Made by a program: the position numbers and the translations under genes. A DNA stretch of 9,836 nt, taken from the IMG/VR virus record IMGVR_UViG_2541047798_000001; one strand, 5' to 3'. Shown one piece after another: positions 1 through 9,836 of the stretch. How positions within the stretch are numbered: the first letter of the stretch is position 1; every line of letters begins with the position of its first letter. The notes beneath the pieces were generated by a model. The model was given only the letters and a program-made list of their open reading frames with translations, had not been told where the DNA came from and ran no database searches. The DNA comes from a virus. Lineage: Duplodnaviria; Heunggongvirae; Uroviricota; Caudoviricetes.

Positions 1-1239
1 ATGAGCAGGGCAATTCATAGACTTAGCGACACTCTTTTACGAAAATTAAGCGGATCACCAACCACAAAAAACACCTTTTTTAATGATGGTGGCAACCTTA
101 GCGTAAGGCATTCAACCAATGGCCTGTTAACCTGGTATTTCACTTACAGGGCCGGAACAGGCAGGAAGGTAGCCCCTGAACGTCTGAGGCTGGGAAATTA
201 TCCAGATTTGAGCCTGAAAGCAGCCAGGGAAAAAGCGTCGCAGTGTCGCGCCTGGCTTGCTGAGGGTAAAAATCCACGCCATGAGCTTAATCACACCGTA
301 CAGGAAGCGTTATCACCTGTTACGGTTAAGGAAGCGCTCACTTACTGGCTTGAATCGTACGCGAAGGAAAAGCGCACAGATTACGAATCTCTGAAAAGCC
401 GGATCAATACACACATAATCAGCCATATTGGTGCTATGCCGCTGGAAAAATGCGAGCTACGCCACTGGCTGACCTGTTTTGATCAGCTTGCTAAGCGTAA
501 TCCGGTATCAGCAGGATTTTTGTTACAGGTATGCAAGCAGGCGCTTAAGTACTGCCGCAAACGACGCTACGCAATTACCAACGTTCTAGATGATATGGTT
601 GTAGGTGATGTTGGGAAAAAAGCAGAAATAAGCGAGCGCATACTAACAAACAAGGAGCTTGGGGAATTACTCCGCGCCCTGGATGAAAAAATTTACCCAC
701 CGTACTACAGCGCCCTGATTCGCCTCCTGATTGTCTTCGGATGTCGTACCACTGAGCTAAGACGCTCTGAGGTCCAGGAATGGGATTTTAAAGAAATGCT
801 CTGGACCGTGCCGAAAGAACATAGCAAAACGAAGGTAGCAATATTCAGGCCAATACCGGAAGCGATCTTGCCGTTCGTAACGAAGCTGGTGGAGCAGAAC
901 AGGCACACGGGATTATTGCTCGGAGAACTGAAAGGGCAATCATCCGTATCAGAGTACGGAAGAACGGCACACAGACGTATTAATCAAGCCCCCTGGACGT
1001 TGCACGACATCCGGCACACGTTTACAACGATGCTGAACGATTTAGGCGTGGATCCTCATGTAGTGGAGCAGCTAACCGCGCACCAGTTGCCAGGAATGCA
1101 ACGAGTCTATAATCACTCCCGTTATCTTGATGCAAAACGTGACGCTCTTAATCTATGGGTTGAGCGTCTCGAGCTTCTCCAGAACAATGATGAAAAAATC
1201 GTTGTTATGACCCCGCGAATTTACTCCCAAAATTCTTGA
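1..1239 (+). CDS. int: Tyrosine recombinase / integrase, P4 (CP4-57) type
   Basis: 412-aa ORF. N-terminal arm-binding (DUF4102-like) region (GLLTWYFTYRAGTGRKVAPERLRLGNYPDLSLKAAREKA); C-terminal catalytic domain with HxxR box (LHDIRHTFTT) and catalytic Tyr context (VYNHSRY). Confidence 0.9.
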   Translation: MSRAIHRLSDTLLRKLSGSPTTKNTFFNDGGNLSVRHSTNGLLTWYFTYRAGTGRKVAPERLRLGNYPDLSLKAAREKASQCRAWLAEGKNPRHELNHTVQEALSPVTVKEALTYWLESYAKEKRTDYESLKSRINTHIISHIGAMPLEKCELRHWLTCFDQLAKRNPVSAGFLLQVCKQALKYCRKRRYAITNVLDDMVVGDVGKKAEISERILTNKELGELLRALDEKIYPPYYSALIRLLIVFGCRTTELRRSEVQEWDFKEMLWTVPKEHSKTKVAIFRPIPEAILPFVTKLVEQNRHTGLLLGELKGQSSVSEYGRTAHRRINQAPWTLHDIRHTFTTMLNDLGVDPHVVEQLTAHQLPGMQRVYNHSRYLDAKRDALNLWVERLELLQNNDEKIVVMTPRIYSQNS

Positions 1240-1247
1240 CAAATTAC

Positions 1248-1273
1248 GGCTATTTTTCTTGCGAAAAATAGCC
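1248..1273. repeat. Perfect 11-bp inverted repeat GGCTATTTTTC-ttgc-GAAAAATAGCC just 3' of the int stop; AU-rich hairpin, possible terminator or protein-binding site
   Basis: Read directly from sequence. No strong U-tract follows, so an intrinsic terminator role is uncertain. Confidence 0.4.
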
Positions 1274-1282
1274 CTCTAAAAT

Positions 1283-1315
1283 AAATCGTCGAATATCGGC
1301 AAATATCGACGATTT
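1283..1315. promoter_or_regulatory. Inverted repeat AAATCGTCGA-N13-TCGACGATTT in the AT-rich int-alpA intergenic region; candidate operator
   Basis: Perfect 10-bp arms read from sequence; lies in the ~410-bp AT-rich region upstream of alpA. Confidence 0.35.
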
Positions 1316-1648
1316 ATATGTGTCAAGTATTGAAAAAATTTGAAATGTCTTCTTCTGAGTTCTTATTCTCTGTTTCTTGATTGTTCCAACACCTGATGGT
1401 TTATCTATTTGTTTTTAATGAGATAATTTAAGTGTAATACCAAATGACGACATTTTTTTGTTGCGTCGCTTAAAAACTCGTGACACGATTTTATGAACAG
1501 CAGCAAACTCTAGCGAACTTTGACGAACATAAAGTTCAGAAAGGTTACGTATTCAATTTAAGAGGTAAGAAAAGCTAAGAAGTAATATCTTTCCGTATAT
1601 CCACAGCGAAACAAAAATTTCTATACGTAATTTTATGTAGGACTTTTT

Positions 1649-1858
1649 ATGCGCGAAATAAATGAAGATCGTGTAATCCGCGAAAAAGAATGCAGAGAGC
1701 TAACAGGCGTTTGCCGCACAACTCGTTACGAGATGGAAAAGCAGGGCCGCTTCCCCTCACGTATCAGTCTCGGCGGTCGTTCTGTTGGCTGGGTTAAGTC
1801 TGAGGTTATGGAATGGGTTAAAAGCAGAAATCGTATTAATTCAGGTAAGGCAGCGTAG
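1649..1858 (+). CDS. alpA: AlpA-family phage regulatory protein (excisionase-like HTH)
   Basis: 69 aa; SD AGGA about 6 nt upstream of the ATG; signature GGRSVGWVKSEVMEWV and preceding TGVCRTTRYEMEKQGRFP match the Phage_AlpA/Vis family; positioned directly after int as in P4-like and PICI elements. Confidence 0.85.
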   Translation: MREINEDRVIREKECRELTGVCRTTRYEMEKQGRFPSRISLGGRSVGWVKSEVMEWVKSRNRINSGKAA

Positions 1859-1884
1859 GGGGAACATATGACACATAAAACAAA

Positions 1885-1904
1885 GGCGACCTGTGGCGGT
1901 CGCC
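1885..1904 (-). terminator. GC-rich hairpin GGCGACC-tgtggc-GGTCGCC between convergent alpA and the minus-strand regulator; T-rich tract follows on the minus strand
   Basis: 7-bp perfect stem; on the minus strand it is followed by TTTGTTTTATGTGT; about 90 bp downstream of the minus-strand gene stop. Confidence 0.4.
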
Positions 1905-1992
1905 AATGGGAAAACACTAAACATAAGCCAGAACATCATAGCGATTTGCTGTCTGGTGGGCAATGTGCTCAGTGTGCTGGCTTGCTGGTGGG

Positions 1993-2172
1993 CTATTCCT
2001 GCTCTTTGGCCTTGCGGCGCTGGCGGCGTTTGATTTCGCCGCGCATGGCTGCGTTTATAAACTGTCCCGTGCTTTCGCCTTCTTCTTTCACGTTCTCCAT
2101 GCCTTCAATAATTTCATGGGCAATACGTGCAGTTACAGATTGTGATTTTGCATTCTTTGGACCCGTTGCCAT
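1993..2172 (-). CDS. Small DNA-binding protein, probable ribbon-helix-helix (Arc/CopG-like) repressor
   Basis: 59 aa from the internal ATG of ORF 1993..2211 (MATGPKNAKSQSVTARIAHEIIEGMENVKEEGESTGQFINAAMRGEIKRRQRRKAKEQE). SD GAGGGG lies 6 nt upstream of that ATG. N-terminal beta-strand-like KSQSVTARI followed by two predicted helices. Operator-like repeats lie in its promoter. Confidence 0.45.
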   Translation of the reverse strand: MATGPKNAKSQSVTARIAHEIIEGMENVKEEGESTGQFINAAMRGEIKRRQRRKAKEQE

Positions 2173-2192
2173 GTTTAACCCCTCATGTTTTT

Positions 2193-2275
2193 GGTGTAAG
2201 ACAATATACACGAAAAAAAAATATTTTGAAGGGTTGACGTGTAAGACACCATTATTTTACATTGTGTCTTACACC
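2193..2275. promoter_or_regulatory. Divergent promoter/operator region: three copies of GTGTAAGACA(C) at 2194-2203, 2239-2249 and inverted at 2264-2274
   Basis: Repeats read from sequence. Copies 2 and 3 form an inverted pair separated by 14 AT-rich bp and overlap a candidate TTGACG(2234)-N18-TACATT + strand promoter; copy 1 sits just downstream of a candidate minus-strand -10 (TATATT). Confidence 0.5.
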
Positions 2276-2371
2276 TTATTGATGAAAGGCACAGAAACGA
2301 CGAAACCCCGCACTGTAGGAGCAGTAACGGGGCTTCTAACCACCAACGATAGCAACAGTATCGAGGTAGCT

Positions 2372-2575
2372 ATGAGAAATCATACCACACACCCGAAAGG
2401 GCGGGACTCGCACAACCTGAATAAATACATCTGGCGTTTTATCGCCCTGAGCACGGCACAACCGCGCGTGATTACCATTGAGGCCACCAGCGAACAGGAA
2501 GCACGCCAGCAATCCCCGGCTGGCTGCGTGATGGTATTCGCCGCCCGTATTCGTCAGGGGGTGTGCCATGCCTGA
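2372..2575 (+). CDS. Small protein, possibly Icd-like (host cell division inhibitor family); first gene of the replication operon
   Basis: 67 aa (MRNHTTHPKGRDSHNLNKYIWRFIALSTAQPRVITIEATSEQEARQQSPAGCVMVFAARIRQGVCHA); SD GAGGT 4 nt before the ATG; the pattern IEATSEQEARQQ...VMVFAARIRQG resembles Icd-like proteins of P4-type elements as recalled. The rest of the 235-aa ORF 1868..2575 is treated as spurious. Confidence 0.4.
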   Translation: MRNHTTHPKGRDSHNLNKYIWRFIALSTAQPRVITIEATSEQEARQQSPAGCVMVFAARIRQGVCHA

Positions 2576-2888
2576 CATGACCAATTACCAGTACCTGATT
2601 AATCCGCATTTTAACTGTGAGCATGATATTGCTAAAAAAGTTTATTCCGCTGCGGATGGGGCTACTGACAATATATCAATGGGTATTGCGTCAATTGGTA
2701 GCCTGATGTGGTATGCGTCAGAAAATAAGGAATATGACGAAAAGTCCATGCGCATTGATATGGGTAATATCGGTTTGTTACTGGCAATGCTTGGGCAGTT
2801 TGATATTTCGTTACGGTGCACCATTGAAAATGCCAAAGATGCATTAAATGCTATAAAGAAAGCGAATACTGATTTAAATCGGGGATAA
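2568..2888 (+). CDS. Hypothetical protein (106 aa)
   Basis: ORF overlaps the previous stop by 8 nt (translational coupling); SD GGGGGTG upstream; no recognisable motif. Confidence 0.5.
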   Translation: MPDMTNYQYLINPHFNCEHDIAKKVYSAADGATDNISMGIASIGSLMWYASENKEYDEKSMRIDMGNIGLLLAMLGQFDISLRCTIENAKDALNAIKKANTDLNRG

Positions 2889-2894
2889 ATAATC

Positions 2895-3194
2895 ATGAGA
2901 ACATATTTATCTGGCTTGACTGCCAGCGGTTATGCACACCCCCAAATTATCCCCGGCGCTATTTATCTGGATAAGAACGGTAACAGAGTAACGGTAAAAG
3001 AACTGATGTTTGACCGAGTGTATTTTATCCGTGATGGCTATTCATTTCTTAGTTCGCTGAACGTGGAGATCTTTATTAGCAGATTCAGGCGGGAAATCCC
3101 GCTTTCCAGAAATAACCATGTGTCATGTATGGATGTTGATAAAAAACTACAGGAACTAAAAAACATGATTGCCGCGTGGAGAGAGCAGAAATGA
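2895..3194 (+). CDS. Hypothetical protein (99 aa), possibly DUF4222-like
   Basis: Segment PGAIYLDKNGNRVTVKELMFDRVYFIRDGYS resembles prophage DUF4222 proteins as recalled; stop overlaps the primase ATG (ATGA). Confidence 0.45.
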   Translation: MRTYLSGLTASGYAHPQIIPGAIYLDKNGNRVTVKELMFDRVYFIRDGYSFLSSLNVEIFISRFRREIPLSRNNHVSCMDVDKKLQELKNMIAAWREQK

Positions 3195-5314
3195 AAAAAG
3201 CGCCAAATTTAAAACACCAGCCACGTGACAAAATGACGGAAGTCATCATTTTTGCGGGTAGTGATGCGTGGGCACATGCGAAGCAGTGGCAGGAACAGGA
3301 CGGGCGACTGGCTGGCGACAGCGTGCCTCCTGTCTGGCTTGGAGAGCAACAACTTGCCGAACTGGATAAGCTGCAAATTGTGCCGGAAGGCCGAAAATCA
3401 GTACGCATATTCAGGGCCGGACATCTTGAGCCAGTAATGATCAAGGCGATTGGTCAGAAGCTGGCGGCGGCAGGCGTACAGGATGCAAATTTTTACCCTG
3501 ATGGAATGCACGGTCAGGAGGTGGAGAACTGGCGCGAATATCTAGCCCGTGAGCGGCAGAATCTTTCTGATGGTCTGGTTATTGAGTTTCCGGTAAAGAA
3601 AAAAGATACCGGAAGCCATAGCGATGACGAATTAAAGCCACGCGTTGAAAGTCGCGCCGATGGTGTTTTCTGGGTAACGCCCAAAGTGGATAAGCAGTCA
3701 GGCGAAATTATCCGGCCTGAGACGTGGTTATGTTCTCCGCTTGAACTACTGGGAACGGGGACGATCGGTAAAGAGCATTACCGCGTGATGCGCTGGAAAA
3801 AAACCGCAAACCATGAAGTCATCACAATGGCGATCCCGTGTGGTGGTATCGGCGACCGTGACGGCTGGCGGTTACTTAAAGATCACGGGCTGAACGTGAC
3901 AACCAACGGCAAATACAGGGCAATCCTGGCGGACTGGATGCAGTTAAGCGGAAGCCATGAGGAATGGCAGTTAAGCACAACAACGGGCTGGCATTTTGGC
4001 GCGTACATCATGCCGGACGGTTCGATCATTGGTGAATCTGAAAAACCGATCCTGTTTACCGGAAAAAGCGCCGCGATTAACGGTTATTCCGTGGCGGGCA
4101 CGGCGGATGGCTGGCGCGACAGCGTGGCGCGGCTGGCTGGCGGTAATGCCTCAATGATGCTGGGTGTGGCAACGTCACTGGCAGCGCCTTTAATTGGCCT
4201 TGTGGGTGCTGACGGCTTCGGGGTGCATCTTTTCGAACAGTCATCGGCAGGTAAGACCACCACGCAGAACATCGCATCAAGTTTATGGGGAGAGCCGGAC
4301 GCGCAGCGGCTGACCTGGTACGGCACGGCGTTAGGTATTGCCAATGAGGCCGAGGCCCATAATGACGGGCTTTTACCACTGGATGAGATAGGCCAGGCCG
4401 GAAATGCGCGGGAAGTGTCAACGTCTGCTTATACGCTGTTTAACGGTTCAGGGAAATTGCAGGGGGCGAAGGATGGCGGCAACAGGGAGATCAAACACTG
4501 GCGAACGGTGGCAATCAGCACCGGAGAAATGGACGTTGAGACATTCCTCAAAAGTGAGGGGATAAAAGTTAAGGCGGGGCAGCTTGTCCGACTGCTTAAC
4601 GTTCCGATGGAAAAAGCCACGAAATTTCACGAATACAGCAACGGTAAGGAACATGCTGACGCGTTAAAGGATGCCTGGACAGCAAATCACGGGGCGGCGG
4701 GTCGTGAGTGGGTTAAATGGCTGGCAGGCCACCAGCAGGAGGCAAAGGATACGGTAAGGGAATGCCGCGAACGGTGGCGCAACCTGATACCGGAGAGCTA
4801 CGGCGAGCAGGTCCACCGCGTGGGTGAACGTTTCGCCATACTGGAGGCCGCGCTTGTGCTTTCCGGTCATGTAACTGGCTGGGTCGTGCAGGAATGCCGC
4901 GACGCGATACAGCATAACTTTAATGCCTGGGTGAAGGAGTTCGGCACGGGTAACAGGGAATTTAAACAGATGGTTGAACAGGCTGAGGCGTTTTTGTCGT
5001 CGTTTGGGTTTAGCCGCTACCTTCCGTACCCCAATACAGATGAGCGTGATTTACCGATTAAAGAGCTTGCCGGATACAGAAAAGGGAGCATTCGCAACGA
5101 AGATGACGAGATGCGCTATTACACGTTCCCGCACGTGTTTGAGAGTGAGATAGCGAAGGGATTTAATCCGGCGCATTTTGCGCGTGCCCTGGATGCTGCC
5201 GGAATGCTGGAGAAGGGAAGCGATCGCCGATACAAAAAAAAGGCGCTGGGCAAGATTGGGGGTAAGCAGCATGTTTTTTACGTGCTGATGTTCCAGCCTG
5301 ATGATGAAGATTAA
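3191..5314 (+). CDS. Replication initiation protein: primase/helicase-like P-loop NTPase (DUF927 / P4 alpha-like)
   Basis: 707 aa from the ATG at 3191 (SD GGAGAG; ATGA overlap with the upstream ORF). Deviant Walker A FEQSSAGKTTT and Walker B LLPLDEIG; N-terminal segment EVIIFAGSDAWAHA may be Toprim-like; followed immediately by an iteron array. Confidence 0.7.
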   Translation: MKKAPNLKHQPRDKMTEVIIFAGSDAWAHAKQWQEQDGRLAGDSVPPVWLGEQQLAELDKLQIVPEGRKSVRIFRAGHLEPVMIKAIGQKLAAAGVQDANFYPDGMHGQEVENWREYLARERQNLSDGLVIEFPVKKKDTGSHSDDELKPRVESRADGVFWVTPKVDKQSGEIIRPETWLCSPLELLGTGTIGKEHYRVMRWKKTANHEVITMAIPCGGIGDRDGWRLLKDHGLNVTTNGKYRAILADWMQLSGSHEEWQLSTTTGWHFGAYIMPDGSIIGESEKPILFTGKSAAINGYSVAGTADGWRDSVARLAGGNASMMLGVATSLAAPLIGLVGADGFGVHLFEQSSAGKTTTQNIASSLWGEPDAQRLTWYGTALGIANEAEAHNDGLLPLDEIGQAGNAREVSTSAYTLFNGSGKLQGAKDGGNREIKHWRTVAISTGEMDVETFLKSEGIKVKAGQLVRLLNVPMEKATKFHEYSNGKEHADALKDAWTANHGAAGREWVKWLAGHQQEAKDTVRECRERWRNLIPESYGEQVHRVGERFAILEAALVLSGHVTGWVVQECRDAIQHNFNAWVKEFGTGNREFKQMVEQAEAFLSSFGFSRYLPYPNTDERDLPIKELAGYRKGSIRNEDDEMRYYTFPHVFESEIAKGFNPAHFARALDAAGMLEKGSDRRYKKKALGKIGGKQHVFYVLMFQPDDED

Positions 5315-5336
5315 TCCCCTGTGTGAGGAAAAAAAT

Positions 5337-5652
5337 TGCGGGTTATGCGGGTTATCCTGTGTATAAGTGTATTAAGTGCATGAATATAAAGGAAACCAAT
5401 AACCCGCACGTAACCCGCAAAAGGGCATTTATAACCCGCAAAAGCACGATTATAACCCGCAGGCGAATAACTGAAGTAACACCGGACAGTCATGCGTAAC
5501 CCGCAGAAAAAACCCCGTTTGCGGGTTATTTTGAGCGTTTTGCGGGTTACGTGGTGAGCAAATAATAAACAGGGCGTTTTGCAAAATACTGATATAAAAG
5601 GATAAAAAATGGTTAGCACGCTAAGATAACCCAATAACCCGCATAACCCGCA
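5337..5652. repeat. Iteron-type origin of replication: at least 11 copies of (A)TAACCCGCA / TGCGGGTTA plus an AT-rich (TA)5 tract
   Basis: Copies at 5337-5345, 5346-5354, 5520-5528, 5541-5549 (TGCGGGTTA orientation) and 5399-5408, 5411-5419, 5431-5440, 5452-5461, 5497-5505, 5634-5643, 5644-5652 (TAACCCGCA orientation); degenerate copy at 5626-5633; (TA)5 at 5661-5670. Sits directly 3' of the replication gene. Confidence 0.7.
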
Positions 5653-5684
5653 CATGTTTCTATATATATAAATTGAGGTGGCAA

Positions 5685-5936
5685 ATGACCAGAACACGCA
5701 GAGACAGAACAGAGCCAAAATATAAAGCGTTAGACATGACTGAGCACACCTTAAAGGTGGCAATCAGAACGATAGACCGCCACACGCGGGAAGGATACGC
5801 GAAGGAACATCCCGACCTGATAAGCGCATTCATGACCACGGCGGCGGAAAACTTTGCCACGCTGACAGAACGGGAGATTGCCGAAGCGGAACAGGTAACA
5901 ACCATCAACGTTAAAACCGGAGAGGTGGAATCATGA
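5685..5936 (+). CDS. Hypothetical protein (83 aa)
   Basis: ATG at 5685 with SD GAGGTGG (5675-5681); the TTG start at 5673 from the ORF track is less likely. Stop overlaps the ssb ATG (ATGA). Confidence 0.5.
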   Translation: MTRTRRDRTEPKYKALDMTEHTLKVAIRTIDRHTREGYAKEHPDLISAFMTTAAENFATLTEREIAEAEQVTTINVKTGEVES

Positions 5937-6343
5937 CAGCACAGATAGCGGCTTACGGTCGGCTGGTGGACGACCCGCAGGTAAAACAGACCAGCAAGGG
6001 CACACCGATGACGCTGGCGCGTATGGCGGTATCACTGCCATGCAGTCAGGCACAGGACGGACAGGCGACGTTATGGCTATCGGTCATCGCATTTGGTAAG
6101 CAGGCCGACTTCCTGGCTAAACATCAAAAAGGCGACGTTGCCAGCGTATCCGGCACGATGCAGGTAAGCCAGTGGACCGGACAGAACGGGGAGACGCGTC
6201 AGGGTTATCAGGTTATTGCAGACAGCGTAATCAGTGCCCGTGCGGCACGTCCTGGCGGGAACAGACGCAAAACCACAGGCGCACAGGGTAATCAGCCACC
6301 AGCGGGAGGCGATGACCCTTACGGTGATGATATTCCGTTCTGA
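5933..6343 (+). CDS. ssb: Single-stranded DNA-binding protein (SSB-like)
   Basis: 136 aa. OB-fold-like N-terminal region aligns by eye with E. coli SSB (AAYGRLVDDPQV ~ LVGNLGQDPEV; LWLSVIAFGKQADFLAKHQKGDVASVSGTMQVSQWTGQNGETRQGYQVIADSV ~ [50 protein letters not shown]); Gly/Pro/Gln-rich linker; C-terminal acidic tip GDDIPF identical to the SSB partner-binding motif. Confidence 0.8.
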   Translation: MTAQIAAYGRLVDDPQVKQTSKGTPMTLARMAVSLPCSQAQDGQATLWLSVIAFGKQADFLAKHQKGDVASVSGTMQVSQWTGQNGETRQGYQVIADSVISARAARPGGNRRKTTGAQGNQPPAGGDDPYGDDIPF

Positions 6344-6353
6344 GGGGGTGACG

Positions 6354-6602
6354 ATGGTACATGACCGCATAGCGGAAGAACTCGAAGCGAAAGGATTTTA
6401 CCGGAGGGCGGCGGCGCGATGGGGTGAAGTCATGATGCTGGTGGAGACAGACAAGGAACGGCATCACATCACGATGCGACGGCTGGAATGTTCCAGGAAG
6501 GCACAGAGGCCACCGGAGCCGCCAACGGAGAACTATGCAGACCTGAGAAATGCAGTAAATCGCACTTACGCAGACATGGGGCTGAGCAAATTAGCAGAGT
6601 AG
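6354..6602 (+). CDS. PerC-family transcriptional regulator-like protein
   Basis: 82 aa from the internal ATG at 6354 (SD GAGGGGG; begins 10 nt after the ssb stop). Motif AEELEAKGFYRRAAARWGEVM matches the PerC/Pch signature as recalled. The upstream part of ORF 6234..6602 overlaps ssb and is rejected. Confidence 0.5.
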   Translation: MVHDRIAEELEAKGFYRRAAARWGEVMMLVETDKERHHITMRRLECSRKAQRPPEPPTENYADLRNAVNRTYADMGLSKLAE

Positions 6603-6624
6603 GAATACCAGAACCACACCACAC

Positions 6625-6647
6625 AGCCGGAGCAATCCGGCTTTTTT
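6625..6647 (+). terminator. Rho-independent terminator after the replication operon
   Basis: Stem AGCCGGA / TCCGGCT with GCAA loop followed by T6. Confidence 0.7.
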
Positions 6648-6658
6648 GCGCCCAAAAA

Positions 6659-6693
6659 AAGCCCGATAAGGTCAGAGGTGGCTTATCGGGCTT
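6659..6693. terminator. Second hairpin, possibly a bidirectional terminator
   Basis: Perfect 12-bp stem AAGCCCGATAAG / CTTATCGGGCTT with 11-nt loop; A7 upstream and T4 downstream. Confidence 0.5.
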
Positions 6694-6772
6694 TTGCATA
6701 TGAGGTTTTTTGGTGCACTGACACACATGATCGGGATAATAATTTCATAATTTGCAACGCAACTCAATATCA

Positions 6773-6825
6773 TTGCACAAAATGCAATCATGATTATAAT
6801 CATAACTGGATGAACATCCAGTTAT
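6773..6825 (+). promoter_or_regulatory. Capsid-operon promoter: TTGCAC(6773-6778)-N16-TATAAT(6795-6800) embedded in three palindromes
   Basis: Perfect -10 and 4/6 -35. Palindromes: ATTGCA-caaaa-TGCAAT (6772-6788), ATGATTATAATCAT (6790-6803), ATAACTGGATG-AA-CATCCAGTTAT (6802-6825, at the predicted start region). Confidence 0.5.
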
Positions 6826-6856
6826 GATTTTTTAAGTCAAAGAGGAATTTCTTACT

Positions 6857-7063
6857 ATGGCTGAAGAGAAAAAAGGCGGTGTTTCGGTGTACATAAGCCC
6901 CGACATCGTGAAGGCGCTCAAGGAACGCCACCAGCAGAACGTAAAAGCAGGCATTGCGGCAGGACTTGATCCGCTGGCGATGGTTGAGCCGTCAACAGGC
7001 TGGCAGGTACGCGCCTATTTACGCGCGGCGCTGGGTATGAATCAGGTTCACGGGGGTGAATAA
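6857..7063 (+). CDS. Hypothetical small protein (68 aa), first gene of the capsid operon
   Basis: SD AGAGGA upstream; stop overlaps the capsid ATG (TAATG). N-terminus (GGVSVYISPDIVKALKERHQQ) is compatible with a ribbon-helix-helix fold, but this is uncertain. Confidence 0.5.
   Translation: MAEEKKGGVSVYISPDIVKALKERHQQNVKAGIAAGLDPLAMVEPSTGWQVRAYLRAALGMNQVHGGE

Positions 7064-9836: not shown

Follow-up and report, generated by a model that had tools for sequence, protein, structure and literature searches.

The satellite analysed here encodes, in the interval between its alpA gene and its replication genes, a 59-residue protein that is probably a ribbon-helix-helix (RHH) transcriptional repressor, with GTG-N5-CAC as its operator. 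[quoted passage not shown]

The window, by which is meant the whole stretch of 9,836 nt that was analysed, carries a gene set from int to capsid that is the same as that of the prototype Gram-negative PICI, EcCICFT073, as judged from open reading frames and domain matches (Table 1). Near-identical elements in E. coli chromosomes are flanked by cspD/yljB and clpS. The genes are ordered int, alpA, the small gene (on the opposite strand) and then an operon that runs from an Icd-like gene to the primase, such that the small gene adjoins the integration module and is divergent from the replication arm. An earlier note on this DNA, made from the sequence alone, had described the small gene as convergent with alpA and divergent from a replication operon, and both the open reading frames and the domain matches agree with that description, the operon comprising the Icd-like, hypothetical, DUF4222 and DUF927 primase/replicase genes, with reading frames that abut or overlap as far as the primase/replicase. 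The leader of this operon is predicted to form two hairpins. For the first, the fold of an alignment of 24 loci shows compensatory changes in 13 of 17 predicted pairs, and it matches no Rfam family, while the second extends up to or into the ribosome-binding site GAGG (2363-2366) that serves the Icd-like gene.

Table 1. Features of the window, with positions counted from its first nucleotide
Feature	Position	Strand	Basis or remarks
Tyrosine integrase gene (int)	1-1239	+	ORFs and domain matches
alpA, activator/excisionase-family HTH gene, convergent with the small gene	1649-1858	+	Pfam Phage_AlpA, E 7.9e-18
Intrinsic terminator of the small-gene transcript	1875-1904	-	Terminator scan; RNA fold of 1870-1995, minus strand
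Small gene, 59-aa YlcI/YnfO-family RHH protein, candidate repressor	1993-2172	-	
Exchangeable specificity cassette, ~300 bp	2041-2350		Sliding identity comparison
Ribosome-binding site GAGGGG of the small gene	2179-2184	-	6 nt upstream of the ATG; read from sequence
Candidate operator O1, GTGTAAGACAA	2194-2204	+	Overlaps -10 box/start region of the small-gene promoter
Candidate small-gene promoter	2203-2230	-	TTCAAA (2230-2225), 16 nt, TATATT (2208-2203); consensus scan
Candidate Icd-like/primase operon promoter, sigma-70-like	2234-2263	+	TTGACG (2234-2239), 18 nt, TACATT (2258-2263); consensus scan
Candidate operator O2, GTGTAAGACAC	2239-2249	+	In the spacer directly after the rightward -35, before the -10
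Candidate operator O3, GTGTAAGACAC on the minus strand	2264-2274	-	Begins 1 nt past the rightward -10; covers the expected transcription start
Leader hairpin 1 of the rightward operon, conserved ~12-bp stem	2302-2336	+	Alignment fold, single-sequence fold
Leader hairpin 2 (CGATA...TATCG)	2342-2367	+	Alignment fold, single-sequence fold
Icd-like gene (host cell-division inhibitor family), first operon gene	2372-2575	+	NCBIfam NF033153, E 1.4e-19
Gene for 106-aa hypothetical protein	After the Icd-like gene, same operon		
DUF4222 gene	After the 106-aa gene, same operon		Pfam DUF4222
DUF927 primase/replicase gene, 712 aa	3176-5314	+	Pfam DUF927
SSB gene, then PerC/ANR-like gene	Downstream of the primase/replicase gene		
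Lambda E-type major capsid homologue and D-type decoration homologue	After the PerC/ANR-like gene		

The small ORF is real. Its ATG (2172-2170) corresponds to the start methionine of all 39 aligned homologues. A 72-residue version that starts from a GTG at 2211 is implausible, since it would extend across O1 and the gene's own -10 box, and was treated as spurious, as was a 235-residue ORF on the plus strand (1868-2575). Within the window the gene is monocistronic, with ∼90 nt of untranslated sequence 3' of the coding region followed by an intrinsic terminator, the stem of which (GGCGACC...GGUCGCC, 1904-1885) leads into the U-tract UUUGUUUUAU. This terminator is confined to the minus strand, the plus strand being without a U-tract past the stem. 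No toxin gene that might be co-transcribed with the small gene as its partner was found in the window, and no other ORF partner, and the idea of a toxin-antitoxin module was therefore dropped.

The encoded protein matches the NCBIfam YlcI/YnfO family (NF041551) over residues 9-50, with a score of 64.8 bits against a cut-off of 30 (E 5.2e-18), which accords with the RefSeq annotation of its orthologues as YlcI/YnfO; it also matches PHROG 949, a family of unknown function. The YlcI/YnfO family is small, with 89 representatives recovered by profile search among 1.84 billion clusters at 50% identity, and the named matches of the first family search are Enterobacterales throughout. A literature search found no described function for the family. 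The AlphaFold2 model of the protein, which is a monomer built on the homologue alignment, has a pLDDT of 88 and consists of an extended segment (residues 1-18) followed by helices at residues 19-28 and 35-58, i.e. the beta-strand, helix, helix fold of ∼45 residues that is a feature of the RHH superfamily. Fold matches to the model included SvtR, AmrZ, HicB, ORF56, Omega, TacA, NikR, MazE9, Arc, TraM, PutA and CopG. The alignment of 39 homologues shows the corresponding features, namely an N-terminal strand of alternating character (predicted at residues ∼10-17), in which S10 and R16 are conserved and residues 11, 13 and 15 are mostly hydrophobic, a short helix A (19-28), a conserved G-E-S-T turn (32-35) of the G-x-S/T kind, in which G32 is nearly invariant and E33 and S34 are invariant, and a long helix B (35-58) with the conserved basic stretch EIKRRQRRK. 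Residues 10, 12, 14 and 16 would lie on one face of the strand, the face that RHH proteins, as dimers with a two-stranded antiparallel sheet, place in the major groove. On the basis of the model, the protein is thus assigned the ribbon-helix-helix (MetJ/Arc/CopG) fold, and the RHH-like N-terminus noticed earlier from the sequence is borne out by both the structure model and the fold search. The assignment relies on structure prediction and motif as opposed to sequence homology, since sequence profiles proved much weaker: the window protein has no Pfam match at E values up to 10, RHH_1 is matched by one of 39 relatives (E 0.009) and RHH_5 by one (E 0.09), and a profile search of PDB sequences returned nothing significant.

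The 9.8-kb window contains exactly three copies of the sequence GTGTAAGACA, at 2194-2203 (+), 2239-2248 (+) and 2265-2274 (-). All of them are inside 81 bp, and the motif is found neither upstream of alpA nor elsewhere in the window. By comparison, shuffled sequences contained a mean of 0.32 matches with at most one mismatch to GTGTAAGACA, and three matches were reached in one shuffle of 200. The 11-mers that correspond to O2 and O3 form a perfect inverted pair (GTGTAAGACAC / GTGTCTTACAC) that brackets the TACATT promoter of the operon, and the three motif copies of the earlier note, with an inverted pair at the operon promoter, are accordingly present as described. Both promoters are consensus matches only; the -10 block of the small gene is kept in related loci, reading GTATAC in the consensus of all loci. 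O1 overlaps both the -10 box and the start region of the promoter that serves the small gene, and is therefore a likely autoregulatory site.

A scan of one genome per species yielded 31 loci, from Escherichia, Citrobacter, Kluyvera, Yokenella, Raoultella, Serratia, Yersinia, Pectobacterium, Limnobaculum, Samsonia and other genera, and 38 loci were compared in all. Most comprise int, alpA, a convergent small gene, an intergenic region of ∼220 bp, an Icd-like gene and the primase. Sites of the form GTG-N5-CAC are present in the compared loci, and their layout is rigid. In 33 of 34 loci, a distance of 22 nt separates the ATG of the small gene from the start of O1, which has the form (G)GTG-N5-CA, while the TTGA of the rightward -35 lies 61-63 nt from this ATG in all 34 (62 nt in 30 of them), with the second site adjoining the TTGA and the third situated 9-25 nt beyond. 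The distance between the centres of O2 and O3 is 22-36 bp, a large one for dimers to touch each other directly. When one protein type is followed through several genera, all three sites as well as the promoter boxes are seen to be kept whereas the spacers between them have drifted, as in a phylogenetic footprint. A comparable three-site layout was not seen by eye at E. coli K-12 ylcI, which is located in prophage DLP12, adjoins cos and lies upstream of nohD, and the prophage branch of the YlcI/YnfO family may have another role.

The flanks and the centres of these sites behave differently. Between protein types, the GTG/CAC flanks are identical at 5.14 of 6 positions, whereas the central 5-nt cores agree at 4.48 of 5 positions within a locus and at 1.51 of 5, or about chance, between protein types. 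The distance between beta-strands is correlated with that between cores (Mantel r = 0.72, reached by none of 5000 permutations), and a correlation is retained when the analysis is restricted to 17 non-redundant types (r = 0.32, reached by 1 of 5000). Examined by residue, positions 12 and 14 are associated with the core (r = 0.33 and 0.45, respectively; none of 3000 permutations), the values for positions 11, 13 and 15 are r ∼0.1, and positions 10 and 16 are invariant. A signal that alternates along residues 10-16 in this manner is the pattern expected of a beta-strand that faces DNA, and lends indirect support to a dimer whose sheet would enter the major groove. With regard to particular pairs, S/T at positions 12/14 is found with core TAAGA or TAAGC, Q/N with CGATT or CTATG, S/K and A/K with GGCCA, and M/T and L/T with TATTT or TGTTT. 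Two further beta-strand types that were looked up afterwards had the predicted layout, each with a new core of its own: the Edwardsiella KSQTIAARV type has TTTAA in O2 and O3 and TTCAA in O1, and the KSQKMSARV type has GGTGC in all three sites. The gene and the sites are adjacent, and part of the co-variation could reflect shared descent. However, descent alone does not demand that three sites change together, and the concerted change observed at each locus, together with the signal at residues 12 and 14, argues against mere linkage, although it falls short of proof. The two types looked up afterwards and the recombinants described next point the same way.

Natural recombinants separate the small gene from its neighbours. 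The window and the element of strain NCTC9112 (L001) have identical Int and AlpA proteins (100%), closely similar Icd-like (95.5%) and primase (89.5%) proteins, and RHH proteins that share 59% identity, and their cores differ (TAAGA and CGATT, respectively). Conversely, a satellite inserted in a prophage portal gene (L037) shares only 37% identity with the window in Int, 48% in AlpA and 42% in the primase, with 91% in the Icd-like protein and 98% in the RHH protein, and its core is the same. Similarly, EcCICFT073 and a second element at the same integration site (L038) have identical AlpA proteins, but the RHH protein of the latter is of the window type, 73% identical to that of EcCICFT073, and the core is TAAGA in place of GGCCA. 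Comparison of these sequences shows that the RHH protein alone tracks the operator core, and that Int, AlpA, the Icd-like protein and the primase do not.

The segment that has been exchanged is sharply bounded. In a sliding comparison, the window is 100% identical to L001 over positions 1-2040, 33-70% identical over 2041-2350, and at least 90% identical from 2351 onwards, and the comparison with a further element (L002) gives 80-100%, 33-70% and at least 90% over the same intervals. The divergent block contains the codons for the N-terminal ∼43 residues of the RHH protein, both promoters, the three sites and leader hairpin 1. The window's version of this block, at 99.7% identity, is also present in elements with unrelated Int, AlpA and primase proteins, and 11 complete genomes of E. 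coli carry it at 99% identity or more, in several different places on the chromosome. Because one of its boundaries cuts the repressor gene, the block leaves out the basic and conserved C-terminal helix (EIKRRQRRKAKEQE), which all types have in common. Comparison of the elements thus shows the N-terminal ∼43 residues and the operators as a cassette of ∼300 bp that is exchanged among satellites by recombination, giving many specificity types. Where a genome contained two elements, their types differed in four of four cases, a number that in this sample is not statistically significant.

These comparisons also bear on whether the repeats might be something other than operators of the RHH protein, a reading that we regard as scarcely tenable. 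In one version, O2 and O3 would act as an RNA or DNA hairpin, and the inverted repeat in the window could indeed fold; but among 18 distinct O2 cores, O3 is direct in 12 and inverted in 6, and with such mixed orientation the hairpin is not conserved and was rejected as a functional element. In the other version, the repeats would be sites for AlpA, integrase, the Icd-like protein or a replication initiator (iterons), and in its favour the PHROG families matched by the Icd-like ORF bear the label 'transcriptional repressor'. Nevertheless, the core changes fully between elements with identical Int and AlpA and 95% identical Icd-like proteins, is unchanged between elements in which Int, AlpA and primase are 37-48% identical, and the motif is absent upstream of alpA and from the rest of the window; on comparison of the same flanks with different cassettes, and of different flanks with the same cassette, AlpA, Int, the Icd-like protein and the primase were therefore rejected as the proteins that recognise the sites. 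Immunity by RNA of the P1 c4 or P4 CI type was considered because the first gene of the operon is Icd-like. The order in the P1 immI operon is c4 RNA, icd, ant, and the operon examined here resembles it in having the Icd-like gene first, behind a structured and conserved leader. However, Rfam gave no match at E values up to 1 in the whole window, and in the region 2150-2750 no match to C4 or isrK at E values up to 10, at which threshold only chance microRNA- or snoRNA-like matches appeared, and RNA immunity was set aside as the main control; unlike the P1 c4 and P4 CI systems, the candidate control is a protein with DNA operators as opposed to an antisense RNA.

If the protein does bind the repeats, its purpose could still be a narrower one. 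It could serve as a local autoregulator, similar to an antitoxin, that binds the sites only to hold down a toxic Icd-like inhibitor and has no part in quiescence or induction. This seems unlikely, given that the small gene is monocistronic with a terminator of its own and no co-transcribed toxin gene in the window, and that its position beside the replication arm is kept in most loci. Moreover, expression of the DUF4222 and primase/replicase genes appears to start from the promoter of the Icd-like gene, so repressing that promoter would also repress replication. A second possibility is a controller of copy number or of late shut-off, as with CopG or Omega, that would act mainly after induction to limit the operon as gene dosage rises, and would not be responsible for silence in the integrated state. 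CopG and Omega, both of which are among the fold matches, are RHH repressors of replication-gene promoters, Omega binds repeats in direct or inverted orientation, both of which are found here, and negative autoregulation at O1 would suit a dosage sensor. Even so, a role confined to dosage is judged very improbable. The CopG gene of pMV158 is inside the operon that it represses whereas the small gene and its target operon diverge, the element normally exists as an island integrated in single copy, and exchange of the cassette between elements is more reminiscent of an immunity determinant than of a copy-number controller. The sites differ also from those of Omega of pSM19035, which binds contiguous 7-bp heptads, in being 11 bp long and 22-45 bp apart, and, unlike CopG and Omega, the YlcI/YnfO-type protein is scarcely detected by the Pfam RHH profiles. 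The two roles are compatible, and dosage control could coexist with repression in the integrated state.

Repression of the integrated element, the reading preferred here, would operate as follows. Each 11-bp site probably takes one dimer, with the invariant residues S10 and R16 touching the GTG/CAC flanks; residues 12 and 14, which vary and share that face of the beta-strand, would read the central 5 bp. To judge from the position of the sites, protein bound at O2, between the -35 and -10 boxes, and at O3, on the start point, would exclude RNA polymerase, and the operon for the Icd-like, DUF4222 and primase/replicase proteins would thereby be silenced in the integrated satellite. Occupancy of O1 would place the small gene's own promoter under negative control; O1 usually deviates slightly from O2 and O3 in the compared loci, and may therefore be the weaker site.

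The relationship of the putative repressor to AlpA can be approached through EcCICFT073, which has the same module, with the beta-strand KSQALKARV and sites GTGGGCCACAC. The RHH gene of this element, C_RS30120, has a locus tag that is far out of series with those of its neighbours, which suggests that it was added in a later re-annotation. Helper phages switch on transcription of alpA in EcCICFT073, deletion of alpA abolishes induction, and overexpression of AlpA alone leads to excision and runaway replication (PMC6092414). Since an element that carries the module is induced by AlpA alone, AlpA must act above or around the repressor, and the repressor cannot be an independent lock. The suggestion in the earlier note of a master switch that is an alternative to AlpA is therefore not upheld; the RHH protein is more likely to be a layer of repression that is overridden by AlpA than a rival to it. 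The accompanying idea, of an autoregulated repressor that gates replication, fares better, being supported by the RHH fold, the conserved three-site layout and the co-variation of the core with residues 12 and 14, from which binding and repression are inferred. How AlpA might override repression is a matter for speculation. The most economical route would be for helper-triggered transcription from the alpA side to continue across the convergent repressor gene, in the antisense direction, until it enters the operon. This route is favoured by the orientation of the small gene, which in the window and in most loci with alpA and integrase detected is on the strand opposite to alpA, the integrase gene and the replication arm, and by there being no plus-strand terminator after alpA in the window. 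A tblastn search with the 59-residue protein against 50,697 phage records returned nothing, and hence no helper-encoded homologue is evident. We know of no helper-encoded derepressor of the protein.

Several established regulatory systems resemble parts of this arrangement. At immI of phage P22, the gene of a small RHH repressor and the operon under its control diverge, with operators over both of the back-to-back promoters (Pmnt/Pant), and the repressor is autoregulated. The module described here shares with P22 Mnt/Arc the small divergent RHH gene, the sites over both promoters and the proposed autoregulation, and Arc is one of the fold matches to the model. However, no sequence similarity to Mnt or Arc was detected, the operon carries Icd-like and replication functions as opposed to an antirepressor, there are three separated 11-bp sites in place of a single 17-21-bp operator bound by a tetramer, and the host element is a satellite and not a phage. 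The cassette is akin to lambdoid immunity regions (imm-lambda, imm434 and imm21) in that the part that reads DNA and the operators form a sharply bounded mobile block between near-identical flanks, the same block being present also in otherwise unrelated genomes; it differs in that the block is only ∼300 bp long and ends inside the repressor gene. With respect to satellites, the Stl/Rpr repressors of Gram-positive PICIs (SaPIs) silence the island until a helper phage arrives, and their genes, like the small gene, are divergent from the excision and replication arm and located beside the integration module (PMC6092414). Those are larger HTH proteins encoded codirectionally with int, whereas the 59-residue RHH protein is encoded opposite to int with alpA between them, and they are inactivated by specific helper proteins whereas induction of Gram-negative PICIs runs through AlpA. 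In recent surveys of satellites, the sole mention of YlcI/YnfO is under accessory genes, as a 'prophage-associated protein' (PMC13612085), and a study of HE-PICIs describes Bro-type proteins and immunity RNAs in the corresponding zone and leaves YnfO and ribbon-type proteins unmentioned. A literature search found no published description of an RHH-operator module of PICIs.

A more far-reaching reading would make the RHH protein of the YlcI/YnfO type the master repressor that has been missing from Gram-negative PICIs, EcCICFT073 among them, and a counterpart of Stl that is built differently, with the cassettes serving as satellite immunity types and AlpA-driven head-on transcription as the switch. 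This is put forward tentatively, as a proposal that may well prove wrong in one or more of its parts. If true, several satellites could live in one cell without repressing one another by virtue of their immunity types, and induction would be a convergent-transcription switch as opposed to inactivation of a repressor by a helper protein. The module represents a concrete candidate for the repressor of Gram-negative PICIs, present in the prototype, EcCICFT073, that is used experimentally, and, for the uncharacterised YlcI/YnfO family, provides a first hypothesis of function. The relation between residues 12 and 14 and the central 5 bp of the sites can be tested with a few codon or base swaps, and the module makes the question of how Gram-negative PICIs are regulated directly testable. 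If the specificity types do act as immunity types, they would govern which satellites coexist or cross-regulate, and would be relevant to engineered PICI 'drones' and to the ecology of satellites.

The leader of the rightward operon, which runs from the Icd-like gene through the DUF927 primase/replicase gene, contains two conserved hairpins, in which compensatory changes are present at 13 of the 17 predicted pairs across 24 loci. Relative to most loci, the window has an inverted apical part in hairpin 1, with pairing retained, and this hairpin does not track repressor type. The ribosome binding site of the Icd-like gene is located within hairpin 2 or adjoins it. The leader hairpins, for which no matching Rfam family was found, occupy the position that the c4 RNA of P1 has relative to icd.

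Features of the window and of compared loci (L-numbers)
Feature	Location	Context
11-nt perfect inverted repeat	window 1248-1273	directly past int stop codon
12-nt perfect inverted repeat, ATAAATCGTCGA / TCGACGATTTAT, 13-nt gap	window 1281-1317	between int and alpA
235-aa open frame	window 1868-2575 (+)	antisense across repressor gene, in frame into Icd-like gene
Strong stem, GGCGACC...GGTCGCC	window 1875-1904	U-tract on minus strand only
Leader hairpins 1 and 2, conserved	window 2302-2336, 2342-2367	rightward-operon leader
PerC/ANR-like regulator gene	window 6351-6602	
Lambda E-type major capsid and D-type decoration protein homologues	window 7063-8466	
RHH module of EcCICFT073, prototype PICI	L035 18474-18653	E. 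coli CFT073
ylcI, family's name-giving member	L036 4252-4446	E. coli K-12, prophage DLP12
101-aa RHH-protein variant	L039 2196-2501	E. coli O157:H7 PV15-279, cspD/clpS site

Judged from its sequence, the strong stem between the small repressor gene and alpA should stop the small-gene transcript ahead of an antisense run into alpA, and plus-strand alpA transcripts should pass it unhindered. Further upstream, the 12-nt inverted repeat could be a regulatory site upstream of alpA and the 11-nt repeat could serve as the int terminator. The 235-aa frame, which related RefSeq records do not annotate, is probably spurious. With respect to the remaining genes, the capsid and decoration protein homologues correspond to c1499 and c1500 of EcCICFT073, neither of which was found to have a phenotype (PMC6092414), and LEE repression has been reported for a regulator of the PerC/ANR-like kind from another PICI (PMC11773190).

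The RHH module is also present in EcCICFT073, where the locus tags of the repressor and Icd-like genes (C_RS30120 and C_RS30125, respectively) are far out of series with those of their neighbours, which suggests that both genes were added by a later re-annotation. An additional minus-strand ORF of 57 aa (18243-18416) is located downstream of the CFT073 repressor gene. The same specificity cassette as in the window, i.e. the exchangeable block with the RHH N-terminal codons, promoters, sites and hairpin 1, was found in a satellite of E. coli SCU-106 (L037, 326908-336217). This is a helper-embedded PICI, inserted within a prophage portal gene, with a BRO-N gene and with an integrase and AlpA unrelated to those of the window.

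The L039 variant has an insertion of ∼42 residues within helix B (GEIARRQAEGSGENLL...EELQRRKAKEQE), which may form a longer oligomerisation helix. The S12/T14 strand is retained in this protein, and the site cores are TAAGA, TAAGC and TAAGT. The sequence of K-12 YlcI is likewise RHH-like (RNIRFPNQMIEQINIALEQKGSGNFSAWVIEA); its gene adjoins cos and is divergent from nohD, which encodes a small terminase subunit homologue, and the layout of three GTG-N5-CAC sites was not seen at this locus. The prophage branch of the YlcI/YnfO family may have a different role.

Two elements are present in each of four genomes, from three Pectobacterium strains and Yersinia pekkanenii (locus pairs L013/L029, L025/L030, L019/L031 and L016/L022). 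Co-resident elements differ in repressor/operator type in all four, although this is not significant at these type frequencies. These differences would fit with heteroimmune coexistence of the elements.

Follow-up and report, generated by a model that had tools for sequence, protein, structure and literature searches.

Gene order at the locus

The DNA analyzed here comprises 9,836 nt of virus DNA (IMGVR_UViG_2541047798_000001)—the window in the following—and the interval of interest within it spans positions 2372 to 3194. The reading frames in and around this interval are, with coordinates and strand:

1–1239, plus strand: integrase.
1649–1858, plus strand: alpA, an AlpA-family activator/excisionase-like HTH gene located before the long frame (Pfam Phage_AlpA, 7.9e-18).
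1868–2575, plus strand: long Eta-like frame of 235 codons, open from 1859, of which ORF1 forms the last 67.
2372–2575, plus strand: ORF1, 67 aa, the Icd-like, P4 Kil-like short form (NF033153, 1.4e-19).
2568–2888, plus strand: ORF2, 106 aa, uncharacterised, satellite-specific, predicted helical hairpin (PHROG 15327, 5e-71).
2895–3194, plus strand: ORF3, 99 aa, DUF4222/RgdR-family, coupled to the primase (PF13973, 1.4e-16).
3191–5314, plus strand: DUF927 primase/helicase-type gene, the last of the chain (PF06048, 1.6e-48; PHROG 1139 'DNA primase', 1.7e-190).

Further plus-strand genes in the window encode SSB, a PerC-family protein, a lambda-E-type capsid protein, and a gpD-type decoration protein. 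The alpA product shares 40% identity with ORF88/Vis of P4.

A preliminary description of this DNA had proposed three coupled small genes of 67, 106, and 99 aa upstream of the primase, and exactly these lengths and coordinates were recovered on the plus strand. Their junctions are tight: ORF1 and ORF2 overlap by 8 nt (ATGCCTGA), the TAA of ORF2 at 2886–2888 is followed by a 6-nt gap to the ATG of ORF3 at 2895—with GGGGA 9 nt before this ATG—and the stop codon of ORF3 overlaps the primase ATG in the ATGA at 3191–3194. Starting at the alpA stop codon and continuing into the primase, all neighbouring genes are joined by either an overlap of 4–8 nt or a gap of 6–10 nt, and a scan of the plus strand from 1600 to 3400 for terminator-like sites found none. 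Read from these junctions, the reading frames from alpA to the primase demonstrably form one unbroken, coupled series. The minus-strand ORFs within the interval have no Pfam match and are not called by PGAP in any of the relatives examined. In our view, the interval probably makes up the first half of the early (replication) operon in an approximately 10-kb E. coli phage-inducible chromosomal island (PICI) with P4-like ancestry.

The three small genes

One of the small genes had been put forward as an Icd-like candidate, and the profile HMM search bears this out for ORF1: the curated model NF033153 (phage_ICD_like, NCBIfam) matches its residues 19–62 at 69.8 bits (cut-off 25). On the same model, the C terminus of P4 Eta scores 73.9 bits (7.8e-21). 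ORF1 possesses its own Shine–Dalgarno (SD) sequence, GAGG at 2363–2366, and both SD and ATG are kept in five of six aligned islands. The constraint on its amino acid sequence is weak, with dN/dS values of 0.4–1.0 that derive from 8–20 substitutions in a close clade; this fits a 'translated spacer' and equally a fast-evolving effector.

ORF1 bears two different database labels—'transcriptional repressor' in PHROGs and 'cell division inhibitor' in NCBIfam. The PHROG label was dropped as a description of function; immunity in P4 is conferred by an RNA. Most probably, the label traces back to an obsolete P4 coding sequence, the 'cI gene product (AA 1-137)', which the P4 record tags as 'transcriptional repressor' and whose actual content is Phage_ASH plus an Icd-like domain. 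Both labels are misleading and would be corrected by taking ORF1 for the Kil portion of an Eta-like frame. Among deposited phage genomes, ORF1 has a single match in a 16.5-kb 'induced prophage', and ORF2 and ORF3 have no homologue there.

ORF2, unrecognised in the preliminary description, indeed has no match in Pfam, NCBIfam, PADLOC, or the PDB. It does match a small satellite family, PHROG 15327, over its full length (positions 1–106 of 106, E = 5.2e-71), for which no function is assigned. A profile search across 1.8 billion representatives returned 21 proteins, mostly of about 100 aa, and the family has a loop motif in common, IGxLMFxAxxNxxY...DM..IG. All contexts read for these relatives are satellite early operons, in which they lie behind an Icd-like gene and one to three genes ahead of a DUF927, AAA_25, or P4-alpha-like replicase. 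By homology and gene context, ORF2 is a member of a small satellite-only family. Pairwise dN/dS values for the three ORFs were calculated against the diverged copy L013 (dS 0.4–1.2). ORF2 is under purifying selection, with dN/dS of about 0.2 at a dS of about 1; for ORF3, the value is about 0.16. The AF2 model of ORF2 is of moderate confidence (pLDDT 66) and consists of two long helices arranged as a hairpin, and comparison with the PDB by sequence and by fold gave nothing under E 0.4, a helical hairpin being uninformative in this respect. Homology to P4 epsilon, P4 orf106, and ECs_1580 of Sp7 was excluded with hhalign probabilities below 0.2%. Natural fusion variants of ORF1 and ORF2 exist (P0004 and P0020).

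For ORF3, the suspected DUF4222 domain is confirmed by the profile HMM PF13973 with 60.2 bits (cut-off 27, E = 1.4e-16). The protein aligns over its full length with RgdR (ECs1581; 29% identity, E = 7e-12, each 99 aa) and is, on the basis of this alignment, a divergent, separate clade of the RgdR family. Its residues 20–22 read PGA, not RGD, at a position that varies between R, N, H, K, and P across the family; the R20C mutant of RgdR still activates (PMC3378721). Expressed from a plasmid alone, without the primase, RgdR activates LEE1 and represses motility, and its DNA binding is non-specific (PMC3378721). By analogy, ORF3 probably acts in a similar way to RgdR. The AF2 model of ORF3 combines a small barrel of the Tudor/SH3-like type with a helix (pLDDT 77)—a fold class that also contains the C-terminal Tudor domains of helicases. 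The ATGA-type overlap of the DUF4222 gene with a replication gene is found in Sp7 as well and in all relatives read, and DUF4222 genes directly precede replicases of the DUF927, primase-family, RepA-helicase, and DUF5906 types. A cross-species locus search with the DUF4222 alignment led only to Shigella and E. albertii.

ORF2 and the ORF3 clade occur nearly 1:1 (474 vs 472 E. coli genomes, 513 vs 509 places, adjacent in the same records), and this co-occurrence suggests that the two form a functional pair. RgdR-clade genes are present in 1394 E. coli genomes; a pairing of this clade with ECs_1580, which is present in 153, was rejected.

The long Eta-like frame

ORF1 continues upstream into a much longer open frame. 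The ATG of this frame at 1868 lies 10 nt past the alpA stop with an SD-like AGGGGG in front of it. Between the alpA stop and the ORF1 start, the 513 nt of the window contain no stop codon in the frame of ORF1, whereas the other two frames have 11 and 10. The same stretch measures 636–1111 nt in six further islands (L001, L004, L014, L015, L016, and L017) and again bears no stop in this frame against 14–25 in the others—with the exception of L017, whose single in-frame stop sits just past alpA. In 2000 shuffles per locus, none reached zero stops. Furthermore, an SD-backed start codon is found directly behind alpA in every island with the long frame. As a positive control, the kil frame of P4 is open from within vis, and its eta ATG overlaps the vis stop. 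Three loci depart from this pattern: the open part of the Icd frame spans only 87–110 codons in Sp7/CP-933C, L011, and L012, and in Sp7 the upstream part sits in a different frame, as ECs_1576.

The extension itself carries no Pfam domain (E ≤ 1, searched with the 235-aa frame) or PHROG domain. A Phage_ASH or Bro-network domain is absent from its N-terminal part according to Pfam, which detects this domain in the P4 Eta control at 4.3e-16. Its composition is antisense-like. The frame crosses, in antisense, a small YlcI/YnfO repressor-like gene—the ribbon–helix–helix (RHH) gene described below—plus the operators of this gene. The amino acid similarity of the extension across islands only mirrors the RHH gene.

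Two points follow from these observations. The openness is not a by-product of the antisense gene, because the frames are out of codon register and the open stretch also spans control DNA. And because amino acid conservation only mirrors the RHH gene and no domain is present, selection appears to act on openness, not on protein sequence; the comparison of reading frames argues for frame openness as the selected feature. By sequence and layout, ORF1 is the Kil-sized tail of an Eta-like frame, in the nested arrangement of P4 eta/kil.

The antisense gene and its control region

Within and behind the long frame's upstream part, four further elements were located:

1885–1904, minus strand: terminator-like hairpin with T-run at the end of the RHH gene (7-bp stem with 6 GC pairs, tail TTTGTTTTAT).
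1993–2172, minus strand: YlcI/YnfO-family small protein, 59 aa, ATG at 2172, antisense in the long frame (NCBIfam YlcI_YnfO_N, 8.8e-18).
2193–2275: divergent control region with three GTGTAAGACA(C) repeats around sigma-70-like promoters in both directions.
2302–2336, plus strand: conserved leader hairpin, CCCCG-ACTG...CAGT-CGGGG, then C-rich CUUCUAACCACCAAC, shortly before the ORF1 start.

The 59-aa form of the YlcI/YnfO gene is called by PGAP in L018 and L014, and the PHROG 949 alignment begins at residue 14. Its homologue in Sp7 gives weak matches of the HicB/Arc/RelB/MobA type. From these similarities, the protein is probably a ribbon–helix–helix repressor.

The GTGTAAGACA(C) copies lie at 2193–2203, at 2239–2249, and, inverted, at 2264–2275, all within a 200-bp control region. 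They bracket a sigma-70-like promoter predicted on the plus strand (TTGACG at 2234–2239, TACATT at 2258–2263) and another on the minus strand at 2230–2203; the four predicted promoter matches are not above chance, with 3.1 expected from shuffles. The −35 TTGAC is unchanged across six islands. The motif GTGT-N5-CAC stands at the same places in each island and is island-specific, varying jointly with the N-terminal strand of the RHH protein, where the co-varying residues are those after a conserved KSQ. The RHH/operator cassette is also the main difference between the window and the island of strain SCU-172; the putative operator motif reads GTGTAAGACAC in the window vs GTGTATTTCAC in the SCU-172 type.

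For the leader hairpin, 90% of cells are paired in an alignment of eight islands, and three pairs show compensatory changes—a covariation score that was reached by none of 500 shuffles. The fold energy by itself is weak (z = −1.77). Rfam returned no match to C4 (CI RNA) or isrK (seqA) at E ≤ 1 in the window, and likewise none in L001 and Sp7; with P4 as positive control, C4 scored 74.9 bits and isrK 60.8 bits. Because neither of these RNAs is detectable, the termination mechanism of P4 is not simply transferable to the island. A C-over-G composition scan gave no clear Rho-loading site.

As a tentative and so far rather speculative alternative, the frame, with the Icd-like ORF as no more than its visible tail, might be open purely for ribosomes to escort alpA transcripts past the antisense RHH gene and its operators—a protein-repressor version of the P4 CI-RNA immunity switch. 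If so, the 'missing' master repressor of the Gram-negative PICIs would be found in the YlcI/YnfO protein, its specificities being interchangeable through GTGT-N5-CAC operators that co-vary with the strand of the RHH protein, and the switch would be flipped by convergent transcription starting at alpA. The existence of a master repressor in Gram-negative PICIs was left 'unclear' (PMC6092414), and the divergent RHH-like candidate repressor found here addresses this question.

Distribution of the cassette

Of 5426 complete E. coli genomes, 1567 contain DNA of ORF1, 474 of ORF2, and 472 of ORF3. About a quarter to a third of complete E. coli genomes carry the cassette or the Icd-like and DUF4222 parts of it. 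The closest relative of the whole window is L018, the island of SCU-172 (98.5% identity over 96%), an insert of about 10.5 kb with yljB/cspD on one side and clpS on the other. A sister island exists as a 10.8-kb circular record, which gives a hint of excision only.

The cassette consists of the RHH gene on the minus strand followed by Icd-like gene, ORF2, DUF4222 gene, and replicase, and its overlaps are unchanged in otherwise differing islands. These islands vary in their integrases and insertion sites, in three differently annotated replicases, and in four late modules: terS plus capsid, a ClpP–capsid fusion, HK97 capsid/protease/portal, and lambda E/D. Matching gene overlaps are found in PGAP-annotated relatives and in distant satellites. 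The preliminary description had named missing conservation in related islands as a point against its reading; conservation is instead present in E. coli genomes and in related islands. On this comparative basis, the early operon of an E. coli phage satellite indeed includes all three small genes, which are real and conserved. The cassette is widespread and already annotated, and its arrangement is already known; the surrounding regulatory variant is possibly new.

All analyzed E. coli PICIs are said to encode RgdR (PMC6092414). A phenotype is reported for just one relative, RgdR, and none for ORF2. The divergent RgdR clade, always paired with ORF2, might be a natural place for new host-regulatory activities. 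PerC-type regulators of the LEE virulence island are also carried by these islands.

A probable translation-coupled early operon

We consider it likely that the region constitutes a translation-coupled, polarity-proof early operon, in which translation of the Eta/Kil-like frame would protect and permit the expression of the genes behind it, namely, ORF2, ORF3, and the primase. This reading draws on the analogy with P4 eta/kil and P1 icd–ant, from which the primary importance of ORF1 might lie in being translated. A helper phage would induce alpA, and ribosomes would start at ATG 1868 on the alpA-initiated transcripts; on transcripts from the internal operator-controlled promoter, ATG 2372 would serve as alternative start. 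Ribosomes covering the RNA would block premature (Rho-type) termination, and the coupling would pass them on to ORF2, ORF3, and the primase. The layout thus yields a concrete, testable model of how helper-induced AlpA expression might reach the replication genes.

Within such an operon, the Icd/Kil-type peptide would be a host-toxic or division-blocking product—either as by-product or as effector—which is consistent with the cell-death screens that showed a need for Icd-like, AlpA, and primase genes. ORF3, with its predicted barrel joined to a basic helix, would be made in a fixed ratio with the replication protein and is most likely a low-specificity DNA- or polymerase-associated cofactor like RgdR. 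ORF2 takes the place of P4 epsilon, being the first gene past kil with the same 8-nt overlap, and is most likely a protein-binding modulator acting with ORF3. Helper or host interference by the small early genes, as proposed in the preliminary description, is plausible given the precedents of Kil, RgdR, and the death screens.

These screens also invite a different interpretation, namely, that the cassette is primarily an abortive-infection or superinfection-exclusion module, in which a phage protein triggers the operon and the cell is killed or arrested by the Icd-like product with help from ORF2 and ORF3. In ECOR61, transposon suppressors of phage-gene-triggered death hit an Icd-like gene and two adjacent small genes; in a P4 satellite of ECOR15, they hit AlpA, an Icd-like gene, and the primase, and death is abolished once the Icd-like gene is removed (Silas et al., preprint). 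In addition, Kil—a truncated form of P4 Eta—kills when overexpressed (PMC10111431). However, PADLOC assigned no family to ORF1–3, the RHH protein, the primase, or the neighbours tested, and the Icd-like gene of ECOR61 encodes 121 aa and has different neighbours. Moreover, the genes are also needed in the normal satellite cycle, so that runaway induction may cause death as a by-product. We consider an exclusion module rather doubtful.

It is somewhat less probable still that ORF1 acts as a stand-alone 67-aa division inhibitor with its own promoter and ribosome-binding site, the upstream frame being an untranslated relic of a Bro/Ash–Icd fusion. The short form has its own conserved SD and ATG in five of six aligned islands and is the one annotated by PGAP in most relatives, the extension lacks a domain and has an antisense-like composition, and the long frame is missing in Sp7, L011, and L012. 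A relic should, however, gather stop codons, and there are none over 513–1111 nt across diverged islands against 10–25 elsewhere—in a stretch that takes in non-coding promoter DNA and inserted antisense genes, and that begins in every case with an SD-backed start codon directly behind alpA. P4 shares this layout, and its long form is reported to be translated (PMC10111431).

Comparably unlikely is a role of ORF2 and ORF3 as accessory replication factors—for origin recognition or for loading or regulation of primase/helicase—instead of host or helper modulators. Their position would fit such a role, as DUF4222 genes always lie directly upstream of, and overlap, a replication gene of any family, and ORF2 relatives always lie one to three genes before the replicase; so would the helicase Tudor domains in the fold class of ORF3. 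Yet, replicases of four unrelated families are unexpected neighbours for a cofactor of one enzyme, a plasmid without primase is enough for RgdR to act on LEE1 and motility, and ORF2 co-varies with the ORF3 clade and not with the primase type. That ORF2 is the antidote to a toxic Icd/Kil-like peptide in a toxin–antitoxin-like pair, as its place directly downstream with an 8-nt overlap and the natural ORF1–ORF2 fusions might suggest, is very improbable, given that ORF1-type DNA occurs in 1567 genomes and ORF2 in just 474, that the Icd-like gene of Sp7 precedes unrelated small genes, and that distant satellites place one or two other genes between the Icd-like gene and the ORF2 relative.

Comparison with known systems

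The coupled early operon proposed here resembles, first of all, the left operon of P4, vis(alpA)–eta/kil–epsilon–orf151–orf106–alpha, whose order of AlpA-type gene, long frame, small genes, and primase is that of the island. In both, the long frame runs from the alpA stop, its C-terminal ~65 aa are Icd-like (Kil in P4), and an internal promoter, a predicted one in the island, lies inside it; the kil/epsilon junction is an 8-nt overlap just as that of ORF1 and ORF2. P4 Eta is coupled to the alpA homologue, and its translation prevents termination (PMC10111431). The differences are nevertheless considerable: P4 bears Phage_ASH in the extension (4.3e-16) and the island does not; in place of C4/CI and isrK/seqA RNA, the island has the RHH-like gene, encoded antisense, and operator repeats that are specific to each island. 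Neither ORF2 nor ORF3 is related to epsilon, orf151, or orf106; the island primase is of the DUF927 type in contrast to alpha of P4, and sid, delta, and psu are lacking in the island.

The immI operon of P1, c4 RNA–icd–ant, is similar in that a small ORF of the Icd family is translated first and is coupled to what lies downstream. There, translation of the small icd ORF licenses downstream expression. Unlike immI, the island lacks a C4 RNA, and its downstream genes do not encode an antirepressor.

RgdR of O-island 51/CP-933C/Sp7 (the cf-PICI EcCIEDL933) is, like ORF3, a DUF4222 protein of 99 aa with an ATGA overlap. The two share the invariant motifs SGLTASG, G.IY.D, R.GY, and F..F and adjoin near-identical primases. 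In contrast, ORF3 is preceded by ORF2 and RgdR by ECs_1578–1580.

The loci of ECOR61 and ECOR15 can be likened to the island by their description: an Icd-like gene extended at its N terminus is required there together with small neighbours and a primase. Gene sizes differ from those of the island, the Icd-like gene of ECOR61 being the 121-aa form with different neighbours.

The general plan of the island is that of the Gram-negative PICIs (EcCICFT073 type) and the capsid-forming PICIs—int–alpA–...–primase–...–capsid within about 10 kb and with AlpA as activator; they likewise have a PerC-family gene. In Gram-negative PICIs, AlpA is the helper-induced activator, and its overexpression leads to uncontrolled replication (PMC6092414). 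The island displays the Gram-negative PICI layout: int, alpA, replication, and packaging/capsid genes in one direction, over about 10 kb, and at a specific att site.

Regulatory region upstream of the Icd-like gene

The segment between alpA and the Icd-like gene (ORF1) carries:

1993-2172 (-), YlcI/YnfO (RHH-like) gene, 59 aa, antisense and within the alpA-to-Icd frame
2193-2275, control region with three GTGTAAGACA(C) repeats flanking divergent promoters
2302-2336, conserved leader hairpin, then C-rich CUUCUAACCACC

Comparison with the closest whole-window relative, the island of E. coli SCU-172, shows 98.5% identity outside the region of about 1858-2372. Within this region, SCU-172 bears an RHH/operator cassette unlike that of the window and an additional 69-aa gene on the minus strand, which indicates that the control region has been swapped by recombination. 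Each island has its own version of a GTGT-N5-CAC motif, which co-varies with the N-terminal strand of the YlcI/YnfO protein. This RHH-like protein is a candidate master repressor of Gram-negative PICIs, with exchangeable 'immunity' types.

The leader hairpin shows compensatory changes at 3 base pairs across 8 islands (0/500 shuffles) and matches no family in Rfam; an RNA element and a palindrome at the DNA level are both possible readings. Two related islands with the ORF2-ORF3 cassette, L014 (NZ_CP195442.1, 5268-5819) and L012, bear a P4-type leader (aggaggctgcc-ATGGCTAC), an Ash-family remnant 5' of the Icd-like gene, and an RHH gene.

Variants of the Icd-like gene

A further related island, L016 (NZ_CP042892.1), carries a tandem pair of Icd-like genes (65 aa and 154 aa; 5027-5681) upstream of ORF2; a third such frame, which is pseudogenised, lies downstream of alpA. 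Two metagenome/Logan proteins, P0004 (representing 36 member sequences) and P0020, are ORF1-ORF2 fusions of 171 and 324 aa, respectively, which originate from a small change at the 8-nt overlap of the two genes.

Downstream cargo and related systems

Downstream of the primase gene lie:

6354-6602, PerC-family gene (1e-35), downstream of the SSB gene
7063-8466, major capsid (lambda E-type, 3.8e-49) and decoration (gpD-type, 1e-17) genes

With the PerC-family gene, the island bears both RgdR-family and PerC/Pch-family regulators, as likewise does O-island 51 of O157. PICIs bearing capsid genes have been described by Mageeney et al. (PMC10111431), and the ~10-kb island with its capsid and decoration genes resembles these.

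Follow-up and report, generated by a model that had tools for sequence, protein, structure and literature searches.

In phage-inducible chromosomal islands (PICIs) of Gram-negative bacteria, the replication origin is located 3' of rep and consists of two sets of iterons around an AT-rich region (PMC10111431 and PMC6092414). With EcCICFT073 pri-rep-ori, deletions established that plasmid maintenance depends on both rep and ori (PMC10111431; Fillol-Salom et al., 2018, PMC6092414). In SaPIs, the C-terminal winged helix of Rep binds 6-12 iterons located directly downstream of rep, an AT-rich centre splits these iterons so that at least two lie on each side in opposite directions, and the Rep proteins of SaPI1 and SaPI5 are self-loading helicases (Qiao et al., 2022, PMC9371898).

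The 9,836-bp stretch of DNA that we analysed (hereafter the window) is an EcCICFT073-like PICI of E. coli. A first-pass annotation had placed an iteron origin immediately downstream of its rep gene and regarded the repeats as the binding array expected for the adjacent replication protein. Our comparison of homologous loci strongly supports this prediction, and we consider that positions 5337-5672 are very probably (probability about 0.85) the Rep-dependent vegetative replication origin of the island. We favor this reading because the placement and layout of the array are conserved (72 of 77 loci), the iteron word and the wing of Rep change in concert, rep and the array are exchanged together as a cassette, and the iteron bases are selectively conserved. 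An element of this kind at this location is already textbook for satellites and is not surprising. In the article texts covered by our literature search, neither this iteron nor the cross-genus layout was given by any paper, and searching with the iteron string returned only unrelated primer matches.

The repeat array and its island

We judged PICI membership by the presence of int and alpA, unidirectional genes, and a size of 10-20 kb. The window carries int, alpA, rep, ssb, perC, and the capsid and decoration genes on one strand, and all genes listed in Table 1 are on the plus strand. Relative to EcCICFT073, which is located in the CFT073 chromosome, the window shows an identity of 79-84% in 1-3603 and of 95% in 5757-9001. 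Because nothing between 3603 and 5757 matched EcCICFT073 in this comparison, most of rep together with the array constitutes an exchanged cassette. Similarity to islands with other rep types restarts at approximately 5683 (5757 for EcCICFT073). An origin with 99.8% identity was found in the E110019 island next to an HK97-type packaging module, whereas the module here is of the gpE/gpD type; since the same origin sits beside a different packaging module, the origin travels with rep and not with the packaging genes. Among 5426 complete genomes, 1063 had at least a partial match to the island DNA and 117 had a full match.

The first-pass annotation had counted at least 11 copies of a 9-10-bp core in both orientations, and a search of the whole window for the 9-mer TAACCCGCA gave exactly 11 copies. 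Seven are on the plus strand (starting at 5400, 5411, 5432, 5453, 5497, 5635, and 5644), four are on the minus strand (starting at 5337, 5346, 5520, and 5541), and no exact copy occurs in the window outside 5337-5652. Because the 9-mer is preceded by A in eight copies and by G in three, 9-10 bp is an apt description of the core length. Allowing up to one mismatch raised the number of matches in the whole window to 13; 2.6 ± 1.5 would be expected, and 13 was never reached in 200 dinucleotide-preserving shuffles. A twelfth, degenerate iteron, TAACCCAAT, is located at 5627-5635. The 20-21-bp spacing that had also been pointed out was borne out as 21 bp, which occurs three times (5411-5432-5453 and 5520-5541); the other spacings are 9 bp, in the two outer tandem pairs, and 11 bp.

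Taken together, the copies form one large imperfect palindrome. Its outer inverted repeat (I2) has arms at 5330-5355 and 5634-5659 that are 88% complementary, and its inner inverted repeat (I1) has 36-nt arms at 5407-5442 and 5518-5553 that are 81% complementary; the right half (5497-5652) is an inverted partial second copy of the left module. The array fills the gap between the stop of the 707-codon rep gene and the ATG at 5685, and its A + T content is 58% (GC 0.42), compared with a GC of approximately 0.51-0.52 in the final part of rep. The RefSeq annotation of the 99.8%-identical copy places no CDS in this gap up to 5685. Two mechanical open reading frames, 5311-5763 on the minus strand and 5323-5499 on the plus strand, were rejected as genes because they are made of the repeats themselves; they are also absent from the RefSeq annotation. 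An Rfam scan of 5250-5750 (E ≤ 1) gave only two chance-level matches far under the gathering scores and no structured RNA, and a sigma-70 promoter scan of 5200-5800 gave no site. A terminator scan gave only two minus-strand hairpins, which is about what shuffled sequence would give; the iterons at 5497 and 5520 pair to form a terminator-like hairpin on the minus strand.

Table 1. Genes of the island and parts of the putative origin region (coordinates in the window)
Feature	Position	Strand	Remarks
Tyrosine integrase (int)	1-1239	+	
AlpA (alpA)	1649-1858	+	
Icd-like gene	1868-2575	+	
DUF4222 gene	2895-3194	+	
rep	3191-5314	+	707 aa; RefSeq start as in WP_000710166
Predicted wing, Rep residues 673-697 (EKGSDRRYKKKALGKIGGKQHVFYV)	codons 5207-5281	+	Candidate iteron-specificity determinant
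Repeat array	5337-5652		
Left outer iteron pair	5337-5354	-	Two head-to-tail copies 9 bp apart; TGCGGGTTA TGCGGGTTA read on the plus strand
AT-rich spacer 1	5355-5399	.	~45 bp; 25-bp windows up to 76% A+T
DnaA-box-like TGTGTATAA	5358-5366		Inside spacer 1
Motif TGAATATAAAGG	5381-5392		Inside spacer 1
Inner iteron set	5400-5461	+	Four direct copies at 5400, 5411, 5432, 5453; spacings 11, 21, 21
Single iteron	5497-5505	+	Convergent with the copy at 5520
Second inner set	5520-5549	-	Two copies 21 bp apart; inverted image of 5411-5440 (I1)
AT-rich spacer 2	5550-5634	.	84% A+T in 25 bp at 5585-5609; degenerate iteron at 5627-5635
Right outer iteron pair	5635-5652	+	Two copies 9 bp apart; inverted image of 5337-5354 (I2)
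TA palindrome GTTTCTATATATATAAA	5656-5672	.	Contains (TA)5 at 5661-5670
Ribosome-binding site of next gene	5675-5678		
First gene after the origin (orf83)	5685-5936	+	83 aa, PHROG 1231; right border of exchangeable rep-ori cassette
SSB (ssb)	5933-6343	+	
PerC (perC)	6354-6602	+	
Lambda gpE-like capsid gene	7063-8118	+	
Decoration gene	8131-8466	+	

Conserved layout, exchangeable words, and the Rep protein

We surveyed 80 loci encoding Rep relatives (52-75% identity), nearly all from Enterobacterales, of which 77 had enough sequence downstream of rep to be evaluated. We scored an array wherever some 8-mer had four or more exact copies in the 650 bp that follow the rep stop. By this definition, 72 of the 77 loci have an array, compared with 18 of 607 control windows drawn from these loci; the other five evaluable loci have none. 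The layout is near-uniform, with two or three tandem copies 9 bp apart, a spacer, and then opposed copies at 11 and 21 bp, giving a consensus for the left module of approximately '<9< gap >11>21>'. In most homologous loci, the left pair ('<9<') starts 22-31 bp past the rep stop and the inner-set pattern '>11>21>(21>)' is kept. An inverted second module such as that in the window occurs in 47 of 76 arrays (the long form), and the convergent arrangement '> 22-23 <' recurs in these origins. The remaining 29 arrays (the short form) consist of the left module without the right half or the TA motif and keep the opposed iteron sets with the AT-rich spacer between them; E. coli Evo1 and MB06102, for example, have only the left part, that is, two inverted copies, an AT-rich spacer, and four direct copies. 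Averaged over the 76 arrays, the first spacer contains 78% A + T, compared with 46% in the last 600 bp of rep, and the distance across it clusters at 51-55, 60-65, 71-74, and 80-83 bp, in steps of approximately one helical turn (~10 bp). A TGATTTATAAGG-like motif in this spacer recurs across iteron classes. The loose DnaA-box consensus had four matches in the whole window against 0.9 expected, and among the 76 arrays a DnaA-box-like site was present in only four, all of the TAACCCGC lineage; confined to these, the DnaA box was rejected as a general origin feature.

A close relative shows which bases are retained. The gap in strain RM13322 is approximately 85% identical to that in the window; its spacers have diverged, whereas its iteron copies are kept save for one base. 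The differences amount to 1 of 99 bases in the iterons and 56 of 271 bases outside them (Fisher p = 1.4e-7). The number of right outer copies varies, RM13322 having five. Islands with other replication proteins carry other repeats in the same slot. In strain 97-3250, a RepA-type (AAA_25) helicase replaces the DUF927 protein, the downstream gene is 97.5% identical, and the gap contains six copies of AAGTGAG; in EcCICFT073, which encodes a D5_N/Pox_D5 protein, approximately 13 copies of the GGTAGAC/TA type occupy the slot.

In the Pfam search, Rep of the window matched DUF927 with an E value of 1.6e-48 (core, residues 173-440), and its N-terminal ~135 residues form a separate alpha/beta domain. 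HTH_56 (the Cch helix-turn-helix) matched residues 637-706 with an E value of 6.9e-4 and a score of 24.2 bits against a cut-off of 26.2; because this match is sub-threshold, it points only weakly to a winged helix. Among PDB sequences, the best matches to a profile of Rep were 8tch ('Pathogenicity island protein', E 1.4e-17), in our view a protein of the SaPI Rep type, and the SCCmec helicase Cch (5dgk, E 9.5e-5). The alignment with Cch runs through its C-terminal winged helix and takes in the predicted wing segment of Rep. The SaPI Rep-type protein and Cch are both self-loading MCM-like helicases. AlphaFold2 with a 17-sequence alignment gave a poor model of Rep (mean pLDDT 51, and < 50 for residues 581-707), and a Foldseek search of the PDB with this low-quality model returned only Cch, at 13-14% identity. 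The gene had initially been described as a primase/helicase. The helicase part of that description agrees with the DUF927 assignment, but the primase part is not borne out: Pfam gave no primase, D5_N, or Pox_D5 domain in Rep, and because Foldseek with the N-terminal domain returned only non-significant Rossmann-like matches and DnaG at E 0.55, there is no evidence for a primase fold. The label 'primase' stems from the naming of homologues. Judging from its sequence, Rep is a DUF927 helicase-initiator of the Rep/Cch family, related to SaPI Rep and SCCmec Cch, with a predicted C-terminal winged helix as the less certain component.

In contrast to the layout, the iteron word is not conserved and falls into approximately 18 classes in a common register. 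The commonest word is TGAACCAACA and that of the window is (A)TAACCCGCA; further words are TAACCCGT, TAACCCAC, GAACCGAC, GAGACAAC, GGGACAAC, GGGATAAG, GGTACAAC, GACCCGAC, and GACACACT. Over Rep residues 670-700, pairs of proteins whose origins share a word have an identity of 0.81 and pairs with different words 0.44, a correlation that physical linkage may exaggerate, since < 130 bp separates the wing codons from the array. This gap of 0.37 is the largest along the protein, the corresponding difference being 0.06-0.20 in most other 30-residue windows, and the alignment columns with the highest mutual information with iteron class are 684, 695, 681, 687, and 686. For pairs matched for core identity, the C-terminal identity was 0.64-0.94 with the same word and 0.45-0.62 with different words. 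In one pair of Enterobacter loci (L034 and L052), the Rep cores are 97% identical and the origins are collinear, yet every iteron is GAACCAAC in one and GAGACAAC in the other, and the wing changes from QRKSPRINGRQFNV to QGRV-REDGRQIRV. Such a concerted change is expected when a DNA-binding wing and its sites co-evolve. The word GAACCGAC occurs with two different wing types. Covariation, then, is what suggests that the iteron sequence is specific to the cognate Rep.

Proposed mechanism and alternative explanations

By analogy with the described satellites, we infer that Rep would bind, melt, and start replication at the array. Once AlpA has been switched on by a helper phage and the island has excised, Rep would bind the iterons through the wing of its winged helix, and Rep oligomers would assemble on the opposed left outer pair and inner set. 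The assembled Rep would then melt the ~45-bp AT-rich spacer between them and load itself around the DNA to serve as the replicative helicase; primase and polymerase of the host would finish replication. The first-pass annotation had offered the (TA)5 tract at the 3' edge as the unwinding element. That tract is indeed conserved, but only in long-form origins, and the most likely DNA-unwinding region is instead spacer 1, located between the opposed iteron sets. This spacer is the AT-rich element that is conserved universally, and the SaPI/PICI model places melting there.

The TA palindrome, GTTTCTATATATATAAA, is the local form of TTTTGyTTATATATAcrAAAA, a motif that ends long-form origins ahead of the ribosome-binding site of the next gene. 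In most long-form loci it comes after the final iterons, irrespective of the iteron word; in many of them it lies 6-10 nt ahead of the Shine-Dalgarno sequence of the next gene, and it stays with the rep-ori cassette at the recombination border (~5683). Neither the short forms nor the RepA-type cassette has it. The palindrome may serve as an auxiliary unwinding element, an activator-dependent promoter, or a host-factor site. The right half and the TA palindrome are not accounted for by the simple SaPI model. The right half probably either provides one more site for loading or melting or links expression of the operon downstream to the origin, and this is the least certain part of our interpretation.

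The division of the array into two modules bears on how much of it is the origin proper. It is possible, at clearly less than even odds, that the core origin is confined to the left module (5337-5461) and that 5497-5652 is an auxiliary Rep-binding cluster for enhancement or copy control, acting by looping or handcuffing; P4 crr is said to loop to its origin. The left module appears to be sufficient because Evo1 and MB06102, and 29 surveyed arrays in all, carry nothing more, and the right module repeats part of the left one in inverted orientation (I1 and I2). The equivalent of spacer 2 is AT-rich in many long-form loci but contains only 26-44% A + T in several lineages, which argues against a second melting site there, and melting at this position is therefore not general. 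Against this division of roles stands the spacer 2 of the window, which at 84% in 25 bp is richer in A + T than any other stretch of the region, and the computation does not separate an enhancer, handcuffing, and a second loading site. An unlikely alternative to the origin itself is that the repeats, and in particular those of the right half together with its TA palindrome, mainly form a Rep-controlled operator or promoter switch for the orf83-ssb-perC-capsid operon and not an initiation site. The conserved position of the palindrome just before the Shine-Dalgarno sequence, regardless of iteron word, would suit such a switch, as would tandem iterons placed where a -35 element or an activator site would be, and iteron plasmids commonly reuse Rep sites for autoregulation. 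However, the region gave no sigma-70-like promoter, the 29 short-form arrays lack the right half and TA motif while keeping the opposed sets and the AT-rich spacer, and the layout fits SaPI/PICI origins that have been tested. In addition, Gram-negative PICIs are described (PMC6092414) as unidirectionally transcribed from upstream. A dual role as origin and transcriptional switch is possible.

Repeat arrays are also typical of pac/cosB and of integrase arm sites, and the array might on that account be a packaging (cos/pac) or recombination site bound by the terminase small subunit or integrase. We regard this as very improbable, since an identical array is found both beside the HK97-type packaging module of E110019 and beside the unrelated gpE/gpD-type module of the window, the array changes with rep while the packaging genes stay 95% identical, and its sequence varies in step with the Rep C-terminus; > 4 kb separates it from the integrase gene and from the island ends. 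Hardly any weight can be given to a chance cluster or a selfish REP/MITE-like repeat with no role in the island: repetitiveness is all that speaks for it, the shuffles never reached the observed count, and position, orientation, and spacing are conserved across genera together with the iteron bases themselves.

Beyond the favored reading of the region as a Rep-dependent origin, we tentatively suggest that the long-form origin is a composite, in which a core origin is joined to an inverted module whose TA palindrome serves as a Rep-dependent promoter or second unwinding site, and that wing residues ~680-696 constitute a simple recognition code. If this conjecture were true, expression of the ssb-perC-capsid operon would be tied to initiation, the wing code would have given approximately 18 or more mutually exclusive origin specificities in satellites of Enterobacterales, and co-resident islands would replicate without cross-talk. 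Taken alone, the array is a routine finding that fills an unannotated gap in a common E. coli satellite; as an origin, it would be the cis site that the island needs for amplification after induction by the helper phage. The fixed layout, the interchangeable words, and the covarying protein segment provide natural specificity variants for tests of Rep/Cch-family helicases, and the word-wing classes offer a means of predicting which satellites are able to share a replication protein and which are not. They also yield an annotation rule, namely that such origins should be searched for 20-30 bp past the stop of a DUF927 rep gene.

Comparison with known replicons

The first-pass annotation had likened the array to P4 ori/crr or a PICI origin, and only the second comparison stands. 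P4 is reportedly a satellite replicon whose helicase-initiator binds short repeats through its C-terminal domain. Its repeats are clustered at two places (ori and crr), and P4 alpha is a primase with an SF3 (D5-like) helicase. The island resembles P4 in being a satellite replicon with short repeats for a multifunctional helicase-initiator and repeat clusters at two places, the binding being a prediction here. However, the P4 type I repeat, TGTTCACC, had no match in the window, and Rep belongs to the DUF927 family, unlike P4 alpha; D5_N/Pox_D5 is seen instead in the EcCICFT073 protein. Identity with P4 ori/crr was rejected on these two grounds. In iteron plasmids, a dedicated WH1-WH2 initiator binds iterons of 17-22 bp and recruits DnaB, and such origins also have DnaA boxes and an AT-rich 13-mer for unwinding. 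The locus shares with such plasmids (pPS10, RK2, F, P1, and R6K) an iteron array next to AT-rich DNA, a DnaA-box-like site (TTATACACA at 5358-5366), and a phased spacing that suggests binding on one face of the helix. It differs in that the repeats are 9-10 bp long and the predicted binding protein is itself the helicase. A RepA/pi/TrfA-type plasmid origin was rejected in view of the 9-10-bp iterons, the adjacent helicase, and the single DnaA-box-like site.

The resemblance to SaPI origins and SCCmec Cch extends to the initiator, which is homologous (8tch and 5dgk), to the location of the origin directly downstream of rep, and, in SaPI origins, to the opposed iteron sets that flank an AT-rich centre, as in the left module here. 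Unlike SaPI origins, which have iterons of 5-6 bp, the array is built of 9-10-bp iterons, includes a second inverted module and a terminal TA palindrome, and is found in a Gram-negative host; the protein is also distant in sequence from its staphylococcal counterparts (13-14% identity to Cch in the Foldseek alignment). The EcCICFT073 origin belongs to the same island type and occupies the same slot between rep and orf83-ssb-perC, with flanks that are 79-95% identical, and there, too, numerous short iterons of either orientation surround AT-rich DNA. The two differ in the initiator, a DUF927 helicase here and a D5_N/DUF5906/Pox_D5 protein in EcCICFT073, and in the iteron, TAACCCGCA here and the GGTAGAC/TA type there. 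All of the features that define a PICI/SaPI-type origin at the sequence level are present at this locus.

Elements of the probable origin and its flanks

The array directly 3' of rep in the window, a putative long-form origin, was compared with those of other loci; the features located are listed in the table.

Features of rep and of the putative origin in the window
Feature	Position	Remark
Rep N-terminal alpha/beta domain	3191-3603	Rep residues 1 to ~135
DnaA-box-like site, TGTGTATAA	5358-5366	adjoins left iteron pair
TGATTTATAAGG-like motif, local form TGAATATAAAGG	5381-5392	in first spacer
AACCCCGTTTGCGGGTT enclosed by convergent iterons (at 5497 and 5520)	5497-5528	minus-strand terminator-like hairpin by score; T-rich run then on plus strand
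Right tandem iterons	5627-5652	2 copies + 1 degenerate
TA palindrome	5656-5672	directly after last iterons

Among the arrays of the Rep-relative loci L006-L085, the distance across the AT-rich first spacer was quantised at approximately 53, 63, 73, and 82 bp (44, 24, 4, and 3 loci, respectively), a pattern suggesting that both iteron sets have to remain on one and the same helical face. Within this spacer, a TGATTTATAAGG-like motif was repeatedly present. Of 76 arrays, only 4 carried the DnaA-box-like site, all of them in the TAACCCGC lineage; in strain MB06102 (L004, ~3160-3168) the site is a perfect TGTGGATAA, again beside the left iteron pair.

In the right module, long-form origins keep a "> 22-23 <" iteron arrangement, and the copy number of the tandem iterons differs among close relatives: strain RM13322 (L002, 3429-3470) carries five copies at 8-9 bp versus the fewer copies of the window, a variation that is consistent with slippage. 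Whatever the iteron word, the ends of long-form origins retain a palindromic TA motif, TTTTGyTTATATATAcrAAAA, which is found at the same place in L002, L007, L008, L016, L061, L070, and others, and which is followed directly by the ribosome-binding site for the downstream gene.

Pairing and distribution of the rep-ori cassette

The rep-ori cassettes of the window and of strain E110019 (L001) are 99.8% identical. In E110019 the cassette is paired with an HK97-type capsid-portal-terminase module resembling that of cf-PICIs (L001, 10715-17349), and in the window with a gpE/gpD-type capsid module (7063-8892). The occurrence of one cassette with two types of capsid module shows free reassortment of the replication and packaging modules.

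Enterobacterales-type cassettes were also present on contigs assigned to distant taxa, namely L026 (labelled Chryseobacterium sp. 18061) and L065 (Pseudomonas lundensis I31), which could reflect contamination, mislabelling, or wide transfer of such satellites. The origin layout and iteron word of L026 are identical to those of the Enterobacter loci L020 and L034.

Cassette border and comparison with sister islands

In the predicted model of Rep, the N-terminal domain has a pLDDT of 63-87. This domain is common to three otherwise unrelated helicase types in sister islands, and this sharing places the cassette breakpoint inside the rep gene. Over this domain, the window shows 84% DNA identity to the gene of the D5_N/Pox_D5 protein of the reference island EcCICFT073 and 71% protein identity to the RepA-type (AAA_25) helicase found in strain 97-3250. 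Residues 1 to ~135 gave no Pfam match and contained no primase motif; the domain may be an adaptor shared by these helicases, with the DUF4222 protein or a host factor as conceivable partners.

Towards the right-hand island end, a segment of approximately 270 bp (8924-9189) aligns to EcCICFT073 in inverted orientation at 94%, and short inverted matches to the same island lie on either side (9185-9256 and 9450-9520). Compared with EcCICFT073, the region 8924-9520 may thus contain an inversion or inverted repeats.

Follow-up and report, generated by a model that had tools for sequence, protein, structure and literature searches.

The stretch of DNA analysed here, referred to as the window, is 9,836 nucleotides long, and its features are collected in Table 1. 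An SSB gene lies in a compact block formed by an 83-aa ORF, the SSB gene and a PerC-family gene, which is closed by a terminator-like hairpin and follows a helicase gene and an iteron-bearing origin. The features by which PICIs have been defined (PMC6092414) were found in the window, namely a terminal tyrosine integrase, alpA, genes running in one direction, a helicase followed by an iteron ori, a length of ~10 kb and chromosomal insertion. Together with the DUF927 assignment of the helicase, the encoded homologues of the lambda capsid E and decoration D proteins and the lambda-type cos sites, they bear out the view of the earlier note that the element is a phage satellite, and the gene content of the window places it among the Gram-negative PICIs of the EcCICFT073 type.

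Table 1. Features of the window and of related loci (nucleotide positions refer to the window unless another locus is named).
Feature	Position	Strand	Remarks
Tyrosine integrase	1-1239
AlpA	1649-1858
DUF4222 protein			between AlpA and helicase in gene order
Replication initiator/helicase, DUF927, Cch/SaPI-Rep-like	3191..5314	+	PF06048, E = 1.6e-48; RefSeq start
N-terminal domain shared among helicases	3191-3680 (residues about 1-160); locus L013 6242-6730; locus L009 1153-1520
Putative replication origin	5330..5660	both	11 exact TAACCCGCA iterons flanking an AT-rich stretch at about 5560-5625
83-aa ORF (phrog_1231)	5685..5936	+	ATG at 5685, a start also used by RefSeq in SCU-172; stop overlaps SSB start
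Other upstream ORFs ending in the ATGA overlap	locus L003 6585-7004; locus L006 7212-7592; locus L010 2231-3004
Shine-Dalgarno sequence GGAGAGGTGG	5919-5928	+	predicted from sequence; strong; 4 nt before the SSB ATG
ATGA stop/start overlap of 83-aa ORF and SSB	5933-5936	+	TGA at 5934-5936
SSB coding sequence	5933..6343	+	ATG start, 136 aa, TGA stop; C-terminus ...DDPYGDDIPF
Predicted OB-fold ssDNA-binding domain, residues 1-107	5933..6253	+	AlphaFold2, Foldseek, residue alignment, dN/dS
Predicted disordered linker, residues 108-127, GGNRRKTTGAQGNQPPAGG...	6254..6313	+	pLDDT 51-66, without predicted secondary structure
Acidic C-terminal tip DPYGDDIPF, residues 128-136	6314..6340	+	aligns with E. 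coli SSB ...PMDFDDDIPF
PerC-family regulator	6354..6602	+	PF06069, E = 1e-35; 10 nt past the SSB stop
Terminator-like hairpin	6625..6652	+	7-bp stem with 5 GC pairs, then TTTTTT; consensus match only
SSB-PerC regions	6354-6602; locus L003 7618-8197; locus L010 3467-4196; locus L011 3463-3993; locus L014 6462-7279
Lambda-type cosN cores GGGCGGCGACCTCGCG	8955-8970; 9475-9490	+; -	0 expected by chance

The exact iteron matches, 11 against 0.1 expected by chance, all fall within 5337-5652. It has been reported that the ori of Gram-negative PICIs lies 3' of pri and contains two iteron sets around an AT-rich region (PMC6092414), and the putative origin of the window has the same layout. The helicase encoded before it also scores weakly against the model of the SCCmec Cch helicase. 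Since a simple sigma-70 scan between the ori and the 83-aa ORF gave no convincing promoter, transcription of the block by read-through from upstream is assumed; a scan of the whole window with Rfam at gathering thresholds returned no RNA family. At the other end of the block, SSB is followed by PerC in most of the islands, and in several of them a gene for a ProQ/FinO-family RNA-binding protein lies between the two. PerC homologues of PICIs have been described as having no effect on LEE virulence-gene expression, or as repressing LEE (PMC11773190).

The best genome match was E. coli SCU-172, which covers 96% of the window at 98.5% identity and in which the island occupies ~10.5 kb between cspD/yljB and clpS. 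Of the known systems, EcCICFT073 of E. coli CFT073 is the closest. Its SSB (WP_000126698.1) is identical to that of the window in 134 of 136 residues, positions 5757-9001 of the window are collinear with it at 95% identity, and the two neighbourhoods are alike, with a primase/helicase, the ori, a small ORF with a 4-nt overlap, SSB, PerC, a 68-aa ORF, capsid E, decoration D and a 137-aa ORF. The two islands differ in their helicases, which belong to the D5_N/DUF5906 (SF3) type in EcCICFT073 and to the DUF927 type in the window, and in their insertion sites, since EcCICFT073 integrates next to roxA; EcCICFT073 also keeps rppA. The 137-aa ORF of the window (8479-8892, after the decoration gene) matches the C-terminal end of the head-maturation-protease family phrog_53 (profile positions 494-567 of 583, E = 7e-10); it may be a scaffold-like piece that accompanies the homologues of capsid E and decoration D.

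Beyond these genes, the two cosN cores are inverted relative to each other and lie within 72-nt inverted arms at 8924-8995 and 9450-9521, and the segment 8924-9189 aligns to EcCICFT073 in reverse orientation. An intact rppA gene, whose product redirects the helper TerS and which is common in such islands without defining them, was not found in the window; a remnant of ~72 nt at 9185-9256, where no ORF is annotated, aligns to the 3' end of CFT073 rppA (c1503). Because rppA is reduced to this remnant, the island may no longer redirect packaging or interfere with its helper by way of Rpp. The cos sites also bear on the possible use of the SSB in recombination, in which it would work with a Red beta-type annealing protein of the helper or with host RecA/RecFOR in making or protecting concatemers for cos packaging. 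Islands of the EcCICFT073 type are packaged from concatemers via cos (PMC6092414), two cos cores are present here, and it has been reported that Sak of phage 80alpha cooperates with the SSB of that phage and that phage annealing proteins use the SSB C-terminal tail (PMC11846896). However, the island contains no recombinase gene, and the SSB gene always stands beside the helicase and ori rather than beside the packaging genes, so that a main role of this kind appears unlikely.

The SSB gene itself is intact. All 411 of its bases recur at 100% identity in the finished genome of SCU-172, where the identical copy is named 'single-stranded DNA-binding protein' by RefSeq (WP_000126690.1), and the gene is therefore not a sequencing artefact, a frameshift or a truncation; the reading frame given in the earlier note, from ATG to TGA with 136 aa, stands as it was described. 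In a Nei-Gojobori comparison of the OB domain across nine loci, dN/dS was 0.05-0.22 for nearly all pairs, the exceptions being one near-identical pair with 0.30 and one pair with an identical OB-domain protein and a value of 0. The SSB is under purifying selection. A megablast search detected SSB DNA in 1170 of the 5426 complete E. coli genomes, roughly a fifth, and over at least 80% of its length in 994 of them. These results weigh against the notion of a decaying passenger gene without current function: most of rppA has been lost and parts of the island are degenerating, but the SSB has an intact ORF, low dN/dS in nearly all pairs, a wide occurrence among E. coli genomes and a conserved tip, and decay of this gene is thus extremely improbable.

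Family, structure and residue comparisons agree in predicting a canonical bacterial-type SSB; that the protein is an SSB had been proposed in the earlier note. The protein matches Pfam PF00436 with E = 4e-17 and 62.5 bits (cut-off 26) and NCBIfam TIGR00621 with 58 bits (cut-off 53.95), and sequence matches were obtained to 26 solved SSB structures. The AlphaFold2 monomer model, built on 71 relatives, shows an OB barrel with pLDDT 92-97 over residues 1-100, in which strands are modelled at E3-11, 16-19, 25-36, 44-54, 69-82 and 88-101 and a helix at 55-62. A Foldseek search of the PDB with this model listed bacterial SSBs in 50 of 50 matches at probability 1.0. In comparison with the chromosomal SSB of E. 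coli (178 aa), the two proteins are only 26% identical but share the OB fold, a disordered linker and three of the four stacking aromatics, W54, F60 and W88 of E. coli being aligned with W48, F54 and W81 of the satellite protein. Across the 71 aligned relatives, every sequence has F54, 65 have W48, and the residue at position 81 is W in 47 of them and another aromatic, Y or F, in 22. The fourth aromatic, W40, is replaced by C37, and H55, a tetramer-interface residue in E. coli, is replaced by L49. The linker of the satellite SSB is also shorter, with ~20 residues including basic ones compared with ~55 in E. coli SSB. Because W40 and H55 are replaced and the linker is short and carries basic residues, the satellite SSB could depart from the host protein in its mode of binding, its cooperativity and its oligomeric state.

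The linker varies in length and sequence among relatives of 136, 140/141 and 149 aa, and, as judged from the aligned sequences, the acidic tip is conserved while the linker varies. The last five residues, DDIPF, are the same as in the tip of E. coli SSB (DDDIPF), and position -7 is aromatic in both proteins, Y in the satellite SSB and F in the host SSB, which agrees with the host-like tail described in the earlier note. Among 120 close relatives, the tip is GDDIPF in 67 and GDNIPF in 26 despite the varying linker, and the majority of full-length distant relatives terminate in ...[FY]-D-D-x-[IL]-P-F; the invariance of the last residue in the 71-sequence alignment is by construction, as that alignment was chosen for sequences ending in F. 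Specific mimicry of the host was considered as an explanation of the tip and rejected, because an acidic ...D-D-[IL]-P-F end is the family norm of bacterial-type SSBs and is seen in most of the distant relatives too. Nor is the tip universally host-like, because some relatives in other genera end in ...YDDDF or ...PPYDKPL (Klebsiella loci L016, L017 and L019 at about 6001-6444; Serratia locus L018 at 6001-6471).

The same tip could serve a decoy or competitor, which would divert the partners of host SSB, or ssDNA, from the helper and so hamper its replication. The identity of the last five residues with those of the host is consistent with such a role, and helper interference is common among satellites (PMC6092414, PMC6739421). 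However, deletion of rppA alone from EcCICFT073, whose SSB is the near-identical protein described above (134 of 136 residues), fully restored lambda plaques, with titres nearly those obtained without the island (PMC6739421), and therefore leaves little room for SSB-based interference. This argument is an indirect one, because the pBAD overexpression screen of EcCICFT073 genes covered only c1499-c1507 and the SSB lies outside that range (PMC6739421). Overall, a decoy function is considered improbable.

The start of the SSB gene overlaps the end of the 83-aa ORF by 4 nt. This ORF matches phrog_1231, a PHROG without an assigned function, with E = 5e-52, and no Pfam or NCBIfam family was found for it or for the alternative upstream ORFs, nor a PHROG match for the alternative ORF of 139 aa. 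The 164 homologues of the 83-aa ORF are nearly all from Escherichia or Shigella. The AlphaFold model of the 83-aa protein is a low-confidence helical hairpin with pLDDT 66, and a fold search with this model gave no significant match. The ATGA junction is present in all nine annotated loci compared (eight E. coli and one Klebsiella), whichever upstream ORF supplies the TGA, and these ORFs are of three unrelated kinds, with 81-87 aa (phrog_1231), 126-139 aa and 257 aa. Conservation of the junction is partly trivial, because the SSB begins with Met-Thr (ATG ACx) and any ORF that enters it in the -1 frame must stop there. Some relatives from Klebsiella and Edwardsiella lack an upstream ORF of 45 aa or more that reaches the SSB start. 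Of the statement in the earlier note that translation of the SSB is coupled to that of the upstream ORF, the overlap is upheld, and the coupling itself is plausible. One could also imagine a module of two parts, with the SSB as the constant one and the coupled upstream ORF as an exchangeable client or adaptor. The latter would steer the SSB or its tip, for example, towards a particular helper replisome, or against a helper recombination system or an SSB-sensing defence; this arrangement is unlikely.

With regard to its origin, the SSB scores 28.2 bits against NF006533 for enterobacterial chromosomal SSBs (cut-off 260) and 24.8 bits against NF010292 for F-plasmid SSBs (cut-off 265). Because these scores are far below the cut-offs of both subfamilies, its lineage is not that of the host. 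A tblastn search of 50,697 phage records gave no close relative of the SSB, the best matches being 35% identical and from unrelated phages; a recent capture from a helper-type coliphage or another known phage was accordingly considered and rejected on the basis of this best match. In tblastn searches of plasmid records, most of the relatives lay on small records of the non-mobilizable class, and some of these records resemble satellite-type or primase replicons. From the subfamily scores and the lack of a close phage relative, the SSB therefore looks like a long-standing lineage of satellites and small replicons rather than a recent capture. A profile scan of genome contigs used a narrower alignment and gave six loci, and the taxonomic breadth of the SSB has thus been sampled. 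The satellite-specific lineage, with its lack of close relatives among the phage records, and the variable upstream ORFs coupled to the SSB are circumstantial points for a defence-related function, in which the SSB would mask ssDNA, or SSB-sensing immunity, or would be a trigger or antagonist in the conflict of satellite, phage and host. On the other hand, no defence component was noticed among the neighbouring genes, and a role of the housekeeping type accords with the constant place of the SSB gene in the replication module and with the strong purifying selection that acts on its DNA-binding core, so that a defence-related function is very unlikely.

The order helicase, small ORF (where present) and SSB was seen in every locus inspected. 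The loci with the helicase-SSB order are PICIs of the classical (the window and CFT073), helper-embedded and capsid-forming types, together with a Klebsiella element and a VapE primase replicon of Enterobacter. The cassette is found in the helper-embedded PICIs L002 and L004, which are inserted in a prophage capsid gene, and in the capsid-forming PICIs of the O157 EDL933 type L008, L009 and L011. The gene disrupted in L002 and L004 encodes the major capsid protein of a lambdoid prophage, and split capsid pseudogenes lie on both sides of the island; the same pair of small ORF and SSB is present, and an abortive-infection or DUF2971 gene lies downstream. SSB genes with at least 96% DNA identity are paired with three unrelated helicase modules, namely DUF927, D5_N/DUF5906/Pox_D5 (SF3) and AAA_25 RepA. 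Because three unrelated helicase modules accompany the SSB, its main partners are expected to be generic ones, that is, ssDNA and host proteins, and not one satellite helicase. As a separate observation, an N-terminal domain of ~125-160 aa is common to the DUF927, D5_N/DUF5906 SF3 and AAA_25 RepA helicases of E. coli PICIs, with 71-78% identity. This domain gave no match in Pfam or among PDB sequences, and its role in the initiator could be iteron binding or priming.

Two further groups of SSBs from mobile elements can be compared with the satellite protein. F-plasmid-type SSBs (NF010292) are likewise bacterial-type SSB copies on mobile elements with a host-compatible acidic tip, and the SSB copies of conjugative plasmids can substitute for the host SSB. 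However, the plasmid SSBs belong to another lineage and are encoded in the leading region, where they serve incoming ssDNA, whereas the satellite SSB is encoded in a helicase-ori module. The helicase and SSB modules of staphylococcal SCC elements and related MGEs resemble the window in that a self-loading DUF927/SF3 helicase adjoins a small SSB-type gene in an integrative element. In such modules, contacts with partners have been ascribed to the SSB C-terminal tail (PMC10061031). The SSB-like proteins of these elements differ in having an A-family polymerase partner and divergent tails, while the window has no polymerase gene and its SSB has a canonical host-type tip.

Taken together, the SSB is probably an accessory replication protein in the replication module of an EcCICFT073-type PICI. 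The earlier note had proposed service to the replication of the element or competition for partners, and the evidence favours a replication role over partner competition. In support of the replication role, the gene has a fixed position beside the helicase and ori, the DNA-binding core and the tip are under purifying selection, and the SSB is indifferent to the kind of helicase that it accompanies. In a survey of Gram-negative PICIs, SSB was placed in the Replication category together with primase and DUF5906 proteins, colocalised with mapped origins (PMC10111431). According to the proposed course of events, a lambdoid helper phage would induce the island, and a rightward transcript would extend from alpA, across the helicase gene and origin, into the 83-aa ORF, SSB and PerC genes. 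The DUF927 helicase would open the iteron origin, as suggested by the published pri-ori work on EcCICFT073, and the OB domain of the SSB would coat the single strands exposed at the origin and at the forks, for which it has the appropriate fold and three of the four aromatics. The proteins that read the tip of E. coli SSB include Pol III chi, DnaG and PriA, and by analogy with E. coli SSB the ...YGDDIPF tip may dock on such host readers. Docking of this kind could link the foreign helicase with the replisome of the host and supply additional SSB during the joint replication of phage and satellite. The ATGA overlap and the strong Shine-Dalgarno sequence would tie translation of the SSB to the small upstream ORF. 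It has also been reported that a plasmid with no more of EcCICFT073 than a pri-ori fragment is maintained in DH5alpha (PMC6092414). Initiation can therefore proceed without the SSB, which lies outside the minimal replicon and whose contribution may be small or conditional.

The SSB is already known and ordinary in kind: RefSeq annotates it, the best-studied E. coli PICI carries it, and a published survey counts it among the PICI replication genes. Our literature search found no functional study of any Gram-negative PICI SSB, and the cf-PICI paper makes no mention of SSB. The experimental gap concerns what a satellite gains from an SSB of its own, given that the host provides one and that the minimal pri-ori replicon works without it. 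A phenotype could be sought, for example, in the replication rate under competition with the helper or in tip-mediated coupling to host Pol III. The SSB accompanies three unrelated helicases and is carried by classical, helper-embedded and capsid-forming PICIs, and matching DNA was seen in about one in five of the complete E. coli genomes; any clear phenotype would therefore hold for a very large set of elements.

Follow-up and report, generated by a model that had tools for sequence, protein, structure and literature searches.

A tail-less PerC/PchE-type gene between the replication and capsid modules of a mosaic EcCICFT073-like phage-inducible chromosomal island

Organisation of the island

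The window, by which we mean the whole stretch of 9,836 nucleotides that was analysed, is a mosaic phage-inducible chromosomal island (PICI) of the EcCICFT073-like type. Gram-negative PICIs of this type are characterised by an integrase, alpA, a pri-rep gene with an adjacent iteron origin and a morphogenesis or interference module, and further by a length of approximately 10 kb, a dedicated chromosomal site and the lack of lysis or tail genes. In the window, int, alpA, a DUF927 primase, iterons and a capsid and decoration module were found (Table 1), and the rpp/terS gene was absent from its usual slot. In the closest complete genome, that of E. coli SCU-172 (98.5% identity), the element lies between cspD and clpS. 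Positions 5757-9001 of the window were 95% identical to EcCICFT073, and positions 3150-6580 were 96% identical to Sakai Sp7, i.e., OI-51 or the capsid-forming PICI EcCIEDL933. The iteron array, which is sited between the DUF927 gene and p87 and terminates in a TATATATATAAA tract, is presumably the replication origin of the island. A search of the whole window against Rfam gave no match at E ≤ 0.1.

Table 1. Features of the island around perC (positions refer to the window).
Feature	Position	Strand	Evidence or remark
Integrase	1-1239		
alpA	1649-1858		
DUF4222 gene	2895-3194		
DUF927 primase/helicase-type replication gene	3176-5314		
Presumed replication origin, at least 12 iterons TAACCCGCA in both orientations	5330-5660	.	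Repeat search; GC dip to 37-47%
p87 (phrog_1231), first gene of the post-origin cluster	5685-5936	+	Matches ECs1586 of Sakai Sp7
ssb, single-stranded DNA-binding protein	5933-6343	+	Pfam SSB, E 4e-17; TIGR00621
Shine-Dalgarno-like GAGGGGG, 5 nt 5' of the perC ATG	6342-6348	+	Direct sequence reading
perC/pchE-type gene, short allele	6354-6602	+	PF06069 profile match, alignments, AF2 model
Intrinsic terminator 1, AGCCGGAGCAATCCGGCT and T-run	6625-6650	+	Hairpin prediction; conservation
Intrinsic terminator 2, perfect 14-nt arms, A-run before and T-run after (bidirectional shape)	6657-6699	.	
AT-rich putative control region of the capsid operon	6742-6788	+	Weak sigma-70-like match and two palindromes
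Palindrome, perfect 15-nt arms and T6, just 5' of the p68 ribosome-binding site	6798-6835	+	
Capsid module: p68, lambda gpE-type major capsid protein, head decoration protein, p137	6857-8892	+	Pfam Phage_cap_E; PHROGs
Terminal 93-aa gene	after p137		

The modules of the island resembled different sources. The integrase and alpA were closest to those of the islands located between cspD and clpS (94% to the entries L018 and L019), the DUF927 replication module to that of Sakai Sp7 (96%) and the ssb-perC-capsid part to EcCICFT073 (95%). The breakpoints, as compared with the entries L002, L018, L019 and L022, fell at the module borders and, in one case, inside the 3' end of perC. The product of p137 (8479-8892, phrog_1999) weakly matched the head maturation protease phrog_53 at profile positions 494-567 of 583. 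The C-terminal part of the head maturation protease gene encodes the scaffold in lambda-like phages. Because the weak match falls in this scaffold-encoding part of the protease, p137 may be a Nu3-like scaffold that takes part in capsid size determination. Behind the capsid module, a segment of approximately 600 bp (8924-9521) is bordered by 72-nt inverted repeats (8924-8995 and 9450-9521) that are 83% complementary, and has the opposite orientation to its 98%-identical counterpart in the E. coli STEC2018-607 island (L018 11806-12403). The slot of this segment is occupied in the relatives by rppA (EcCICFT073) or a gene annotated as 'terminase small subunit'; the window has neither gene there and includes a stretch of 26-28% GC (9250-9474). 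At the other end of the island, the DUF4222 gene overlaps the replication gene, and its position and length (99 aa) are those of ECs1581 of Sakai Sp7, the regulator RgdR, which was reported to control type III secretion (PMC3378721). DUF4222-like ORFs were also present in eight of the 13 PerC loci of other genera that are described below (BLASTP with the window proteins as references).

Gene call and family membership of perC

The perC ORF begins with an ATG at 6354 and ends with a TAG at 6600-6602 on the plus strand, which gives 82 codons. As the initial annotation had placed it, the gene stands at the end of the replication operon, being the last one in a compact post-origin cluster of p87, ssb and perC, in which the stop codon of p87 overlaps the start of ssb (ATGA) and the ssb stop codon, ending at 6343, leaves a gap of 10 nt to the perC ATG. 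A longer ORF in the same frame with a GTG start at 6234 overlaps ssb, and RefSeq uses the 249-nt version. The product matched the PerC profile of Pfam (PF06069) with an E-value of 1e-35 and 122.3 bits against a gathering cutoff of 22.6, with residues 1-78 aligned to profile positions 1-77 of 90, as well as phrog_994 with an E-value of 1.8e-39. Moreover, all of the conserved core residues (A7, G14, Y16, R17, R18, A19, R22, W23, R42, R43 and C46) were present, and the same residues were invariant or nearly so in 42-sequence alignments that included homologues from other genera. The membership of the 82-aa protein in the PerC family is real and far beyond chance. Given this ORF and these matches, the initial annotation, which had described a PerC-like regulator and named an HMM search as the check, is correct in both its coordinates and its family assignment. 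The protein already bears the RefSeq name 'PerC family transcriptional regulator' in E. coli SCU-172. A PDB sequence search with PerC yielded no relative; its best match (E 0.18) was to unrelated F-BAR proteins. The function behind the name of the family is the activation of the LEE1/ler promoter.

Terminators and the control region of the capsid operon

Two hairpins lie directly 3' of perC, which bears out the claim that the gene is followed by terminators, and their joint minimum free energy was -36.2 kcal/mol (z -4.2). Terminator 1 was retained 3' of perC in L018, L019 and Sp7 and was found directly 3' of ssb in the perC-less island L020. An AT-rich stretch with 32% GC extends between the terminators and the capsid genes and contains a weak sigma-70-like match (6744-6773) that agrees with nine of the 12 consensus positions. 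In the scanned region, two promoter-like matches were found versus 2.3 expected in shuffles, i.e., there was no excess. Since this count is no higher than in the shuffles, the capsid-operon promoter that had been proposed downstream of perC is putative. Palindromes resembling ATTGCA-N5-TGCAAT occur at 6742-6758 (two mismatches) and 6772-6788 (perfect). The three occurrences of this pattern at two or fewer mismatches were likewise no excess, as 11 of 200 shuffles reached the count, and the reading of the palindromes as operators was dropped because of this chance-level number.

Just before p68, the sequence at 6798-6835 would fold, as RNA, into a terminator-like hairpin with a free energy of -19.8 kcal/mol (z -6.0). 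Only in the island type of the window is the palindrome perfect; the relatives have changes in the left arm that are not compensated. An analogous hairpin followed by T8 was observed before the major head gene of the unrelated head module of Sp7 (L002 9649-9686). The presence of hairpins before the first genes suggests that PICI morphogenesis operons are controlled by leader termination and antitermination, and the terminator-like hairpin 5' of p68 offers a better lead for the control of the capsid operon than PerC. When the control region together with p68 was compared with 50,697 phage records (BLASTN, distant mode), no match was obtained, so a copy of a helper late promoter or qut region is not supported.

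Capsid-operon islands with and without perC

Among 5,426 complete E. coli genomes, a perC-less junction between ssb and the terminator, counted at a coverage of at least 80% of a 271-bp query, was present in 161, and perC together with the capsid control region in 410. In the two perC-less islands that were examined (E. coli ZLWT and Nissle 1917), the capsid module was as in the window, perC was cleanly absent and the same terminator directly followed the ssb stop codon; the sequence of ZLWT was also read across the second terminator, the palindromes and the hairpin and matched the window there. In Sp7, pchE occupies the corresponding place before a module of unrelated HK97-type head, protease, portal and terminase genes. 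Judged from these gene orders, perC belongs with the replication module, and an island with this capsid operon need not have it. The suggestion of the initial annotation that the gene could activate the capsid operon is not supported in view of the 161 genomes with the perC-less junction and the capsid module that both examined islands retain. A second PerC copy elsewhere in a perC-less genome could act in trans.

A more elaborate form of the same idea would be that PerC, produced together with the replication genes once AlpA has driven induction, de-silences or activates the capsid control region (6700-6856), and capsid production thereby follows replication. Several features are in line with it: perC is immediately 5' of the capsid module with the terminators between them, the control region has the low GC content (32%) that is typical of H-NS-bound DNA, PchA is an anti-H-NS de-silencer (PMC4764244) and the order of perC and then morphogenesis genes recurs in Sp7 with a different head module. 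Moreover, a terminator-like hairpin precedes the first gene of both modules, and for this reason a dedicated control step probably exists. However, the perC-less islands that were examined retain not only the capsid module but also its control region, which was read in ZLWT, and at 12 loci outside Escherichia the homologues precede non-capsid genes with no common downstream motif. Expression of pchE was reported to be basal and to drop upon SOS induction (PMC6265319). Furthermore, no DNA-binding motif is seen in the predicted fold, the palindromes of the control region are at chance level and the differences in the hairpin arm are uncompensated in the relatives. We therefore consider a late switch of this kind unlikely, and PerC is unlikely to be a sequence-specific activator dedicated to the adjacent capsid operon. 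The natural perC-less islands contradict the expectation that a regulator beside a capsid operon must switch it on.

It is worth mentioning that, in the probiotic strain Nissle 1917, a PICI with this type of capsid module is inserted at narP, which appears to be complete but has no perC; the two terminators are separated by approximately 170 bp of unrelated sequence (L020 6788-7000 and L025, the latter being the Nissle 1917 entry).

The tail-less allele

The PerC of the window ends with MGLSKLAE after 82 residues and is devoid of the C-terminal G...[FW]R[NK]Y tail that PchE, EPEC PerC, a PchABC-type protein and most relatives possess, the typical length in the family being 89-104 aa. The short allele might be a decaying, dead remnant, whose tail was taken by a rearrangement or a nonsense change at the module junction. 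Apart from the missing tail, with which the Pfam match stops at profile position 77 of 90, this would be consistent with the bases 3' of the stop codon (GAATACCAGAAC), which are similar to the codons for RNYPD in the long alleles, and with the similarity to Sp7, which ends at 6580 within the 3' end of perC. Additionally, LEE1 fusions reportedly did not respond to the near-identical CFT073 allele (PMC11773190, citing Porter 2005; PMC6265319). The same sources, however, report the full-length PchE (the EDL933 allele) to be likewise inactive there, and the LEE1 assay is thus uninformative on the tail. Furthermore, the 3' end of the short allele was intact in 48 of the 5,426 complete E. coli genomes, which were of diverse origin and included CFT073, and dN/dS over the first 56 codons was 0.06-0.40, with 0.19 between two short alleles, values that are based on few substitutions. 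The ANR proteins, which are discussed below, work with the core alone (PMC4983702). A dead remnant is accordingly quite improbable, and perC appears to be maintained under purifying selection rather than decaying. As a PerC that lacks the tail by nature, the CFT073-type allele may be of use to those who work on PICIs or on the Pch family.

PerC loci in other genera

A scan of one genome per species revealed 13 loci with full-length PerC homologues, the hosts being E. albertii, Atlantibacter, Enterobacter, Kluyvera, Shimwellia, Lonsdalea, Pantoea, Chimaeribacter, Erwinia and an unclassified Enterobacteriaceae MAG. At 12 of these loci, the homologue was 3' of a DUF927 primase gene, an SSB gene or both. 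The downstream genes at these loci were unrelated and non-capsid (unknowns, lipoprotein-signal-like ORFs, a SocA-like antitoxin and integrases), and neither a hairpin scan nor inspection by eye of the 13 loci indicated a common terminator or motif 3' of perC. In the islands of Enterobacter, Lonsdalea, Chimaeribacter and Erwinia (L005 7360-, L011/L013/L014 7359-), a gene approximately 90 bp 3' of perC encodes what reads as a lipoprotein-type signal peptide at the N-terminus, and it is followed by a pair of genes for proteins of approximately 108 aa and 580-1136 aa, possibly accessory or defence cargo. With 312 clusters (50% identity) in a set of 1.84 billion representatives, the PerC family is small, and many of these clusters are core-only matches. 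With the window PerC as a single tblastn query (E ≤ 1e-3), two of 50,697 phage records and 207 plasmids were matched. Because it is nearly absent from the phage records, the family appears to belong to satellites, plasmids and islands.

P4 delta trans-activates the late genes of P2, and by analogy PerC might act on the late or the lysis-lysogeny transcription of the helper phage to the benefit of the satellite. Such a role would agree with the conserved place of perC beside the replication genes in the satellite core across genera, with the rarity of the family in phage records and with the report that the PICI EcCIMP1 aids helper replication (PMC11773190). On the other hand, when the post-origin genes of EcCICFT073 were expressed singly, only c1503 (RppA) affected lambda plaques (PMC6739421); we infer that perC belonged to the gene set. 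Moreover, perC is optional in otherwise complete islands. An action on the helper phage is thus highly unlikely.

Similarity to the ANR family and the proposed mode of action

The AF2 model of PerC (pLDDT 85) has four helices, and the predicted fold is a TPR-like helical bundle without a DNA-binding motif. The protein matched the NCBIfam profile of the ANR family (NF033650) over residues 7-52 with 20.5 bits (E 3e-4), which is below the cutoff of 32, and sub-threshold matches were also obtained for 23 of 42 PerC relatives, the best with an E-value of 2e-7. Such matches point to remote homology and not to ANR membership. When compared by eye, A7, E11, A19, W23, R42 and C46 of PerC are spaced like A10, E14, A22, W26, R47 and C51 of the ANR signature (PMC4983702), except for a loop that is two residues shorter. 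The ANR proteins such as Aar and Rnr are small anti-activators of AraC-type regulators and H-NS, and their all-helical three-helix core is also predicted for PerC. Compared to these three-helix proteins of less than 10 kDa, PerC adds a Pro-rich linker and a fourth helix. [quoted passage not shown]

The ANR signature in the PerC core suggests a protein-contact mechanism, and in this respect it is a pointer that could be of use to those who study PICIs and the Pch family. We infer that perC is an accessory gene, whose product is probably a small trans-acting modulator that operates on host promoters by contacting proteins or nucleoprotein complexes. The gene would be co-transcribed with p87 and ssb just past the origin in a unit that stops at the two terminators. 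The first 50 residues of the protein are predicted to form the three-helix core known from the ANR anti-activators, with the Pro-rich linker and the fourth helix behind it, and PerC would act in trans by contacts with proteins or nucleoprotein complexes, the candidate partners being silencing complexes of the H-NS/StpA type or AraC-type activators. The outcome would be a shifted expression of host genes as was reported for PchE, the over-expression of which repressed csgD and curli and raised the flagellar genes (PMC6265319, PMC7369912). By analogy with this precedent, the cross-talk with chromosomal genes that the initial annotation had offered as its second possibility is plausible, although probably not by the LEE route, given that neither the 96%-identical EcCICFT073 allele nor PchE was reported to affect LEE1 (PMC11773190, citing Porter 2005). 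It is feasible to extend the proposed modulator role further, i.e., PerC proteins would be an ANR-type core with a gained effector tail that decides between activation, as in PerC and PchABC, and the sequestering or antagonising of partners, with the tail-less variants being carried by PICIs, and PerC would additionally relieve the H-NS silencing of the AT-rich late control region after induction wherever perC is present. Taken together, these extensions are rather improbable.

Comparison with known PerC and Pch proteins and their islands

Both perC and the type of island that carries it were known before, and the gene had already been annotated correctly. PerC variants encoded by some E. coli PICIs have already been published (PMC6092414), and together with the existing annotation this means that the finding itself adds little. 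The protein shares 79 of its 82 residues with the PerC-like protein of EcCICFT073 (WP_000233305.1), 65 of 82 with PchE (ECs1588), a group 3 Pch protein of O157:H7 Sakai, 37 of 82 with a PchABC-type protein and 35 of 82 with EPEC PerC (pMAR2). On the basis of these identities, it is classed as a PchE-type, 'group 3' member of the Pch proteins.

EPEC PerC and EHEC PchA/B/C have the invariant core of A7, G14, R17, R18, A19, R22, W23, R42 and C46 in common with the protein studied here but differ from it in several respects. They end with an FRNY or FRRY C-terminal tail, which the allele of the window does not have, their genes are located on the EAF plasmid beside perA/perB or beside lysis and effector genes, and LEE1 is activated by them but reportedly not by the PICI alleles (PMC11773190, PMC6265319). 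Another PICI-borne protein of the PerC family, EcCIMP1_025 of EcCIMP1, represses LEE1 in C. rodentium, and an ANR-like role was suggested by the authors (PMC11773190). This protein, however, was reported to be only approximately 40% identical to those of EcCICFT073 and EDL933, and its island has no structural genes.

PchE is encoded by Sp7/OI-51 (EcCIEDL933), in which the position after ssb and the terminator are as in the window and the surrounding DNA corresponds to the 96%-identical stretch described above. In contrast to the 82-aa protein without a tail, PchE has 90 aa and a DGVSDEIWRNYPDS tail, and downstream of its gene come ECs1589 and a complete HK97-type set of head, portal and terminase genes instead of the gpE-type capsid and decoration genes. 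Among the closest known systems is also EcCICFT073, the prototype of the Gram-negative PICIs. The two islands differ in their attachment site (cspD-clpS in the window's island and roxA-phoQ in EcCICFT073), their integrases, their replication protein (DUF927 type versus 'DNA primase family') and the rppA gene after p137, which only EcCICFT073 has. Their PerC proteins, both of 82 aa, are distinguished by the three substitutions M28Q, H38Q and I39V, and the 3' end of the gene and the terminator are identical, as is the set of neighbours that both islands share, i.e., p87, ssb, perC, p68 and the capsid and decoration genes.

Follow-up and report, generated by a model that had tools for sequence, protein, structure and literature searches.

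A probable LexA-regulated promoter and a conserved pair of operators ahead of the capsid operon of an E. coli phage satellite

We found that the capsid genes in a 9,836-nucleotide stretch of viral DNA (the whole of which is called the window below) are preceded by what is probably a LexA-regulated satellite promoter, convergent with the SaPI case, together with a conserved pair of operators. As an explanation of the region as a whole, a LexA-repressed sigma70 promoter for the capsid operon plus a second operator pair is the one we favour, with moderate confidence and on the basis of sequence comparison. The SOS signal that induces the helper prophage is probably also what switches on the capsid genes of the satellite.

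The window (9.8 kb) was 100% identical to a chromosomal island in E. coli SCU-172, where the island is inserted between cspD/yljB and clpS, and its gene order is that of EcCICFT073, the model Gram-negative phage-inducible chromosomal island (PICI). It is a Gram-negative PICI of the EcCICFT073 type, an E. coli phage satellite. The early genes all lie on the + strand and encode a tyrosine integrase, AlpA, an Icd-like protein, a DUF4222 protein (RgdR family; PMC3378721), a DUF927 primase, an SSB and a PerC-family protein. They are followed on the same strand by a gene for a 68-aa protein (6857–7063; c1498 homologue, phrog_3255), the gene for a major capsid protein of the lambda gpE family (7063–8118; c1499 homologue, PF03864, 3.8e−49), a gene for a gpD-like head decoration protein (8131–8466; c1500 homologue, phrog_49) and a gene for a 137-aa protein (8479–8892; c1501 homologue, phrog_1999), which matched positions 494–567 of the 583 in phrog_53 and resembles the C-terminal (Nu3 scaffold) part of lambda-type head proteases. 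In EcCICFT073, c1499 is the capsid gene and c1500 the decoration gene, and a phenotype is unreported for both (PMC6092414). On our reading, positions 6740–6856 are the control region of this c1498–c1501-like operon. CFT073 has the region with a single base changed, and it was present in 598 of 5,426 complete E. coli genomes, or approximately 1 in 9.

The operon is bounded on both sides by terminators. An intrinsic terminator on the + strand (6625–6647; stem 6625–6642, then a T run) follows the PerC-family gene at the end of the early operon, and a second terminator-like hairpin (6657–6700; 14-nt perfect arms at 6657–6670 and 6682–6695) lies between an A run and a T run and is thus bidirectional in form; two terminator-like hairpins were also found at this place in relatives belonging to other genera. 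At the far end the terminator scan placed an intrinsic terminator at 8896–8924 (+ strand), in agreement with the boundary between c1501 and c1503 in CFT073 RNA-seq data. The Shine-Dalgarno sequence of the 68-aa gene, AGAGGAA (6841–6847, + strand), was invariant among the aligned relatives. The control module accompanies the capsid genes whatever precedes them, be it a PerC, an SSB or a 74-aa gene. We also observed that the OI-51 island of EDL933 has an HK97-type late module and is without this promoter, and that O157 strains of the EC4115 lineage have a gpE-type module at the same roxA-phoQ site.

To place the region in a comparative context, we collected 80 related loci from IMG/VR via the capsid protein, and more distant loci via homologues of the 68-aa protein, which came from Salmonella (three lineages), Pluralibacter, Edwardsiella and two metagenomic lineages. 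The alignment of close relatives contained 44 distinct sequences. Querying genome contigs with the capsid protein or with the 68-aa protein yielded nothing of use. The conserved module starts abruptly at about 6742, and the nucleotide diversity of the module (6742–6856) was 0.064, lower than that of the spacer just upstream (0.18 at 6701–6741) and of the third codon positions of two downstream genes (0.135 and 0.20), from which we conclude that the module is under purifying selection. The least variable stretch of the whole region was the operator O1 (6742–6758), with a diversity of 0.012. The module has a G+C content of 30–33%, compared to 50–60% on either side.

The −10 hexamer TATAAT (6795–6800, + strand), which the initial annotation of this DNA had described as perfect, is present with six of six consensus positions. 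It was kept in 43 of the 44 distinct close relatives and is also TATAAT in Salmonella and Pluralibacter, while it reads TAAAAT in lineages L088 and L089 and in Edwardsiella. The −35 hexamer as read from the sequence is TTGCAC (6773–6778, + strand), which is separated from the −10 by a 16-bp spacer and matches the consensus at three of six positions; it is TTGCAA or TTGCGA (4/6) in some relatives. The earlier description of a near-consensus promoter with a good −35 is thus true of the −10 alone, and it is because of the 3/6 −35 that the consensus promoter scan did not list this promoter. Transcription is predicted to start at 6807 (6806–6808, + strand), a position set solely by the distance to the −10. 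An alternative promoter further upstream, TTCATA-18-TATCAT, was dropped because its −10 was not conserved.

We compared the palindromes of the region with 300 dinucleotide-preserving shuffles of the window, and by these chance statistics the large dyad alone stands out. This dyad was originally reported as a 24-bp perfect dyad following the −10; the dyad is real, but its size is 32 bp (6798–6829), made up of 15-nt arms at 6798–6812 and 6815–6829 around a 2-nt centre and followed by a run of six Ts. Perfect arms of 15 nt were found in 0 of the 300 shuffles, the largest seen being 13 nt. Enterobacterial SOS boxes are 20-bp palindromic motifs of the form CTG-N10-CAG with the consensus TACTGTATATATATACAGTA, and the core of the large dyad (6804–6823), AACTGGATGAACATCCAGTT, has this form; by sequence match it is a canonical operator for the host LexA, to which LexA would be expected to bind. 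The match begins 3 bp past the −10 and spans the predicted start.

To score this site we read eleven authentic SOS boxes from the K-12 genome (recA, lexA (two), sulA, umuD, uvrA/ssb, uvrB, recN (two), yebG and ruvA) and built from them a symmetrised Berg–von Hippel matrix. The heterology index (HI) of 6804–6823 was 6.58 on this home-built 11-box matrix, whose values are not directly comparable with published ones; the training boxes themselves scored 2.0–8.4 in sample and 2.3–11.3 when left out one at a time. The next best 20-mer within the window had an HI of 14.8, and in 167 kb of E. coli DNA just three 20-mers scored as well as the satellite site, all of them authentic boxes. Random AT-rich 20-bp dyads reached this score in 105 of 400,000 cases (2.6e−4), so palindromy by itself does not account for the LexA score. 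The site resembles the ruvA box of ruvAB, CGCTGGATATCTATCCAGCA, and since it has G rather than T after the CTG, as does the weak ruvAB box, its affinity for LexA may be moderate. Tightly LexA-controlled genes carry their boxes at this position, over the start region (PMC8072944).

Of 93 related loci from three genera, 88 (45 of the 50 distinct sequences) retain the CTG-N10-CAG motif, with HI values of 5.5–11.3 and at a fixed distance of 3 bp from the −10, three Salmonella lineages being among them. As the CTG and CAG double as stem positions of an RNA hairpin, their invariance alone cannot separate a role in DNA from one in RNA. Three further features speak for an operator in DNA rather than for a hairpin acting purely as RNA: a variant with ATACAG breaks a pair of the RNA stem, yet its HI improves to 5.48, towards the LexA consensus; in Pluralibacter the whole box lies 12 bp further downstream, its central six bases changed but its N10 spacing intact; and in Salmonella the outer arms, by which the dyad extends past the box, are either imperfect or absent. 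It should be noted that three lineages (L088, L089 and the Edwardsiella lineage L095) were without a LexA box while retaining the operators and the −10, which means that LexA control cannot be essential to the module. It looks like an add-on found in most, not all, carriers of the module.

The −10 was also said to lie inside a 14-bp palindrome, and a perfect palindrome, ATGATTATAATCAT, is indeed present at 6790–6803, but as an operator it does not rise above chance and is probably not a functional site. At least one perfect palindrome of ≥ 14 bp occurred in 156 of the 300 shuffles (mean 0.78 per shuffle), and beyond the self-complementary TTATAA inside T-TATAA-T this one consists of just four extra pairs. 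Its outermost pair was complementary in 29 of the 44 relatives, and Salmonella has lost the arms, the left one reading GTGGTT, AAATCT or GTAGAT there. We take this palindrome to be probably incidental.

A dyad over the −35 had been claimed as well, and this one was borne out: it lies at 6772–6788 and is a member of a conserved operator pair. This operator, O2 (ATTGCACAAAATGCAAT), is a 17-bp dyad of the form ATTGCA-N5-TGCAAT, and its twin O1 (ATTTCATAATTTGCAAC; 6742–6758), also of 17 bp, was present in every lineage; both match RTTKCA-N5-TGMAAY. The stretch 6750–6856, to which the promoter and its palindromes had originally been assigned, contains O2, the −10 and the large dyad but cuts through O1, leaving its left half outside. 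O2 starts 30 bp after the start of O1 and ends 6 bp before the −10, and the −35 lies inside its left half. The layout of O1, 13 bp, O2, 6 bp and −10 was identical in E. coli, the three Salmonella lineages, Pluralibacter and the two metagenomic lineages, and in Edwardsiella O1 lies 2 bp further upstream. Half-site changes preserve the symmetry of the operators across lineages: O1 is the perfect dyad ATTTCATATTATGAAAT in Salmonella L082 and ATTGCACTTTATGCAAT in Edwardsiella, where both operators read [A/G]TTGCA-N5-TGCAAT. Dyads with 6-bp arms and a 5-nt gap were not enriched in number (2 observed, 2.8 expected from the 300 shuffles); across genera, however, the dyad over the −35 and its twin at 6742–6758 are kept while the arms of the −10 palindrome are not. 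Between O1 and O2, a TCAAT pentamer (6764–6768) was found at a fixed position in 10 of 12 tabulated lineages, the exceptions being TCAGT in L098 and a shifted CAATC in Edwardsiella L095.

The centres of O1 and O2 are about three helical turns apart, a spacing that points to two dimers (or two dimers of dimers) binding cooperatively, and such putative binding would occlude the −35. Given that O2 covers the −35, there is probably a second regulator at work, and the simplest candidate is a repressor that binds cooperatively. The initial annotation had put forward AlpA, the PerC-like protein, the 68-aa first gene product or a helper factor as regulators, and most of these fared poorly as binders of O1/O2. 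AlpA was rejected because the operator motif was absent from the promoter region of alpA. PerC is unlikely, as the operators persist in L086 and L089, which have no PerC gene before the operon, and in EC4115 PerC is separated from the operon by another gene. We also rejected a helper site in common with lambda, in which the motif is no more frequent than chance predicts and has no copy near the late promoter. Operators and operon were in all cases inherited together, the gene for the 68-aa protein with them, and for this reason this first gene product could be an autoregulator. It is predicted to fold as strand-helix-helix, and every homology test of it was negative or sub-threshold; we regard it as a weak candidate for the O1/O2 binder.

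We also examined expression of the operon in CFT073, using values from the supplement of PMC12890032. Between 23 and 37 degrees, c1498 (log2FC 2.24), c1499 (2.05), c1500 (1.45) and c1501 (1.17) all increased significantly, whereas c1495–c1497 and c1503 changed by a log2FC of 0.2–0.4 and sulA by 0.25, none of them significantly (PMC12890032). The change of c1498–c1501 as a block supports a discrete transcription unit that begins at this promoter and ends at the 8896–8924 terminator, and independent transcription also fits the presence of two terminators upstream of the promoter. As the operon rose approximately 4-fold at 37 degrees while sulA stayed flat, an input other than LexA also regulates it, and its expression in uninduced CFT073 shows that it is not shut off completely when SOS is uninduced. 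This second, non-LexA input might lie in the AT-rich module or in the O1/O2 pair.

Taken together, 6742–6856 would be a self-contained control module for the capsid operon, that is for the 68-aa protein, capsid, decoration and scaffold genes. Transcription would start near 6807 from a sigma70 promoter with a perfect −10 and a weak −35, a start predicted from sequence and supported by the expression data. A LexA dimer on 6804–6823 would block open-complex formation or promoter escape, and DNA damage would activate RecA, leading to self-cleavage of LexA and release of the operon; the releasing signal would be the same one that induces lambdoid helper prophages. A second regulator would act at O1/O2, with O2 lying over the −35. 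The original proposal of a promoter held off by dimeric DNA-binding proteins thus fits both the LexA-type dyad and the conserved operator pair, but the best-supported repressor, LexA, was not among the proteins it listed, and in place of the helper-derived signal that it proposed for release, the best-supported signal is SOS/RecA* acting via the host LexA. A more elaborate version, in which the two inputs are the host LexA and a 68-aa autoregulator of a new small family acting on the twin operators, and in which the large dyad doubles as a DNA operator and an insulating RNA terminator, seems to us rather unlikely in its full form.

Several other explanations of the region have to be weighed against a LexA-repressed promoter. 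The large dyad could act mainly as RNA, as a third intrinsic terminator which insulates the capsid operon from early read-through, its resemblance to a LexA box being secondary. The full dyad read as RNA gives a 14-bp hairpin followed by U6, which is terminator-like, was flagged by the terminator scan and has a folding energy of −17.3 kcal/mol (z = −6.9), albeit with only 4 G-C pairs. In the alignment 96% of cells pair, 2 pairs have changed on both sides and 16 G-U cells fit the + strand; in Pluralibacter the hairpin abuts the T6 in textbook-like fashion, and an alternative lower stem is possible in Salmonella L082. Against this, two strong terminators already lie 100–180 bp upstream in every lineage, the stem segments CTGGA/TCCAG are conserved and not covarying, position 64–86 is unpaired in 17 of the 44 sequences, and the ATACAG variant weakens the stem while improving the LexA match. 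A transcript from the adjacent promoter would have its 5′ end within the stem and showed no significant folding (z = 0.22), so the hairpin forms only in transcripts arriving from upstream and could have at most a secondary insulating function. The T run (T6 at 6828–6833, + strand, in the leader) persists where the hairpin is missing: a T-rich run was kept in all lineages, those without the LexA box included, and is more likely to be a feature of the leader. We consider a primarily RNA role improbable. An antiterminator/terminator switch through alternative pairing of the three ATGATT/AATCAT copies was rejected, as the left pair has no loop and is not feasible. A related idea is promoter-proximal antitermination of the Q or AlpA type, in which the promoter is constitutive and a short transcript stops at the hairpin unless a factor loads between the −35 and −10. 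The AlpA of P. aeruginosa acts in this way, binding an element between the −35 and −10 (PMC7969949), the satellite encodes an AlpA-family protein, and the Pluralibacter variant would have the hairpin and U6 at about +9 to +35. However, in E. coli and Salmonella the 5′ arm of the hairpin starts inside the −10 and so is not in the transcript, O2 overlaps the −35 instead of sitting between the hexamers, a similarity search of the region against phage DNA gave chance matches only, with no similarity to phage late-promoter regions, and Rfam at a permissive threshold returned nothing near any gathering score. This mechanism is very improbable here.

The model of the initial annotation, which does without LexA and takes the dyads as operators for satellite or helper repressors that keep the promoter off until a helper-derived signal arrives, draws some support from the fact that O1 and O2 are real, conserved, operator-like dyads and that AlpA is the helper-dependent activator of the PICI family (PMC6092414). 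It leaves the large dyad scoring as a LexA box far beyond chance, and its other elements do not fit well: the O motif is missing upstream of alpA, a gene that AlpA autoregulates, the L086 and L089 modules have no preceding PerC gene, copies of the motif in lambda are at chance level with none near the late promoter, and the −10 palindrome is likewise at chance level and not conserved. We think this model improbable as it stands. The simplest possibility, an ordinary constitutive promoter whose dyads have no regulatory function, could appeal to the 14-bp palindrome and an isolated dyad with 6-bp arms and a 5-nt gap both being within chance expectation, and to the expression of the operon at 37 degrees in uninduced CFT073. 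It is hard to reconcile with perfect 15-nt arms, which no shuffle produced, with the strong purifying selection seen, by comparison with synonymous sites, at O1, O2 and the box, and with an architecture that is conserved across genera, and we consider it highly unlikely.

The preferred reading, a LexA-repressed promoter with a second operator pair, has counterparts in known systems. The E. coli SOS boxes of ruvAB, sulA, umuDC and uvrB are the same 20-bp imperfect palindrome with CTG-N10-CAG and an HI in the functional range, they likewise overlap the −10/+1 region, and the ruvAB box has the same CTGGAT...ATCCAG form as the satellite site. The satellite site differs in being located on a phage satellite in front of capsid genes, with LexA binding predicted, and in being embedded in a 32-bp perfect dyad with a T run and accompanied by two further operators. 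Lambdoid CI/Cro operators and those of Arc/Mnt-type RHH repressors share with O1/O2 the 17-bp dyads, the 6-bp half-sites and the arrangement as a same-face pair with one member over the −35, and here too the first downstream gene encodes a small protein; compared to the lambda operators, however, O1/O2 have no sequence similarity, the motif is at chance level in lambda and the spacing is 30 bp rather than 23–24 bp. With the lambda Q and P. aeruginosa AlpA systems the region has in common a strong −10, a conserved element by or over the −35/−10 spacer and a hairpin with a U run downstream, but in most lineages the hairpin overlaps the −10 and start and is not transcribed from the promoter, and we found no pause element or similarity to the binding elements of those systems.

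The closest functional parallel comes from Gram-positive satellites. Ubeda et al. in 2007 (Mol Microbiol 65:41) are said to have found packaging operon I of the SaPIs to be LexA-controlled. As in that case, a satellite morphogenesis operon here has its own promoter, apart from the helper-sensing switch, and would be under direct control of the host's SOS repressor; the three elements of such a system, namely a satellite, a morphogenesis operon of its own and a LexA-box match at the promoter of that operon, were all found here. The two differ in host phylum and type of LexA box, and in gene content, with gpE/gpD/Nu3-like genes in the PICI and terS/cpm genes in SaPI operon I. As the PICI and SaPI operon I genes are unrelated, the likeness would be convergent and is a functional analogy only. 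Our literature search turned up neither a report on this promoter nor one on LexA control in Gram-negative PICIs, and in the three papers found to mention both EcCICFT073 and LexA, the latter appears solely in the reference to Ubeda 2007.

If LexA control of this promoter is real, it would provide a concrete condition under which PICI capsid and decoration genes are made, and it would mean that Gram-negative PICIs, like SaPIs, read the host SOS response separately from their helper-sensing AlpA switch. The SOS regulon of pathogenic E. coli and Salmonella would also gain an operon from a mobile element. A further regulator is indicated by the conserved pair of operators, and if the reading with two inputs were true, control of the SaPI operon I kind would have been reinvented in Gram-negative bacteria, with an additional layer on top.

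The 137-aa protein encoded by the capsid operon (8479-8892) matches the C-terminal part of a head-maturation-protease PHROG, at positions 494-567 of 583, and these positions are the Nu3-scaffold region of lambda gpC. Because of this match, we read the operon as comprising capsid, decoration and scaffold-like proteins; protease and portal genes are absent from it in the window. Downstream of the operon, a lambda cosN-like sequence, GGGCGGCGACCTCGCG, is found in two inverted copies (8938-8975 and 9465-9500), the first of which is followed by the cosB-like TATTTATGAAAATTTTCCGG, with approximately 490 bp of AT-rich DNA carrying a 114-aa ORF (9122-9466) lying between the copies. This inverted pair may represent a duplicated or split cos site.

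The stretch from the PerC gene to the capsid operon contains three tandem terminator-like hairpins (6625-6647, 6657-6700 and 6798-6833), and the relatives from Salmonella, Pluralibacter and metagenomes likewise have two such hairpins upstream. Of the 12 lineages tabulated, 10 share a TCAAT pentamer (6764-6768) whose position between the twin dyad operators O1 and O2 does not vary; the exceptions are Salmonella lineage L098, which has TCAGT, and Edwardsiella lineage L095, which has a shifted CAATC.

In the promoter regions of two relatives, L076 and L090, a 1-nt insertion or deletion within the LexA box produces an N11 spacing or disrupts the right half; either sequencing error or a natural loss of repression could account for these variants. 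LexA-like sites were also scored elsewhere by heterology index (our own matrix from 11 K-12 LexA boxes; lower is better). The int-alpA spacer of EcCIEDL933 (L092 41588-41718) contains two LexA-like 20-mers, TACTGGTTTTTTATACACTA (index 8.05) and TACTGGATATGCGAACAGAT (index 11.1), and upstream of alpA in the window there was no LexA-like 20-mer better than 14.8.

The EDL933 O157:H7 PICI at roxA-phoQ (NZ_CP008957 1680329-1690000) carries an HK97-type capsid/protease/portal late module and lacks the O1/O2/LexA module, whereas the EC4115-lineage O157 insertion at roxA-phoQ (L094, NC_011353 1535679-1546115) carries the gpE/gpD module with the same promoter as the window. The boundary of this late-module swap lies immediately upstream of the promoter module.

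In CFT073 RNA-seq, the homologues of the four capsid-operon genes, c1498-c1501 (CFT073 locus L106, 463-2497), rose 2- to 5-fold on a shift from 23 to 37 degrees and were the only island genes to do so, with SOS not induced (PMC12890032). That these genes alone rise without SOS induction hints that the AT-rich capsid-operon promoter is thermoregulated.
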